Virus record (IMG/VR): IMGVR_UViG_3300027963_000084
Coordinates: 1-60,723 of that record
DNA length: 60,723 nucleotides
Direction: 5' to 3' (one strand)
DNA from: a virus
Lineage: Duplodnaviria; Caudoviricetes
Numbering within the stretch: position 1 is the first letter of the stretch; the number at the start of each line of letters is the position of its first letter. Positions 1 through 60,723 of this stretch are shown here, one piece after another. The position numbers and the translations under genes are program-made. Below the pieces are notes generated by a model. It did no database searches. It was not told the origin of the DNA and saw only the letters and a program-made list of their open reading frames with translations.

Positions 1-644
1 CTGCTCTTTCAGCCAATCCAAGATGGTTTCCATGTTTTCGGCGCACCAACCGGGGGTTTCGGCCTCCCGGCGGTCCATCTCCGCCGCGCGGGCATTGCAG
101 GAGCAATTGGGGGTGGCGACGATGCCGATGTACTTCAGCAGTGTTTTTAGCTCAGTCCCCGGGCCACCAGTGACGGGCACTGGCTCCGAAACGGACTGCG
201 GGGCGACATCGGGGCAGGGGTCCACCGTGGTGGAAAGGGTGACTTCAAATATCCCGCTGTTGTCATTAACGCATGTGTCGTTAGCGCGGAATGAAACAGC
301 CCCAGCCCCGGGGATTCCAGAGTACGAAGTGCCAATTGAAAATACCGCGCCACCGACCTGCATCATTAAACGCATGTGACAGCCAGGGTACGGCGAACAG
401 CCAGGGCAGCAGTCGCATGCGCCGGATGTAACACCGCTTGGAGTGGCGGTGCTGCCGGGACCGTTCCACTGCACAGTGCCGGTTGCGGAGACACTGATGG
501 CTTGGCCCGCAGTAAGCGTCACACCAGCCGCTTGCCAGCCGTTCACGGCGACATTAACTTGGATATTGTAAATGGCAGAGGTTGGTTTACATCCTGCGTC
601 ACCGCAGCACTTCTTCCCATCCCCGCAGCCGTCAACGCATGTGC
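1..644. repeat. Terminal redundancy, left copy (matches 60080-60723)
   Basis: Ungapped alignment at offset 60079. Substitutions at 117, 211, 262, 268, 274, 275, 314, 355, 403, 464 and 517; last 127 bp identical. Confidence 0.97.
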
Positions 645-1110
645 CGTTCTTGCATGTCTGACATGGCCCACATGGAGGATTGCAGTCTGCGGGAGGCACA
701 TTGGCCTTGCACTTTCGGTCGCACTCTGCTGCAGACCACCACCGATCCTGACCAGGAGGGCAAAATCCTATTTGCTCGCTGCAAGTTCCGTTGTCTTTGT
801 TGCAGCAGTAGACGGGTACTGGGCCGGGGTCTGGAGGGTCCGGCGGAGGAGGGGGGGGTGGCTCTGGCCCATTGCCGCTGTCTGGGCACGTTGAGCCCGC
901 ACCGGAAAACTCACCCCCTTGGAACTCGCAGTCGCATGGATCGGTTTGAAGGCACGTAAACTCGCCATCGACTACAACCCAGCAGGCTCCTGGGGAACAC
1001 AGGTTATCAGAATGCCATGTTCCGTTTTGGCATGTCTGGCATATGCACTGGCCTACATCTGTATCGCACTTTCTATCGACACAACATCTACCAAGTTTTC
1101 CGCAAGTCAT
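1..1110 (-). CDS. Cys-rich protein with LecA/PA-IL-like lectin domain, 5' part; wraps the junction to end at 59972 (~405 aa total)
   Basis: Not in the ORF track. ATG at 1110, just after the upstream stop, open to base 1 (MTCGKLGRCCVDRKCD...). In frame with track ORF 59972..60625. GWQAAGVTLTAGQAISVSATG...ANDTCVNDNSGIFEVTL resembles LecA. Confidence 0.85.
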   Translation of the reverse strand, partial: MTCGKLGRCCVDRKCDTDVGQCICQTCQNGTWHSDNLCSPGACWVVVDGEFTCLQTDPCDCEFQGGEFSGAGSTCPDSGNGPEPPPPPPPDPPDPGPVPVYCCNKDNGTCSEQIGFCPPGQDRWWSAAECDRKCKANVPPADCNPPCGPCQTCKNGTCVDGCGDGKKCCGDAGCKPTSAIYNIQVNVAVNGWQAAGVTLTAGQAISVSATGTVQWNGPGSTATPSGVTSGACDCCPGCSPYPGCHMRLMMQVGGAVFSIGTSYSGIPGAGAVSFRANDTCVNDNSGIFEVTLSTTVDPCPDVAPQSVSEPVPVTGGPGTELKTLLKYIGIVATPNCSCNARAAEMDRREAETPGWCAENMETILDWLKEQ

Positions 1111-1113
1111 ACG

Positions 1114-1914
1114 TTATGGCGCAAGGTAAGTGATGTAGTCCGGTGACGTGGACACTGTGAGAGTTAGCGGAACGTCAACTTCTTCATACGTTAACTTTAT
1201 CTCACAATCATCTCCAAGCTCTGCTTTGGTGACGGTTGACACAGGACAAAATCCGCTAATAGACACACTAGTGATAACTCGCGCGCGGGCTGGCCGACCG
1301 TTCCGACCACCACCCCCGCCACCACCACCTCCGAAAATAGGCATAATCGGCTGAAGGTTAGGGAAGCTAATCGTCGGCGCGCTGACGGCACCACCGCCGC
1401 CGCCAATCTCGCTTGGACCAGACTCGGGAGGCGATCCGCCGTTGATGGTCGTTACGTTGATGTTTTGCGTGGTTATGTTGTTTGTTGTCAGGTTCTGATA
1501 CGTGGCGTTGTTAGCAGTGGTGTTATCAAAGAAACTGTTTCCACCCACGTTGAACGTAGGCCCGCCGTAGTAGCTGTTGGCTGCAAACTCTTGGTTGGTG
1601 GGAAATGAAAACTGCGCGCCTCCGTAGTTGGTGGTGTACCAGTTGCCGTTTGTGTACCCGCCAATGTTGGGAGCTTCGTAGTAGTATTGGGATGAGTTTT
1701 GAGGAAAGACGTTTTGGTATAACTGCGGATTCCACATGCCCGGTGCCATAACGCCATTGCGATTTGTGGGCTGCGGAGGCGATAGGGTTACCGCTCCACG
1801 GTGAACGAGAGATTGCTGACAGTTTCCCAGAGACTGGACAAGAGCTTTGACTGCAACGTCTGGAAGATAGCCACCGACAGCGTTGAAGAGAGAGGGTGCG
1901 GATTGAGTAAACAT
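1114..1914 (-). CDS. Putative tail-associated structural protein (N/T/G-rich)
   Basis: Long ORF whose start overlaps the upstream stop (TGATG), within the tail operon; no family recognised. Confidence 0.7.
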   Translation of the reverse strand: MFTQSAPSLFNAVGGYLPDVAVKALVQSLGNCQQSLVHRGAVTLSPPQPTNRNGVMAPGMWNPQLYQNVFPQNSSQYYYEAPNIGGYTNGNWYTTNYGGAQFSFPTNQEFAANSYYGGPTFNVGGNSFFDNTTANNATYQNLTTNNITTQNINVTTINGGSPPESGPSEIGGGGGAVSAPTISFPNLQPIMPIFGGGGGGGGGRNGRPARARVITSVSISGFCPVSTVTKAELGDDCEIKLTYEEVDVPLTLTVSTSPDYITYLAP

Positions 1915-4529
1915 CAACCAACTCCTTCGATTGTGAGTCCGAACAAGCGGACGGCATCTCCAGATAGCGTTGCGGCCTGAGTACCACCGACGGCTATTGC
2001 GACATGTCTGTCGCCGCCCACGTTCTTGTCGTCTCTGTGCCCAGAGAAATAGGCACGCGCAAACCCGTTTGCCGATCCAAGTGCAGATCGGGCAGTCTTC
2101 ATATCCAGCACTGCGGCGGTTCCACCAGCAGTGGACGTGAAGCCACCACGGTCACCTGCTATCGCGGCGGGCCGGGGCGTGGATGAGTTGTTGTAGTGCA
2201 ATCGCACCTGGAGGGCAGACGAATTGACGGTCGGGCTGTACAGCACACCAACCGACCTGCTCCCGCCGTCAGGGGCAGGGTCTGTCAGGGTCATATTGCC
2301 GGTGCGGAACTCATAAGGGATGGGAGCGCCCTGCAGATCGGTGTAGCCACCGTAATACACAAACATCCCGCCGCCCGTTCCCCATAGGGTGTCTTGCCGA
2401 CCAGAAATGTTTCCAGATGTGGAGGATGTTATTGGAGTGGCATACCTCTCCTCCCACCAAGCCTTTGTGGCCACGCCGTAGCACAAGGCCCGTACCGGAA
2501 GGGTTTCACCAGACCGGCAGTAGAAGAACCGCACTATCTGCGTGGCGTGATCAGCGCGGACATGGAACGATGCAGATGCTTGGAAGTCGATTACACGCTC
2601 GCGCCAGTAGTTGTCCACGGGAATAGACACTGGGTCAGCTTGGTTGCCGTCAAAGGCATACAGCCCATAACTGTCAACGATATACGCGGTGCCGGAAAGG
2701 ACATCCCAGCACTGCGAATTCAGAAGTCCGCGATAGGCCACAAGGGTTATCGACGCATCGATGACCGGCTGAGCAACATACTGCAAGCGATAGAGGTGGC
2801 GAGACTGTGCAATTGCCAGCATTGACCCAAGCGGGATGAGGCTGACGATTGCGTCCGGGTCTGCGACGTTCTCCTGCAAAACCATCTCGTTGCTCTCTGG
2901 GACAGCTTCTGGTTCGTCCACTTCGCTGTACAGCATTGAGTTGGGCCGGTCGCCGGATGTGTCCACCGCGTACCACGCACGGTCTTGGAACATTGTCGCA
3001 ACGGCAAAGTTCCCTGACGGGGGCGTAAAGCGGCGGGCGTTGATCTGACCGTTGGGCAGCGTGACGGGCATCAGACCGTACTGAGATCGCCCCGTGTCTT
3101 TGAGGTCGTCGTCAGACAGCGTGTCCACATACGAACCAAAGAAATCTGGGGAGGATCGCTGAATTGTTGCAACGCGGAACAGGATCACAGACTGATCGGC
3201 AGTAGTACGCCAAAGCTCCATGGCGGTTACGCGGTCCTCCAGACCGCTATGGGAAAAGTTCCAAGTCATCGACCCCGCGCCAGTCGTAGCCGCCACTTCA
3301 ACAAGGTCCGATATTGAGGAAGGCATAGGCCCGCCACGGCTTTCGGACGTGGAATCCAAGTAGCGAACGCAGCACTGGTATGTGCCGCTAACCGGCTCTG
3401 AGAGCGTGGCTGTAGCTTTCGCCGTGGAGTCGTTGATGTATGCCGTTGGTATGCCGCCGTATTCGCCGCCCGCGTACACCGTCGCCCCTGTCAGTCTTCC
3501 ACCAGATATCACCGCAGTGGCGGCTGCGCCGGACCCAAAAGAATCTTGGGCTTCTGGGAGAAACGTGATGATGGGCACGGATCGATAGCCAGACCCACCG
3601 TTTGTGACGGTGAGGGCTTTAACGCGGTACAGCATGTCAACCGAAACCTCCGCCCCACTGCCGACTCCAACCAGCGTAGCAGTCACGCCGCTGGTTGTGG
3701 CACCCGTGCCAGCCGATAACAGCTTCACTTCCGTGACCTTGCCGCCAGAAACTGTGACGGTTGCCGCCGCTTTAATTAGTCCTTGGGCGCTGGAGAACAC
3801 CAACTGTGGGGCCGACGTGTAGTTAGTGCCCTGCGAGGTTATCGATATTGTGTCTACGCGGCCCAGTACGGCTACAGACAAAGTGGCACCACCAGCGATC
3901 CCACCGGACAAAGCGACGGTGGGCGTGTCTTGGTAGCCCGCACCACCATCCGTGACTTCGATCTGGGTTACACGTCCATTGAGGAGGGATGCCTTGGCAG
4001 CTGCCGCGCGTTCTGGAGTGCCGCCAGTGAATACAACTGATGGCACGTTGTTGTATCCGCCTCCGTAACTCACCAACTGGACGGCGCTCACGTACCGGCT
4101 TGTGGAGGATGAGCCCACCGTGATCGTCGGCCCAACGGCTGGCTTAGTTATTCCAAGTTTCTCCACGGAACCAGAGTCGCCGTTCCACCGCATGCCACGC
4201 CCCATGCCGTCAACACCGTACATGTCGTTGCCGCGCCCCTTAAAGAAGGACATGGGCCGCAGCGATCCGGTGTAGGCAAACGCACTGGCAGAAGCACCAG
4301 TGCCTCCACCGCCGGAAAATTGGATTGTTGGCGATCCGGTGTAGCCGGTTCCTCCAGCAGTGACAACGACAGACTCCACGGCAGTGCCCGCCATATGGGC
4401 CACGGCAGCTGCGCCAGTCCCGCCCCCGCCGACAACAGCGACGGTTGGCTGGGAGGTGTAGCTTGCGCCACCAGTAAGGACAGAAATGCTGACGACAGAC
4501 CCAGGCTGGCGGGTGGAGATGACGGTCAT
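1914..4529 (-). CDS. Tail nozzle/stabilisation-like protein with inserted GGxGYxxxP beta-repeats
   Basis: ATG at 4529 overlaps the upstream stop (ATGA). Repeated GG(A/T/S)GY..P.(V/I) units. The C-terminal half (FQDRAWY, LYSEVDEPEAVP, GLYAFDG..PVSIPV) resembles P22 gp10/T7 gp12-type propeller proteins. Confidence 0.65.
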   Translation of the reverse strand: MTVISTRQPGSVVSISVLTGGASYTSQPTVAVVGGGGTGAAAVAHMAGTAVESVVVTAGGTGYTGSPTIQFSGGGGTGASASAFAYTGSLRPMSFFKGRGNDMYGVDGMGRGMRWNGDSGSVEKLGITKPAVGPTITVGSSSTSRYVSAVQLVSYGGGYNNVPSVVFTGGTPERAAAAKASLLNGRVTQIEVTDGGAGYQDTPTVALSGGIAGGATLSVAVLGRVDTISITSQGTNYTSAPQLVFSSAQGLIKAAATVTVSGGKVTEVKLLSAGTGATTSGVTATLVGVGSGAEVSVDMLYRVKALTVTNGGSGYRSVPIITFLPEAQDSFGSGAAATAVISGGRLTGATVYAGGEYGGIPTAYINDSTAKATATLSEPVSGTYQCCVRYLDSTSESRGGPMPSSISDLVEVAATTGAGSMTWNFSHSGLEDRVTAMELWRTTADQSVILFRVATIQRSSPDFFGSYVDTLSDDDLKDTGRSQYGLMPVTLPNGQINARRFTPPSGNFAVATMFQDRAWYAVDTSGDRPNSMLYSEVDEPEAVPESNEMVLQENVADPDAIVSLIPLGSMLAIAQSRHLYRLQYVAQPVIDASITLVAYRGLLNSQCWDVLSGTAYIVDSYGLYAFDGNQADPVSIPVDNYWRERVIDFQASASFHVRADHATQIVRFFYCRSGETLPVRALCYGVATKAWWEERYATPITSSTSGNISGRQDTLWGTGGGMFVYYGGYTDLQGAPIPYEFRTGNMTLTDPAPDGGSRSVGVLYSPTVNSSALQVRLHYNNSSTPRPAAIAGDRGGFTSTAGGTAAVLDMKTARSALGSANGFARAYFSGHRDDKNVGGDRHVAIAVGGTQAATLSGDAVRLFGLTIEGVG

Positions 4530-7500
4530 ACTGTGGGATACCAGAAGGGGGAATTCGGGGTTTGGAATGGCACCCAATACCTACCCAGAGCGGTCACGCG
4601 GAGCAGCGGAATTCTGAATGACGCAAACGATTGTGCGGAGCTTGGGTATGACGTGGTGCCATCGCCAGCGCCAGACGAAAAGCCGGACTTAAATGAAGCC
4701 TGCGCACCGTTGATGAACACGGTGTAGCCACCGCTACCATTTGACGGGTATAGCTCCATTGCAATATGCGCCCACTGCCCGCGCAATGAACTTAGACTGA
4801 CGGTGCTTGTGATATACGGGTTGCTTGTCGCAAACACTGCAGTTGATGCTATGCGAGTAAAAACCAAATCCCCACTGACGAGTGCAACTTTCATTACCGA
4901 TGACACAAACGATGATCCAGCCGAGAAACTACCGGATTGCACTTGCATTACATCATCGTTGGTGCCCGTATCGGGGATAAACATCCACCACTCCACGCAC
5001 TGAGCGCTCACCTTGGAAACGTCACTAGGAGCGGATGCGCCGGTAGTCAGGTTGTATGCAAAATCAACATAACCATATTTCCAAGAACGACCAAAACGGT
5101 CGGAAGAAGCTGCGGTGTCACCCAAGGAAAGCGTCGATGATGTGAGCGAACTATCAGACGCGCGGGTCACAAGCCTCTGACTGTTAGCGTCCCACAAAAA
5201 GCACACGCGGCTCCAATATGGGTCGGAAGTGCTGCCAGTCGATATCCCGCTGGTTGTCACGTAGTCATTCAGAGCGGTTCCAGACGAATCCATCAACCGC
5301 GTTCTGACGCTGAACGGACTAGAAGGCGGAGGCGATATCCAGTAACGACTTCGCCCTGTGTAGTAGGGAGTCCATGTGACTGCGGACGGTGCGGTCGGAT
5401 AGGCGGCAAACGAACTGCCGCGCTTGGTAATCGCCGTCCAGGTTGCGCCCGAGTCCAAGCTGTACTGGCCGTCGATGTAGGACACCGTTGGACAGCCCTT
5501 GGTCGGCAGGTTCACGGTCAATGCAACATTGCCATCCAATGTCAGTGTTTCGGTGACTGTGTGCGGGCCGGTAGAACCGGAGGCAAATGGCGTGGACAAA
5601 GCGGACGAAACGGTGGATGAGCCAGTGCCAGCAAAATTTGTCAGCGACACGTTCCAGCGCCCCTGTGATTCCCCTCCGTAACATGCCGGTACCGTGATAG
5701 TGCGAGCCGAAAGATCCAGCAACGCATTTGGTATTTGATTGGCAGTAGCATTTCCGGTCCATACCCCAGATATGTAATAACCATACCACACCGAGGCACC
5801 GGATATTGCAGCGCCGCCATCATTTTGGGTAGTCCAAGACAGCGTGACCGTACCATCGGATGCGGTGGCTGTTAGGGCCGAGGTAATGGACGGTGCGGTT
5901 GCAATGCGTCCAGATGCAGGGCTAGTGCTATACGGACCAGTGCCTACAGTGGATATAGCAGCTACGCGGTAGTAGTATGTCGTTGTGGCATTAAGCCCAG
6001 TAATTGTGGCCGTGGTTGTTGTGCTTGTGGTTTCGGCATACACAGTCCATGGGCCAGACGAGCTTGTGCCGTACTGGATGAGGTAGTCTGTGATCCGCGA
6101 TCCGTAGGAGTTTGGAGCAGTCCAAGACAGCGTGAGAGTGGTGTCCGTAAGGCTGGTGGCATATCCAGCCGACAGGGTTGGAGTGCCCACGGCAGCGGGA
6201 ACCTGACCGACGACTACACTGGCCGACTCTGTGCTGTAGCTGCCTGTGCCGACAGAGTTCACCGCCGCCACGCGGAAGTAATAGGTGTAACCGTTTGTCA
6301 GGCCCGAAATGGTGTACTCCAGCACATTGCCCACCGTTCCATAGGTGGTGTAGGAGGAGGTGGTGGAACGGCGATACTGCAGGACATAGCCGGTGACTGC
6401 CGACCCGCCGTCATCTGAAGGAGCGGTCCAGTTGGTGAACATCTGCGTGTTGCCACCGCTTACCAGCGCGTTTATTGGCGCTCCTGGTGGGCCGACTGGC
6501 GTTACCGCGGCGCTCACTGTGCTGTAGTTTCCAGTGCCCACAGCGCTGACGGCGGCCACGCGGAAAATATAAGACGTGCCATTTGTCAGGCCCGTCACGT
6601 TTGTTTGAAGAACAGTCGAAGTTCCATCCGTAAAAGTAGTCCACGTCGAACCAGCGTTTGAAGAATACTGAACCACATAGTCTGTGATGACGCTGCCGCC
6701 ACTGTCGGATGGAGCAGTCCATCTCACGGTCACGTAAGCGTTGTTTGCTGTGCCGATAACGCTTGTCGGGGCTAGCGGGACGGTCTGCGGTGTCACTGAC
6801 GATGATGTGACATACGCGCTTGCGCCTTCAGAATTAACCGTAGCAACACGGAACGTGTAGGCGGTTCCGTTCGTCAACCCTGTGGCAGTGTAGGACGTTG
6901 TGGTGCTGGCGCTCTTGGTGATTGTGGAATACGCCCCACCGGCAACGGACACCTGGATCTGGTAGTCGGTGATTGCAGCCCCGCCAGTGCTTGCCGGTGC
7001 CGTCCAAGACAACGCCGCTTGCGTGTTCCCTACGGAGACGGTCAGGTTTGTTGGTGCCCCGGCGAGGGTGCGCGGAGTCACGTTGCCTGTCGAAACGGAA
7101 TACGGACCAGCCCCAACTGAATTGCTGGCCGATACGCGGAACTGATAGGCAGTCCCGTTTGTCAGCCCAGTTACCGTGTAGTTTGTATTGGTGTTCGTCC
7201 CATCCGACAGCGTTGTCCACGTAGCCCCAGAGTCTACGGATCTCTGGATGGTGTAGTCCGTTAGGCCAGACACGTTGTTGGCGGCGGGTGCCTGCCACTG
7301 CAACTGCACCTGAGTGTTGCCGTAGGTCGCCGTCAGGCTTGCCACTTGGTCGGGAACACCAATCGGGTACACGGGGGTCAAATAAGTTGTGTACGCACTG
7401 GTTCCTGCGGAGTTCTTTGCAGCCACGCGGAAGACATAAGCCTGACCGTTTGTCAGGCCAGATACGTTTGTGGATGTTGCTGTGGATGTGCCGTCCGCAA

Positions 7501-8227
7501 ACACCGTCCACGTCTGACCAGCGTTGCCGCTGTACTCCACCACATAATCAGTGATCGCTGTGCCGCCATTATTGGTCGGTACCGTCCAAGACAACGATGC
7601 GCCAGAGTTGGCCGCAGTAGCTGAAAGGGAACTGGGGGAGTCGGGCGCGCCAACTGGCGTTACGGACGAGGTGGCAGAGCTATAAGGACCGATGCCGTAG
7701 TTGTTCGTAGCCGCCGCCCGAAACACATACGCCACACCGTTGGTCAGTCCGGTGACCGTCGCAGATTGTGCGGTAGCCGACAACGCATAAGTCCACGTTG
7801 TGCCCCCGTCAGTGGATCGCTGGACCGTGTATCCGGTGATGTCACCGCCGCCCGTGAATGTCGGGGAATCCCAAGCAACCGTCGCTGAAGCGTTGCTGGC
7901 AGTAGCGGTGATGTTGAGCGGGGCAGATGGAACGCCAGTGAGCGACGGGCCACCGCTAGATTGCGTCGGCTTTCCTGAGAAAATGTTTCCGACCGCATCT
8001 TGGTACACAATGATGCTGCCGCCGGAATGCGGGAAAGAAAACGATGCGACCACCGGGAGGGTGGCGGAAACGGTGCTAGACAGGGTGTAGGCTTGGAGGC
8101 CGGGGCGGACGTTTAGCTGACCAGGAGACAGGCACTGCACATTGACCTGCGTCACAGCCGCCCCCGGTGGGAGGGCATACGGAGACGCATTGGTGACTAG
8201 ACCGGCGAACTTCTCAATGTTGATCAC
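4526..8227 (-). CDS. Fibronectin type III repeat tail protein with C-terminal LamG/ConA-like domain
   Basis: About 8 FN3 repeats (P.AP..L..W.AP..GG..ITDY...GLTNG..Y.FRVAA.N..G.G.YS). C-terminal DPYW...CVEWW...WAHIA...RVT..GRY..PF pattern. Confidence 0.9.
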   Translation of the reverse strand: MINIEKFAGLVTNASPYALPPGAAVTQVNVQCLSPGQLNVRPGLQAYTLSSTVSATLPVVASFSFPHSGGSIIVYQDAVGNIFSGKPTQSSGGPSLTGVPSAPLNITATASNASATVAWDSPTFTGGGDITGYTVQRSTDGGTTWTYALSATAQSATVTGLTNGVAYVFRAAATNNYGIGPYSSATSSVTPVGAPDSPSSLSATAANSGASLSWTVPTNNGGTAITDYVVEYSGNAGQTWTVFADGTSTATSTNVSGLTNGQAYVFRVAAKNSAGTSAYTTYLTPVYPIGVPDQVASLTATYGNTQVQLQWQAPAANNVSGLTDYTIQRSVDSGATWTTLSDGTNTNTNYTVTGLTNGTAYQFRVSASNSVGAGPYSVSTGNVTPRTLAGAPTNLTVSVGNTQAALSWTAPASTGGAAITDYQIQVSVAGGAYSTITKSASTTTSYTATGLTNGTAYTFRVATVNSEGASAYVTSSSVTPQTVPLAPTSVIGTANNAYVTVRWTAPSDSGGSVITDYVVQYSSNAGSTWTTFTDGTSTVLQTNVTGLTNGTSYIFRVAAVSAVGTGNYSTVSAAVTPVGPPGAPINALVSGGNTQMFTNWTAPSDDGGSAVTGYVLQYRRSTTSSYTTYGTVGNVLEYTISGLTNGYTYYFRVAAVNSVGTGSYSTESASVVVGQVPAAVGTPTLSAGYATSLTDTTLTLSWTAPNSYGSRITDYLIQYGTSSSGPWTVYAETTSTTTTATITGLNATTTYYYRVAAISTVGTGPYSTSPASGRIATAPSITSALTATASDGTVTLSWTTQNDGGAAISGASVWYGYYISGVWTGNATANQIPNALLDLSARTITVPACYGGESQGRWNVSLTNFAGTGSSTVSSALSTPFASGSTGPHTVTETLTLDGNVALTVNLPTKGCPTVSYIDGQYSLDSGATWTAITKRGSSFAAYPTAPSAVTWTPYYTGRSRYWISPPPSSPFSVRTRLMDSSGTALNDYVTTSGISTGSTSDPYWSRVCFLWDANSQRLVTRASDSSLTSSTLSLGDTAASSDRFGRSWKYGYVDFAYNLTTGASAPSDVSKVSAQCVEWWMFIPDTGTNDDVMQVQSGSFSAGSSFVSSVMKVALVSGDLVFTRIASTAVFATSNPYITSTVSLSSLRGQWAHIAMELYPSNGSGGYTVFINGAQASFKSGFSSGAGDGTTSYPSSAQSFASFRIPLLRVTALGRYWVPFQTPNSPFWYPTV

Positions 8228-9363
8228 GTAGGGTTGCCCCCATCAAAGTTGTCGCTTTGGAGCGGAGTCCTCCATGCCATGGCATCGAAGATGACTCGCT
8301 GCGGTTGCTGGAACGGAGTCAGCTGATCGGACTCCATCGCCAGCCTGAGATCCCGCTGGTACATGGCGAAGGCATTGTCGGGCTTGGCGTTTCGCACCCG
8401 AGCCAGCCAGTAGGTGGCACAAGACAGGAATCCGTTCACCATGCCGGGAGACATGTCGCAGATGTCCGTGACCAAATATAGGACGTTCGTCCCGGTCAGC
8501 GGAGTTGAGATGGTGCAGGACGTTGCGCTTGCAACCGCTGTGATCACCGCTTCGTCCGCATAGGGCTTCATCGACCCGTCGCTGCCGGGAGACTCTGTAG
8601 CGGTCCCGATCCGAAGAACCGAACCCACCATGCCCTGAGTGAAAGCCGTGCCCGTGCCCGTAACAGTGGTGCCAGAGATGCTGACCGTGCCCTGTCGGGA
8701 CGCTGCCTCATGCCCAGAGATCCGCAAACGCCTGGGGAGGCGACGATAGGTGAAGTCCAAGTTGCTGTTCTCAACCGGATACCCAACAACCTTAATGGCC
8801 CAGCCCGTGCCCTGCGGGTCTTTGATGACCGTCCACGCATGCGGAGGGCCAGCCAGGTTGTTTGCGTTCTCCAGCTTCATTGCTTGGTCAGCGGTCACGT
8901 AGATGAACCGAGTCCACGCTACGTGATCGATGGGAGAATCGACCGTGCGGAAGTCCGCTGGGAGAGGGAATGTGTCTTGGTAGATGATTGCAGGCGTTGG
9001 GTCTGTCAAATCAGTTGGGTGGGTCAGGACGGGATCGCAGAGCAAGCGTGTGTTGCTGACCCGCTGGGCGATCTTCAGCACCGTGTTGTTCACACGCATC
9101 CGACACAGCACCGCATTGGAAGGAAAGGCATCGCCAGACACCAGATCGATGTAGCGGGTGTCTTTGCTGTACGTGATAGTCCCGTGCCACACGGTGAGGA
9201 ACTTAATCCGGCCATGCATCTGGTAGTAGTTCCAGTCTCGCAGCGTTGAGAATTCGCTGTAGGCCCGCTGGGCTGACGTGCGGATGTCGGCCTGCTCCGC
9301 GTCTTGCGGCCCGCCGTAGCTGGCGGTGATCAGATGTTCGATTGCGTCGTAGTACGTGAGCAT
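8224..9363 (-). CDS. Putative head-tail adaptor (tail tubular A/gp4-like)
   Basis: Directly upstream of the nozzle-like genes; helical N- and C-termini and an FPLPADF motif typical of adaptors. Confidence 0.55.
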   Translation of the reverse strand: MLTYYDAIEHLITASYGGPQDAEQADIRTSAQRAYSEFSTLRDWNYYQMHGRIKFLTVWHGTITYSKDTRYIDLVSGDAFPSNAVLCRMRVNNTVLKIAQRVSNTRLLCDPVLTHPTDLTDPTPAIIYQDTFPLPADFRTVDSPIDHVAWTRFIYVTADQAMKLENANNLAGPPHAWTVIKDPQGTGWAIKVVGYPVENSNLDFTYRRLPRRLRISGHEAASRQGTVSISGTTVTGTGTAFTQGMVGSVLRIGTATESPGSDGSMKPYADEAVITAVASATSCTISTPLTGTNVLYLVTDICDMSPGMVNGFLSCATYWLARVRNAKPDNAFAMYQRDLRLAMESDQLTPFQQPQRVIFDAMAWRTPLQSDNFDGGNPT

Positions 9364-9364
9364 G

Positions 9365-9823
9365 TCACCCAGCCTTTATGATGTAGAGAGTCGTTGATGC
9401 TGGGGCAGAGATGGCGTTGTATTGCGTCAAAGTGAGAGCGACGATGTTCGTAACGGTGGACGCGCCGGTGCTGCCAGTGACGTTGGTAGCCACAACTCCA
9501 GACACATCGCTGGCGACGTGGCTGTGGGAACTAGGGGCAAAGGTGCTTGGAATATCCGTTAGCGAGCTATAGGAAGGGATCGGATGAACATGGTCACTGC
9601 GGCTTGCCGCACCACTCACGCCCGCCGATGCGGTGCCAAGGCTTGCTGGGGTGGCATTTGAAAGCGTGGCTCCACCGGAACCCTGAGCCACCGACCCTAC
9701 TCCTCCAGCTGCAGTGCGGTAGTACAGAATCCCGGTGCTTTGATTAATTGCCAGTTCACCGTCCTCCAATGACGAAGGGACGGCAGAGGGAGTGTTGCTG
9801 CGCTTTATCCGCGTTGGTGGCAT
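9365..9823 (-). CDS. Tail fibre module
   Basis: N-terminal IKRS..P.SL.DGELAIN...LYY and C-terminal TNIVALT..QY.A....TLYII motifs, both shared with 10364..10711. Confidence 0.7.
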   Translation of the reverse strand: MPPTRIKRSNTPSAVPSSLEDGELAINQSTGILYYRTAAGGVGSVAQGSGGATLSNATPASLGTASAGVSGAASRSDHVHPIPSYSSLTDIPSTFAPSSHSHVASDVSGVVATNVTGSTGASTVTNIVALTLTQYNAISAPASTTLYIIKAG

Positions 9824-9877
9824 TCTCGCTCCTATAAAGCTGCAAGGGCTCGTACTACGCTGGTCATCCGGCTTTCC

Positions 9878-10360
9878 TCACGTTGCGTAGACGCTTACGG
9901 TGTCAATTAGTTGCGATGCCCAGTCGCCGGACGATGCGTTCGCCACAATAGTAAACACGTCGCCAGAGTTCCCGGTTGTGTTGCCCGAGAAATTGGACTG
10001 CCCTCCGTTTCCGCTTGTGGCAAAAGCTGTCCCGTTCTTTTTGAAACTGAAGGTCTGTCCGCTATCGGTTTCGTCTGCGCAATTGCAAGACATATAGACA
10101 GTTGTGCTAGTAGTTAGTGTGAACGTATATCGCAGCATGCCGTCTGATTCGTTGTAGTACACTGCAGCGGCGCGGGCGTATGGTGTTCCAGAAGCACCCG
10201 TTCCGCTGAACGATGCTGTGCTGCCGTTGTTCCTGGCGATTGTTAGCTTGGCAGAAGCGGCGACAGGCCAGACCTGCGTTGTCCCGAGATACACCTTGCT
10301 AACTGACGCGGTTCCCAGTTTGTAATCAGACGGTGTTGCTGTGCCGAGATTGATGCCCAA
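9878..10360 (-). CDS. Tail fibre tip/receptor-binding module
   Basis: TTG start after GGGGTGA. N-terminal KLGTASVSKVYLGTTQVWP is typical of genes that follow TLYII-ending fibre genes. Confidence 0.65.
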   Translation of the reverse strand: MGINLGTATPSDYKLGTASVSKVYLGTTQVWPVAASAKLTIARNNGSTASFSGTGASGTPYARAAAVYYNESDGMLRYTFTLTTSTTVYMSCNCADETDSGQTFSFKKNGTAFATSGNGGQSNFSGNTTGNSGDVFTIVANASSGDWASQLIDTVSVYAT

Positions 10361-10363
10361 GGC

Positions 10364-10711
10364 TCACCCCGAGATGATGTATAAGGTGCTGGCCGACTTG
10401 GAGCCGAGAGCCGTGTACGCAGCTGAAGTCAGGTAGACGATATTTGTTACCGCGTTAGCACCCGTTATGCCGGTGGTGCTGCTTGTCAGGTTTGCGGACA
10501 CAGTTCCAGATGAAACTGAGAGTCCGGCCCCAACGATCACCGTGCCCAAGGTGCTGTTCGTAGCCGCAGGAGGGGCGAACGAAGTCACCACCCCTGATCC
10601 GTTTCTGTAAAACAGCTTGCCGTCTGCTTCGTTAATTGCGATCTGTCCACTCACCAAAGTTGGCGTGTTGCCAGCCGTGGTAGAACGGAGGATTCTGACG
10701 ACATTGGCCAA
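10364..10711 (-). CDS. Tail fibre module
   Basis: TTG start directly after the upstream TAG; paralogous to 9365..9823 at both ends. Confidence 0.7.
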   Translation of the reverse strand: MANVVRILRSTTAGNTPTLVSGQIAINEADGKLFYRNGSGVVTSFAPPAATNSTLGTVIVGAGLSVSSGTVSANLTSSTTGITGANAVTNIVYLTSAAYTALGSKSASTLYIISG

Positions 10712-11485
10712 CTAAAACGTGCCCCCATCAATCGAAGAAGAAGGACTGAGATAATCGGTGTCAACAACAGCCGCGCTGTAGGCCGATCCGTTTCCTTTCA
10801 GCAACCCCGTGATTGCCGAAGTAAGCCCCAGACCGCCGTAACCAACAGCGACCGTGGTGCCCTGCCACACGCCAGTGCCAATCGTTCCGACACTCGTCAA
10901 CGAAGAACTCACAACAGCGGACCCAAGAGCCGTGGCCGTCAGGACGTTGGTCCCGTTGATCTTGTATGCCTTGCCAGTAAGGAGATTGAAATTCTCGCTG
11001 CTGGTCCAAGACGAGGTGGATGACACCCAGTTCAGTGTGTAGTCGCCGGTTCCGTGGAGAGTGATTCCGCCGCCATCCGCAGCGGCATCGGTTGTGCTGC
11101 CCTTTGCCAACTCAATGTTTTTGTCGGCAACCGACAGAGTTGTAGAAGAGATGGTGGTGGTCGTACCGTTGACAACCAAATTGCCACCGACAGTGACGTT
11201 GCCGCTGAACGAAGCACCGGACAACAAAGCGTAGTTGGCAAGCTGCGTGGATACGGCAGATGCCACGCCAGATGAGATGGCGCTGTCCACATAGGATGTT
11301 GAGGCAAACGCACCGCTACCGCCGATGGAGATGATGCTCGTTGCCGTGCCGCCAGCACCACCAGTGCCAGTGCCGTAGTACAGTATGTTTGTCTGTTCGT
11401 TGTAGCACAACTCGGCGTTAGCCAGGCTACTTGGTGCCCCAGCCCCGCTGCCACTTGCCCGTCGCTTAATACGAATCGTTGCCAT
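10712..11485 (-). CDS. Tail fibre protein
   Basis: ATG at 11485 (MATIRIKRR, TGATG overlap). GNLVVNGTTTTISSTTLSVADKNIEL and SSLTSVGTI motifs; ends IDGGTF. Confidence 0.8.
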   Translation of the reverse strand: MATIRIKRRASGSGAGAPSSLANAELCYNEQTNILYYGTGTGGAGGTATSIISIGGSGAFASTSYVDSAISSGVASAVSTQLANYALLSGASFSGNVTVGGNLVVNGTTTTISSTTLSVADKNIELAKGSTTDAAADGGGITLHGTGDYTLNWVSSTSSWTSSENFNLLTGKAYKINGTNVLTATALGSAVVSSSLTSVGTIGTGVWQGTTVAVGYGGLGLTSAITGLLKGNGSAYSAAVVDTDYLSPSSSIDGGTF

Positions 11486-11841
11486 CAGAAATTCCCTCCA
11501 TCTAAAAGTGTCGCTTCGGGGTGGTTCCGCCACTTCCCGTTCGACCAGCGCATCACATCGCCGGTCCTAATGTCTGTCATTTCCACATCGCTGGAGGACG
11601 GTAGCGAAAACCGGAGGGCCGTCAGGAGATAGGGGAGATCCTTCCACCGCGTCACCCCGTCCCCTATCTTTATTGCCCCTACACCGAATGCCCCGTCGCT
11701 GTAGCTGAATGTGTCCGCTGACGGGTCGGTGCCTGTGGGAACGTCTCGTTCGTAGCCCACCTCACCAGGCAGCAAGACGGGGTTTTTGAACAGCCATTCG
11801 GCAGACGTTCCGCGTCGAAACTGGAACTCCTTGTAGCTCAT
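11485..11841 (-). CDS. Mtd N-terminal-like (hyaluronidase N-terminal-like) domain protein
   Basis: FQFRRGTSAEW...NPVLLPGEVGYE...KIGDGVTRWKDLPY signature; ends LDGGNF. Confidence 0.8.
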   Translation of the reverse strand: MSYKEFQFRRGTSAEWLFKNPVLLPGEVGYERDVPTGTDPSADTFSYSDGAFGVGAIKIGDGVTRWKDLPYLLTALRFSLPSSSDVEMTDIRTGDVMRWSNGKWRNHPEATLLDGGNF

Positions 11842-12371
11842 ACCCCACGCCCCTTTGGCCGATAGGCATGCTTCTCAATTACTCGCTCGCGGAGATCCGC
11901 AGTTTTGGCAGACGGCGTTAGCCGTTTCTCACGGGCGATCTCTTCCCTGAGAATCTTGTCGCTGATCAGCTTTCGCTTTGGTGCTGCGGGGCCGGGGTCA
12001 TAGTTCACCGTGCCGCTGACATGGAGGCGACGGGCTTGGGCAACTTTGAGGATCTCGTCATTGCTAGACACCCATGCCTTGGGATCACGCCAGCCACGCT
12101 TGTCAGCCAATCCGCCCACGTAGTATTTGCCAGAGATGCTTACACCGGCCTTCGTCGCCTCGGCCACAACGTACTTGGCCTGACGCTCTGGCATGTCGTC
12201 CAGCTGCTGGTTGTTCATCCGGCCTTCCATAAATGCACGGTCTGTACCGGAAGTTCCCGGGGCGACCTGCATCGCCACCATGGTCGCCCACTTCTCACCG
12301 TAGGGCAGGGCACGCTTGTACGTGGCGATGGCTTCTTCGCCAGCGCGCTTAACTTCAACCGGGATTTCCAT
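11838..12371 (-). CDS. Hypothetical protein
   Basis: Likely start MEIPVEV at 12371, overlapping the portal 3' end; stop overlaps the next start. Confidence 0.7.
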   Translation of the reverse strand: MEIPVEVKRAGEEAIATYKRALPYGEKWATMVAMQVAPGTSGTDRAFMEGRMNNQQLDDMPERQAKYVVAEATKAGVSISGKYYVGGLADKRGWRDPKAWVSSNDEILKVAQARRLHVSGTVNYDPGPAAPKRKLISDKILREEIAREKRLTPSAKTADLRERVIEKHAYRPKGRGV

Positions 12372-14361
12372 TTGGCGGTCCTTGCGGTGGGGGCTGCGGC
12401 GGTCCTCCCTGTGGCGGCGCACCAGGGGGAGGCGGAGGAGGAGGCGGAACCATATAGCGGCTCACGTCCACGTTTAGTGCCTTGCCCCAGTCCTCCAACA
12501 AGGCATTGAATAGCTCTGGCCGACCGGCTTGTAGCATGCCCTGACTGACAGGAGCGAGGATCTGCATTGCGTTGGTGATGTTCTCAACGCGGGTTGCGTT
12601 GTTTGGCTTCTTCACCGAACCGGCTTCAACGCGGTACGAATACTCGCGCACCACCGACTCCGGGTCTTCGCCCTGCACATGCATCTGCCACGCTTGCGCA
12701 GCCATTGGCCCCAGCATCGGAGCAACGTCCTGCGGGCCAATCAACCACCGCGCCAACAGCGCTTCCTTGCGGGCACAGAGCGACAGCGCGTCTTCCAAGA
12801 TGTTTGCATAATCGTCGGGCCTGACCGAAATTTGCTCCGCTTTCACCTGCGCTTCTGCAGCTGACCGGAACTGATTCCTGGTCATACCATAAATGAGTTC
12901 TGTCAAACCCACGCGGCGGTCGAAAAGCGCGGTGACCTCTGAGATAATCTGATACATGTCGGACGTGACACCGGGCATCTGGAAGACCGATATCACATCG
13001 TTGACAGACCGACCAACTGCCTCGGCAATTTCTACGATCTTAAAGCCGCCTTCATCCTTTTCCAAAATCTTAGCTTTTAGGTCTGGGTCTGCAGATTTCG
13101 CTACACCAATCAGCACCTGTGCGCTGGTGGCAATGCGCGTAGCAAGGAAGCTCATCGCCCAATTAATAAATCGAAGCTCACCAATACCGGGCCGGATCAG
13201 ACTGATTGGCCAGCTGTAACCGGGCTTGCCATGCAGGGAGTACAATGTGAACGGCCAGCCATTCGGCTCAGCCCAAAAGGGGATCGGCCATTGCGATGCC
13301 ATAAACATCGCCTGCGACACACCCGTATCGTCCACTTCGTCCTTCAGCAACTCTTCCGGCATGTTCAAAGGGTGGTCCACGCCTTCTGCCACAACGATGT
13401 AGCAGTTGGGTCCGAACGCATCAAACTTGCCGCGCAGGTCTTTGTCGGCATTCTTCAGCCGGTCACCAAACCCCGTCTTAGAATAAATCTCCCAGTAGAT
13501 GATCATATCGTTGGTCTTGCCCAACTTGCGCTTGTACTCAAAGCCGCGCTCGTTGTTGTCACCACGGGAAGCGTAGCTCTCCAAATGACCTTTCAGATCC
13601 TCACGGTTCAGACCGAACTTTGCAGCTACCTCATCGACTGGCTGCACTCGCTTGCGAGCGGCCCAGCGGATATCAGAAAAGTCGTCCGCATCGGGATCCC
13701 AGACTAGGTTGTCGATGGTGTCGTAGAAGGAACCCGCCATCTTTGTCTGTGAGCCTGGGGCGGAATAAAGCTCATGCCACCAGACACCAGCACCCTTAAT
13801 GAACGCTTCTTCAACCACCTTGCGGGAGTGGCCTTTGAGGTCCAGTTCGTTGGGGGTGTAGTTCAGATAGTCTTCCAAGAGGCGGGAGACGAGCTTTCGC
13901 TTCTCCAGCATTTCCTGCTGCTGCTGGAGTCCCTGCTGGTACATCTGGACCCCGGGATCGGGCATCATCACCGGCTGGCCATCGGGGCCGATGATGGGCT
14001 GACCGTCTGGCCCCATTGCTGGAACCGGGGGCTGTGGCTGAATGCCAAGCAGCGCCGGTCCAATGATGGGGTACTCCTTGGGGGTAACGGCCCGGTTGGG
14101 GTTGCGGTGATGGATGACTGCCGTGAAGAGCCGGACTGCTTCCCAAACACGGTTGACCTGCATGCGAAACGCAGGTGGGGTCATACCCTTGTTGTAGCCG
14201 CGCTCGCCCCGGGCATACCCGTCCTTCCACATAAAGTCCGGGTCACCCGCAAAGAAGTTCATCGCCTCGTCACCGTCTTCGGTGAACGGCTTCTTATGAG
14301 ACTGGGCCTGCTTAATGCATTCCAGCCAGCGGGCTACGATGGGGCGAAGCGGCTTTTCCAT
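12355..14361 (-). CDS. Portal protein
   Basis: 668 aa, downstream of terL. Helical, with SAAEAQ and YRVEAGS motifs and a Pro/Gln-rich tail as in podovirus-type portals; GGAG RBS. Confidence 0.8.
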   Translation of the reverse strand: MEKPLRPIVARWLECIKQAQSHKKPFTEDGDEAMNFFAGDPDFMWKDGYARGERGYNKGMTPPAFRMQVNRVWEAVRLFTAVIHHRNPNRAVTPKEYPIIGPALLGIQPQPPVPAMGPDGQPIIGPDGQPVMMPDPGVQMYQQGLQQQQEMLEKRKLVSRLLEDYLNYTPNELDLKGHSRKVVEEAFIKGAGVWWHELYSAPGSQTKMAGSFYDTIDNLVWDPDADDFSDIRWAARKRVQPVDEVAAKFGLNREDLKGHLESYASRGDNNERGFEYKRKLGKTNDMIIYWEIYSKTGFGDRLKNADKDLRGKFDAFGPNCYIVVAEGVDHPLNMPEELLKDEVDDTGVSQAMFMASQWPIPFWAEPNGWPFTLYSLHGKPGYSWPISLIRPGIGELRFINWAMSFLATRIATSAQVLIGVAKSADPDLKAKILEKDEGGFKIVEIAEAVGRSVNDVISVFQMPGVTSDMYQIISEVTALFDRRVGLTELIYGMTRNQFRSAAEAQVKAEQISVRPDDYANILEDALSLCARKEALLARWLIGPQDVAPMLGPMAAQAWQMHVQGEDPESVVREYSYRVEAGSVKKPNNATRVENITNAMQILAPVSQGMLQAGRPELFNALLEDWGKALNVDVSRYMVPPPPPPPPGAPPQGGPPQPPPQGPPNGNPG

Positions 14362-14369
14362 GGATACTC

Positions 14370-14385
14370 CTATAGGTAAGTGCCC
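14370..14385 (-). promoter_or_regulatory. Candidate late-promoter motif GGGCACTTACCTATAG
   Basis: Intergenic, upstream of the portal; similar motifs at 22516, 27146, 41784 and 59972. Confidence 0.55.
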
Positions 14386-14702
14386 TACTTACCCCTACGG
14401 GATTCCAGATCGGCCACCTTCCGCTCCAGAACAGCCACTTTCTCGCTGAGAATGGCGTTCTTCTGAGGCTTGTGTTCCCAGAACCCGTAATCGCCCCACG
14501 CCGGGAAGTCGTTCACGCCCGGGTCGGTGGTGTGGTGGACCGACTGCTTCTCAACCCCGCCGTACCCCGGGGCGACCGCCCACAGCGTTAGGGTCCGCGA
14601 GGCCGCTTTCGTCACCATAGCCGGGACAACATCCGCGTCTTTGTGGGCACGGAACAAAACCCAGTCACCCACCTCGGCGGTAGGCATTACATAATCACTC
14701 AT
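14385..14702 (-). CDS. Hypothetical protein
   Basis: ATGA-coupled to the terL stop. Confidence 0.75.
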   Translation of the reverse strand: MSDYVMPTAEVGDWVLFRAHKDADVVPAMVTKAASRTLTLWAVAPGYGGVEKQSVHHTTDPGVNDFPAWGDYGFWEHKPQKNAILSEKVAVLERKVADLESRRGK

Positions 14703-17263
14703 CGTCGGCTCCCCATTGGTCCCAAGATAATGCAGTTGTCTTCGGACGACTGCGACCTGCGGCGTTTATCCGCCAGGTATTTCACCCACCACGGATCTGG
14801 ACCGTAGGTTTTCGGTGGCGGGTGGTATTTCGGCTCATAGGCGCAGAGGTACTCCACGCACTGACAGGCGTGGACTTCCCCTCGGCTTTGCGGTTCGTCG
14901 GTCACGTATATCTGACCATTGACGGTGGTCGTCTTTTTGCGGTAGCGGCGGATCTCCCGCATCAGATTGGGGCAGGTGCCCTCCAAGAACTTCAGCCTGG
15001 TGGTCCCGTCCCCACGGACGTGGAGCATCTGCCGGACGAGCGCGGTGCGGGCCGGAATGTCGTCGGACCCAGGCATAAACCCAAACCCGCTGATCTGGGC
15101 GCGGATGTTCCGCTTCTTTAGCTCTTCAGAATAAAGCTCATGCGGTAGCCGACCAGACCCCAAGTCACGGAGCATGCCGCCGTGCATGTCCATTATGAAG
15201 TTGTAGTAATGCTGTCCATCGGCCTTCTGGGCGAACTGCTCGCCAAAGATGAGAGAGTTTGCCTGCCGGATATAGAGTTCGTCGTAGATCAGAAGAAACT
15301 TCTCGTCTGGCGGCACTGCTCCAAATATGCAGGCAAGGACCGTGTGGCCCGGGTCAATTGCTACGTACTTCGTCCAGTCTGATGGAACTTGCCCAGCGGG
15401 TAGATCCTCTCGCCGCAGTACATGCACCGCTGGATTGAACGTCGGGTACATAAGCGTGGACTCTGTGGTGAACTCGCCTTCGGCGCGCATCCGAAGCTCG
15501 TCCATCCCCAAGGCAGACCACCGTTCAATGTTCTTCTTCTTTTCCTCTTGGTCAATGTGGGCGTTATCCAAAAACCGCAGGGTGAACTTCTTAATGATTG
15601 GGTTCTCACGCCCCTCTTCCTCTGCCTTGTCCGCACGTTCACACAACCCCAGCAGCGCATCGTTTTGAGAATGTGGCATAGCCGACCAAACAAACCGGCC
15701 TTTGCGGTCGGCAAGCCTCGCCTGCATTTCTCCCACCCATCGCTCGTTGTTAATATCCTCATCAATATGTACCAAGTCGGCTTGGAAACCTTGTGGGGGT
15801 TCGCCCTCTGAAGAGAAGCAATTAATAGTCCAACCGTTAGTTAGCTCGCACTTATTGAGGTAACTGGCGTTCTTCAGCACCCAACTCATATCCTTTATCA
15901 TCCGGGGCGGGATGAGGGGCGGAGCCGGTTTCGCCTTGGAGACATCGTCTTGCCCAGGCCGGAAAGCTCTCCACTGACCTGTCGTCTCGTCCTTTATCAT
16001 TTTGAACGCGCCCGCCCGAAACAGCATCGGCACCACCACCAGTCCTATGTGGGGCCAGTTCCGGCCTACTATCACCAGATTCCCGCCCTCCTTCGGATAT
16101 TTCCCGTATGGGTCTTGTCCGGTGGCTGCGCGTGCATCCTCTATGAAACTTGCGGCGCTCTTGCCCGAGTTGTGGTTGGGCACCCCGGCGATGAGGTAGT
16201 TGTGATAACCGAACACCTCTATGTCCCATATTTCTCCTTGCCCTAAATACTCGCAGGAGGTAATATACACATGTTCATTACCCCCCGAAGGAGCATTGCA
16301 TGGGTCGTCACAATAAGATCGACTGGCCGGTTGAGCAGTTAAGAACGTGGTATGAGGTTGAGCGCAAAACAGTGGTTCAGATAGGTGAACTGATGGGCGT
16401 GAGTTCAAAGGCTGTGAATAAGGCTTGCAAGCGTCTTGGCTTTCAGATGCGCCGCCGGGGGCCGAAAAATGGCGCGGAACATCCTTGCTGGAAGGGTGGC
16501 CGCACAGTGGACAAGGGCGGATACATTCTTCTGTATGTGCCAGATCACCCAAACTGCAACAGCAACGGCTATGTGCGAGAGCATCGGATCGTTTGCGAAC
16601 GTGTCCTTGGACGGCCTTTGTTGCCGTCTGAAGTAGTTCATCACAAGAACGACGATCCTTCCGATAATAGGCCCGAGAACCTCCAACTGTACGACTCAAA
16701 CGCAGATCACCTTCGGGAGACACTTGCAGGAAAATGCCCTCAGTGGAGCGAGGAAGGGAAGCAGCGAATTCTGGAGTCAATAAACTCCAGATCGACTTCC
16801 ATTGACCGGAGGCAGCTAGCACAAGGTGGTCGCGCGTACAACGAATCTCCCCTCCATTGCTCAGGCGAAACGCATAAAGGTCGCCCCAGCCCTTAACGAA
16901 GGGCGCTGTTGCCTGCCCGCCAACAACCTCCCCTTTACACAAAGCCTCCACCCAGAAGCCGCTATTGATCTCGCTGACAGTGCGGTGTTTTTGGGTCAGC
17001 GGGTCATAGATTTTTTGGTCGCCAGCCAAGCACCGATTGCCGCCGATCAGAAGGCGTTCGCTCGCCATGCACTTGTGGAACTCCTCCTGCTTGGGCATGG
17101 GGACATACAGACGCAGAGCTTCGATCCTGCGCTCTGCCAGTTCAATCTGCACATCCCGCAGCTGATTCAACGCATGCTGCGTGATGCCTTGGACCGCAGG
17201 CTCGTCAGGTGGGGGCGGCGCTGGGATCTGTGGGTGTTTTCTCATATTCTCCGCAGTAGTCAC
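14699..17263 (-). CDS. terL: Terminase large subunit, intein-containing
   Basis: Walker A GGNR/SGKS split by the intein; Walker B LVHIDE; nuclease motifs VAIDPG and IYDELY. Confidence 0.95.
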   Translation of the reverse strand: MTTAENMRKHPQIPAPPPPDEPAVQGITQHALNQLRDVQIELAERRIEALRLYVPMPKQEEFHKCMASERLLIGGNRCLAGDQKIYDPLTQKHRTVSEINSGFWVEALCKGEVVGGQATAPFVKGWGDLYAFRLSNGGEIRCTRDHLVLAASGQWKSIWSLLTPEFAASLPRSTEGIFLQVSPEGDLRLSRTVGGSRAYYRKDRRSCDELLQTATKAVQGHVRKRSDALAHSRCCCSLGDLAHTEECIRPCPLCGHPSSKDVPRHFSAPGGASESQDACKPYSQPLNSRPSVHLSEPLFCAQPHTTFLTAQPASRSYCDDPCNAPSGGNEHVYITSCEYLGQGEIWDIEVFGYHNYLIAGVPNHNSGKSAASFIEDARAATGQDPYGKYPKEGGNLVIVGRNWPHIGLVVVPMLFRAGAFKMIKDETTGQWRAFRPGQDDVSKAKPAPPLIPPRMIKDMSWVLKNASYLNKCELTNGWTINCFSSEGEPPQGFQADLVHIDEDINNERWVGEMQARLADRKGRFVWSAMPHSQNDALLGLCERADKAEEEGRENPIIKKFTLRFLDNAHIDQEEKKKNIERWSALGMDELRMRAEGEFTTESTLMYPTFNPAVHVLRREDLPAGQVPSDWTKYVAIDPGHTVLACIFGAVPPDEKFLLIYDELYIRQANSLIFGEQFAQKADGQHYYNFIMDMHGGMLRDLGSGRLPHELYSEELKKRNIRAQISGFGFMPGSDDIPARTALVRQMLHVRGDGTTRLKFLEGTCPNLMREIRRYRKKTTTVNGQIYVTDEPQSRGEVHACQCVEYLCAYEPKYHPPPKTYGPDPWWVKYLADKRRRSQSSEDNCIILGPMGSRR
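16238..16266 (+). promoter_or_regulatory. Candidate sigma70-type promoter for the antisense HNH gene
   Basis: TTGCCC-17 bp-TAATAT, ending 33 bp before ATG 16300; RBS GAAGGAG at 16287-16293. Confidence 0.5.
16300..16896 (+). CDS. HNH homing endonuclease with N-terminal HTH, antisense and nested within the intein
   Basis: HTH-like TVVQIGELMGVSSKAVNKACKRLG; HPCWKGG; YVREHRIV...EVVHHKNDDPSDNRPENL HNH core; strong RBS at 6 nt spacing. Confidence 0.92.
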   Translation: MGRHNKIDWPVEQLRTWYEVERKTVVQIGELMGVSSKAVNKACKRLGFQMRRRGPKNGAEHPCWKGGRTVDKGGYILLYVPDHPNCNSNGYVREHRIVCERVLGRPLLPSEVVHHKNDDPSDNRPENLQLYDSNADHLRETLAGKCPQWSEEGKQRILESINSRSTSIDRRQLAQGGRAYNESPLHCSGETHKGRPSP

Positions 17264-17895
17264 TCAGCATTGTCGTCGGCTGAGTGTCCTCTTCCTGCGT
17301 CACTTGCGGTGGGTAGCGGTGGCACTTCCCGAACCGGGACTTCGGTCCCACTGGCTCCCACCATCGGCATGTTTGACACTCCATGCTGTATCTCCTTCAA
17401 AGGGATTCCTTGGACCGTGATCGTTGTGGCCGCTTCCAAAATGCGGTCGCGTAGCTCGTCTTCCAACTCCTCTTCAGTCCAAGCTGTGAGGGGTTTCTTG
17501 GCTCCGCCCATCGCTGTGTTGGCAGAGACGAGCCGGACTACAGTGTCCAGCATCTTGGTGCGGAACGCGCCGCCGGAAGGGGAGTCGAACAGCTGCTTCA
17601 TATAGCAGTTGGCAAACCCTCTCACCCCGCCGAAGTATTCCATCAGAACCTCCAAGAGTTCTGACGAATGCGGGATGTTGGCTCCGCCGATGCGGGCCGA
17701 AGCGATGAACAGATCCACCGCGCCCTTCTCAATCTCCGCGAGTTTCTTGTTGCCCTTTTTCTTACGAACCTTCTTCTCATGGGCATTGCGGCACTTGCGA
17801 CACCGCGCGTGGAACCCATCCTTTGACTTATGCCAGTTCGCCTGGGTCAACTCATAAGAGTGACCGCACTGGATGCATGCCTTGTATTCAGCCAA
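17260..17895 (-). CDS. Zn-finger protein, positional candidate for terminase small subunit
   Basis: CIQC...CRKC N-terminus; directly upstream of and coupled to terL. Function inferred from position only. Confidence 0.5.
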   Translation of the reverse strand: MAEYKACIQCGHSYELTQANWHKSKDGFHARCRKCRNAHEKKVRKKKGNKKLAEIEKGAVDLFIASARIGGANIPHSSELLEVLMEYFGGVRGFANCYMKQLFDSPSGGAFRTKMLDTVVRLVSANTAMGGAKKPLTAWTEEELEDELRDRILEAATTITVQGIPLKEIQHGVSNMPMVGASGTEVPVREVPPLPTASDAGRGHSADDNAE

Positions 17896-18769
17896 TGGTC
17901 GGTTTCGCTGGTCGGTAATCCCACTTGGGTCGAAGGTCCATCATCTTCACGCCGCTGTCGCACTTAGCCTCCCAGCAGCTCCGAAGTTTTTCACTTACAC
18001 CCTTTGCGTCAATGGCCACGGGCTTGCCAACGCACTTGGGTTTCCAGTGACCAGCCCAAGCATCCCAGTTGCAGAAGACTGGGCAGTAACCAAGACGCTG
18101 GGTGCCGACCAAAGAAATATCCCTGGTCATCGTCACGTCTTCTGTAGATGCCTTGTGCGCTGCGTACTTGTCCGACCACTCATAGTAGAACCACGGTTTG
18201 TCTGCTTCGGTCTGCGGCTCCGTAAGCTCAAACACCCGCATGTCGTACATAATCAGACCAGTAGGAAGGGCGGCGCATTCTTGGATGCCAGCCATCTTTA
18301 TGGCTGTGTGCCTGTCGTACATCTCCAACTGAAAGTCTGGGTTGGGGTTGTCGTTCTGGTGGTTCTGCCACCGGAAGACATAGACGCACTCAGCGGGCGG
18401 CGGGCCACAGTAGGGGGCACCGATGACCACTGGCCCCTTCTGGTAATGGTCTACCAAGAAATCGAAGGACGACTGAAAGAAAGGCTTTGATCCTTCCGCA
18501 GTCACCAGCATGTCTGGCTTCATATCGGAATCGACCATCACCAGAACATCACACCCATATTCCCGCGCCATTAGAACGGCGCGGTTGCGGGTCATAGTGA
18601 TTGGCGTGTCGGCCAGGTTCCAGATGCGGATGTCTTGGATGCGAGGATCTTTGCTCGCCTCCGACACCATGGGCACCATCCATTCCCTAATGTCGGGAAC
18701 TTCAGAACTGATGCCTCCATTGCCGCCGTAACTGAACGTACAAATACCGACCGTGTATTTCTGCTGCAT
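17888..18769 (-). CDS. GT-A fold (family 2-like) glycosyltransferase
   Basis: TRNRAV...DVLVMVDSD (DxD) and TED motifs; ATG at 18769 after GAGGTG. Confidence 0.75.
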   Translation of the reverse strand: MQQKYTVGICTFSYGGNGGISSEVPDIREWMVPMVSEASKDPRIQDIRIWNLADTPITMTRNRAVLMAREYGCDVLVMVDSDMKPDMLVTAEGSKPFFQSSFDFLVDHYQKGPVVIGAPYCGPPPAECVYVFRWQNHQNDNPNPDFQLEMYDRHTAIKMAGIQECAALPTGLIMYDMRVFELTEPQTEADKPWFYYEWSDKYAAHKASTEDVTMTRDISLVGTQRLGYCPVFCNWDAWAGHWKPKCVGKPVAIDAKGVSEKLRSCWEAKCDSGVKMMDLRPKWDYRPAKPTIG

Positions 18770-18793
18770 TGTCACCTCGGGGGATGGTGATCT

Positions 18794-18821
18794 ATTGTAC
18801 AGTATTACTTACCTGTTGCAA
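18794..18821 (-). promoter_or_regulatory. Candidate sigma70-type promoter
   Basis: TTGCAA-16 bp-TACAAT upstream of the glycosyltransferase/terminase genes. Confidence 0.45.
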
Positions 18822-19497
18822 ACGGATTTGCTTGGGTATACGGATTACTCCAACCGCTCTTCACCATCTTGCCAGCGGTGTCCCACATAGACCGAATGTC
18901 GTAGCTGGGAGGAGGAGCGTTTGAGATTGGAGATACGCCGCTCTGGTAGCGAGAGAGACGGTCGTTCAGCTGTGAGATGAATGCATCTCTGCGGGCATAG
19001 TCTGGGCTTGCGCTCGTTGCGCCACTGAAGTCAGTCGCTTGCTGGGTGAACGCATCTGGGCGATATCCCTGCTGAGCGTAGGAGTAGTTCCCCGCATCGC
19101 TGTTGCCCATCAACACCGGAGCCGCCTGTGGCTGGCCGTCGAACCGCAGTTGCTGGCGATAATGTGTCCCAGGTGCAGAGTATGACACTGCTGGCGTGTA
19201 CTGCCCTGTGGACGGGGTGGGGAAGTCTTGGCGGGACTGATTCCACGCCTGAGTCCACGTTTGATTGCTAGGAGTCGGAGCGGTGGACGCTGGCACTTGC
19301 GTCACTGGACCGTAATTCGCATAGCCGTAATTCTTCATTAGCTCCGCTGGGTTAAACGGAGACTTTGCCGTTTGGTATGCCTGCTTGTATTCGCCGGAAG
19401 TATTTGTTGCGGGCGGTTTGTATTGCGCTGGGGGTTGTTTGTATTGACCCGTCCGCTCATCAAAGTTTGGACTTCCGCCCGCGTACACTGTGCCCAT
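18805..19497 (-). CDS. Hypothetical Q/P/Y-rich protein
   Basis: 230 aa ORF; start overlaps the upstream stop (TAATG). Confidence 0.7.
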   Translation of the reverse strand: MGTVYAGGSPNFDERTGQYKQPPAQYKPPATNTSGEYKQAYQTAKSPFNPAELMKNYGYANYGPVTQVPASTAPTPSNQTWTQAWNQSRQDFPTPSTGQYTPAVSYSAPGTHYRQQLRFDGQPQAAPVLMGNSDAGNYSYAQQGYRPDAFTQQATDFSGATSASPDYARRDAFISQLNDRLSRYQSGVSPISNAPPPSYDIRSMWDTAGKMVKSGWSNPYTQANPFATGK

Positions 19498-19652
19498 TAG
19501 CGATCTCCCTGTTGCGCCGTTAAACCGTCAGTGCCCATGCCGGTGCCATAGAGCATCCGCAGCCGATCTGCATCTTCCTGCGGGAGCGATCTGATTTCCG
19601 CAATCAGTTGCCGCAAGAAGTCCAAGTTCTGAATTGCTGGTGGTTGGTCCAT
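19497..19652 (-). CDS. Small hypothetical protein (51 aa)
   Basis: Below the track cutoff: MDQPPAIQNLDFLRQLIAEIRSL...GDR*; TAATG-coupled to the next gene. Confidence 0.6.
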   Translation of the reverse strand: MDQPPAIQNLDFLRQLIAEIRSLPQEDADRLRMLYGTGMGTDGLTAQQGDR

Positions 19653-19693
19653 ATAAGAAAACGGGGCCAGGATGCGTTCACACCCTGGCCCCG
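19653..19693 (-). terminator. Rho-independent terminator after the capsid genes
   Basis: 10-bp stem CGGGGCCAGG/CCTGGCCCCG followed by TTTTCTTAT on the minus strand. Confidence 0.75.
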
Positions 19694-19718
19694 CCCCCGA
19701 AAGCCCGTTAGGGCAGTA

Positions 19719-20336
19719 TTACGAGGCCCGCGTCCGAACCAGAGCGAGAACCGCCGAGCCGGTGGTCGCACCGGACGAGGCCGCAAAGGCAATGACACCG
19801 ATGCCGTTGTCGTTCGCAGCAGCAGTGCTGGACGACAGCGGAGACACCGTGACCCGTCCCGCCGTGGTGGCACCACTGGTCGCAGCCGTCACCACCGACA
19901 GACGATCCCGAACCGCAACGTCCGACCCCGAGAGGGCAACAGCCACCTCAGTGGGACCGTCAACGGTCACCCAGAACACGTCGTTGGAAACAACGCCAGC
20001 GGCTGGCAGGAACTCATCGACAACGCCGCAGAGCGCCTCGTTGGCCACGGCAGCGTAGCCATCGGCGGCACCCCACAGCACCGCGCCCGAACCAGCCAGA
20101 CGCACAACCCGCTTGGGCAGGAGGGCGGCACCGGAAGTGTTGCGGACGGCGATGCACACCTTACGGCGATTACTGCGGACCTTGCCGGTGGTGGGGTCCA
20201 CGTCGGTGAACTCCTTCACACAGCCAACCCAGTTGTCGCCATACGAACCAGACGAAATACCATACATACTGTCGTTAGGATTGGTCACACCAAGAGTCTG
20301 ACCAAGACCGAACGGAGGATCAACTTGCAGTCCCAT
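19719..20336 (-). CDS. Putative capsid decoration/cement protein
   Basis: A/G/V-rich beta-type protein directly after the major capsid gene and before the terminator; strong RBS. Confidence 0.6.
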   Translation of the reverse strand: MGLQVDPPFGLGQTLGVTNPNDSMYGISSGSYGDNWVGCVKEFTDVDPTTGKVRSNRRKVCIAVRNTSGAALLPKRVVRLAGSGAVLWGAADGYAAVANEALCGVVDEFLPAAGVVSNDVFWVTVDGPTEVAVALSGSDVAVRDRLSVVTAATSGATTAGRVTVSPLSSSTAAANDNGIGVIAFAASSGATTGSAVLALVRTRAS

Positions 20337-20354
20337 TTTTAGTAGAAACCTTTC

Positions 20355-21464
20355 TCAGGCAAGGGAGGTGAGTTTGAAGAAGTTACGCGGCGACTTAAAC
20401 TTAAGGTTGCCGAGCGTTGACACCACGTAGCGATATTGCTGCGTGATTTCGTCATAGAATGGACCCTCGCTATTCAGCAGCTGGCCTTCCATGCAGAGAA
20501 GCTCCATGTTCCCAATTGCCAAGCCGTATCCGGTGTTGGCGGGAATAGAATTTTCCCCCGAAATTTCGACGCCGTCCAACTCAAACACGTCCGTAAAACC
20601 GTAGGAACGAAGGCCGTTCGCACGGCTTACAAGGACGCGCTCCTTGGAGTCCAGCGTGTTCATAAAGTCGATGAACAGACGGCGGTCCAGCAGTACCATG
20701 TCGATCTGATCCTCTTGCGAATCATTTCGGCGGGTCTGATGGATCGCCTCACGGACTGCCTTGGTGCAGTTGTCCTTCCACGTCGAACCACCGAAGTAGG
20801 TCGAAGTGTAGTTACAAACCACCGGAGAGAAGAAATCCAGTTCCGGGTCCGCGTAGCCGTTGGGCCACACGCCCGTGGTCTGCGAACCGCCATAGGCACC
20901 AAGCACGGTCGAAATACCGGCATAGGTGTCGTTGGGATAACCAAACGGATCGGCGGCATTCGCAGTGCGCTGCGCACCCGTGCTGACGTTCACCGTGCCG
21001 TTGGTCGCCATAAACGACTCCAGGCCGTGGAACCGAAGCTCGTTGCCAGAAGCGTAACCATCGACGGTCCATTCCTTTGCGAGGTACTGCTCCATGCTCG
21101 TCAGGAGACGGCTGGCCATTTTACCTGCGACGTTAACAAGAGCCTGAGCGCTGCGATTTTCCAGCATCTCCTTCTTGTAGATAGCGTCGGTCACCTGTGC
21201 GCCCCGAAATTCTAACTCGGCTCGCTTCCAGAGGTTCTGACGTGCGAAGGTACGCGGAGTTTCTCCGTTGTTACCACTCGGCGTATGATTTCTGTACTGT
21301 AACTCCCAATCAAAACCCCGGCCAGACATGTTAGTACGGACCTGACCGGAACCTTCCAGCGCGGCAAAGACCTTGTACTTACGGAGCGAGGCAATCTCCT
21401 CTTCCCGCAAATGATTTACAATCGTAGTAGCAATACTACGCGCCCAATCTGTACTACTGCTCAT
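20355..21464 (-). CDS. Major capsid protein
   Basis: ~369 aa after the scaffold-like gene; FHGLES and GF..FELDGVEI..E..IPANTGYGL motifs typical of HK97-fold coats. Confidence 0.85.
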   Translation of the reverse strand: MSSSTDWARSIATTIVNHLREEEIASLRKYKVFAALEGSGQVRTNMSGRGFDWELQYRNHTPSGNNGETPRTFARQNLWKRAELEFRGAQVTDAIYKKEMLENRSAQALVNVAGKMASRLLTSMEQYLAKEWTVDGYASGNELRFHGLESFMATNGTVNVSTGAQRTANAADPFGYPNDTYAGISTVLGAYGGSQTTGVWPNGYADPELDFFSPVVCNYTSTYFGGSTWKDNCTKAVREAIHQTRRNDSQEDQIDMVLLDRRLFIDFMNTLDSKERVLVSRANGLRSYGFTDVFELDGVEISGENSIPANTGYGLAIGNMELLCMEGQLLNSEGPFYDEITQQYRYVVSTLGNLKFKSPRNFFKLTSLA

Positions 21465-22492
21465 CAAATTACTCCATCATTTACAAGTTGGCTTTTCAGC
21501 CGGTCCTCAAAACTCATCCGCGAGCGCGGTGCGCGCGGTTCCGTGGTTCCTGCAGATCGATTCGGAGTGCGAGTGGCTCGCTCTCTGAGGAACTGCATGT
21601 TCTGCTGCGCAACTGGGTCTGCCGGTGGGGCAGGAGGGGCAGGGGGTGCGAATGCTTGGGGGGCAGGCGGCTGCATCTGAACCTGCTGCATCTGCTGATA
21701 CCGCATGTTCAGCAAGTCCCGCTGAAGCATCCCGGTGGCGTACTGCCAGCGAGCCTCGGGGGTTCCGATGCCCAGCTTCGACGCCTGGTCGATGTACTGC
21801 GAGATAGCCTGACCTTCCCGGGTGGGATTGCCCTGCTGGTCGTACAGCCAATCGGAGTTCTGACGCTCCAGATCCTGCACGTAGTTCTGCGTCTTGTAGG
21901 TATTGAGATGGTTCTGGACCATCTCCTGCGCCTTCTGGATGGCGACCTGCTCAACGAAGGGCTTTAGCGTTGCTTCGGGGTCGGTGACCAGCTTGCGGGC
22001 GAAGTCCGCCGTGTAAGCCTGGTATTCCCTCAGAGACTGCTGAGCCTCATACGGAGCGTCAGGAGAAATGATCTCCTTGCCCGTGGAGGGATCGCGGACG
22101 ATGTAGTTCCGCCAAGTGTCTTTGACCTGGGGAGGGTTCCACCACTTCGGAGCTTCTGGCTCTTTCGGCTTGGCCGCTTCGGCCTGTGACTTCTTCCACG
22201 TCTCAAATTCCCTCTGGTTGCGCAGGTATTCCTGTGCGTAGGGAACGACTGACTGGTACTGCTGCAGCTGCCGCTGGGTTTCACCGTAGCCGTTGTAAGC
22301 ACGGTAAAGGTTCTGGGCGATTGAGAGATCGTCCTGACCCTGGAAGTCCGGCAGATGGCGGAATGCAGAGTAGGGGGTGTCAAACCCAGGAGAAGAACTC
22401 TCTGAACTGGGCGTACTCTCAGCGGGTGCTTCGTAGCTTGTATCAGCTACTGGAGCGTCCTGCGTCTGAATGTCTGGTGTTTCGTCTGACAT
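21464..22492 (-). CDS. Capsid scaffolding protein
   Basis: Acidic disordered N-terminus, Q/E-rich coiled coil and Pro linker; directly upstream of the capsid gene. Confidence 0.7.
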   Translation of the reverse strand: MSDETPDIQTQDAPVADTSYEAPAESTPSSESSSPGFDTPYSAFRHLPDFQGQDDLSIAQNLYRAYNGYGETQRQLQQYQSVVPYAQEYLRNQREFETWKKSQAEAAKPKEPEAPKWWNPPQVKDTWRNYIVRDPSTGKEIISPDAPYEAQQSLREYQAYTADFARKLVTDPEATLKPFVEQVAIQKAQEMVQNHLNTYKTQNYVQDLERQNSDWLYDQQGNPTREGQAISQYIDQASKLGIGTPEARWQYATGMLQRDLLNMRYQQMQQVQMQPPAPQAFAPPAPPAPPADPVAQQNMQFLRERATRTPNRSAGTTEPRAPRSRMSFEDRLKSQLVNDGVI

Positions 22493-22515
22493 GTAAATCC
22501 TTTCGGGGGAAGGGT

Positions 22516-22532
22516 CTACATAGTCAGTGTCC
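22516..22532 (-). promoter_or_regulatory. Candidate late-promoter motif GGACACTGACTATGTAG
   Basis: Intergenic, upstream of the scaffold-capsid operon. Confidence 0.55.
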
Positions 22533-22565
22533 TAATCTTCGGGTTTTGTTACGGTCTTGCGTCAA

Positions 22566-23432
22566 TCAGTTCCCGCAGTAGCCTTCGCACTCATCTTGGA
22601 ACCCACTGAAAAGATGCTTCTGCCCGCTCTTCTCGTCAGCCGGTCGAAGGTCTACCTGACCAAGAGGCTGACAGGATTTGTGCAAATACCTGTGGGCGTC
22701 TAAGCCCGTTCCCGTGCGGCACACTGTGTCAATGTGCAATGCCCGCTGCCAGCCTTTCGGGTCTTCGTCCCGCAACTGTCTCCATTCAGAGTCGGATTTG
22801 AACGGACAAAACACGCACGCGGATCGCGGAACTTCATACGGCATTCTGCCGCGTAGATATGATTGGCAATCGCCTCGCGTGTACTGCATCTCCCAGAGCG
22901 GGAAATGCACCTTCCAGTTCGATGGCTTGCATAGGAACCTTTCTTTCACGCGGATAACACGTTTGGGTTCGTCAAACGACAGACCCATGTATTGGTGGAT
23001 GATGATGTCTTTTGGAACCGGCCTGCCTGGCTGCGCACCAACACTGGCCCGGATCATCTTGTCGATTGGCTTTACTTTGAAGTCTGCCGTGCATTGACGC
23101 TGAATGATTACCCTGTCACCCGTATGAGGATTCATCGTAAACGCTGGGATCGAAATGTAGTGCCCGCCATCGGTTCGTTGGTTGCCACTGGCATCTGAGC
23201 CTGCCTCCAAGGCATCTCCGAGTTTGCCAGCAGTTGTCCGAATAATCTGCGGCCCGCCTTGGCTCTCCAGCCACTCCAGATGGCGATAGACTTCGTCCGG
23301 CTCCTCCTGCACGTCTGCGAAGATTGCAGCATCAAACTTTGGCACCTCCGGTTCGTCGCCGTCAATGCTCATCAGGTAAAGCGCAGTAGACTGGACGCCT
23401 GCACCGAGATTTAGAAAGTGATGCTCAGGCAT
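22566..23432 (-). CDS. PAPS reductase-like (PP-loop) Fe-S protein
   Basis: LGAGVQS loop, IFAD, RQCTADFKVKPI, RSACVFCPF and C-terminal CEGYC. Confidence 0.8.
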   Translation of the reverse strand: MPEHHFLNLGAGVQSTALYLMSIDGDEPEVPKFDAAIFADVQEEPDEVYRHLEWLESQGGPQIIRTTAGKLGDALEAGSDASGNQRTDGGHYISIPAFTMNPHTGDRVIIQRQCTADFKVKPIDKMIRASVGAQPGRPVPKDIIIHQYMGLSFDEPKRVIRVKERFLCKPSNWKVHFPLWEMQYTRGDCQSYLRGRMPYEVPRSACVFCPFKSDSEWRQLRDEDPKGWQRALHIDTVCRTGTGLDAHRYLHKSCQPLGQVDLRPADEKSGQKHLFSGFQDECEGYCGN

Positions 23433-23781
23433 TGGTATTTCTCCAAGTTGTCATGCCATGCACATCCACCACCATGTATGTCTTCTGGCCTAGCTCGCGG
23501 CAAAGAAGATCGCCCATAGCGTCAACGAGAGACAGGAGCGCATTGGCGTCTGTCGGAAACTTTGGGTAATTGCGAAAGCCGATTACAAACCCGGCCTCCT
23601 CGCCTCCTGGGTAAATAAACGCGGTCTGCACAACAGAAACGCAACATTTTTTGTCGCGGCAAAAGGGGCGGACTAGTTGCTTGGCGTGGCCGATATCGCC
23701 AGCCATAAACAACTCCACAACGCGAGTCGGGGCGTGCAGGGAATTCTCAGACTTAGGGAAGGTGCGTGCGTTTCCGTACAT
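23425..23781 (-). CDS. Hypothetical protein
   Basis: AGGAG RBS; overlaps the start of the PAPS-reductase-like gene. Confidence 0.75.
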   Translation of the reverse strand: MYGNARTFPKSENSLHAPTRVVELFMAGDIGHAKQLVRPFCRDKKCCVSVVQTAFIYPGGEEAGFVIGFRNYPKFPTDANALLSLVDAMGDLLCRELGQKTYMVVDVHGMTTWRNTNA

Positions 23782-23803
23782 AGGGCGCTCCTAGTGATGC
23801 ACA

Positions 23804-23832
23804 AATGTACACAACTGGCGGGGCTTTGTCAA
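23804..23832 (-). promoter_or_regulatory. Sigma70-type promoter
   Basis: TTGACA-17 bp-TACATT, just upstream of gene 23781. Confidence 0.75.
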
Positions 23833-24386
23833 CGCAAACGCCGGATCAATTCATCGGCATTTATGACACGCATGCCTACTGGAGATGGTTGGCGATATCG
23901 GGCGCGGAGTGCTTGGCGATCCTCAAACAGCCCTTTAGCCAAATTAAATACATCTTCTTCTGGCGGTTGAATTGGGGTCGGGTATCTTGCCGTGCCGTCC
24001 TCGGCTATTGAGCGAAGGTTTGCCACCAACGAACCGCGATCAGCAAACATGTTTGGATTTTGCACATACTCGCCATACCTGGCCACCATGGAAGGAGCGA
24101 CCCCAGTAGCGGCATCGTCTATCGCGTGACCTTGGGACAACTCAGACCAATTGTCGCCAACATCCGTCAACGCATCGTCCATCTTCTCTTGCCAAGCGGC
24201 CAGGCGGGCATCCCACTGTTCAGCACGCGAGTTGCCGGATGCATAGGCGTTGTCAATCTTTTGGGCGATCCGTGCGTGTTGCGTTGCTCGCGGGCTTATG
24301 TGCGGCGACTCAGCCTCTTTCGCTAACCTAATGACTTGTCGGACGGCATCTCCTGCTTGGTCAGCGAACCGGACGGGATTGGGCAT
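23829..24386 (-). CDS. Hypothetical protein with MPNPVRFxDQAGDA leader
   Basis: First 19 aa nearly identical to those of 24420..25046. Confidence 0.75.
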   Translation of the reverse strand: MPNPVRFADQAGDAVRQVIRLAKEAESPHISPRATQHARIAQKIDNAYASGNSRAEQWDARLAAWQEKMDDALTDVGDNWSELSQGHAIDDAATGVAPSMVARYGEYVQNPNMFADRGSLVANLRSIAEDGTARYPTPIQPPEEDVFNLAKGLFEDRQALRARYRQPSPVGMRVINADELIRRLR

Positions 24387-24419
24387 TGCTGTTCCTGTGG
24401 TTACGGTGATGGTTGTTCG

Positions 24420-25046
24420 CTACTCTGATCCGTATTGATAAGCCGCAACACCCGCACCCACGCCCGCCGCTGCGGCAGCGAGTGGGTTGTCGCGCACCGC
24501 CCGCGCTGCTGCTTGCACCGGCATGGCTATTGAATACGCCAAAGGATCGTTGGACCTGTACGATTGCATGGGCCAATCCAGCAATGCTCCTGGCTGACGC
24601 TGGGCAAGCCTTGCCAGAAGCTCGTCCGCAAAAGAACTTGGTCCTGCACCGCGTGCCCAAGTCGGCAAGGCATTGGCAACCGATGGATCGGTGCGAGCCA
24701 CATGCGATATGCCGTGCATTATCTCATGCCTTCTCGCACCCCGATTCCCGGGCAAGTAGAGCGCCATAGATCGCTTCAGCCCCAGTTCTGGCACCGGGGC
24801 ACCTGCAGACAGAGGGCTGCGGTAATACGTGCCGGACAGACCGTCGCCGTTTGCAAAGCGAAGAAACGCCTGCGCGGGAACTTTTCCAGATTCCACATTA
24901 TCCAAACTTGCCGGTCGGACATCGAACTGGCGTCGGGCGGCAAGCATTGATTGGAAGCGGCTGGGTTGATCACTGGCACGCATGCCACCAATCACCGCGC
25001 GAATCGCATCGCCTGCTTGGTCAACGAACCGGACTGGATTTGGCAT
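24420..25046 (-). CDS. HExxH metallopeptidase-like protein with MPNPVRFxDQAGDA leader
   Basis: RRHEIMHGISH with downstream DELLAR; GGAGG RBS. Confidence 0.6.
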   Translation of the reverse strand: MPNPVRFVDQAGDAIRAVIGGMRASDQPSRFQSMLAARRQFDVRPASLDNVESGKVPAQAFLRFANGDGLSGTYYRSPLSAGAPVPELGLKRSMALYLPGNRGARRHEIMHGISHVARTDPSVANALPTWARGAGPSSFADELLARLAQRQPGALLDWPMQSYRSNDPLAYSIAMPVQAAARAVRDNPLAAAAAGVGAGVAAYQYGSE

Positions 25047-25929
25047 AGCCGTTCCTCCGTGCTTTCTCCATGGCTTGGCGTTCTAGGTACTCGCTGGAAC
25101 CAAGGAATGCGCCGGGAAGTGCCGCCTCAGAAGCCATGTGCCCCGCAGCCCGACGGATCTGTCCCTTCAGCAATGCTCTGATGCCAGAAGTGAATCCAGA
25201 CACGGGATCGGTGGCGATGTCGATGCCTAGACCAAGAACCTTCCCTGCGGTTCCGTGGACACCCATCTCTCCTGCGACCTGCCTGCCATCGGTCAGCCCC
25301 TGCATGGCGTATGCTTCGTAGGGAGAAGGCGTTGGGAGAACTCTTGCGCCGTTCTGCTTGGGTTGCGTAGCGAACCCAAGGTCTACGATGGGCTTGTTCT
25401 CTTCTGCGACTCGCTCTGCTTCCCACGCGGTCTGATGGTCGTTACCGCCATGCATCATTGCGAATGGAATACCAAGCAACGCACGGTCTGCCGACTTCTC
25501 AAAGTCCGCATCGGCATCGGGCACCCCGGCCACCATGCGAGCGGCGTTGAGTCCTGTAGAAGAAATAGACTGCATCCAGTCGGTTCCGTTACGCAGGGGC
25601 TGGCCGTAGGCAAGGACTCCCCGGTTCCAGTAGGGAGTGGCCTGTTCTTGGCGGCGCTCCACGGCATTACGCAGGGATGGGTGGATGGATTGTTCGTATT
25701 CCAATCCCCTGCCTTCCTGCACCATCTTGTCTCGCATATTGGCGACCTTGCCCAAGAACGATGCCCGCTGCATGTCCCGCTCATAGTGCGGCTGTGTTTT
25801 GACTTGGTACGCCAAGATGCCAGGGTGATTTATGGCAAGAGACATGTAGCCGGGAAGCTGGTGCTTCTCCTGGGATGCCTCTTTCTCATACTGCTGTAGT
25901 TCCCCAATCAGATCCCGTATCTCAGCCAT
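25021..25929 (-). CDS. Hypothetical protein, possibly internal virion
   Basis: 302 aa; GLGIDIATDP segment resembles GLGAELLLDP in 51426..55091. Confidence 0.65.
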   Translation of the reverse strand: MAEIRDLIGELQQYEKEASQEKHQLPGYMSLAINHPGILAYQVKTQPHYERDMQRASFLGKVANMRDKMVQEGRGLEYEQSIHPSLRNAVERRQEQATPYWNRGVLAYGQPLRNGTDWMQSISSTGLNAARMVAGVPDADADFEKSADRALLGIPFAMMHGGNDHQTAWEAERVAEENKPIVDLGFATQPKQNGARVLPTPSPYEAYAMQGLTDGRQVAGEMGVHGTAGKVLGLGIDIATDPVSGFTSGIRALLKGQIRRAAGHMASEAALPGAFLGSSEYLERQAMEKARRNGYAKSSPVR

Positions 25930-26233
25930 GCTTTGCTCTCTCCAGTTTGGCCCGATAGCGGGCGCAGTCTTCCCTCACGTCGGGATTGAATCTTGTCCAA
26001 CTCATCAGATGTCCATGGACAAAGTGACAATGATCCGCACACAGCGTGACCAGATTAGCGGGGTCCAATTCCAATCCGGGGTCTTTGCTGTAGGGGACAA
26101 TGTGATGGACCTCCAGATCCTTCGCTCGTCCGCAGGCCACGCACTCGGGTTCTTTGAGTAAGTGTTCCCGTCGCACTCGGGGCCACGCACCAGCGCGGAG
26201 TGCTTCGACGGCATAGGACAGCCAGCGGAACAT
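25922..26233 (-). CDS. Small HNH endonuclease
   Basis: CVACG...LEVHHIVP...NLVTLCADHCH; start MFRW overlaps the upstream stop. Confidence 0.9.
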   Translation of the reverse strand: MFRWLSYAVEALRAGAWPRVRREHLLKEPECVACGRAKDLEVHHIVPYSKDPGLELDPANLVTLCADHCHFVHGHLMSWTRFNPDVREDCARYRAKLERAKHG

Positions 26234-26502
26234 CAGCACTTCCACGCCCGTCTAGCTTTGCGCAATCGGCTATTCGGATCTTTCGCCGCCTCGGGCCACA
26301 TCTTCATTTGCCCTGCACTGCGGGCACAGAAAGAATCTCTGCGTGGTCCACCTTCCGGCTGCGGAGCTTGGAGGTGCGCCCCATGGGCGTGGTTGTAGGC
26401 CGCTCGCCCCTTGGCATTCAGCCCGCCGTCAGGGTCTTGCCCTTCCTTGCGGGTCCACGCATCGGCCTTCAGCTTACGAATCTTGTCGCCGTGGTGATCC
26501 AC
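26233..26502 (-). CDS. Conserved basic phage protein (DUF6321-like)
   Basis: AWTRKEGQDPDGGLNAKGRAAYN...RRDSFCARS...DPNSRL...WKC; probable GTG start giving MDHHGDKIRKLK. Confidence 0.7.
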   Translation of the reverse strand: MDHHGDKIRKLKADAWTRKEGQDPDGGLNAKGRAAYNHAHGAHLQAPQPEGGPRRDSFCARSAGQMKMWPEAAKDPNSRLRKARRAWKC

Positions 26503-26641
26503 TGAGCTTCTTCCATTGCTTGGAGTCTGGATACCCCTTGTCCCCGGGCTTGGCCGGTGCCTCGCCGCGCTCACGCTTGGCCTGGATGTTGGCCCACAGC
26601 CCCTTTTTCAATTCCCGAATCTTATGACCGTGATGGTCCAT
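26474..26641 (-). CDS. Small basic phage protein (55 aa)
   Basis: Below the track cutoff: MDHHGHKIRELKKGLWANIQAKRERGEAPAKPGDKGYPDSKQWKKL... Confidence 0.7.
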   Translation of the reverse strand: MDHHGHKIRELKKGLWANIQAKRERGEAPAKPGDKGYPDSKQWKKLSGSPRRQDS

Positions 26642-26679
26642 TACTCACACCAATCATCGTCAAAGAGGAAGTCAAACAT
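26641..26679 (-). CDS. Micro-ORF MFDFLFDDDWCE (12 aa)
   Basis: Start overlaps the upstream stop, and its TAA overlaps the next ATG. Confidence 0.4.
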   Translation of the reverse strand: MFDFLFDDDWCE

Positions 26680-27136
26680 CGACCCACTGTCCATTGATGA
26701 ACTGCCGCGTAGTAACACCAGAAGATAACTGCTTCTGGAGAATACGGTCCTTGTTACGTTCCTGCTGCTCTATGGCAAGCCTTTGCAGCAATCCCTCCTG
26801 CCGCATGGACTCCATGTCCCGCTCCTGCTGCATGCGCCGCATCTCCCGCTCTTGGGCTACGCGGGAGTCGTTTTCGTCCTGGTAGGCTTGGTTCACCTGC
26901 GCTGCCATGCCAGCTAGGTGCTGTCCTTGCTCTGCTGGACTCATAAGGCCACTCATCATCGGATGGGGTACTCCATAGGCTGGCATGTGGAACGGGCTTG
27001 TACGGGCCTGTGGTGCGCTCACAGGGGCATCTGGTGGCTCGGGGGCATTGAGATCCAGCTGGTTCTGCAGATACTCGGCCCGCTCTTCTGGGGTGAGCGT
27101 GGACAGATACTGGCGAAGCTGCGGATTGATCGGCAT
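26672..27136 (-). CDS. Hypothetical Q-rich protein, first gene of the late block
   Basis: 154 aa ORF with AGGGGG RBS. Confidence 0.75.
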   Translation of the reverse strand: MPINPQLRQYLSTLTPEERAEYLQNQLDLNAPEPPDAPVSAPQARTSPFHMPAYGVPHPMMSGLMSPAEQGQHLAGMAAQVNQAYQDENDSRVAQEREMRRMQQERDMESMRQEGLLQRLAIEQQERNKDRILQKQLSSGVTTRQFINGQWVDV

Positions 27137-27145
27137 CGATGCCCC

Positions 27146-27162
27146 CTATCTAGCCAGTGTCC
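27146..27162 (-). promoter_or_regulatory. Candidate late-promoter motif GGACACTGGCTAGATAG
   Basis: Directly upstream of the first late-block gene. Confidence 0.55.
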
Positions 27163-27551
27163 AATTGCGACAGCGGACACGCAGAGTGCAGGAAAACAGG
27201 GCTAAGCGAGCGGCGACACGCGGGGCTTTTGCGTTTTGCGAAATGCGAAACGCGGGAAAAGCGACATATGGGGGCCAGAGGGTGGGAAAAATCTGGGAGT
27301 GGGTATGACAAGAAACCGTTTTAGCGCCGGGGGGGAAGGGGGGCCTGGTGGACGGCTGTACACCGCTGCGACAAGCCGTAACCCCCTGCCGCTGCTAGAC
27401 TTACGTCACCCGTCCAGCACACTGGCCGGAAATGCCCCTACCTTACTTTTCCGACAGGTGGCTGTTTTCCCCGGAGATTTCTCGCCATGCATTACCCCTC
27501 CCCACTATCCACCCGTACACTGGCAATCCGTACACTATCCCCCCGGGAAAC

Positions 27552-27588
27552 AAAAAAGCCCCGCTCCCGGTTTCCCGGAAGCGGGGCT
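27552..27588 (-). terminator. Rho-independent terminator
   Basis: AGCCCCGCT...AGCGGGGCT stem followed by a T-run on the minus strand, 10 bp after stop 27599. Confidence 0.85.
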
Positions 27589-27598
27589 GATCGTCGGC

Positions 27599-28594
27599 TC
27601 AGTCCCCGTAGTATTCCCGGAGCCGTTCCCTGTAGGTTTCAACGTCAGCAGCGTAGGCTACCGTTCCCGTGGGACGGTACGTGGTCCGGGTTTCCCGGGT
27701 TTCCTCAGACCACGGGGACGGTCCGGGGACGGGGGTCGATACGTGCCGATCCAATTCGGTCCCCGCATCGATAGCATGGGGAACAAACGTACGGGGATAT
27801 TCTTCCCGAGTATGACCAGCGACCATTTTGTAGCGGGTTTCCGCCGCTTCAACGGTTTCAGTCCCCCCGTCTGGAATCCATCGGCCGTCGATCCGTTCCC
27901 CCGTATGAAATTGGAACACTACGGTCCGGACCGGGACACGCTGAATCTGGCCATCGGTTTCCCGGTTGACGATCCCTCCGGAAACCGCCACCCCTTCAAA
28001 AACAACTTCGGCCATCGGCTCGCCCACAATGGCGATCCGTGCCACGTTGGCGGAAACAATCTTTGTTTCCTTCCGGGGTCGACCCCTTCCGGCGACACTC
28101 CCAGACACTCCCCGCCTCTCCGCTAGTTCGGCGGCAATCGCCACCGCTACCGGGGAGGGAGCGGAGAGAGACATGCTGGCCACGTATGACCGATACTTCC
28201 GGACCGCCTTACGTCCCCCGTGGTTTGCGAACCGATCCCTCCACCGCATCCGACGGAGTCTCGCCCGGACTGCGAGAATCGCACGGTAGCGGTCCCCGTA
28301 GCCGATTCCCAAGCGTTGCCACGTTTCCCCAGTTGTGGTCCAGAGAAGCCAACGGGCGAGCGATACGGCATCGTCAACGTCCCCGGGGGAATAGGATCGA
28401 CCCGCCAACGTCCCCATGTCCCAACGGAATGCCCGTTCGAAATAGTTGTCGACGGTTTCCCAGACTTCCGGGGAGCTGCCGAAACAAGCGGCAGAAAACG
28501 GTTCAATCGGTCCGGCTTTCCCGGGAATGATCGGACACGTATCGCAAGACAAAGCGGCGGCGGCGGTTCGGACTGTTTTTAGACTTCGGATCAT
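27599..28594 (-). CDS. Hypothetical protein, divergent from the early array
   Basis: Long ORF with GGAG RBS at ATG 28594 (alternative ATG 28648) and its own terminator. Confidence 0.7.
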   Translation of the reverse strand: MIRSLKTVRTAAAALSCDTCPIIPGKAGPIEPFSAACFGSSPEVWETVDNYFERAFRWDMGTLAGRSYSPGDVDDAVSLARWLLWTTTGETWQRLGIGYGDRYRAILAVRARLRRMRWRDRFANHGGRKAVRKYRSYVASMSLSAPSPVAVAIAAELAERRGVSGSVAGRGRPRKETKIVSANVARIAIVGEPMAEVVFEGVAVSGGIVNRETDGQIQRVPVRTVVFQFHTGERIDGRWIPDGGTETVEAAETRYKMVAGHTREEYPRTFVPHAIDAGTELDRHVSTPVPGPSPWSEETRETRTTYRPTGTVAYAADVETYRERLREYYGD

Positions 28595-28708
28595 TGCAGA
28601 TACTCCGTTGGTAATGCCGGGACGACGTTGTCCCGGTTGGTAAAGCATTGCAGATACTATCGGCCATTACAATACCGCCGCACAATAAATCCGAACCGCC
28701 ACCAACAA

Positions 28709-28733
28709 TAATTCTCTCCCCCGTTGTATAGGT
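28709..28733 (+). promoter_or_regulatory. Repeated motif copy 1, candidate early promoter
   Basis: TAATTCTCTCccccGTtGTATAGGT; second copy exactly 160 bp downstream. Confidence 0.5.
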
Positions 28734-28868
28734 GTGTTCTTGCGGCGACCGTCGCCGCTTTACGATTCTCGCCCGCCGCCGCCGCGTTTTTCGCGGTTCG
28801 CGGCGTGTCGGGTAAGTAACAGTTAACTCATACGCACGCGGGCAGTTACCGCGGATTAACTTCCGTTT

Positions 28869-28893
28869 TAATTCTCTCGCTTGTCGTATAGGT
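28869..28893 (+). promoter_or_regulatory. Repeated motif copy 2, candidate early promoter
   Basis: TAATTCTCTCgcttGTcGTATAGGT, about 60 bp before the first early gene. Confidence 0.5.
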
Positions 28894-28955
28894 TCAACTT
28901 TCCCCCTTACGCCCCACGTTTAACTTAAACGCATGCGGGCAGCGAAAGGTAGGTT

Positions 28956-29165
28956 ATGTACTGCACTCGTAATTTCCAGACTAAGAAACAGCTGAAAGAG
29001 GCTGTCAGTCAGGGGATGCTGTTCGGGCTGCACCAAGTCGGCCCGTTCGGTGGCGGTGACTGCCGGAACGGTACGTTCACCGTCGAAGGCCCGCACTATC
29101 CCCAACCGCACAGGTGGTACGCCAAGGTCACCATGCGGGATGGAAAGCCGGTGAAGGTCGTATGA
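28956..29165 (+). CDS. Hypothetical early protein
   Basis: AGGTAGG RBS; first gene of the plus-strand array. Confidence 0.75.
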   Translation: MYCTRNFQTKKQLKEAVSQGMLFGLHQVGPFGGGDCRNGTFTVEGPHYPQPHRWYAKVTMRDGKPVKVV

Positions 29166-29352
29166 CCAACACTGGTGCGGTGTGCGTGATTCTGGTCTGC
29201 CTGGTGCTGCGGCTACTGGGCAGCTGGTAACGACTACGGATCACGGGCAGGTGGATGCGGCTAACGGGCGCTCGCCCAACTAAGTCCGAATGCTACCTGC
29301 CCGTATTCCGGTGCCGTTTCTGGTATCGGGTTCTCTTTCACGGAGGTATGTT

Positions 29353-30207
29353 ATGGCGAAAGCCAGACGTGCCGCCCGTCCGCTCGGTGTTATCTTGCAC
29401 CGGGGCGAGTCTCCGTTTGACGGTAAGCCGTATGTGGTGATAATGCCACTGGGTAAATCGTCCAACAAAAAGACCGGCTCCATGCTTCAGACCTATATCA
29501 TTAGGTCAGATATGCACCCAGTAGAAGCGGTGCGGCAAGAAGAAGATGGTACAATCTGCCACAACTGCCCGATGCGTGGTCTGGTTGGTTTCCCCAACCG
29601 TACTCACAACTACGTTACAATCGGCAAGAATGGCAAGCCGAAGAAGCCCAAGAAAACTAAGAAGTTTCGGGCATGCTATGTCAACGTCGGCCAGGGGCCA
29701 GCAATGGTCTACGGTGCCTACCAACGGGGCAGGTACGTTGACTACGATCCTGCCCTGCACAGCCAGTACATCGTCGGTCGCCGCGTGCGCTTCGGCACAT
29801 ACGGCGAGCCGGTGCTGATTCCTCTGGACGTTGTCGCCCATCTGGCCAGTCTTTCGACCGGCTGGACAGGCTACACACACCAGTGGAGCAACCTGCACTA
29901 TGCGGGCTACAAGCAGTTCTTTATGGCAAGCGTCCACGGTCTTACCGGGCCGTGGTCACGCGAGCATGCGAAGTCTCTCGGCTGGCGCACCTTCCGCACC
30001 ATGCGTGGAGGTGAGCCTGCCCCCGATGAGGTTCTGTGTCCAGCATCCGTGGAGGCTGGCCATCGTCTCAGCTGCCTGACTTGCAGACTGTGCGACGGTG
30101 CCGGTGTCCGCAAGATCGGTCTGGACATGGTTGATGTCTACATACCCGGGCATGGTGGCAAGGCGATTATGACCGCTGTCGCCAACCTGCCCATCCTCCA
30201 AGCGTAA
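29353..30207 (+). CDS. Cys-rich gp88-like (radical-SAM-related) phage protein
   Basis: SNKKTG, CHNCP...ACY, RFGTYGEP, GYTHQW, CPAS...CLTCRLC; GGAGG RBS before ATG 29353. Confidence 0.6.
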   Translation: MAKARRAARPLGVILHRGESPFDGKPYVVIMPLGKSSNKKTGSMLQTYIIRSDMHPVEAVRQEEDGTICHNCPMRGLVGFPNRTHNYVTIGKNGKPKKPKKTKKFRACYVNVGQGPAMVYGAYQRGRYVDYDPALHSQYIVGRRVRFGTYGEPVLIPLDVVAHLASLSTGWTGYTHQWSNLHYAGYKQFFMASVHGLTGPWSREHAKSLGWRTFRTMRGGEPAPDEVLCPASVEAGHRLSCLTCRLCDGAGVRKIGLDMVDVYIPGHGGKAIMTAVANLPILQA

Positions 30208-30337
30208 AGGTGCAACATGGAATGTGAGCAATGCGGCTGCGGCGAGTGTCGCTATGCAGCCCCTCTTGGATGCCTGCTGCATTGGTGCTGCCGTGCATGT
30301 GGGTGGATCACTGCCTTTCACAATGAGGAGGATGCCG

Positions 30338-30526
30338 ATGTTTCGACTGGAGATTGATACGGACAACGATGCGTTCAGTCCGTGGACAACGGAGGTGGCG
30401 AGGTTGCTGCGTGTTGCAGCCGCCCGCATCGACAGGAGCGGAGACACCGAGGGGTCGTTTCGGGACACCAACGGCAACACCGTAGGTGTGTGGTCCATCG
30501 ACCCCATAGACGAGGAGGATGAGTGA
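30338..30526 (+). CDS. Hypothetical early protein
   Basis: GAGGAGG RBS; begins MFRLEIDTDNDAF. Confidence 0.7.
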   Translation: MFRLEIDTDNDAFSPWTTEVARLLRVAAARIDRSGDTEGSFRDTNGNTVGVWSIDPIDEEDE

Positions 30527-30738
30527 TGAGTGATGTGCGTCTGCCGCTGAACGTGCGGCTAAGTGATCTGAAGAGTGTGTTGGCATGGAAGGATGGCGAT
30601 GTCGATCCCGAGATGTATGTGCGGATCGAATCGGGCCGGGCTTTTCTGTATGCCGTGAAGCGTATGCATGGGCAGAACGGCATCGGCAAGATGGTGTGGA
30701 GCCGTGAGATTCCGGTGCTACCGGGGGAGGATGACTGA
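30526..30738 (+). CDS. Hypothetical early protein
   Basis: TGATG coupling at both ends. Confidence 0.7.
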   Translation: MSDVRLPLNVRLSDLKSVLAWKDGDVDPEMYVRIESGRAFLYAVKRMHGQNGIGKMVWSREIPVLPGEDD

Positions 30739-30935
30739 TGGCTAAGACTGTTGCGGTCCACCTGACCGCTGACGAGATCGATGGTTTGTTCGATGCGTTG
30801 GATGACCAAGTTCGCCACTGGGAGAACTGTGGTGGCAACGATGAGGAGCACGCACGTTATGCCCGCATCATCGCTGGCCTGACTGCGACCGCTCGCAAGT
30901 TGGAGAACGCCCGTGACAAGATGGAGGGCGACTGA
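30738..30935 (+). CDS. Hypothetical early protein
   Basis: TGATG coupling and GGAGG RBS. Confidence 0.7.
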   Translation: MAKTVAVHLTADEIDGLFDALDDQVRHWENCGGNDEEHARYARIIAGLTATARKLENARDKMEGD

Positions 30936-31210
30936 TGCACCGGATAGCACCTGTGCCCAATCTCAATGGGTCATCGGCCCAAGATTTGGCCGATCAGATG
31001 ATGCGAGTCAGTGCCATTCTGAAAGATGCTGTCGGTCTGATGGCAACGTGGCAACCGCATGGGCGGGACTACCAGATTGGCGGTGACTACCAGGCGGACA
31101 GGACTGAGTTCCTGCGACGGGTGGGTTTAGTGGAGGCACTGGCCCAGCAGTACGAACGTGAGGCGATTACGGTGAGTGACTACAACTACAAGAAAGCGAG
31201 GGTCGGATGA
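30935..31210 (+). CDS. Hypothetical early protein
   Basis: Coupled to both neighbours; PHGRDY motif. Confidence 0.7.
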   Translation: MHRIAPVPNLNGSSAQDLADQMMRVSAILKDAVGLMATWQPHGRDYQIGGDYQADRTEFLRRVGLVEALAQQYEREAITVSDYNYKKARVG

Positions 31211-31623
31211 GACTGAGGGAGCGGTTCAATGCGTGGTTGCAGGGCATGGTTGTTGATGCCGTCAGGGCCAACCTGCCCCGCACGGATGACCTGCTGTACG
31301 AGGTTGTCAATCGCATGGATTTGGGTGCGTTGGCCTGCTTAGTTGCGGCCAACGATGACCTGACTAGCAGGCTGGTCAGCGAGGTACGCGAGCAGCTGGA
31401 GGAGGACATCGACACGGACGAGATCGCCCGCAAGGTGGCCAAGACGATCAGTGCCGCCGACGTTGCCGACCACATGGATGCGGAAGATGTTGCCGGACAT
31501 GTGGATGTGGATGCTGACGAGATCGCTGAGAAGGTGGCCGAGGATATCGATGTGTCCAGCTGCATCGACTACGACAAGCTGGCCACGGAGGTGATTCAGA
31601 AACTGAAGGAGGCACTGGTATGA
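31207..31623 (+). CDS. Acidic protein with ~9-aa repeats
   Basis: IDTDEIARK / ISAADVADH / MDAEDVAGH / VDADEIAEK repeats. Confidence 0.7.
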   Translation: MRLRERFNAWLQGMVVDAVRANLPRTDDLLYEVVNRMDLGALACLVAANDDLTSRLVSEVREQLEEDIDTDEIARKVAKTISAADVADHMDAEDVAGHVDVDADEIAEKVAEDIDVSSCIDYDKLATEVIQKLKEALV

Positions 31624-31868
31624 GCAGATACGTTGTGAAGGTAGGTGAGACGACGTTCGCCTACGGGTTTGACCGTCCGCTGCAGGAGTATTTCCTGCAG
31701 AAGCATACGCCTACGGACGGCGACTACCCGGACGTGGAGGATTTGGTGGGCAGTCTGACCGGCGGCGGCTACGGCACCGCTGGTGAACTGCTGGATGCGG
31801 TGGCTAAGTATGAGATTCCCCTGCCAGAGAACCATCTTCTGGCAGCAATGATGGACCTACCTTTCTAA
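31620..31868 (+). CDS. Hypothetical early protein
   Basis: ATGA overlap, GGAGG RBS, YGFDRPLQEYFLQ motif. Confidence 0.7.
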   Translation: MSRYVVKVGETTFAYGFDRPLQEYFLQKHTPTDGDYPDVEDLVGSLTGGGYGTAGELLDAVAKYEIPLPENHLLAAMMDLPF

Positions 31869-31878
31869 GGAGACAGCG

Positions 31879-32319
31879 ATGCTGCGTGAAGACTGCAAGA
31901 TCGGGATGACCGTGTCGTTTGGCCGTGGCCGTGGTGCCCATACGCGGGGCCGGGTGCTGAAGGTCAACGACAAGAAGGCCAAGGTGGAGACGCTGGAGGC
32001 ACGCAATAGCCACCCAGTGGGCAGCATCTGGCAAGTGCCATACTCCATGCTGACAGCGTGTGAGTTCGTCGCACCGGAGAAGCCGCCCTATCCCAATGGG
32101 CTGACGATCACGGGTGTGCGGTATCTCACCCACACTGAGCGTACCAACGAGGGATGGGATGGTGGCTACGACCCTGCGGTTGCCATCACCCTGTCAGATG
32201 GGTCCGTGATCTTCGGGTCGCAGGACTACGAAGGCAATGGGCCGGGGGCGTTGTTTGGTAGAATGTGTACGGGCGAACAGTTCATCCTGTCTCCAGCACA
32301 GAAAGAGGTGGCGGTATGA
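31879..32319 (+). CDS. Hypothetical early protein, apparently two fused small domains
   Basis: AAGGAG RBS; SH3-like N-half plus a QDYEGNGPGALF C-half. Confidence 0.7.
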   Translation: MLREDCKIGMTVSFGRGRGAHTRGRVLKVNDKKAKVETLEARNSHPVGSIWQVPYSMLTACEFVAPEKPPYPNGLTITGVRYLTHTERTNEGWDGGYDPAVAITLSDGSVIFGSQDYEGNGPGALFGRMCTGEQFILSPAQKEVAV

Positions 32320-32540
32320 CAACCAAGGCGAACTACAAAACGTGGGCACGGGAGCGATGCGAGGCATGGAACTGGAACTGCAACACGGCTGACATCGCAA
32401 AGGAACTGATTGACGATGGCGACTGCGAGCCGGACAGCCCCAAGTGGGAGGTGCTGGCCAAGGAGTTTAAGGAGTTCTTTCCTGAGAGCGGTGAGCGTGA
32501 CTGGGAAACCATCACCAACATCGTTGAGGTGTTCGGTTAA
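32316..32540 (+). CDS. Hypothetical early protein
   Basis: ATGA overlap and GAGG RBS. Confidence 0.7.
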   Translation: MTTKANYKTWARERCEAWNWNCNTADIAKELIDDGDCEPDSPKWEVLAKEFKEFFPESGERDWETITNIVEVFG

Positions 32541-32684
32541 CCATGCAGGTGGGAGAACCAGACTCCCAGTGGACAGAACAAGTTAGGGCCATCGCCGGAT
32601 CGGTGGAAGATCCGCAGTGCTACCTACCCCGGTATTGCACATGCGATGGCTACCCAGTGGGGTGTGGAGAGAAGTGATGGCTAA
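32541..32684 (+). pseudogene. C-terminal remnant of a phage DNA cytosine methyltransferase-like gene
   Basis: Startless frame RWENQTPSGQNKLGPSPDRWKIRSATYPGIAHAMATQWG matches, from recall, the conserved C-terminus of that family. Confidence 0.6.
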
Positions 32685-32982
32685 GACCAAGACCGTGGCT
32701 CCGGTTGAGAAGAAGTGGAAGTTGTATGAGGGCATCGGGTTCACGCCGGATGCGGATGCCTCGCATGGTGAGTGGGCACCCGCTCACCACTGGGTTGTGC
32801 TGATGCAGTCGATGCACAGTGGGACTACGGTGTTCGGGCCGTTCGTATCGGAGGATGCGGCCCACAAGTGGGTGCGAGAGGAGGCAGACAGCGAGATGTA
32901 CAACCACTTCAGCCGTTCGTCTGTGCCTGGTGTGTCGTTCCATGTGGACTATCTGGACATCCCAACAAGGAGGAATGTGTGA
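32677..32982 (+). CDS. Hypothetical early protein
   Basis: Start MAKTKTV after GGAG; stop coupled to the next gene. Confidence 0.7.
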   Translation: MAKTKTVAPVEKKWKLYEGIGFTPDADASHGEWAPAHHWVVLMQSMHSGTTVFGPFVSEDAAHKWVREEADSEMYNHFSRSSVPGVSFHVDYLDIPTRRNV

Positions 32983-33209
32983 TGAGCAAGGTTAAGCGCA
33001 GGAAGAAGACGCTGTTCCCATCTATTGCGGATGCAGCGACGGTGACCCTCACGTCTGACGAGGCAGCTGCCATGCTCAGTGCGGTAGGGGTGGCGATCCA
33101 GTATGAGGAACCGCCAACGCGGGTGGCACCCCACCTCGCCCGTGCGTTGGAGAAGTTCGATGTGGCGTTTGGGTTTGGGATCACACCGAAGGAGGACGGC
33201 GATGAGTGA
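32982..33209 (+). CDS. Hypothetical early protein
   Basis: AGGAGG RBS and TGATG coupling. Confidence 0.7.
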   Translation: MSKVKRRKKTLFPSIADAATVTLTSDEAAAMLSAVGVAIQYEEPPTRVAPHLARALEKFDVAFGFGITPKEDGDE

Positions 33210-33528
33210 ACATACGCCGGGACCGTGGGGGATTGTGTGGCAGGCAGATGTCGAACGCATCCGCCTCAATGGATCGACGGTCTACCAAGTGAGCGATGTG
33301 ACAGACCCGGAGTTCCCATCCGGTAAGCCACGCTACAACCTGGCTGACCTGCATCTGATGTCGGCAGCACCCGATCTGCTTCACGCCTGTCGGGCCGTGG
33401 CCAACGATCTGCATCGGTTGCTGGATGGCGATGACTTCTGCGGGATGAGCGACACCGAGTTGTTCACCTGTTTCCTGACTGCGCTGGAGCCAGCGCTAGA
33501 CAAGGCAGAGGGGAGGATCAATGTCTAA
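33202..33528 (+). CDS. Hypothetical early protein (HTPGPW family)
   Basis: MSEHTPGPW...LMSAAPDLL pattern, common in phage early proteins. Confidence 0.75.
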   Translation: MSEHTPGPWGIVWQADVERIRLNGSTVYQVSDVTDPEFPSGKPRYNLADLHLMSAAPDLLHACRAVANDLHRLLDGDDFCGMSDTELFTCFLTALEPALDKAEGRINV

Positions 33529-33799
33529 GCGCAGGAAGATATCCAAGGAGGAGCGGGCTGAGCGTGATCGTCTGATGGAGCTTGTGAAGTGGGCGACGAT
33601 CCTGTGCATGCGGCGGATGATCGAAGCGGGATGGACCAACTCCCGTATAGCCGGTGCCTACGACCAGATGAACCGGGACATCGGCAATCTGGTTGTGACC
33701 CACGCCATGCCGGACCACCATTATGTGGAGTGCAACGACATCGCAGACATGGTGTTCTGTGCTTATGAAAGCGAGAAGGTGCTGGAGGCTAACCCTTAA
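33521..33799 (+). CDS. Hypothetical early protein
   Basis: GGAGG RBS; overlaps the upstream stop. Confidence 0.7.
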   Translation: MSKRRKISKEERAERDRLMELVKWATILCMRRMIEAGWTNSRIAGAYDQMNRDIGNLVVTHAMPDHHYVECNDIADMVFCAYESEKVLEANP

Positions 33800-33813
33800 C
33801 AAGGAGGACAGGG

Positions 33814-33969
33814 ATGTCTATGCTGGACGTTTGGAAAGACGAGACGATTGAGAATGCGATTCGCCTGCTGGTCCAGGCCGAGCGGTTGTTGGAACCGTTC
33901 CGTGACCAGGAGGGGGATTGGGGTAGGGTGTACGAACAGATTCACAGGTTCTTAAAGGAGGAATGCTGA
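33814..33969 (+). CDS. Small hypothetical early protein (51 aa)
   Basis: Below the track cutoff; AAGGAGG RBS; MSMLDVWKDETIENAIRLL...KEEC*. Confidence 0.65.
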   Translation: MSMLDVWKDETIENAIRLLVQAERLLEPFRDQEGDWGRVYEQIHRFLKEEC

Positions 33970-34256
33970 TGGCTTGGACAATGAACAACCCGCCGGACTA
34001 TGAGGGTGGAACGCCCAAGGATTGCGACTGGGGTGTGGTCTACCGGGACGAGACTGAACCCAGCCTGCCTGAGTACATCTGCATTCTCTGGCAGACCCGT
34101 GACGGGCTGGCAAGCGTGGTGGGTGGCTTGCAATCTTTCTGCCCGTTCTCCGCAAAGCCAGAGAATGCGGTCGTATCAGCGAAGGCACTGTCGATTAAGT
34201 TTGACTACCCTGCCAAGGACAACATCGTCTGGTGGGGTGTACTCAGAAACCACTAG
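33963..34256 (+). CDS. Hypothetical early protein
   Basis: Starts within junction repeat 1. Confidence 0.7.
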   Translation: MLMAWTMNNPPDYEGGTPKDCDWGVVYRDETEPSLPEYICILWQTRDGLASVVGGLQSFCPFSAKPENAVVSAKALSIKFDYPAKDNIVWWGVLRNH

Positions 34257-34261
34257 GAGGA

Positions 34262-34522
34262 ATGCTGATGGACGAAGACATTGTGAACGGCGTGAAGACA
34301 GCGGTTGGCTACCACAACTACTACAACATCGGCGTGTACGATGCAGTCGCACACGTTGCAAGGTCGCTGGCAAAGGCTGGTCTGAGAGGAGGATGGCTCG
34401 CCACTCACCTTGGGCATAAGCAGCCGCTGCCTGAGTACGCGGTGCGTGTTGGGCAAGTGCGAGTGCATCACGGCGCTCCCGATTTTCAGTTGATTATCAT
34501 ACGCAGACAGGAGGAATGCTGA
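34262..34522 (+). CDS. Hypothetical early protein
   Basis: Starts within junction repeat 2. Confidence 0.65.
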   Translation: MLMDEDIVNGVKTAVGYHNYYNIGVYDAVAHVARSLAKAGLRGGWLATHLGHKQPLPEYAVRVGQVRVHHGAPDFQLIIIRRQEEC

Positions 34523-35223
34523 TGCTGACATTCTTAGGGGAGGGCTACGGCATGGCCGCACATGCCGTGCGCTGCAAGCGAGAGGTTGAGCGAACGCTGG
34601 CCCGCCTGGGCGGAGACAGGAGTTTGCAGTATGTTTATTACTGGGACGGGAGCGACGACCGATATGACGATTACAACCGAGAGCCAGGCAGTGCTTGGAC
34701 AACAACCACACTGCGTAAGTTGCTTACCGATCTGGTGGAGTACCGCTACAATGGGTACGCAAAGTCCGCTGACTTTGGAGAACTGAAAACGCTGAGTGAT
34801 GTTAGCGACTTGTTCAGCGATTACTGTGATGGCGGGGTGTCTCGTCTATACACGGACGATGAGGCACACACCGAGAGGCTGGAGCGCACGCGGGTTACGC
34901 TAGAGTCCACAGCTGCAGGGTTTGCTGCACAGTGCGGACACAAGGTCGGCACCAAGGGATACGTCTTGGCAGCGAGGAAAGCTTTGGCCGGTGTGGCTTA
35001 CCAGCGAGAGCGATGGAACGACCCGGAAGTCCGGGCCGAGCAGTGGGCTGCGTGTAGCTACTCCGGTGGCGGCAGCAGCGTGTACTTCGATGATCTGAAC
35101 TTTGAGAACAGCCGCTACGACAGTCGGCTTTCCGGTTTGCAGGGTGTCTTGGATTGGTTGGAGCAAGCCTGCCCGCTGCTGATGCGTCAGATGGAGATGG
35201 AACCTACGGACGAGGAGGAGTGA
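34516..35223 (+). CDS. Hypothetical early protein
   Basis: 235 aa; starts within junction repeat 3. Confidence 0.75.
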   Translation: MLMLTFLGEGYGMAAHAVRCKREVERTLARLGGDRSLQYVYYWDGSDDRYDDYNREPGSAWTTTTLRKLLTDLVEYRYNGYAKSADFGELKTLSDVSDLFSDYCDGGVSRLYTDDEAHTERLERTRVTLESTAAGFAAQCGHKVGTKGYVLAARKALAGVAYQRERWNDPEVRAEQWAACSYSGGGSSVYFDDLNFENSRYDSRLSGLQGVLDWLEQACPLLMRQMEMEPTDEEE

Positions 35224-35474
35224 TGTCTACCAGCTACACCACGTTGAACGAGACGATCTACGAGAGCGACGATGGACTGCGGCGAGCGGTCATCTACCGC
35301 AAGCACACGGGGCAGGGCTACGCTGTTCACTGCGAGGACAACCCGAGCAGCAGGTTTGATAGGGACGGTGTCATCTACGGCTACACGGCACCGCTCACCA
35401 GGAAGATGGCGCTGGAGATAGCCCAGCGTTTTGTGGACGGCAAGAAGATTCCCAAACGATTGGAATGGAGGTAA
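35223..35474 (+). CDS. Hypothetical early protein, probable paralog of 36500..36766
   Basis: TGATG coupling; shared YE..D..R.AV..R..G.GY.V and LT...A...A.RF..G...P..L pattern. Confidence 0.7.
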   Translation: MSTSYTTLNETIYESDDGLRRAVIYRKHTGQGYAVHCEDNPSSRFDRDGVIYGYTAPLTRKMALEIAQRFVDGKKIPKRLEWR

Positions 35475-35477
35475 CAA

Positions 35478-35870
35478 ATGAACTGGACATGCCAACCCAA
35501 GCAACGCCACCAATCTCCGATGGCTGGTGAGTGGATCGACACTGATGCGCAGGCGGCAGAGTTTCTCTCCACGCATCCATCTGTGACACTGCATGCGACC
35601 CGTAAGGGAAAGGGCTGGGTGGCCTGTGTGTCTGGCACAACCATATGCCCAATGCCGCACAGCGCCATGTCCAAGTCCAGCCTGCACAACACGCTGCTGC
35701 ACCGCTACCTAGCCACCACCAATGGGTCTGGTGTATACCGCATCAACCTGCACTGGGCGAAGGACATGCCCAACTGGGCTGGCAAGTACGGCGCGTTGCC
35801 GGAACTCGCATCCGCAATCCTGCGGGCTGAACGAATGATGGCAACTACCCCGGAGGTGATTGATGAGTGA
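35478..35870 (+). CDS. Hypothetical early protein
   Basis: GGAGGT RBS. Confidence 0.7.
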   Translation: MNWTCQPKQRHQSPMAGEWIDTDAQAAEFLSTHPSVTLHATRKGKGWVACVSGTTICPMPHSAMSKSSLHNTLLHRYLATTNGSGVYRINLHWAKDMPNWAGKYGALPELASAILRAERMMATTPEVIDE

Positions 35871-36255
35871 TATCGATGTGATGCAGTCCCTGTTTGACAC
35901 CAAGCCCATGGGCCTTGCGATGAACTGGCCCGTTGACGTTGCCCGATTCGTTGGTGCCATTAAGGAACTGCGGGCCTTGTGCCAAGACGACCTTGCCCCA
36001 CCGGACGAGATCGCCAAGCAGTGGCGTGTCGCTACGGCGGCGCTTGGCGTGGAGGGTATGGGTTCACTGCTGCTGGAGCGTGGCGAGTGGCAGAAGCTGG
36101 TGTATGTGGATGCCGGGAGTCGTAAGCCCTGGCGTGAGCATGATGATTACGTTGTTGTCTGGGACCAGCCGACCGGCTGTGTCGTTGCGAACGTGCGGAT
36201 GCGTGGAGATTCTGTGGACGAGGTGTCGTTCGACGTGAAGAAGGAGGTGAAGTGA
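35863..36255 (+). CDS. Hypothetical early protein
   Basis: GGAGGTGA RBS. Confidence 0.7.
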   Translation: MSDIDVMQSLFDTKPMGLAMNWPVDVARFVGAIKELRALCQDDLAPPDEIAKQWRVATAALGVEGMGSLLLERGEWQKLVYVDAGSRKPWREHDDYVVVWDQPTGCVVANVRMRGDSVDEVSFDVKKEVK

Positions 36256-36503
36256 TGGCTGTTCGGAAACGATGGCAGATAGACGACTCCTATCCACCTA
36301 TGAAGATGGTGGAATTCAAACCGCTGATGGACCGCGTGATGGCTGAGCTTATGATGGCGGCGCATGTCACATGCGATGAAGAGTGGCAGGTGTCTAGCAT
36401 AGCAGACAAGGTAGTGGCGTTTGTGATTGCACAACTCCGTGAGCAGGCCCAGCCGCATCGGCTAGACCTAGCTGACTGGATCAAACCGGAGGGCGAGCGA
36501 TGA
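36255..36503 (+). CDS. Hypothetical early protein
   Basis: AAGGAGGTGA RBS and TGATG coupling. Confidence 0.7.
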   Translation: MAVRKRWQIDDSYPPMKMVEFKPLMDRVMAELMMAAHVTCDEEWQVSSIADKVVAFVIAQLREQAQPHRLDLADWIKPEGER

Positions 36504-36766
36504 AAGTTTCACAAGAGGACGGGATGATTTGGTACGAGGGCAACGACCGCAAGGCTGTTGTGGGCAGGACATCTAGCGGCGGATACAGTGTTACTTCTTT
36601 CTGGGACAGTAACGGCACACATTGGTGCGGAGGCTATGGAGAGGGGAGCCGACCCATGCTCACGCTGGATGAGGCCAAGGACTTGGCTAAGCGATTCATT
36701 GCCGGTCAGTCTGTACCGGAAGAACTTGGTGGATACGACGACAACAAACCCGTGGAGGTGAAGTGA
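36500..36766 (+). CDS. Hypothetical early protein, probable paralog of 35223..35474
   Basis: ATGA overlap and GGAGG RBS. Confidence 0.7.
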   Translation: MKVSQEDGMIWYEGNDRKAVVGRTSSGGYSVTSFWDSNGTHWCGGYGEGSRPMLTLDEAKDLAKRFIAGQSVPEELGGYDDNKPVEVK

Positions 36767-36860
36767 TGTTTGCAATGAGCGAGATGATGGACTTCCTATT
36801 GGGTGGCGCTGGCGTTCTGCTTTTGCTATGGTGGAGTTCACACAGTGGAGGTAACTGACC

Positions 36861-37634
36861 ATGCTGTACGGGTACGCACGGGTATCAACCGACAAGCAGG
36901 AAGACTCAGCTGATGACCAGGCTATCCGCCTGCGTGAGTACGCCGAGCGGTCTGGCATGGAGTTCGGTGGCGTGTTCGTAGACGAGGATCAGTCTGCGTC
37001 CAAGATTAAGTTCAGCCACCGCAGGCAGGGGCGGATACTGTGGGACAAGCTCCAGCCTGGTGACCGCGTAGTCTTCACCAAGAGCGACCGTGCCTTTCGT
37101 TCTGTGCTGGATGCCGTCACTACCATCGCTAGGTGGAAGAGCTTGGGCATTGGTGCCATCTTCCTAGATACCGGCATCGATGTCACCACTCCAGCTGGCG
37201 AGTTGTTCTTCAACCAGATGAGTGCGTTCGCCCAGTTTGAAAGCCAGATGATCGGCCAGCGGCAGAAGGAGAGCATCGCCTACCGCAAGAAGTCTGGCCG
37301 TCCATACGGCAAGCTCCGCCCCTTCGGCTGGGTGTCGAAGGACAAAGCATTCGTCCCGTGCAAGGCAGAGCGTGAGATCGGTGACATGGTGGTTGCCATG
37401 CGGGCCGAGGGCAAGTCCTATAGCGCCATCTGCTTGCACCTGTGCAAGCGTGAGCTACGCAAGCCGCCCAACATAAAGGGTGTGCGTGGCTACTACGGGC
37501 TAACGGATGTCACGTATCTGCACAGGGCAGCGGAAGCTGGATACCCAAGGCTTCCGCCAAGGCTTTCGCATTCTGAGTGGATCGACGGGCTGCAGCGCGA
37601 AGCGATATTCCATGCGACTCAGCAAGCGCTCTGA
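36861..37634 (+). CDS. Serine recombinase (resolvase/invertase family)
   Basis: YGYARVSTDKQ, DRAFRS and AFAQFE motifs; GGAGGT RBS. Confidence 0.93.
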   Translation: MLYGYARVSTDKQEDSADDQAIRLREYAERSGMEFGGVFVDEDQSASKIKFSHRRQGRILWDKLQPGDRVVFTKSDRAFRSVLDAVTTIARWKSLGIGAIFLDTGIDVTTPAGELFFNQMSAFAQFESQMIGQRQKESIAYRKKSGRPYGKLRPFGWVSKDKAFVPCKAEREIGDMVVAMRAEGKSYSAICLHLCKRELRKPPNIKGVRGYYGLTDVTYLHRAAEAGYPRLPPRLSHSEWIDGLQREAIFHATQQAL

Positions 37635-38049
37635 GCGTTTGCCCATGGATGAACCTGTCTGTCGCCAGCTCCTGCTCCCATTCCGGTAGCTCGTCAATCG
37701 CCAGCCGGATGTGGTCCAGCTGGTCGAACTCAGGCAGCAGTTCAGCCGCCTCCTCCAGCGTGATGCGGATCTCCCCAGGCTGGCGGTTGATCTTCTTTAT
37801 CTGCTTGTACATTGCATTGAGGCAGGCCCGGGCGAAGTACGCCTTGGGGTAGGGCAACCTCTTGGGATCGTATGTCCTGGCCGCTTTGCACATGGCGAGG
37901 AACCCCTCGCTCTGCAGGTCTTCGATCAGCACACCGCGCTGCCAGTGCGGTCGGTTCTGCACAAAGTATTTGGCGAGGATCTCTGCGAGGGGAACGTATT
38001 CAACGACCAGGCGTTGCCGCTTGGCGGAGAGTCGTAATCTCTTGCTCAT
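37510..38049 (-). CDS. Sigma-70 family RNA polymerase sigma factor (regions 2 and 4)
   Basis: EDLQSEGFLAMCKAARTYDP (region 2); LAIDELPEWEQ...GQTLRALAESHGIS (region 4 HTH). Start could be 38070. Confidence 0.88.
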   Translation of the reverse strand: MSKRLRLSAKRQRLVVEYVPLAEILAKYFVQNRPHWQRGVLIEDLQSEGFLAMCKAARTYDPKRLPYPKAYFARACLNAMYKQIKKINRQPGEIRITLEEAAELLPEFDQLDHIRLAIDELPEWEQELATDRFIHGQTLRALAESHGISLRAAARRSTQNAKALAEALGIQLPLPCADT

Positions 38050-38227
38050 GCTGGTTGAGGCGATGCTCATGCTCTTCGATGGTCTGCCTGAGTTCGTCCA
38101 GCATGCGGGGTAAGGACTCCACGCTGTTCGCAATCACGGCCACTTTTGCGTGGAGCGAAAACGCCCACGGGACAATTGCTGCGGCTACGGTTATGCCCAG
38201 CATCCAAAGTTCAGTCTCCGGTGACAT
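38000..38227 (-). CDS. Small membrane protein with coiled coil (holin/XhlA-like candidate)
   Basis: N-terminal hydrophobic helix followed by a heptad-like segment; GGGGAG RBS. Confidence 0.55.
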   Translation of the reverse strand: MSPETELWMLGITVAAAIVPWAFSLHAKVAVIANSVESLPRMLDELRQTIEEHEHRLNQHEQEITTLRQAATPGR

Positions 38228-38402
38228 CGCTCCCCCTCGCTATCGAAATCAAAAGTAATCCCGCGTATGGATGCAGCTGTCCCTCTCCGACGTGCTGCTT
38301 AATTACGTGGGTAATCTCCGCTACTGCTTCTTGTGGGTAGCGGTACATGTAGGTATGCCCGCCGTATGTGGCAGAGAGCCTAATGCGATCCCCGCTTCCC
38401 AC
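38211..38402 (-). CDS. Hypothetical protein
   Basis: Fills the operon gap; start uncertain (GTG 38402). Confidence 0.45.
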   Translation of the reverse strand: MGSGDRIRLSATYGGHTYMYRYPQEAVAEITHVIKQHVGEGQLHPYAGLLLISIARGSDVTGD

Positions 38403-38677
38403 TGAATATGTGCCAGGCTTGTCGGGTGTTCTTGGAAAATCCATTTGGCTAGCCATGCCGTGACGAGGTTGACGATGATCGGTATGAGGATCATCAGAAG
38501 AATCGACCCGCACTCCTTGTGCCGGTCGCGGAACTCTTGCCGCACTGCCTTCTTCCAGGCTGGCTTGTCTTGGTCTGCTTTGATCAGTGCGATCAGCGTT
38601 ACCTCTTCGCTGTATCGGGACAGTCGGGAGGCACCAGTCTCTTCGGCGCAGCGTCTGGCTATTTGGCTGGCAAGCAT
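38321..38677 (-). CDS. Membrane protein
   Basis: AAGGA RBS before MLASQ; TM segment ILLMILIPIIVNLVTAWL. Confidence 0.65.
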   Translation of the reverse strand: MLASQIARRCAEETGASRLSRYSEEVTLIALIKADQDKPAWKKAVRQEFRDRHKECGSILLMILIPIIVNLVTAWLAKWIFQEHPTSLAHIQWEAGIALGSLPHTAGIPTCTATHKKQ

Positions 38678-38904
38678 TCCTTGCACTCCTTCAGCAGGAC
38701 CGACTTGGTTCTGCACAGGCAGTCCTTCGGGCACGGGCAGTCGGTCACATGCCCGTCGCCGTGCGTGATCTTGCCGAGCTTGCACTGGCCGCAGCACTTG
38801 CTCTTGGGCGCGGTGTAGGTTGTGCAGACATAGGCCGCTTCCACTGCCACCCGCTCCGGGTAGAAGGGCACGGGGAAGAACAGTGAGAAGATGAGAAGTA
38901 TCAC
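38659..38904 (-). CDS. Small secreted Cys-rich protein
   Basis: GTGA overlap with the protease stop; hydrophobic N-terminus; CCGQC...GDGHVTDCPCPKDCLC. Confidence 0.65.
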   Translation of the reverse strand: MILLIFSLFFPVPFYPERVAVEAAYVCTTYTAPKSKCCGQCKLGKITHGDGHVTDCPCPKDCLCRTKSVLLKECKECLPAK

Positions 38905-39836
38905 GTTTGCAGTAGTCCTATTGCGCCGTAGTCGGGCAGCTTCTGCGGTGGGAATCCATCGACGCTGCCGTAGCTCCATGCGTCACCATCTGTCACGCAC
39001 ACAGCCCAGTCGTCTGCCTTGGTGACTATCATCCCTGGCACCTGTTCCGGGTAGGAGGACGGCCAGTCTTTCACTGGCTTGTTCCACCCGCCCCAGCTGT
39101 TCTGGATGAAGAAGACGGTGAACGGCCAGAACTCTTTAGTGTCGTCATAGCCGACAGTGGCCATGTCATGCGCCCAGCCACCAGGCAGACGGGCATGGAT
39201 GTTCTGTGAGTTAGGCGCGCTATCCCACTTGGCGAACTGCCCTGAGTGGATGCCGTATCCATTAGCCAGTGCATCCATGGCATCACGCACCGTCTGTATC
39301 TGGCGGATGATGCCGACCTTGTGCTGGCGGCAGATGTCTGCCACATCCTTGGGAACCCCAGAAGATCCCCAGTTGGCACCGATGCTGCCGTTGTACTTCG
39401 ACAGATCGACTGGCTCATACTTCTGCCGGATACAAAAGCCAACGTCTCGCTCAAACGTGGAAGCCCTAGCAGGGATCATCCCTTCGCCGCTGTGCCCTCT
39501 GGCCCCGTAGGTTGGCTCAGTTGCACCGCGCTTAACGAAAGACTCTGGCCTGTTCTCCAGCAGAACCTGCACGGCACGGGTGCAGTCGCGGGCATTGCGG
39601 CTTCCATGGCTGACGCAATCTGATTCCGTTTGGACTTCGGTGAACGACAGTGGGTCCAACTTACGAACGTACTGCCACAGCAATGCGCGCTTGCCTTCTC
39701 CTGACCCTACGCTGTTAGGCTCAGAGTAGATTGGGCGAGGCTGCGTCTCCTGCCAACGGACACGGTCGCGGGGGCTGTTGATCCAGCCTTGCAGTCCATC
39801 GTCATACGCTTTGAGGGGAACGAAGTCGCTACTCAC
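38901..39836 (-). CDS. Papain-like (C1) cysteine peptidase
   Basis: Q...DCVSHG catalytic Cys; AHDMATVGYDD His; IQNSWG Asn. Confidence 0.9.
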   Translation of the reverse strand: MSSDFVPLKAYDDGLQGWINSPRDRVRWQETQPRPIYSEPNSVGSGEGKRALLWQYVRKLDPLSFTEVQTESDCVSHGSRNARDCTRAVQVLLENRPESFVKRGATEPTYGARGHSGEGMIPARASTFERDVGFCIRQKYEPVDLSKYNGSIGANWGSSGVPKDVADICRQHKVGIIRQIQTVRDAMDALANGYGIHSGQFAKWDSAPNSQNIHARLPGGWAHDMATVGYDDTKEFWPFTVFFIQNSWGGWNKPVKDWPSSYPEQVPGMIVTKADDWAVCVTDGDAWSYGSVDGFPPQKLPDYGAIGLLQT

Positions 39837-40218
39837 TTTGCTTCGCTACCTCCCGGCATGCCCCTGCGATCTTGCCTGCCATGGCAGGGGACATAGCCAC
39901 GTCATCCAGAGGAAAGCCATCGGACATCACCTTCTCAACGGCCACGTCCAGACCGGGATACTTGCCCTTCAGATCAGACGCGGCCAGCTTCAGCGCATTG
40001 CTGTGCAGCTGCCGCCACATGCCGACCGTGGTGATGAGCTTGCCGCTGTCCTTCTCGGTCACGTCGGCAAGCGATAGGTAGATGCCTTTCAAATGGGCAC
40101 GGTCTGATCGACTGGAGGCTATCAACGCTGCAGCGACTGGGCCTTCGGACTTCTTTGAGGGAGGTAGGAATGCGAGCGCGGCCACCAAGCAGGCGATGAT
40201 GATGGGTAGGTGCTTCAC
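39829..40218 (-). CDS. Membrane-anchored/secreted protein
   Basis: GGAG RBS, GTG start, hydrophobic N-terminus KHLPIIIACLVAALAFL. Confidence 0.7.
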   Translation of the reverse strand: MKHLPIIIACLVAALAFLPPSKKSEGPVAAALIASSRSDRAHLKGIYLSLADVTEKDSGKLITTVGMWRQLHSNALKLAASDLKGKYPGLDVAVEKVMSDGFPLDDVAMSPAMAGKIAGACREVAKQSE

Positions 40219-40430
40219 GCCTTCACCTCCAGCAATGCCTGGAGAAGTGCGTTGCATGCCGTCAGGACTGCGGGTTCTGTGTGCGCTTCCCTCACTGCAA
40301 CCACCGCTTCGATCTGCTGCAGCACAGTGGGCTTCTTGGCAGACGGCAGTCGGATGGCACTGAACGGAACGTAGGTTGCGATGACGGCAATCACCACAGC
40401 CACCACTGAAAGAATCTGAATTGAACTCAT
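40215..40430 (-). CDS. Small membrane protein
   Basis: ATGA overlap; TM segment ILSVVAVVIAVIATYV. Confidence 0.7.
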   Translation of the reverse strand: MSSIQILSVVAVVIAVIATYVPFSAIRLPSAKKPTVLQQIEAVVAVREAHTEPAVLTACNALLQALLEVKA

Positions 40431-41365
40431 ATGACCTTGGCTCCCGGGATAAAAATTGTCACCCCACCGATGTTGGCCTGCATGGTGTAGTTGAGGAGCG
40501 AGTGCGGATCGACCAGACCCCAGCCGTACACATCGTCCTTGCCTGCCACGCCAACGTCCTTGCATGTCTTGGCGAGTGCGGCCATCACGTCTGAGTGATG
40601 CACCTCCCGGTCCAGCTTGCGCTCCGCGCTGATGTACAGTGCCAGCACACCGGAGACGAACGGTGCGGCCATGCTCGTCCCGCTCACTGTGGCATAGCCA
40701 CCAGCCAGCCAAGTGCTGGTGATGTCCTGCCCTGGTGCGGCGACTGCGATCTCTTTCCCACGGCAGGAGAACTCACACGCGGCACCGTTCGCATCGACTG
40801 CGCCCACTGCCACAGTCTCCTTGTATGCAGCTGGGTAGTTCACATTCCCAGCGTCGTTTCCTGCTGCGCAGACCACAATGATCCCGGCGGCATACGCCTC
40901 GCGGATCGCTGAGTGGACACCATCGTCAGGCTTGCTTGCGCCCAAGGACATGCTGATGATCTGGACCTTGGCCTCTGTGGCGTGACGCACAGCCTTGGCC
41001 ACCCAGTCATTCGACCCCATGCCGCTGTGCCCTAGCACCTTCAACGACAGGATCTTGGCGGCTGGCGCAATACCCTTGGCCAGCCCGTTGCGGGCGGCGA
41101 TGATCCCGGCGACGTGCGTCCCGTGACCGACAGTGTCCTCTGCCTCAGAGTCACTGGTGAAGTTACGCCGGTCGATGACCGCTTCGTCTAGGGCAGGGTG
41201 GTGGGCCACTCCCGTATCGACCACCGCCACAGTCACGCCTTCGCCTTGGCTCTTCTGCCATAAGGAGGGGATGCCGTAACTGCTGACACCCCAATCCACA
41301 CCGTGTTGAAGTGCGCGGGGAGCGTCTAGGTTTACCCGGTAAGGGGGTAGGTGGACTACGCTCAC
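40427..41365 (-). CDS. Subtilisin-like (S8) serine peptidase
   Basis: VAVVDTG, GHGTHVAGII, AAGN and SGTSMAAPFV motifs. Confidence 0.96.
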   Translation of the reverse strand: MSVVHLPPYRVNLDAPRALQHGVDWGVSSYGIPSLWQKSQGEGVTVAVVDTGVAHHPALDEAVIDRRNFTSDSEAEDTVGHGTHVAGIIAARNGLAKGIAPAAKILSLKVLGHSGMGSNDWVAKAVRHATEAKVQIISMSLGASKPDDGVHSAIREAYAAGIIVVCAAGNDAGNVNYPAAYKETVAVGAVDANGAACEFSCRGKEIAVAAPGQDITSTWLAGGYATVSGTSMAAPFVSGVLALYISAERKLDREVHHSDVMAALAKTCKDVGVAGKDDVYGWGLVDPHSLLNYTMQANIGGVTIFIPGAKVI

Positions 41366-41706
41366 TCCTCTTTCCCGGCGGCGAGCGCCTTCAGAATGCT
41401 AAGAACAATCGGAACGATCACATCCAGCATCAGCTTCCAGTCGATGCCGAGAGCCGCCACCTCTGCGCCGGTGGACAACAGGTGGTGTTCGTAGGATTCG
41501 TCCTCATCAAACAGCTGGTATTTGCACAGCGCCTTGGGGGCGAGAGCCTGCGACTCCAAGATCGGGATCAGCAGGCGGGCAATCGAATCGACCATCGCCC
41601 ACTGGTCTGCGAACGGCAGGTCTTTGCGCCAGCCTTTGGCGATCTCAACGATCTTCAGCAGCGCAGCTTGGTTGGCAAGCAGGAACTTAACAACTTTAAT
41701 GTTCAT
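41362..41706 (-). CDS. Hypothetical protein with C-terminal hydrophobic helix
   Basis: GGAG RBS before MNIKVV; first gene of the protease operon. Confidence 0.7.
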   Translation of the reverse strand: MNIKVVKFLLANQAALLKIVEIAKGWRKDLPFADQWAMVDSIARLLIPILESQALAPKALCKYQLFDEDESYEHHLLSTGAEVAALGIDWKLMLDVIVPIVLSILKALAAGKEE

Positions 41707-42091
41707 TATTAGTCTCTCCAGCAGCGTGGTCACGGAGGGCAATTCCAACTACGGCATGTCCGGCAATGTCCAAGAGGGTTTCCCTAATAGCTAGTGTCCC
41801 GCCACCGTCAACCATCCCCCGGAGGCGGCGGCACTTCTCCCCGATCCTGGCAAGCTGGTAGACCCACGGGTCTATACCCTCTTCCTTAACGCCTAGCGCG
41901 TTCTCTAGCGGGTGTTCGTCAGCGCACCCGTAATACCCCCGCTTTCGGCTCAGAAGCCGCCAGAGGGCCACGCAGACGGGTAGGTAGGGATCGTCTGGCA
42001 GCAGGCCCAGCGCCTCACCAAGAGCGTTCTCGGCAAGCCTTTGTGATTCTGCCAAACTCTGCCCAGAAACTTGGGTGGTGGTAGGGGTCAT
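41696..42091 (-). CDS. DUF1599-like nucleotide-modification-associated protein
   Basis: RKRGYYG...PLEN...RIGEKCRRL...ETLLDIAGHAVV pattern; GAGGAG RBS. Confidence 0.65.
   Translation of the reverse strand: MTPTTTQVSGQSLAESQRLAENALGEALGLLPDDPYLPVCVALWRLLSRKRGYYGCADEHPLENALGVKEEGIDPWVYQLARIGEKCRRLRGMVDGGGTLAIRETLLDIAGHAVVGIALRDHAAGETNNEH
41784..41799 (-). promoter_or_regulatory. Candidate late-promoter motif GGACACTAGCTATTAG
   Basis: About 78 bp upstream of the protease operon, inside the 3' end of the previous gene. Confidence 0.5.
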
Positions 42092-42365
42092 CGTCTGTCT
42101 CCTCCTCGTCGCAAAGAAACGCAGTTCTGGCATGTGCCCATTCTTCAGCAAATGTTTCGATCAGAGCGTCCCGGTCCAGGCTATCGCGTAGCGCGATCAC
42201 CCCTCGGTCTGCGTCGTCGTTGAGGGTGAAGTACCCCAGATGTTCCGGCATCGCTGCCGCTGACCTGACGCACACCCGCACCGGGAACGTGCAGGGAAAC
42301 CGCTCCTCCGCCCACAGCTTCAACCTGCGGGCCAGCTTGCGCCTCCAGCACAAATCTCGGGGCAT
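42015..42365 (-). CDS. Zincin-like protein with atypical EExxH motif
   Basis: LIETFAEEWAHA...HHPSFW resembles SprT/M78-type folds. Confidence 0.5.
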   Translation of the reverse strand: MPRDLCWRRKLARRLKLWAEERFPCTFPVRVCVRSAAAMPEHLGYFTLNDDADRGVIALRDSLDRDALIETFAEEWAHARTAFLCDEEETDDDPYHHPSFWAEFGRITKACRERSW

Positions 42366-42651
42366 CGGAAAGCTCCACAATCATTATCCAAGGCTGGTTA
42401 TTACGGCGGTGAAGTACAACTGGGCACTTACCCTGTGCGTCCCGGCGGGCTTGGTCCAGCCAGTCATAGGGGTTGCCACGCTCAGTCCGCTTCACCTCTA
42501 AGTGAATGCCCGGGAAGGATGACACCACGTCCGGTGACTCGTTTCCCCCGGAGAATTGCTGGCCACGGCGGGCCTTGCCGCCCATCACGTTGGCCCAGTT
42601 CTTGGCAGCTTCCAGTTCCCCACGGCAACCCTTGGCTCGTCCATTGGTCAT
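42181..42651 (-). CDS. Holliday junction resolvase-like PD-(D/E)xK nuclease
   Basis: RAKGCRGELE...SPDV...HLEVKRTE...PVVLHRRN. Confidence 0.8.
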   Translation of the reverse strand: MTNGRAKGCRGELEAAKNWANVMGGKARRGQQFSGGNESPDVVSSFPGIHLEVKRTERGNPYDWLDQARRDAQGKCPVVLHRRNNQPWIMIVELSDAPRFVLEAQAGPQVEAVGGGAVSLHVPGAGVRQVSGSDAGTSGVLHPQRRRRPRGDRATR

Positions 42652-42911
42652 TGCTCAAACCTCCCTAGTAGCCCGTTGGAATGCCGACACTCCACCAATG
42701 AGAGGTTGGGGAATTGTTCGCACACCAGGCGGATGGCATCCATCGGAACCTTTTGCTTGTCGATGGCCCGCTCATTCAGCGAGAGCCACTTCCCCAGCCT
42801 GCCGCCCATGTTCAGATCCGTATTCGGACCCTGTGGTTCCCAGTACAGAAGGAATGTATAGCTGGCCGTGCGGAGCATAGTGCCTGTGATCACGGTGATC
42901 TCTCCTGCCAT
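42648..42911 (-). CDS. Hypothetical protein
   Basis: Overlaps both neighbours in the operon. Confidence 0.6.
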   Translation of the reverse strand: MAGEITVITGTMLRTASYTFLLYWEPQGPNTDLNMGGRLGKWLSLNERAIDKQKVPMDAIRLVCEQFPNLSLVECRHSNGLLGRFEQ

Positions 42912-43288
42912 GCGGAGGTATTACGTTCTCGTTCTTGGAGGTAGTAATCCGGCAATGGTTCCGGGTCATACCCAAGATGCTTCTTGTGTTTCAATGAAGC
43001 GAGGAACGCAGGGTCGTAGTTTTCGGGGTCGCACTCTTGTTTAATGCCGAGAAGTATACGCCTGTCTAGGTCAGGCTGTCCACTGAAAATCTTGCCGCTA
43101 TGTAACACACCATGGCAGCGATCACAGAGACGAACGTACTGTCGAATGTCATGCTTGCGACCGGAGCCACCGATCAGATGGTGCACCTCCAGCCTGCGGC
43201 GACCATCGGACTCAGGCCACCAGCACACCGCACAGCAGCGGTGCTGTTCAACCCACGCCAGCAATTCCTTTTGCTCAGCCTTATTCAT
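42890..43288 (-). CDS. HNH-like Zn-binding nuclease (DUF968/Ref-like)
   Basis: CAVC...LEVHHLIGG...LCDRCH. Confidence 0.7.
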   Translation of the reverse strand: MNKAEQKELLAWVEQHRCCAVCWWPESDGRRRLEVHHLIGGSGRKHDIRQYVRLCDRCHGVLHSGKIFSGQPDLDRRILLGIKQECDPENYDPAFLASLKHKKHLGYDPEPLPDYYLQERERNTSAWQERSP

Positions 43289-43559
43289 TCCAAAGAGTAT
43301 ACGGTTGTGCAGCGCCCAGCGCAATTGATTCTTTTACCCACAAGTCCATGTCATACCTCTCGGGGTGGCACAGTGAACACAGCTGCGTCGGCGGCTCACA
43401 GCGGACCACGTAGGTCTTCTTGCTATCGGCCAGGTTGGTTGACCACATCCGACAAACGGTGTCGTAGCCAGTCCACAGATGAGACTTACCGCTCACACCA
43501 CCAAGGCTGTTACACCGGACCAGGAAACCCTTGTGTTTCGGCAGGCTACGCTCGCTCAT
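43281..43559 (-). CDS. Hypothetical Cys/His protein
   Basis: SHLW..DTVCRMWST...LCSLC. Confidence 0.65.
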   Translation of the reverse strand: MSERSLPKHKGFLVRCNSLGGVSGKSHLWTGYDTVCRMWSTNLADSKKTYVVRCEPPTQLCSLCHPERYDMDLWVKESIALGAAQPYTLWNE

Positions 43560-43568
43560 AAAACCCCC

Positions 43569-43757
43569 AATCTGTTCGGCACGGAAGACAGACCGACTCC
43601 CTGCAACGTGCAGGAAGCCGAAAGAAATCTGTTCGGCTGGAGCCGACAGACCTCTACCCCAAGCGTGACCTTTGGTATCGCAGTTCTGCTTGGTTCAACC
43701 CTGACACTGCGCTGCGATTGGCTTACGCCTCGGTGGGAGTGGAGTCGGCAGACAACC
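43569..43757. repeat. Imperfect direct repeats in an ORF-poor gap (candidate origin)
   Basis: AATCTGTTCGGC at 43569 and 43626, each followed by GGA..GACAGACC; related GGAGTCGGCAGAC at 43741. Confidence 0.5.
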
Positions 43758-44052
43758 ACCTTTACCGCAGAGAATCCCATCCATCCGCGTGATTGCCCGT
43801 AGGCGCGTCTACGCGGTGTTGCCCCCTCTTATTGCGTCCATTCCATGGGCCGGTAGGTGGGAGGCCGATCTTCAGACCTGTTGCCCATCCGGGGGCTATG
43901 TGTGCGGAGTTATTTGCTTGCCATCATCCAGAGTCCAATGTTCGCAGCTGCATACGATGCGTAAGTTATTGTCATCGCTACGTTTCCGTGCAGTGCCTGC
44001 TCAAAGGACACATACAAGTAAATGATCCCAGTGAGGATTATTAGGTGCGCGC

Positions 44053-44229
44053 TCACAGGTCAGACATCAGTGGGCACTGACGCTCCTCTGGCAGGCTCAG
44101 ACTATTACAAAAGCACTTTGATTTGTCGGCCTTCGGCGCTGGCTTCTCTGCAACCGGCACAGCGTGGACCGCGCCGTAGCTCCAGATGAGTAGCAGGGCG
44201 GCGGCTATCGCCAGGATCAGCTTGGTCAC
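44053..44229 (-). CDS. Small signal-peptide protein (58 aa)
   Basis: Below the track cutoff; GTGA overlap; MTKLILAIAAALLLIWSYGAVHA. Confidence 0.55.
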   Translation of the reverse strand: MTKLILAIAAALLLIWSYGAVHAVPVAEKPAPKADKSKCFCNSLSLPEERQCPLMSDL

Positions 44230-44705
44230 TTGGTTCGCTCCAGTAGTTTGCGGAGCGTGTCTGTGTGCGTTGCGAACAGTCCGTAGCCCTCATTGTGAAT
44301 CGCTGCAAAAAACTCAACCGCTTCCCGCTCCTCGTCGGTGAGACTGATCGTATTTGAAACACCACACATATCGTCGCTTTTCACATATGACTGGTTTCCA
44401 TTCACCATGCGATCACGCAGCCGCTGGCCATCTTCCACTAAGATGCTGATGACCTTGCCGTCCTGCTCGCGTAGTTCCTCCAGCAACAGCACCTTGGCAA
44501 TGAGCTTGCAGATGAGCCTGGCTGAGTAGCGGTCCTTCAGATGCGTCGGCAAGCTGGCAATGTGCGCCCGGGCGGCGGAGACGATGTCGCCAGGATCTCG
44601 CGTCCCGCCCATCTGTTCGATGAGATCCGCAGCCTCCTCGCACAGGGCATCCTTGCGATAGGTGCAGTAGGCCCGATCACGCAGGCGTTCTACGATGTCT
44701 TCCAT
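44226..44705 (-). CDS. Hypothetical protein
   Basis: DIVERLR...EAADLIE and LTDEEREAV motifs, common in phage hypotheticals. Confidence 0.7.
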   Translation of the reverse strand: MEDIVERLRDRAYCTYRKDALCEEAADLIEQMGGTRDPGDIVSAARAHIASLPTHLKDRYSARLICKLIAKVLLLEELREQDGKVISILVEDGQRLRDRMVNGNQSYVKSDDMCGVSNTISLTDEEREAVEFFAAIHNEGYGLFATHTDTLRKLLERTK

Positions 44706-44771
44706 GCCATCCTCTGTGTATTAAACGCTGGGTTTTTGATGCCCGGGAACCCAAAGCAAACCCGGATGTGA

Positions 44772-45065
44772 TCACCAGTAGCGGGCGCAGGCGAACCAGC
44801 CTCGGGCACCACGGACAACGGCAACTTCCTTCAGCTTGCGTGTGCCCCAGAAACAACAGTTGGCCTTGGCCTGCTCTGGAGAACTGCTGGAGTAACCTAC
44901 CCCTTCGCATCCAACGCCACCCCGGTGTGCGAGGCGACCAGTGCGGGCCATCTCACAGGCATCCTCATAGGCGGAGCGGGTCACGGTGCGAGTGCGGACC
45001 ACAGTGGTTTCAGCCTGGGCGGCAGTGACGGTCAGGGCAAGGACAAGGAACAGAAAGTAACGCAT
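44772..45065 (-). CDS. Secreted CAP/SCP-like small protein
   Basis: Signal peptide ending AQA; MARTGRLAH...EGVG...CCFWG...GWFACARY; AAAGGA RBS. Confidence 0.6.
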   Translation of the reverse strand: MRYFLFLVLALTVTAAQAETTVVRTRTVTRSAYEDACEMARTGRLAHRGGVGCEGVGYSSSSPEQAKANCCFWGTRKLKEVAVVRGARGWFACARYW

Positions 45066-45077
45066 AGGAATCCTTTC

Positions 45078-45314
45078 TCAATTGTTAGAAAAATTAACCC
45101 GGGCACGTTCGTAAGCATGGTTCACAACGGTCGTAATGTAGGCAGCGATCCGGCGAGAATGGGCGGCGTCGGTGACATTCTCGTCAACCTCTTCCTCTTC
45201 GTCCTCGTCCAGCTGCTGCACGTACATGTCAGCCTCATCTGCAGCGACATCCAATGTGCCGCAGATAATTCCCCAGTCAGTATCAGAAAGCTCAATGGAA
45301 ATGATCACGTCCAC
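45078..45314 (-). CDS. Small acidic protein
   Basis: About one quarter D/E, including DEDEEEEVDE. Confidence 0.65.
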   Translation of the reverse strand: MDVIISIELSDTDWGIICGTLDVAADEADMYVQQLDEDEEEEVDENVTDAAHSRRIAAYITTVVNHAYERARVNFSNN

Positions 45315-45601
45315 CTCGGGTAAATAAGAACTCCGTTCGTCTTCGCTCCGTTCATAACCTCAATCGCACAGATCCTCGGGAACTGCTTGGCGACCATCGC
45401 AGCCGATTCCATCAAAGGCTGGCCGTCGATTGTCGGTCGGTTCACTTGGATGTAAGCGTTGATATCGGAGAAGTCTTCTTGGTCGCTCGGGCCTTCCTCT
45501 GTCCTCTCAACCCACGTTCGTATCACCGTGGAGTGAGTGCGGAATGCGAGGATGTTTTCGTACAACCGCTGCGGCTTGTTGAACATTGGCAAGAAACTCA
45601 T
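45305..45601 (-). CDS. Hypothetical protein
   Basis: GAGGT RBS; in operon. Confidence 0.7.
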   Translation of the reverse strand: MSFLPMFNKPQRLYENILAFRTHSTVIRTWVERTEEGPSDQEDFSDINAYIQVNRPTIDGQPLMESAAMVAKQFPRICAIEVMNGAKTNGVLIYPRWT

Positions 45602-45604
45602 ACC

Positions 45605-46210
45605 TCACCCCATGTTGTTATCAGTTTTGCTCGGAGCCTTGCGACCTCGGCCTCTAGCCGCCGGATCTTCTCTGTTAACTGTCTCAACTTTTCCTCCCCC
45701 GCATCGGAACAATCCTGTGTCACCGTCAACAAACTCCAGCAGTGTATGGGGGTACAGTAGTTGTAGTAATTCTTCTGCAGAACGCAAATGACTTTTTGGC
45801 GCAACCAATGTCGGCACTGAGTACCCTCGCCCCCGGTCAAATACATCCTGCTCAGTCCACGTATCGTCTCTGTCCAGTGCGCTGATCCATACCCACTTGC
45901 CGGTCGGTTGACTGATGAACACGTAGGCAAAGTGTCTGATCCGTTCCTTTGCCAGACCATTCAGATCGTCAACGAATACGGTGTCGTATGGGTAATCGTT
46001 TGGCGAGGTGAATGTGATCGACCGGCTCTTTATCTCCAGGCTTACCATCGCCACCGCATCCGGCGTCTCACAGTGGTCGGTGTTTTTGTTGTGCCCCTTA
46101 ATAATCAGCTTGCGACCGTGAGCCGCAGACCGACCGGCGGAGCGGGTGGTATCAACCCACGCCCGCTCCGCCCGGTGGCCGTCAGCTAGTGCCGATTTGA
46201 ACGAACGCAC
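45605..46210 (-). CDS. PD-(D/E)xK nuclease-like protein
   Basis: GHRAE...TPDAV...LEIKSR; probable GTG start at 46210 after GGAGG. Confidence 0.6.
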   Translation of the reverse strand: MRSFKSALADGHRAERAWVDTTRSAGRSAAHGRKLIIKGHNKNTDHCETPDAVAMVSLEIKSRSITFTSPNDYPYDTVFVDDLNGLAKERIRHFAYVFISQPTGKWVWISALDRDDTWTEQDVFDRGRGYSVPTLVAPKSHLRSAEELLQLLYPHTLLEFVDGDTGLFRCGGGKVETVNREDPAARGRGRKAPSKTDNNMG

Positions 46211-46688
46211 CAGTGGACCTCCATGCATAGGAACGAAGGACAGCGGGCACCCGCCGTTCCGACCGGCGGCGCACTTCCTTGGCGCGTCGGTACAACTCTT
46301 CCGGCTCTGGATCGCTGGGCTGCAACCCCTCGTCAATCCACTCCATGTGCATGGGGATGTATTCCGCTGCCCGAATCTCGTCTGCTCGGCGTCGAACATC
46401 CGCAGACCACGCGGGGGTCATCCCAAATATCTCGGCAATATCTGCATCACCCAAACCCCAGTCCTTCTGGGAGATGAGAGCCAGTCGCTCTTGGCTCGGG
46501 ATGCCTTTGAACTTCCTCAGAATGCGAACCACACCACGGCAGGTGTTGGTTTCAAAGTCCATCTGCGTGGCCACCCTGGCCGCGCTCTCCTTGTTCATCA
46601 CGCAACGCCGGTACAGCACTGCGGCGAAAGCCAAAGGATGCCGCAATTCGATTCCACAATCGTTTCCAGAAACTGACAGGTTGAACAT
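46182..46688 (-). CDS. Hypothetical protein with HTH-like segment
   Basis: AAGGAGGTG RBS before MFNLS; GLGDADIAEIFGMTPAW. Confidence 0.6.
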   Translation of the reverse strand: MFNLSVSGNDCGIELRHPLAFAAVLYRRCVMNKESAARVATQMDFETNTCRGVVRILRKFKGIPSQERLALISQKDWGLGDADIAEIFGMTPAWSADVRRRADEIRAAEYIPMHMEWIDEGLQPSDPEPEELYRRAKEVRRRSERRVPAVLRSYAWRSTGAFVQIGTS

Positions 46689-46768
46689 CGTCACCTCCTT
46701 GTACAAATGCATGCTCCGGTGGGAACGCATGCGGGACATCGAACACCTCCAGAATTTCGGACACCGTC

Positions 46769-47830
46769 TCATCGACTAACAAATCTGTCTTCTCGTCCAT
46801 GTCGTCTACCCAGTTCCTTTCTGAACATTGCCCTGATCCAGCCGTTCAACTTCTCATTGCCAGCGGCCCATCCGACATAGTGGTCTGGCAGTTCGCTCAG
46901 CTTGTAACCTGCGTAACGACCCTTTAGCGGATTGTTGTATGTGCCGACTGAGCGGACACCCTTCCACGTAATGTCAACGTCTTTGCCGTGGATGCGGCCC
47001 TCGCCACGGCCTTGTGTGTTGCGGCGCATCTCTTCGATGAGCTTGGCGCTGGCGATCTTCGCCGCCTTCTCTTCCGCCGCCGCCTTCGCAAGAGCGTCTA
47101 TCTCTTCTTGCGTGAGTGGTTTTTTCGCCGCCGCTTCCCGTACACCTGCTTTGACTTCCTCGTCGTCTGAGGTGCAGAACATGTCCACGCTTGTGATAAC
47201 TGTGTGGTTAAGAGTTCCTGCTGTGCAGTCAACGATCTTAAAATGAGGTTTGTCAGAACGTGCGATTGCAGCAATTCGGTCGGCAGGTGTGAGAAGGTTG
47301 TCCCCGTCAACGACACCGGGGAGAGGACGAGTGGCTCGCCCAACGCACTGCAGCCAGAAGGATCGGGATCGGGTTGGTCTGGCGAGGATGAGGGTTGCGG
47401 TCGGTGGGTAATCGAATCCGACTGCGACGACTTGGCAGTTGACAAGGACTCTGGCTTGCTTGGATTTGAAGGCGGATAGTGCATCGTTCCTCTCCTCGTC
47501 AGGCATCGTTCCCCACACACACACCGCTGGTATCCCGTAGTTCCGTGTCAGGTATTCGGTCGCACCCTTGGCTGCGAACACGCTGGCTGTGAACAAGACT
47601 GTCTGACCTTCCATCTCGTCAGCGGTGATGATGCAGGCTCGGTGCAGGTTCGCTTCCTTGTTCAGTTCCGCCTGGAGCTTCGTCTGATTGAAATCCCCAC
47701 CAACAAGGTTGACCTTCGACAGATCCAGCGACTCCACCTTGCTCAGCTTGCAGATGGGAGGCACTGCCCATCCGTTGGCGATGGCCCACTGCAGGTCGTA
47801 GTTACAGACTGATCGTTCGTAGAATTGCAT
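46769..47830 (-). CDS. SF2 helicase, C-terminal (RecA2) half
   Basis: TVLFTASV, VLVNCQVVAVGFDYP and ARPTRS...QCVGRATR; own AGGAG RBS. Confidence 0.88.
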   Translation of the reverse strand: MQFYERSVCNYDLQWAIANGWAVPPICKLSKVESLDLSKVNLVGGDFNQTKLQAELNKEANLHRACIITADEMEGQTVLFTASVFAAKGATEYLTRNYGIPAVCVWGTMPDEERNDALSAFKSKQARVLVNCQVVAVGFDYPPTATLILARPTRSRSFWLQCVGRATRPLPGVVDGDNLLTPADRIAAIARSDKPHFKIVDCTAGTLNHTVITSVDMFCTSDDEEVKAGVREAAAKKPLTQEEIDALAKAAAEEKAAKIASAKLIEEMRRNTQGRGEGRIHGKDVDITWKGVRSVGTYNNPLKGRYAGYKLSELPDHYVGWAAGNEKLNGWIRAMFRKELGRRHGREDRFVSR

Positions 47831-48333
47831 GCTTCGCTCCTAAGCATTGGTTGGCCATCCATGCGGAATGGTGTGGCGGTGAATCCAATGACCATCGCTC
47901 CTTGGTCTTGGAAATACTTCAGCATCTCAATCACTGGCTCGCTGCACTGCATATGAGCCTCGTCAACAATCACAAGCTCAAAGCCATCGAATCTCCGGTA
48001 TCGCTTCGCACCTTGGCGGCTGGAGAGCAGCGTCTGCTTGCTGGCCACCACAACCTTGGCGGGCCAGTAGTCGCGCTCGGCAACGAAGTCAGCCATCTCA
48101 ATGTCTGGGTCTGTGTCGGTGACCTGCCGCACCTTGTCGGCGGCTTGCCAGACAAGCTCACGCATGGGGGCGACGATCAGCGTCCTGCCTTTGATGCGGT
48201 CGGCCAGCGCGGTGAATACGATTGTCTTGCCCGCGCCGGTAAACAGGCCGACCAGTGCCGACCGAACGCCTCGGGCCTTCGCATCCAGCAGCGACTCAAT
48301 CACTTCCGTTTGATAGTCACGTAGTCTCAGCAT
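47743..48333 (-). CDS. SF2 helicase, N-terminal (RecA1/ATPase) half
   Basis: LRDYQ, TGAGKT, DEAH and TATP motifs; GGAGG RBS. Confidence 0.9.
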   Translation of the reverse strand: MLRLRDYQTEVIESLLDAKARGVRSALVGLFTGAGKTIVFTALADRIKGRTLIVAPMRELVWQAADKVRQVTDTDPDIEMADFVAERDYWPAKVVVASKQTLLSSRQGAKRYRRFDGFELVIVDEAHMQCSEPVIEMLKYFQDQGAMVIGFTATPFRMDGQPMLRSEACNSTNDQSVTTTCSGPSPTDGQCLPSAS

Positions 48334-48353
48334 CCCTACCTCCGTGTAAGAAC

Positions 48354-48401
48354 CCCCGGGGAGAGCGACGAGCGGAGGATCTCGCCGCTCTCAACCCGGG
48401 G
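48354..48401 (-). terminator. Long GC-rich hairpin between ssb and the helicase
   Basis: CCCCGGG-GAGAGCGACGAG / CTCGCCGCTCTC-AA-CCCGGGG inverted repeat; only a weak U-tract. Confidence 0.5.
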
Positions 48402-48412
48402 TCGCGCGTTCG

Positions 48413-48754
48413 CTAGAAAGCGTCGATGAACTCGTCCTTCTCAGCCTGGTCCTTCTTGCCTCCGACCAGCCGGATGTCAGAAACATTGAGGACGATCTTG
48501 CTCCTCTTCTGGCCATCCTTCTCCCAGGTCTGCTGATCCAGTTCGCCTTCGACCAAGACCGCAGTGCCACGGTGCAGGAAGTCCAGCACACCGCCGCCAC
48601 GCCAATACTCGCAATCCATAAACAGAACCTTGCCCTTCTTAAAGGGGCTGTTCACTGCGATAGCGAACTTGGCCACATCACGCTCACCGGCCTGACGCAC
48701 TTCAACGTCATTGGTGATGTTGCCCAGAAGAATCGTCCGATTGAAACTAGCCAT
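48413..48754 (-). CDS. ssb: Single-stranded DNA-binding protein
   Basis: NRTILLGNIT.D.E, FAIAVN, G..VLVEGEL...WEKDGQKRS, and an acidic tail ending in F. Confidence 0.93.
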   Translation of the reverse strand: MASFNRTILLGNITNDVEVRQAGERDVAKFAIAVNSPFKKGKVLFMDCEYWRGGGVLDFLHRGTAVLVEGELDQQTWEKDGQKRSKIVLNVSDIRLVGGKKDQAEKDEFIDAF

Positions 48755-49409
48755 TGGTCACTACCTCCTTGTCCCACAGCCGAACAAATTCGGCCTTGCA
48801 TCGGTCATACACATCACGCCCAATCGCCTTCTCCCGAAGACGAAGTTCCACGGTCTTCATCACGCGGACGGCACCAGCGCGGTCGTCAGCGTTCGCAATG
48901 TCGGTCTTCCAGCCCTGCTCCAGCTGCAGGTTGCGGATGGCCTTGGTGGGTTCCTGACGCTGCGGTGTCCTCTGCGGAGCCGCCTCGGGACGAACGCTGT
49001 CGCCATCGTCATCCGCTTCGCCAGAGAAGCCGCCGGTCAGGGCCATCAGCAGGGTGCGCTTGGCATAGGTCATCGCGGCACCAAACCCCTGCATGTCGCC
49101 CTTTGGATTAACAAGAGGGGCAATGCCGGTGAGGTACTGGCCGCTCTTGTGACGAAGCGTCCCAACCACAACCCACTGCCCGTTGACCATCCCTGGCCGG
49201 AAGTCCGGCAGGGCGATCCCATTCCGTGTCAGCGGGCCACGCAGAGCGTCACAGCAGGTCGCGTAGCTGCTGAACTTGCTGCGGAAGTGCGGGTTGCTGG
49301 CATCCAGTTCAACGTGCTTAAACTCAGCCTGCGCCTTTGCCAACGCCTCAGTGAGTGCGCTGGTGTCAGGCGAAGTGCTGGGTCCGAGAATGTCATTGGA
49401 ATCGTTCAT
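48747..49409 (-). CDS. ERF-family ssDNA annealing protein
   Basis: ALAKAQ...NPHFRSKF...GAAMTYAKR..L...DDDG. Confidence 0.9.
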   Translation of the reverse strand: MNDSNDILGPSTSPDTSALTEALAKAQAEFKHVELDASNPHFRSKFSSYATCCDALRGPLTRNGIALPDFRPGMVNGQWVVVGTLRHKSGQYLTGIAPLVNPKGDMQGFGAAMTYAKRTLLMALTGGFSGEADDDGDSVRPEAAPQRTPQRQEPTKAIRNLQLEQGWKTDIANADDRAGAVRVMKTVELRLREKAIGRDVYDRCKAEFVRLWDKEVVTNG

Positions 49410-50260
49410 AGTGTGATTACCTCCTCCTTTTCCTTGTTAGTCCACGCCGGGAACTGAAGCTCCGTGATCTCGCCAACGTCGGCGGATTCGTAGATGCCAG
49501 TCTCCCGGCGAAGGCGAACCTCCTCCATCACGCGGGTCATACGCTTGCCCGCTTCCTCAACGATCTCTGTCGGCAGATAGAAGACGCGGCACCCAAAGGG
49601 CGGCATCGTCTGAACAAAGACGAACGGCATGCGGAAGTGATCCATGCCCAGAGCCATAGCCCCTTGGACATAGAACCACTCCTGCTCCGCATAGCCAAAG
49701 TCGATGGCACTGCGGAACACCTTGTCCCAAGTGGACGAGGTGGACTTCAGATCCCACCACAGGCTGGGGGTGCAACCGTCAGGCCGCACCTTGCAGCGGT
49801 GGCCCATCAATTCAAAGAACACACTGACCTGAGTCTCTGTGGTTCGCTCAACTAATTCTCTGGCAGCAGGGTTGGCCAGCAGATGTTCCACCATCATCTC
49901 CAACTGCCATGCCTCTTCAGCATTGCAATCGACCAGCCCCTTCCGGTCGGCCTCCAGTTTCCAAGCGTCGTACTTCAGACCCCGTCTGTGCCCGTTGCTG
50001 GCAAGGACATCCGCCGGGGGGATGGCGAGAATGTCAGTAAACTTTTTCCCCTCGCAGATGCCGGTCACCAGCGTGTCGAACTTGGTCCCGGTTCTCGTCC
50101 CAGCGTTTCCGCTGAAGAGCGAGTAGCCCCGGTCCATCCACTGCTGTGCCTCGCCGCCGAAGCGGTAGACCGCATGCAGGTAGGAGCGACCGAGAAAATC
50201 GTTCTGAGTTTGGTAGTCGGAGTTCGACATACCGATGATCTTCCGTGGCAAACTATCCAT
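49406..50260 (-). CDS. RecE/exonuclease VIII-like PD-(D/E)xK exonuclease
   Basis: CKVRPD...WDLKST...FGYAEQ..FY...FVFVQ; AGGAGGT RBS before ATG 50260; adjacent to the ERF gene. Confidence 0.85.
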   Translation of the reverse strand: MDSLPRKIIGMSNSDYQTQNDFLGRSYLHAVYRFGGEAQQWMDRGYSLFSGNAGTRTGTKFDTLVTGICEGKKFTDILAIPPADVLASNGHRRGLKYDAWKLEADRKGLVDCNAEEAWQLEMMVEHLLANPAARELVERTTETQVSVFFELMGHRCKVRPDGCTPSLWWDLKSTSSTWDKVFRSAIDFGYAEQEWFYVQGAMALGMDHFRMPFVFVQTMPPFGCRVFYLPTEIVEEAGKRMTRVMEEVRLRRETGIYESADVGEITELQFPAWTNKEKEEVITL

Positions 50261-50607
50261 GCGTACACCTCCTAAAAAGAAGCCGCCTCCGTGCGGCGAA
50301 TCGACTCCATCCGAAGGTCGCGTCGAAACAAAACGACAGCCCGACCTAACTGTCCAAGAGCGAGAAGCGTGAGCAGAGTGCCCACCGCATGCAGAAAGAG
50401 GAGCGTCACCAGCGAGGCTAGGACTGCACCGCGTATGATTCGGGAGATCCACCCCGATGGGGGGATTCTGCGACCGACACTATCCAATTGAGCTAGGGGT
50501 GCCATACGGAACTGAATCATACCAGGGGGGTTGGCGCTCTGAAAGTGGGCAATATCTTCACCCCCCGGGGCGGGAATTACACCACTGATTTTCAAACCAC
50601 AAAACCC

Positions 50608-51429
50608 ATGTCCTTGGCGGATTTTGCGCGAGCCTATGCCCTCCGTGCGGGGGCTAGTCCCGGCTACACGGAGCAACTCGTTGTCCTGACCAAGCGGCTG
50701 CCTTGGGGGGTGGGTGATTTGACAATCGACAACATCGATGCCTACCTCACCAAAGCGCTGGGTCATCTCGCCGCCTCCACGGTCCACAACCACAGAAGAA
50801 TGCTTAGCACCCTTCGCAAAGCCGCCCTCCGGGACGGCCTGTTGGTGGACGATTGTACACGTCCGATCCGCAGAGTCAAACACAATCTTCCGATGGTCCG
50901 TGCTTGGACTCACCAAGAGATGGCTCACCTGCTTGCGGTAGCCTCGGAGATGCCGGGGGGTACGCTGCATTGCCCGCACAAAGTGCTGCTGCCCGCGTGG
51001 ATTCTGGTGGGCTACAGCAGCGGGCTGCGGCTGGGTGATCTGCTGGCAGTCACCTACGACTCCCTGCGGGGAGATCGCTTGGCTACGGTTCTGCAGAAAA
51101 CTCGCCAGCAACATGTGGTCGTCCTTGACGCAAATGCTCTAACAGCGATTAGCTCGCTACCCCGGAGAGGGCCGAAGATTTTCGGTTCCCTCGTCGGTCG
51201 GTCGCGGATTATTGTCGCTATGCGAAATTTGGTCAAACGGTCTGGGCTGACCGGAAGTGGCAAATACCTGCGAAGAAGCAGTGCCACATACGCCCAATTA
51301 GCTGGAATTGATCCAACTGGACACTTAGGTCATTTGACCCCGGGGATGAAAAAGCACTACCTAGACCCCGTGATTCTTGCGGATCTGAAACGAGCCGTGC
51401 CCAGCATAGAGATGGCTGGGATGCGCTAG
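50608..51429 (+). CDS. Tyrosine recombinase/integrase
   Basis: SGLRLGDLL, QKT, YLRRSSAT, HLGH and KKHYLD catalytic motifs; start could be 50545. Confidence 0.88.
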   Translation: MSLADFARAYALRAGASPGYTEQLVVLTKRLPWGVGDLTIDNIDAYLTKALGHLAASTVHNHRRMLSTLRKAALRDGLLVDDCTRPIRRVKHNLPMVRAWTHQEMAHLLAVASEMPGGTLHCPHKVLLPAWILVGYSSGLRLGDLLAVTYDSLRGDRLATVLQKTRQQHVVVLDANALTAISSLPRRGPKIFGSLVGRSRIIVAMRNLVKRSGLTGSGKYLRRSSATYAQLAGIDPTGHLGHLTPGMKKHYLDPVILADLKRAVPSIEMAGMR

Positions 51430-54400
51430 GCGTTCTGGACGACACCCAGCATTTGCAGTGGGTCTAGCATTGTGTCGGCTTTTTTCTTTGCCCTAGCCCG
51501 CTTGGCGGCTTCAGACTGGATGATCTTGTAGAGCAAATACATCTGCCGCTGCTTCTCGGGCATGGCCCGCAGAACCTCGTCTGGGACCGTCACGTTCTCA
51601 TAGGTCCGCACACCTGGGGTAGCCGTGAGGAGTTGGTTGAGCGTGTCCCTCGCGGCCAGCTGCCGCGTCCTCTCTTGGTCAACGTCCTGCAGCTTTAGCC
51701 CCGTCAGTGCGTTGACTCCGAACTTGGCCAGCTTTTCTGGCATGGAGAGACGTTGGTCGGATAACTGCCTGACGGTTCCCACCAAGCGACTGCCGCCCGG
51801 GGAGTTCATCAACACGTTCTCTAGCGTCCGGCCCGGGGTGCCAAGGCTTTGCTCCAGCATGGAGTACAAGTCCGACAGCTGGCGACCGCTGAAGAACTGC
51901 CTGTTGGTAGCTATCTCCAGTGGGCCTTTGATGAGCGGGTTGGTCTGGCCCAAGAGATTCAGCGCGGTCTTCTGGGCAGTGTGGCCCAGTGCGTCAAAGG
52001 CGTTGTTGCCGACACCAGGCGTGAAGAGATTGATCACGCTCTCAAATGGAAGATCGATGTTGGTCAGGTAGCGGCGCAGGTTGGAGTTGTCACCAAGCCC
52101 GATGCCCGGGAACCCGCCCGGGACAGGAATGCTCGCGGACTGCCGCAGGTACTCGGGCGTGAAGTTGTCTTCGCTCGCAGCCCCGGCACGGTTGATGCCA
52201 CGGATGCTCTGTCCCATCAGACCGGCTGGCTTGTGCAGCAACTGATCTGCGATGAGCGGAGTAATGCCACGGCTGTAACTATAAAACGGCAGAATCCGTT
52301 TCAGATAGTCGCGCTCAAAGTTGGTGAACGCTTCTGGGGAATAGTTAACCTGAGTCAGGTCCGCGATGCGTTTCGCCTCAGAGGGCGATGCGCCGTTGCG
52401 GATCTGGGTGAGGTAGGTGCCGTAGCGATTCATTGCGTCCGTTGTCTCGGACGTGCGGTCTGCAAGTTCTAGGAGAGGGTTGCGGTTACCCGATCCCGTC
52501 CGCGTGGCGAAGATGTTCAGCCAGTCTTTCCAAGAAGCGTTCTTCGCTCGTTCGCCAAGGTCGCTCCATGTCGGCCTAGCAGCGCCGGGGAACAATTCTT
52601 TCAGCTGCGTACCGGCTGCATCCGACAGAGTCTCGTCTGTTGCAATGCTCGTCCCAAGACCCTCTCCACCTGCTTCCGTGAGGAACTTGCGGATCTTCTC
52701 CTCGTCGGTCATTGGTCGGCGGATGCCGTTCTCAACAACGTCGGTGAACGCAGGGACACCCTCCAGCCGCTTCAGCAATGCGGAGTAGTCTCCGTTCCTC
52801 ATCAAACGTCCGGCGTTGCGATCTAGCGGGTTGTAGGAACCCTTCATCGCCGCAGCGAATGCGCCAGAATAGAGATCGCGTGAATAGCGTGAGGGCCAAG
52901 CGAGGGCGAGCGTCTTAAATGACTTTGTGTAGTTGTCGTATGCGTCACGCAAAGGATTGAGAACGGGGTCTAGCTTGCCCCGTTCCATCACGCGCGAGTA
53001 GTCATCGATGAACTTCTTGTTGAACGACACGTTGTCTAGAGGGCGACCCATCGCATTCTCTAGAACATCCATCGCCGTGTCGCCATTCAACCGCAGTTTG
53101 GACAGTGCTTCCTGCGGAGTGTAGTTCAGAAGCCCTTCCGCGTCGTCTGCATGGAAGTCATCTGCATGCTGCTTCAGCAGGCCCAGCATCTGCGATGCGT
53201 TGCTTCGCACCCGGTCTTGCCCCAACACATAGCGAGCCATCTCGTTGAACGTGTTCTGCCCAAAGATCGGAATCTGCTTGGCGGCATGCTGCGGGTCCAT
53301 GTTCGCAACAAACCCGCTCAGCTGACGGTACATCTGGTCCCGGTAGGCTTCACGCTGTGCTTCTGGAATCTGGCTGGCAATCGATTTAGCCTGCGCTTCC
53401 AATGCCGGGACACGGTGTAGCTCCCCAGCTGCTGTCGCTCGTTTTAGCTCGTCGTTAATTCTGGCCGCATCGGCTGCGAGCGGGTGATCCTTTGGTAGAT
53501 CGGGGGCTTTGTGGATGTAGTTCCCTTCATCGTCCACAGCATCCATCCAGCCGTACAAATCGGGCGAGTCGTCTGGGAGGTTGTCCCTCCCCCATCCCTC
53601 AAACATCTCGCGGGCTTGCTGAAGGTTGGATTCTCTCAGCCCCTTCTGTAGCTCAGCATCCATCGACATGCGGTTGAGGATGTCCGTGCCGCCCACCACG
53701 TCTGTGTAGTCTCTTCGCCCACGCCCCATGTTGTCGTTGAACATCACAGGCCGGTCGCCCTTGGCATAGGGGCGGGCGGCGCGGTCTGGTGTAATAGCCC
53801 CTGCTGGCCACGCTGCGTTCTGCGGAACGTCAAAGTGCAGCTGCTGGCGAGGGAAGAAGCCAGTCCCGGCCCGGGAGTTGTATTCCTCCAGAGGCATGCC
53901 CAGCTTCTTGGCGTTGGCTACTGCCGTGTCCCGATAACCCTCAAAGAATCCGGTGAGTTTTTGGATGGCTGGCATGTCGAACAGGCCAGCCATCTCTTCT
54001 GGGACATTCTCAGGCCCATGCTCAAAGTATGTCCGCAGGGCACTGGAGAACTGCGGGTCATTCAGCGACGATCCCGCCTCGCGCAGAGCCTTGTCGGCGT
54101 CGTATTGAATCCCAGCCAACTGCTTGCGTCGGGTGGCCATTGCCTGCTGTTCTGCGGCGTGGATGCCTCTGGCCTCCCACTGCCGGTTGTAGTCAGTCAT
54201 CCCCAAGACTGTCGGATCGAATGCCCTGACCAAATTGTTGGCAATTGGCGCGGTGAATCTGTTGGTCTGCAACCCCTCGCCCAATGCGTCGGCGGTCTTG
54301 GCAACGTAATCACCAACCCCTTTCCCAAAGAGATCCGTGGCACCGTCACCCATAAACGGCATGCTGACACGGTTCATCTTGGCAAGCGGTGCAGCAAGCA

Positions 54401-55091
54401 TCTCACGCTGCGCTACGGCATCGTCGGCCACGCCAGCGTTTCGGAAGAACCGCTGTGCTGCTTCTTGGCGAGCGGCAGCGTCTGGGATGTTGTCTAGCAG
54501 TGCCTGTGCCGACTTCTCGCGTAGTGCTTGGCGAGGTCCAGTCTTGGCGACGTTCCTAGCATAGAGGTTGAAGTTGTCTAGCAGGCCGGACTTCTGTGCA
54601 GCTTGGCCAGCAAGCGTCTTAGCGCCGTGACCAAGCACAGCATTCAGCCCAAGGCTCGCGTAGGTCAACGGATCTAAAAGGAGTTCAGCCCCCAATCCGC
54701 CTGCAAAATTCACCCAACTGTCCGTGCTGCCAGCCATGCCGTACTGACGAAGTAGCTCACGTCCATCGACCCGGTCGTCGCTCGTCTCCCATAGGGCAGA
54801 CAAAGCCTTGCCTGGACCGCCAGACAAACCTCCACGCACAATGGCACCGGGGGTATCTAGCAACCATCCAAGCCCCGCAAGGCCGGATGAACCTTGCGAT
54901 GCGAGCGACCGCAGGAGGCTGGACTTCTCCTCTTCCGGCATAAGGTCTGCCAGCTGGGGCTTGCGTTTTCGCAGCGGGGCGATCCCTAGAGGATCTATCT
55001 CCAAGTAGTCGTCGGGAAGAACTCCGTACTGGGCTTGCTGCTGCAAGTCGCCATAAGGATCGTAGATATCGAATAGCGGGGAGCGTGCCAT
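51426..55091 (-). CDS. Large internal virion/DNA ejection protein
   Basis: 1221 aa, helical and A/G-rich; C-terminal VNYS...TNFER..LKRILPFYSYSR motif seen in podovirus ejection proteins. Confidence 0.65.
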   Translation of the reverse strand: MARSPLFDIYDPYGDLQQQAQYGVLPDDYLEIDPLGIAPLRKRKPQLADLMPEEEKSSLLRSLASQGSSGLAGLGWLLDTPGAIVRGGLSGGPGKALSALWETSDDRVDGRELLRQYGMAGSTDSWVNFAGGLGAELLLDPLTYASLGLNAVLGHGAKTLAGQAAQKSGLLDNFNLYARNVAKTGPRQALREKSAQALLDNIPDAAARQEAAQRFFRNAGVADDAVAQREMLAAPLAKMNRVSMPFMGDGATDLFGKGVGDYVAKTADALGEGLQTNRFTAPIANNLVRAFDPTVLGMTDYNRQWEARGIHAAEQQAMATRRKQLAGIQYDADKALREAGSSLNDPQFSSALRTYFEHGPENVPEEMAGLFDMPAIQKLTGFFEGYRDTAVANAKKLGMPLEEYNSRAGTGFFPRQQLHFDVPQNAAWPAGAITPDRAARPYAKGDRPVMFNDNMGRGRRDYTDVVGGTDILNRMSMDAELQKGLRESNLQQAREMFEGWGRDNLPDDSPDLYGWMDAVDDEGNYIHKAPDLPKDHPLAADAARINDELKRATAAGELHRVPALEAQAKSIASQIPEAQREAYRDQMYRQLSGFVANMDPQHAAKQIPIFGQNTFNEMARYVLGQDRVRSNASQMLGLLKQHADDFHADDAEGLLNYTPQEALSKLRLNGDTAMDVLENAMGRPLDNVSFNKKFIDDYSRVMERGKLDPVLNPLRDAYDNYTKSFKTLALAWPSRYSRDLYSGAFAAAMKGSYNPLDRNAGRLMRNGDYSALLKRLEGVPAFTDVVENGIRRPMTDEEKIRKFLTEAGGEGLGTSIATDETLSDAAGTQLKELFPGAARPTWSDLGERAKNASWKDWLNIFATRTGSGNRNPLLELADRTSETTDAMNRYGTYLTQIRNGASPSEAKRIADLTQVNYSPEAFTNFERDYLKRILPFYSYSRGITPLIADQLLHKPAGLMGQSIRGINRAGAASEDNFTPEYLRQSASIPVPGGFPGIGLGDNSNLRRYLTNIDLPFESVINLFTPGVGNNAFDALGHTAQKTALNLLGQTNPLIKGPLEIATNRQFFSGRQLSDLYSMLEQSLGTPGRTLENVLMNSPGGSRLVGTVRQLSDQRLSMPEKLAKFGVNALTGLKLQDVDQERTRQLAARDTLNQLLTATPGVRTYENVTVPDEVLRAMPEKQRQMYLLYKIIQSEAAKRARAKKKADTMLDPLQMLGVVQNA

Positions 55092-55094
55092 TCT

Positions 55095-56630
55095 TTATTG
55101 GTTGTACATCCATCCGCCAATGGTTGATACCGGTGTGTTCTGGTTGCGGTCTTGTTGGATGCGCCTCATAACCTTCTCAGCATCGGCAACGGGCATGCCA
55201 GTGTCATCCGCCAAACGCTGCGCGGCAATCATCACTTCGTTGTCAGTAAAATGCGTGGACACGCCAAGCGCGCCCGGACGAGAAGAGTAGTGCTGATGTA
55301 CAAGGTCATCGGCATGCTGCATAATTGCCGGATCGTTCATACGACCAGCCGCAACGGCTTCTGAGGCAAGCACCTGTGGCGGTTTTCCAGAATTAATCTT
55401 TTGCTGTAAAAGTTGCTGCTGGGCTGGGTCCATATGCTGGAACCCTTGGCCAGTAGCAACAGCAAGCCCAAGTTTAGTAAGCTGCGCGTTGTGCGCGGCT
55501 TCTGCACCTATTGGGGTAACGCCATCGACACCCACCCCAAGCCGCGTAGCCAGGGTGAGCTTTTGCCAATCGCTGACGTTGGGATCGCCAAGCTGGTTGT
55601 AGGCGTTGACTGCATTCTTCCTGCCGTTGCTGCCCGCCAACATCATCTGAGATCGCCATGCGTCCCTGCGCGCGTTGGCGTCGTTGCGCTTTGCGCCACG
55701 CACCGCCTCCCGGCGACCCTCTGGTGTCATAGCCCGCAATTCAGATTCCGAAAGGCCAGAGGCATTAGCAAACCGAGCGAGTTGCGATTCCTCATTGCGA
55801 GCGGCAATTTTCTTATTTAGTTCTTCGCCAGGCCGATAGGCGTACACGGTTCCAGTTGGACCTTGGACGGGCCTTAGCTCCCAGCCAGCGTCTTCTAAGT
55901 CCTGCCGAACGCCTACGCGCCCTGGAGTTCCTGGCACTGTGCGTCCGCCGGTCTGAGGCATGCCGCTGGATTCGTAGTTTGTCCCAACCGAATAGGAGAC
56001 ACTGCCATCCGGCGAGTAGACCGGAAACATTCCACGGGCCATCATATCCCGGTCACGCTGCGATGGCATAAAGGCGGCGTCTGGCTGAGCCATATTTCGG
56101 TTGGCATCAGTCACCGGAACGCGATCCACATACCCAGCCGCCTCGCTCATCTTAGTGAACTGCCTGCCCTGCGGAACCTTGCTTCCACCTCCAGCCGTCC
56201 TCTGACCAGGCTCAGCCTGCGCCATAAAACCTGCCGCCCTAATTTCTTCTGGAGAAACGTCTGGCTCCTCTGCGGGCATGGCGGGCACAGCGGCCTGTGA
56301 GACAGGTGCCCCAGTCACGTCGTTGTAGTGGGCTTCAAACCTTGCTTGGCGGTCTGCTGTGCGATTGCCTCGCTGAACACGCTGGGCTAACGCAGCGTTT
56401 CCCTGCGGCGTGTTGTCCTCGTCAAACATCTCGCGTGGACGAGGGCCGGACCTCGCAATTTCGGCATCTACGATCTTCGCAGCGTCCTCGGGCGTGTGCC
56501 CAGCAGCAACGAGGCGAGCAATCATCTCTTGCCGCGTGACGGCACCCCTCGGCCTAGCTGGGCCAAGCTGGGGGTCAACGGCAATTGGAGTACCGGCGGC
56601 AAACAGCGGATCGTTCTGGCTACCCATCAT
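55095..56630 (-). CDS. Putative internal virion protein
   Basis: 511 aa, AGGAG RBS, within the ejection-protein block. Confidence 0.55.
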   Translation of the reverse strand: MMGSQNDPLFAAGTPIAVDPQLGPARPRGAVTRQEMIARLVAAGHTPEDAAKIVDAEIARSGPRPREMFDEDNTPQGNAALAQRVQRGNRTADRQARFEAHYNDVTGAPVSQAAVPAMPAEEPDVSPEEIRAAGFMAQAEPGQRTAGGGSKVPQGRQFTKMSEAAGYVDRVPVTDANRNMAQPDAAFMPSQRDRDMMARGMFPVYSPDGSVSYSVGTNYESSGMPQTGGRTVPGTPGRVGVRQDLEDAGWELRPVQGPTGTVYAYRPGEELNKKIAARNEESQLARFANASGLSESELRAMTPEGRREAVRGAKRNDANARRDAWRSQMMLAGSNGRKNAVNAYNQLGDPNVSDWQKLTLATRLGVGVDGVTPIGAEAAHNAQLTKLGLAVATGQGFQHMDPAQQQLLQQKINSGKPPQVLASEAVAAGRMNDPAIMQHADDLVHQHYSSRPGALGVSTHFTDNEVMIAAQRLADDTGMPVADAEKVMRRIQQDRNQNTPVSTIGGWMYNQ

Positions 56631-56635
56631 TTCTC

Positions 56636-57565
56636 CTAGCGGGTCTGCATGGCGTTGCGGCGTTGATCACCCATGGCTTGGAGCCGTCGCACCTCGGCCA
56701 TCATCTGAGCGGCCTGTGGAACTTCACCGCCAGCCTGCTGCCGCATGGCGTTGAGCTTGGCGATAATCGACTGGGCCTGCATGTGGTAGTCATATGCACC
56801 ACCAGGCGGCGAGGCGTTGCGGCTCTTGTCGCTCATTGCCAGCAATCGGTTGACATCCGCCATCATCTGCGGAGCTTCCTTCACTTCACCACCAGCCGAC
56901 CGCCGCATCTGGTTCAGCTTTGCAATCAGTGCCTGAGCCTGTTCCCGTGGGTCCGTACTAGCCGGAACTTCGGGGACTGGACGAGATTGGTTGGCAAGCT
57001 CAGCCGTGCCAGACGTGCTGGTCAGGGCTGGCTGGGGGCCGAACAAATCGGTAAGGGCACCACCACCGGCAACGACAGCGCCGACCAGAGCAGCGTCGGT
57101 CATCGCCTCGCCAAGCTGCCGTTGCGGAGCCCGTGCGGCATCCAAAGGTTGTTGCGGACCCGGAAGGCGACGCGGCTGCGGACCCGGAAGGCGACGCGGC
57201 TGCGGACCCGGAAGGCGACGCGGCGGAGCGGGAATTAGCCCAGTTCCCGGGGAGGGTGCTATGGCAGGGGTGGTGGTGGTATTGGCACCCATTTGGAATC
57301 CGCGAGCGCCGTTATCGAACGGGATCATTGCGGTCGGGTTTGTCACTAGATCCCGAACACTCTGACCGGCAGCATCAGAGATTGCGGGGAGCTGTGGGCG
57401 GGCACCAGTAGCCATTTCAGAAACGGCCTTGTAGATGGCATCCGGCTGCATGTCGGGCGTGATCACGCCAGCATCCAACGCCTTCTTAATCCATACGGAA
57501 TTAATGCCAGTTGCCGCAGTGACACCAGACATCCAGCTGCCCATACCGCCAACGGGATTAGCCAT
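56636..57565 (-). CDS. Putative internal virion protein with internal repeats
   Basis: Likely start MANPVGG; three PRRLPGPQ units and two ~43-aa C-terminal repeats. Confidence 0.6.
   Translation of the reverse strand: MANPVGGMGSWMSGVTAATGINSVWIKKALDAGVITPDMQPDAIYKAVSEMATGARPQLPAISDAAGQSVRDLVTNPTAMIPFDNGARGFQMGANTTTTPAIAPSPGTGLIPAPPRRLPGPQPRRLPGPQPRRLPGPQQPLDAARAPQRQLGEAMTDAALVGAVVAGGGALTDLFGPQPALTSTSGTAELANQSRPVPEVPASTDPREQAQALIAKLNQMRRSAGGEVKEAPQMMADVNRLLAMSDKSRNASPPGGAYDYHMQAQSIIAKLNAMRQQAGGEVPQAAQMMAEVRRLQAMGDQRRNAMQTR
57153..57224. repeat. Perfect 24-bp tandem repeat x3
   Basis: Unit TGCGGACCCGGAAGGCGACGCGGC. Confidence 0.97.
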
Positions 57566-57860
57566 TCTTCTTGCCCTTCTTCTTCTTAGGAACATCCGGC
57601 AGGTCGTCGCCTTCGTAGGGAAGGTCGTCGTCTGTGACCATCGGCGTATTCGGTTTGCCGTGCATCTCTTCATCTAGGTCGGCCAAATCATTCTTCTGCT
57701 TGTGGGGCTTGCCCTCCGCCTTCTCTTCGGCGGGACTCTGCTTGCCCAACTTCGCAACAATTCTCTGCTCGTCCTTGTCGCTGGCAGAAAGCAGCTGCTT
57801 CACCAGTCGCTTCAATCCTGCCTGCGTCAGGTCGTCCAAATCAAAATCAATGCGGGCCAT
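57558..57860 (-). CDS. Hypothetical charged protein
   Basis: TAATG coupling; acidic region followed by a Lys-rich C-terminus. Confidence 0.7.
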   Translation of the reverse strand: MARIDFDLDDLTQAGLKRLVKQLLSASDKDEQRIVAKLGKQSPAEEKAEGKPHKQKNDLADLDEEMHGKPNTPMVTDDDLPYEGDDLPDVPKKKKGKKNG

Positions 57861-58279
57861 TAGTTAAGCAAGCCTCCAAGAAGCGAATTGACAAAGCTCA
57901 TCTGCTGCTGCTGACGTTGCAGTGCTGCCATAGCGCTGTCGTTGTTTTGTTGTTGCTGAAGCGATGCAAGCTGCTGTGAATACGCCTGCTGCTGCTGGTC
58001 GCCCTGCAGCTGAGTGGTGGCGTTTGACACGGCATCCGCAGACTTTTGCGAATATGCGTCCGCAATGCCCTGCACCATTTTCTGAGAAGCGTCTATGCCA
58101 GCTTGGCCCCACTGCGCGCCGCCGCGTGAGATGCCGCCACGGTCGTATTGCTTCACGTTGAAGCGCGGGTCACCGGACGCCAGTGCGCTGGCATAGTTGT
58201 TGTTGAATACCGACTGAGTCGCCTGCGGGGAAAACCCGGGCGGCTTCTGCTGATTGACGGTTATGGAGTTCTGAATCAT
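57860..58279 (-). CDS. Q-rich putative pilot/ejection protein
   Basis: ATGA overlap; ends SLLGGLLN. Confidence 0.6.
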   Translation of the reverse strand: MIQNSITVNQQKPPGFSPQATQSVFNNNYASALASGDPRFNVKQYDRGGISRGGAQWGQAGIDASQKMVQGIADAYSQKSADAVSNATTQLQGDQQQQAYSQQLASLQQQQNNDSAMAALQRQQQQMSFVNSLLGGLLN

Positions 58280-58620
58280 TGGAACAGCCCAGAAAGAAGT
58301 CCGCTGTATGCATTCATAGCCAAGCCCTGCTTGGCATTCTCAACGTCACGCTGCTGCTTTTGCGCATTGGCCATCGACTGCAGGCCGGTCAGCGTCAGGT
58401 CGTCTTGGGCGCGCTGTTGCTGCAGTGCGTACTCCGTATCTGCCCGCTCTGCGGAATGCTGAAGATTGGCAAGACTCTTCTGCCCAAGAGCATTTAGGAT
58501 GTCTTGGTGATTCGACGGGTAGCCGTATGGCGACTTACGCAGCAAGTCCGCTTTGGCATCTGCCAGAATCGGTGCCGTGGCGGGCGGCGCATTTCGCAAG
58601 CCGCTGTTGTAAGTAATCAT
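58276..58620 (-). CDS. Q-rich putative pilot/ejection protein
   Basis: ATGA overlap; ends GLLSGLFQ, similar to its neighbour. Confidence 0.6.
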   Translation of the reverse strand: MITYNSGLRNAPPATAPILADAKADLLRKSPYGYPSNHQDILNALGQKSLANLQHSAERADTEYALQQQRAQDDLTLTGLQSMANAQKQQRDVENAKQGLAMNAYSGLLSGLFQ

Positions 58621-59963
58621 CTAACAGCCTTAAAAGAAGAACCGAATGCCGTGTTGGGCGCGTCTTGGTTGTGTCGAAGCTGTGCAAGACGCTGCTCCAC
58701 CATCTGTAGCGTCCGCGCTGCATTCGGGTCACCGGAGTAACCGGCAGCGGAGTAGTCTGCCATGCGCTGGTACAAGGCGGATCGCATACGCTCCAGGTCA
58801 TCAACGACCTCGCTCTGCCCGCCCCACATGGAAGACTTGCCGATGGTGTTGTTGAATATGCTGTCGATTGCGTTGCTGGAATCGCTGTAAGCGGCCTTGT
58901 TGTCATTCCACCCGGAACCCATCTGATTCTGAACTCCGCCGATGCGCCCCGCAGAATCGCCGTATCCATAGGTCAGGCCAGACAAAACATCAGTGACGTT
59001 GATCTGGTGCGGATCCTTTGGCTTGGTAAGCGAACCGTAGTAGTCCTGCATGCCGCGCTGCGAAGCGTCCAAGTTCAGCGCGTTAAGACCGTACAGACCG
59101 CTGAGAGCCTGTCCCATCATCTGTGATGGCATGTTGCGGGAAGACATGTGCTGGTCGGTCAGCATCCCAACCCCACCCGCGTAGTTGCGATCCAGGCGGT
59201 CGGCAATGTCGGTGGAGTTCAGATCCCCGCGCACTGAATCCAGTCCAGCCATGGTGCGATCCAGCATGCCGCTCAGAGCGCCATTGCCCTGCGGGGCCGA
59301 TTGTCCGGCGGAACCAGAGTCATACGTTCCAGATGCGATGGAGCCGTCAGGACCGTTAGCCTGGAAGCCCCCACCGCCGCCCATGCCACCAAACAGACCG
59401 GGAAGGGAGCTTGCAATGCCGAACCCAAGTCCGGCCTTTGCATAAGAATTCCCCAGACTGCCAATAGCGTTGTTGCGACTCTGCCCAAGCTGGCTCAAAC
59501 CCGTTTGGTTGGCCGCGCCAAGGTCGGACATCGCCTTGTTGTACGCCCCTTGGTTTGCAGCCCACGCTTGCATGGCCGCGTTCGACGCGCTTCCGGCGGC
59601 ACCAAGGGCTGCAGATCCTATGTTTCCGATAGCGCCCTGCTGGGCAGCAGCGGCCATGGAGTTGTAGCCGTTCTGAGCATTCTGGTTGTTCAGCGCATTA
59701 GCCTGCGCCTGTGCCACATTTCCAAGTCCCGAAGCATATGCTCCATAGTTGTTGGCATACGAGCCGCCAAGACCAGCCAGAGCTTGCTGGTAGGCATTCT
59801 GGCTTGCAACAAAATTCCCGTAGTTCTTCTGCCGCTGATCGGCAAACGCCGCAGGCTGCGCTATCATCGCCTGCTTGGTCTTGTAGACCTCGGGCAGGAC
59901 AGCTGCGCCTACTCCAGCGTTGATCTTGTCCCAGCTTTTATTCCAGTCGTCAATCGCAGCCAT
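58617..59963 (-). CDS. A/G/N/Q-rich putative DNA transfer/ejection protein
   Basis: 448 aa, low complexity; AGGAGG RBS. Confidence 0.6.
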   Translation of the reverse strand: MAAIDDWNKSWDKINAGVGAAVLPEVYKTKQAMIAQPAAFADQRQKNYGNFVASQNAYQQALAGLGGSYANNYGAYASGLGNVAQAQANALNNQNAQNGYNSMAAAAQQGAIGNIGSAALGAAGSASNAAMQAWAANQGAYNKAMSDLGAANQTGLSQLGQSRNNAIGSLGNSYAKAGLGFGIASSLPGLFGGMGGGGGFQANGPDGSIASGTYDSGSAGQSAPQGNGALSGMLDRTMAGLDSVRGDLNSTDIADRLDRNYAGGVGMLTDQHMSSRNMPSQMMGQALSGLYGLNALNLDASQRGMQDYYGSLTKPKDPHQINVTDVLSGLTYGYGDSAGRIGGVQNQMGSGWNDNKAAYSDSSNAIDSIFNNTIGKSSMWGGQSEVVDDLERMRSALYQRMADYSAAGYSGDPNAARTLQMVEQRLAQLRHNQDAPNTAFGSSFKAVR

Positions 59964-59971
59964 AGAACCTC

Positions 59972-59987
59972 CTATTGATTACTGTCC
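59972..59987 (-). promoter_or_regulatory. Candidate late-promoter motif variant GGACAGTAATCAATAG
   Basis: Directly upstream of the RBS of the ejection-protein block. Confidence 0.4.
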
Positions 59988-60723
59988 TTCTGGGGCTGTT
60001 TTTTACGCGCATTGGAAATAGCCCTGCGAACAAGCACTTTTGCGCCCATTCGGACGAATGGCAGGCCACGGTTGTCGGCCTGCTCTTTCAGCCAATCCAA
60101 GATGGTTTCCATGTTTTCGGCGCACCAACCGGGGGTTTCGGCCTCCCGGCGGTCCATCTCCGCCGCGCGGGCATTGCAGGAGCAATTGGGGGTGGAGACG
60201 ATGCCGATGTACTTCAGCAGTGTTTTTAGCTCAGTCCCCGGGCCACCAGTGACGGGCACTGGCTCCGAAACGGACTGCGGGGCGACATCTGGGCAGGGGT
60301 CCACCGTGGTGGAAAGGGTGACTTCAAATATCCCGCTGTTATCATTGACGCAGCTGTCGTTAGCGCGGAATGAAACAGCCCCAGCCCCGGGGGTTCCAGA
60401 GTACGAAGTGCCAATTGAAAATACCGCGCCACCTACCTGCATCATTAAACGCATGTGACAGCCAGGGTACGGCGAACAGCCGGGGCAGCAGTCGCATGCG
60501 CCGGATGTAACACCGCTTGGAGTGGCGGTGCTGCCGGGACCGCTCCACTGCACAGTGCCGGTTGCGGAGACACTGATGGCTTGGCCCGCAGTAAGGGTCA
60601 CACCAGCCGCTTGCCAGCCGTTCACGGCGACATTAACTTGGATATTGTAAATGGCAGAGGTTGGTTTACATCCTGCGTCACCGCAGCACTTCTTCCCATC
60701 CCCGCAGCCGTCAACGCATGTGC
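59972..60723 (-). CDS. Cys-rich LecA-like lectin protein, 3' part (second allele)
   Basis: Continuation of the 1..1110 frame; C-terminal GPGTELK..L...CSCNARA..MD...W domain. Confidence 0.85.
   Translation of the reverse strand, partial: TCVDGCGDGKKCCGDAGCKPTSAIYNIQVNVAVNGWQAAGVTLTAGQAISVSATGTVQWSGPGSTATPSGVTSGACDCCPGCSPYPGCHMRLMMQVGGAVFSIGTSYSGTPGAGAVSFRANDSCVNDNSGIFEVTLSTTVDPCPDVAPQSVSEPVPVTGGPGTELKTLLKYIGIVSTPNCSCNARAAEMDRREAETPGWCAENMETILDWLKEQADNRGLPFVRMGAKVLVRRAISNARKKQPQKDSNQ
60080..60723. repeat. Terminal redundancy, right copy (matches 1-644)
   Basis: 633 of 644 bases identical. Confidence 0.97.

Follow-up and report, generated by a model that had tools for sequence, protein, structure and literature searches.

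In canonical inteins the nuclease is made only with the host protein, as a part of the host precursor. Such inteins interrupt a conserved catalytic loop, carry Ser, Thr or Cys at +1 and are presumed to follow a homing cycle. These features recur in the element described here, with one difference: its nuclease could be made independently of the host gene, terL.

What is known of inteins whose nuclease lies on the other strand? The accessible part of a survey of actinobacteriophage inteins (10.1101/2025.01.02.630785) describes antisense LAGLIDADG nucleases in inteins of minor capsid proteins and antisense VSR-like nucleases in further inteins, some of them in terminase large subunits; HNH appears there solely as an in-frame domain. 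The same source cites antisense LAGLIDADG nucleases in Synechocystis DnaX and in a Chloroflexus SpoVR-like protein, and credits such inteins to Gorbalenya 1998 and Gogarten 2002. The strand of the DnaX nuclease is described differently in two sources, since the survey has ‘antisense’ whereas the accessible part of 10.64898/2026.09.14.751524 has ‘out-of-frame (+2ORF)’ and lacks the word antisense.

The locus that we examined lies in a window of 60,723 nt, the whole of IMG/VR virus record IMGVR_UViG_3300027963_000084 (Caudoviricetes). As in the antisense-nuclease inteins of the survey, so far as its accessible part describes them, an in-frame splicing domain surrounds a nuclease ORF of opposite strand, no structure can be recognised in what the host frame reads across it, and the distribution suggests ongoing invasion; terminase large subunits are among the hosts of the survey too. 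The nuclease differs, being LAGLIDADG or VSR-like there and HTH-HNH (Pfam HNH_3) here. The ORF in the window is intact and lies within the intein, between the splicing blocks. With other nucleases such an arrangement is already on record, so that the layout adds HNH to it, and the original prediction of an undescribed class of intein has to be withdrawn. In the openly searchable literature we found no antisense HNH in an intein.

Two other arrangements are close. In the ShiLan-type insertion a hidden, out-of-frame HNH endonuclease lies within a phage DNA methylase gene (PMC11855218). As described in the accessible text, the open host frame overlaps the HNH gene and reads as a poorly structured loop, and its evolution is homing-like, all as here; but the HNH gene there runs in the direction of its host, in a different frame, and there is no intein splicing domain, whereas here it lies on the opposite strand of a bona fide intein. 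In fractured genes a free-standing endonuclease gene lies between the halves of a split intein (Dassa et al. 2009, PMC2677866). There too, according to the part of that paper at hand, the nuclease gene stands apart from the intein polypeptide, at the intein’s nuclease-insertion point; but the host gene and its intein are divided between two trans-splicing genes. A split intein or fractured gene was rejected for the window, in which a single uninterrupted ORF of 854 codons spans the host gene and the intein, and stops are absent from the 31 unique embedded relatives.

We regard it as probable that the locus is a composite selfish element, in which a mini-intein-type splicing domain and an antisense HTH-HNH homing gene together occupy the Walker A loop of terL (table 1). 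A selfish element coding on both strands had been predicted, and both its anatomy and the selection on its two frames agree with that prediction.

Table 1. Features of the terL locus. Positions are those of the window; residues are numbered within the intein or the HNH protein.
Feature	Position	Strand	Basis
terL precursor, 854 aa, a single open frame through both exteins and the intein	14699..17263	-	ORF list
N-extein, 77 aa; C-terminal end is the first Walker A half, GGNR	17033..17263	-	translation; homologues
C-extein, SGKS...: rest of ATPase, terL nuclease domain and stop codon	14699..16168	-	relatives
Class-1 intein, 288 aa, Cys1...His-Asn, then Ser+1	16169..17032	-	translation; Pfam; AlphaFold/PDB match
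N-terminal splicing region, intein residues 1–98; block B (TRDH) at residues 66–69	16739..17032	-	pLDDT 86–95; P0011 alignment
‘Shadow’ linker, intein residues 99–252; reverse complement of HNH gene and leader	16277..16738	-	pLDDT; Pfam; identity
C-terminal splicing region, intein residues 253–288; blocks F and G, end HN	16169..16276	-	pLDDT 76–92; P0011 alignment
HTH-HNH endonuclease gene, 198 aa, entirely within the intein	16300..16896	+	Pfam HNH_3; PHROG; homologues
Three-helix HTH-like DNA-binding part, HNH residues 11–45	16330..16434	+	AlphaFold; profile match
HNH catalytic core, residues 68–141	16501..16722	+	pLDDT 90–97; Pfam HNH_3 over residues 95–130
HNH C-terminal tail, residues 170–198; ‘shadow’ of the intein N-terminal splicing region	16808..16893	+	pLDDT 33–37
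Shine-Dalgarno GAAGGAG, 6 nt 5' of the ATG at 16300	16287..16293	+	sequence
Promoter-like TTGCCC (16238–16243), 17 nt, TAATAT (16261–16266)	16238..16266	+	8/12 consensus
Nucleotide-conserved stretch, 27 nt: -10 box and start of putative leader	16256..16282	+	third-position diversity

Anatomy of the intein and of the gene on its other strand

The translated minus-strand ORF reads ...LLIGGNR / CLAGDQ...VPNHN / SGKS... at its junctions. The 288 codons between them contain no stop, begin with Cys, end with His-Asn and are followed by Ser; the class-1 intein that had been predicted to divide the Walker A motif as GGNR/SGKS is present in the translation. Homologues without the intein have GGNRSGKS unbroken. 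Since the frame is kept open and joining the exteins gives an intact GGNRSGKS, the precursor presumably undergoes protein splicing. The intein-less site proposed earlier, GGCGGCAATCGG|TCGGGCAAGAGC, agrees with the reverse complement of the flanks 17033..17044 and 16157..16168.

By tblastn the host gene matches a ‘large subunit terminase’ (E 3e-8). Against Pfam Terminase_6N the C-extein of the window alone gives E 0.19. An intein-free relative whose C-extein is 94% identical (P0003) gives E 2.4e-4 and 21.3 bits, just short of the cut-off (22), which another relative (P0018) passes with 24.9 bits; the extein has no PHROG match at 1e-5. Of 8000 candidates scored with the C-extein, 879 reached E ≤ 0.001, and the majority of the best 120 of the 879 are about 560 aa long and without intein. 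Gene callers are misled by the element, some terL calls beginning just before the intein end; seven among the 120 matches listed start 21–34 residues before it.

Across 26 aligned inteins there is no variation at residues C1, W269, D270, V273, Y279, G283, H287 and N288. The motif of block B is TxxH; here it is T66-R-D-H69, and H69 is invariant in the 26 sequences. The sole Pfam match in the intein is Intein_splicing (E 7.4e-6), at 26.3 bits under the curated cut-off of 35.8, which relatives L031 (38.7 bits), L027 (39.3) and L032 (68.2) pass. The same search found no LAGLIDADG or HNH family in the intein, as had been read from its central insert.

AlphaFold predicts that the terL-frame product folds like a mini-intein around a disordered linker at residues 99–252, pLDDT falling below 50 at residues 99–213 and 228–252. 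Foldseek matched this model to 22 PDB entries at E ≤ 1e-3, all of them inteins or a BIL domain; the best is the mini-intein 4o1r (E 4e-6, TM to target 0.76). A mini-intein at the same site of a relative (P0011) aligns to residues 1–81 and 249–288, with 46% identity to the N-terminal (E 4e-18) and 53% to the C-terminal splicing region (E 4e-8), and has an 11-aa linker in place of the shadow linker. A conserved folded domain in the intein-frame insert had been named as evidence against the prediction; the insert is modelled as disordered and matches no Pfam domain. Its roughly 154 aa would show how much unstructured sequence this splicing domain tolerates, which matters for protein engineering.

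What does the plus strand encode? HNH_3 (PF13392) matches its ORF at E 1.2e-10 (41.3 bits, cut-off 24.8), 11 PHROG families named HNH endonuclease match it (best 5.3e-31) and homologues occur in 199 phage records (best 2e-23). The complete HTH-HNH gene of 198 aa foreseen inside the intein is there. Residues H95, R96, E111–H115, N123, N127 and H137 are invariant in 31 HNH relatives. The product is modelled as a folded HTH-HNH protein with a disordered tail. The AlphaFold model is confident over residues 11–165, with HTH-like helices at 11–20, 25–32 and 36–45 (pLDDT about 90) and, in the core, strands 112–115 and 128–131 and helix 134–141 (pLDDT above 90). Against PDB sequences, the family profile matched the HTH-like chains 8vd6_A and 2lvs_A over residues 7–49, the HTH part only, and no solved HNH relative. 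Against PDB structures the model had no match at E ≤ 1e-3, the best being a weak one to I-HmuI (E 0.32).

Selection on the two frames

If both strands are read, which frame does selection hold? Codon-position diversity was calculated over 21 unique inteins of 288 aa, 65–99% identical in nucleotide sequence. Over HNH residues 1–160 it is 0.158, 0.132 and 0.445 at HNH codon positions 1, 2 and 3. In the splicing regions and in the DNA under the HNH tail it peaks at terL position 3 (0.36–0.53), terL third positions in the N-terminal splicing region being the most variable up to about residue 75–85. The hand-over of selection falls at intein residues ~76–90 and ~236–250. The same DNA gives a mean pairwise identity of 0.79 in the HNH frame versus 0.48 as shadow linker. 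Purifying selection on the HNH frame and only stop avoidance in the intein frame had been expected, and the diversity and identity figures fit both: the HNH frame is under purifying selection, and the central terL-frame peptide is unselected and constrained only to be free of stops. That frame would yield a disordered linker, the reverse complement of a separate HTH-HNH gene occupying the loop in which an intein canonically has its in-frame nuclease domain.

The tail behaves otherwise. Mean pairwise identity over HNH residues 161–198 is 0.45, with a minimum of 0.21, and tail length differs among relatives. The HNH tail (about residues 161–198) is not conserved as protein, and it is the intein frame that is selected there. 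The gene does overlap block B, as had been noticed, but its tail is not conserved there as a protein, terL codon positions ruling instead; the last 30–40 nuclease codons would be an unselected reading of the N-terminal splicing region.

How is the host frame kept open? From the coordinates, any HNH codon xTT, xCT or xTC before an A creates a stop in terL, which is the register rule put forward earlier. With synonymous codons shuffled within the HNH gene the terL frame remained open in 19 of 5000 trials, the mode being four stops; with HNH codons redrawn from extein usage, 0.73% of 3000 trials were open (mean 3.66 stops). The open terL frame is more than chance. In all 31 unique embedded HNH ORFs the host register has no stop, and the other two antisense registers have 1–15 and 3–15. 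In L033 and L035, relatives whose HNH gene no long antisense ORF covers, the host register has five and four stops. Locus by locus, stop avoidance is only modestly improbable in the GC-richer relatives (0.014–0.26 in group A), and the loci are not independent; the resampling figure for L011 runs from the matched position, not the start codon, and was disregarded. Stop avoidance and codon-position diversity together uphold the suggestion of selection on both frames. Two opposite-strand frames trading selection within one 864-nt element make a clean natural example, and a useful case for methods that detect overlapping genes.

Signals for expression of the nuclease

Does the nuclease gene have signals of its own? 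The ribosome-binding site GAAGGAG ascribed to it is present in the sequence; among 21 unique relatives, 19 have GGAG at the same position and 20 start with ATG. The promoter-like element matches 8 of 12 positions of the sigma-70 consensus, which may not be that of the host; an equal or better score occurs in 3.0% of 4044 background 90-nt windows of the same genome. Of the 21 relatives, 20 retain TAATAT and 11 TTGCCC; in distant relatives the corresponding position is taken by TTGACA or TATAAT boxes. The -10 box overlaps the conserved intein residues Y-I-T. In the 27-nt stretch, which takes in terL synonymous sites, third-position diversity is 0.078 (n=9); the remaining third positions of the C-terminal splicing region that lie clear of the HNH ORF give 0.437 (n=35; Mann-Whitney p 1.7e-4). 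Because synonymous sites are frozen, promoter constraint is separable from protein constraint at the -10 box; it is the sole argument of this kind. The gene most likely has its own promoter, within the block F coding region, from which it would be transcribed. No promoter upstream of the HNH start emerged from a sigma-70 scan that required 9 of 12 matches; the single plus-strand site that it reported (16640..16668) lies within the HNH ORF. A look-up of RNA runs returned none with this DNA. A terminator-like hairpin at 16972..16987, 76 nt 3' of the HNH stop, is given no weight because three such sites were found against 1.8 expected.

Might the antisense ORF be an unexpressed relic? The intein would then be in effect a mini-intein whose linker is long, its terL frame open only because stops would be lethal to the phage. 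The weak promoter match and the empty upstream scan agree with this. So does the state of some relatives: in L011 the start codon is lost (AGG), so that some copies evidently decay, and the ORF is shortened in L011, L017 and L022. In addition, the nearest sampled intein is just 77.5% identical in DNA, so that no recent transfer of this copy is seen. But in the window the ORF is not shortened and has all the invariant catalytic residues, a relic would not show the excess of substitutions at HNH third positions, and Shine-Dalgarno sequence, ATG and -10 box are each kept in 19–20 of the 21 copies. We consider a relic very unlikely.

A nuclease on the opposite strand with its own signals would have its timing and dose independent of the host protein. 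terL is an essential gene, and a late one. Since the nuclease is separable from terL expression, the arrangement offers a testable answer to how homing might take place before late-gene expression.

Distribution and probable movement of the element

On the extein tree intein-free, mini-intein and HNH-bearing alleles are interleaved. The HNH-bearing allele requires at least 16 changes over the 143 rows, 14 of them forced by supported branches, in a FastTree phylogeny without bootstraps in which recombination could mimic gain and loss. The tree lacks P0102, which yielded no P-loop, L015 and L018, whose C-exteins are shorter than 300 aa, L030–L035 (P-loop pattern unmatched) and the duplicates L003, L007 and L024; L025 was entered as ‘none_A’ though it bears an intein. 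One intein-free and one intein-bearing relative (P0037 and L019) have identical C-exteins of 400 aa, while another pair (L004 and L010) have exteins 97.3% identical and inteins only 69.7% identical. On a contig from another metagenome 16162 is joined to 17032 through five letters, and the net loss comes to exactly 864 nt. Precise loss, not gain, explains part of the patchiness. A second joint, 16129 to 17650, has a side of only 39 nt and is too weak to interpret.

The distribution of alleles looks like homing, and the patchy, interleaved pattern matches the homing-type spread that had been proposed; it also suggests that the HNH protein functions as a homing endonuclease. In the composite element that we favour, the class-1 splicing domain would excise the entire insert post-translationally from the TerL precursor. 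During co-infection the nuclease would cut intein-free terL alleles with Ser at +1, and repair from the occupied allele would copy intein and nuclease gene together. The element probably arose when a free-standing HNH gene inserted, reversed, into a mini-intein already at the site.

Could the HNH protein instead serve the phage, as a packaging cofactor of the terminase or a weapon against rival phages, and merely be housed in the intein? Many terminases require an HNH cofactor for DNA packaging, and here the HNH gene lies inside the terminase gene. In many phages an HNH endonuclease gene also adjoins the cos site and the terminase genes, according to the accessible text of PMC3592412. However, 93 of the 143 terL rows lack both intein and nuclease with their genes whole, identical exteins occur with and without the element, and the same cassette is found in inteins of SNF2, Sno-like and AAA ATPases, which are unrelated to packaging. 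The distribution is too patchy for an essential packaging factor, and service to the phage seems to us very unlikely.

Does the nuclease travel with its intein? Of 35 related viral contigs, 33 have a long antisense ORF over the HNH gene; among 46 genome contigs 16 share the layout, and the other 30 loci are not embedded. Embedded copies, viral and genomic, keep a single codon register throughout with no stops in the host frame. The nuclease might home alone, with the intein a tolerated landing place and the two remaining separate mobile units (‘collaborative homing’); the frequency of free-standing HNH relatives, with the 199 phage records and the 30 non-embedded loci, speaks for this, as do mini-inteins without nuclease at the same site and two HNH relatives (L061, L074) antisense within DNA methylase genes with no detectable intein. 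Against it, neither the register nor the splicing-block junctions differ among the 31 viral and 16 genomic embedded copies, and the putative promoter lies within block F; these points argue that intein and gene now move as a unit, and we give independent homing very little credence. It differs from the composite element mostly in history, not in present mechanism.

A broader reading of the composite element, which we advance tentatively and rate at slightly less than an even chance, is that an autonomous HTH-HNH module, with its block F promoter and one antisense register, has colonised mini-inteins in the P-loops of terminases (Terminase_6N-like, Terminase_3) and of SNF2, Sno-like and AAA+ ATPases, and has reached even DNA methylase loops that have no intein, uncoupling nuclease expression from a late essential host gene. 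If so, the nuclease might be produced early, or in an amount of its own, with the host frame needing only to remain stop-free, and there would be a large, mostly unannotated class of two-strand selfish elements.

The terL family carries further inserts. One relative (P0006) has an intein at the same site with a different insert of odd composition and the end HAQ; scans of viral and metagenome contigs gave no match to that insert. Two others (P0020, P0065) have a LAGLIDADG intein at a second site of the same terL family.

Anatomy of the terminase intein and its antisense gene

What does each strand encode within the large terminase gene (terL)? The virus record is complete at 60.7 kb, and the long ORFs listed around the site are almost all minus-strand. 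As originally predicted, terL is split by a stop-free intein running from Cys to His-Asn|Ser, inside which the plus strand has an intact HTH-HNH ORF. A Pfam scan of the 288 intein residues returned a sole family, Intein_splicing (E 7.4e-6, under the curated cut-off); nuclease families were absent from the terL frame. The antisense protein, on the other hand, scores above the Pfam cut-off for HNH_3 and matches 11 PHROG families whose name is HNH endonuclease (best 5.3e-31). Homologous genes occur in 199 phage records (best 2e-23), where they are labelled HNH endonuclease, DNA binding protein or hypothetical protein.

Features of the terL intein and its antisense gene
Feature	Coordinates	Strand	Description
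terL precursor ORF	14699..17263	-	854 aa, reads ...LLIGGNR|CLAGDQ...GVPNHN|SGKSAAS...
Intein	16169..17032	-	864 nt = 288 residues, no stop; Cys first, TRDH (block B), His-Asn last, then Ser
HNH ORF	16300..16896	+	198 codons; GAAGGAG ahead of start
Promoter-like TTGCCC-17 nt-TAATAT	16238..16266		Upstream of HNH gene, within block F coding region
Near-invariant stretch	16256..16282		27 nt
Terminator-like hairpin with T-run	16972..16987	+	76 nt past HNH stop, in intein N-terminal coding region; not above the scan's chance expectation

On sequence evidence the interrupted gene probably encodes a divergent large terminase. Its intein-free relative P0003 (94% identical) scores 21.3 bits on Terminase_6N, for which the cut-off is 22; another relative, P0018, lies above that cut-off, and Pfam attaches the same label to many terL relatives. 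The C-extein of the window alone gave a non-significant E of 0.19 for Terminase_6N and no PHROG match.

In the AlphaFold model of the intein, residues 1-98 and 253-288 are confident, pLDDT falls below 50 at 99-213 and 228-252, and the best PDB matches are mini-inteins. The HNH model is confident over residues 11-165, where an HTH of three helices is followed by the HNH core and one long helix; residues 170-198 are disordered. The model's structural match to I-HmuI is weak (E 0.32).

Selection in two frames and putative expression signals

If both strands are read, which frame is selected where? We compared 21 unique 288-aa inteins in a gap-free alignment (65-99% nucleotide identity, median 70%). 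Over HNH residues 1-160 the variation at HNH positions 1, 2 and 3 was 0.158, 0.132 and 0.445, the peak thus falling on HNH position 3, which is terL position 2. The peak lies on terL position 3 in the N-terminal splicing region (0.53), in the DNA under the HNH tail (0.45) and in the C-terminal splicing region (0.36). With a sliding window, selection is seen to pass from one frame to the other near intein residues 76-90 and 236-250. Across the same DNA the mean identity is 79% for the HNH proteins versus 48% for the ‘shadow’ peptides read in the terL frame, and only 45% for the HNH tail (residues 161-198). The purifying selection anticipated for the HNH frame is present over residues 1-160, and the predicted structures agree with the codon-position pattern on which frame is selected where.

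HNH codon positions 1, 2 and 3 lie opposite terL positions 1, 3 and 2. From this offset follows the rule in the original prediction, that an HNH codon xTT, xCT or xTC followed by A makes a terL stop. When synonymous codons were shuffled within the HNH gene, the terL frame was open in 19 of 5000 trials; when HNH codons were redrawn from extein codon usage it was open in 0.73%, with a mean of 3.66 stops.

Could the HNH gene be expressed apart from terL? GGAG stands 6 nt ahead of the ATG in 19 of the 21 unique copies, and the ATG itself is kept in 20. The promoter-like element upstream is an 8-of-12 match, a score reached by 3.0% of background windows; its TAATAT is present in 20 of 21 copies. 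In the near-invariant stretch the diversity at terL synonymous sites is 0.078, versus 0.437 at the other third positions of the C-terminal splicing region outside the HNH ORF (p 1.7e-4), a conservation that goes beyond the constraint on the intein protein. At the matching place, distant relatives have TTGACA (contig loci L027, L028 and L034) or TATAAT (L031 and L032). A stricter promoter scan gave no site upstream of the HNH start. We infer from these sequences putative expression signals of the HNH gene's own, separate from terL.

At one locus (L011:2393-3256) AGG replaces the HNH start codon and the ORF is shortened, the terL frame still being open; by its sequence this is a candidate decaying copy en route to a mini-intein.

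Apparent mobility among terminase alleles

Querying with the C-extein gave 879 relatives at E<=0.001 among 8000 scored candidates; of the 120 listed, most are about 560 aa long with GGNR[S/G/A]GK[ST] unbroken. At the site used in the window, P0011 and P0115 carry 131-aa mini-inteins; that of P0011 aligns to residues 1-81 and 249-288, an 11-residue linker standing in place of the 167-residue insert. The intein of P0121 is 288 aa long, and its shadow is homologous. At the same site P0006 (888 aa, C-extein 88% identical) has a 322-aa intein that ends HAQ rather than HN and whose insert is unrelated and odd in composition. In P0020 and P0065 a LAGLIDADG_3 intein lies elsewhere, after HACQ/HASQ in the nuclease domain. 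This terminase family is an intein hot spot.

On a FastTree phylogeny of 143 C-exteins no fewer than 16 gains or losses are needed for the HNH-bearing allele; supported branches force 14 of them, and none of 500 shuffles needed so few. The allele is thus clustered, while its distribution is far from that of a single origin. The nearest to the window are the intein-free P0003 and P0004. Identical 400-aa C-exteins occur without an intein (P0037) and with one (L019), and loci L004 and L010, with exteins 97.3% identical, hold inteins only 69.7% identical. The metagenome of another study yielded a 301-nt contig, with about 91% identity to the window, in which 16162 is linked to 17032 through five other letters; it is a net 864 nt shorter, the exact length of the intein.

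The listed intein-free alleles have Ser (44), Gly (49) or Ala (14) at +1, the first C-extein residue. The terL inteins occur in Ser+1 alleles only, with none among the 49 Gly+1 and 14 Ala+1 alleles (L025, an intein carrier, is mislabelled in this tally). Judged by sequence, the clades with Gly+1 or Ala+1 may either resist invasion or fail to splice.

Seven terL calls in the database (P0005, P0008, P0012, P0035, P0050, P0096 and P0105) begin 21-34 residues before the C-terminal HN of the intein; evidently gene finders cut the gene short where the antisense gene lies.

Recurrence of the layout and known systems

Is the arrangement peculiar to this terL? Scanning viral contigs with the HNH protein gave 35 loci (42-77% identity), in 33 of which a long antisense ORF covers the HNH gene. 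GGNR|C...H[NQD]|[STC]GK[ST] was found by pattern in 28 of the 33, and equivalent junctions by eye in the rest. A Terminase_3 gene (L031) and a Terminase_6N gene (L025) likewise carry the cassette in their P-loop inteins. After removal of duplicates, 31 of 31 embedded ORFs share one register with no stop in the host frame, versus 1-15 and 3-15 stops in the other two antisense registers; L033 and L035, where no long antisense ORF covers the HNH gene, have 5 and 4 stops in the host register. For the AT-richer L023, L026-L032 and L034, no more than 0.5% of resampling trials left the frame open; the share was 1.3% for L025 and 1.4-26% for the close GC-rich group. These figures are not simply multipliable because the loci are related.

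Of the relatives on genome contigs, 16 of 46 are embedded, 16 of 16 in the same register. A Pfam scan covered seven of the 16 (L041, L042, L044, L047, L050, L061 and L074). It identified the hosts as a SNF2-type helicase (L041), a Sno-like AAA_34 helicase (L050), AAA ATPases (L044 and L042) and a protein with the intein as its one named domain (L047). In L041, L044, L050, L051 and L042 the cassette lies in P-loop inteins, C...HN|S/C/T-GK, that of L051 being recognised by eye only. The junction of L042 (AAA_2) reads HHN|GGKS, with an odd Gly at +1. In L061:2452-4176 (-) and L074:1523-4489 (-) the HNH relatives lie antisense within N6_N4 DNA methylase ORFs, again in that register and stop-free; Pfam found no intein splicing domain in either ORF. 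These insertions look like an antisense version of ‘ShiLan’, an insertion published for the same strand.

How much of this is new? Three papers bear on the question. A survey of actinobacteriophage inteins lists antisense LAGLIDADG and VSR-like nucleases, with large terminase subunits among the hosts of the latter. In that survey, recognisable structure is absent from the in-frame reading opposite an antisense nuclease (10.1101/2025.01.02.630785); for the out-of-frame LAGLIDADG of a DnaX intein, selection is frame-specific (10.64898/2026.09.14.751524); and an HNH gene lies out of frame on the same strand within a methylase, without an intein (PMC11855218). The open-access texts searched contain no description of an antisense HNH within an intein. 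We conclude that the window element is the HNH form of a known antisense-nuclease intein architecture, and that the HNH variant is new to the literature searched. The proposed mechanism of a dual-strand selfish element is supported by the frame-specific selection and patchy alleles; the claim of an undescribed class gives way to the antisense-nuclease inteins of the survey (10.1101/2025.01.02.630785). The layout is evidently widespread among uncultured phages, and gene finders often call it wrongly.

One viral locus, L032:1119-4910 (-), has in its 1264-aa open frame a second HINT/intein region (residues ~863-1239) beside the antisense-HNH one.
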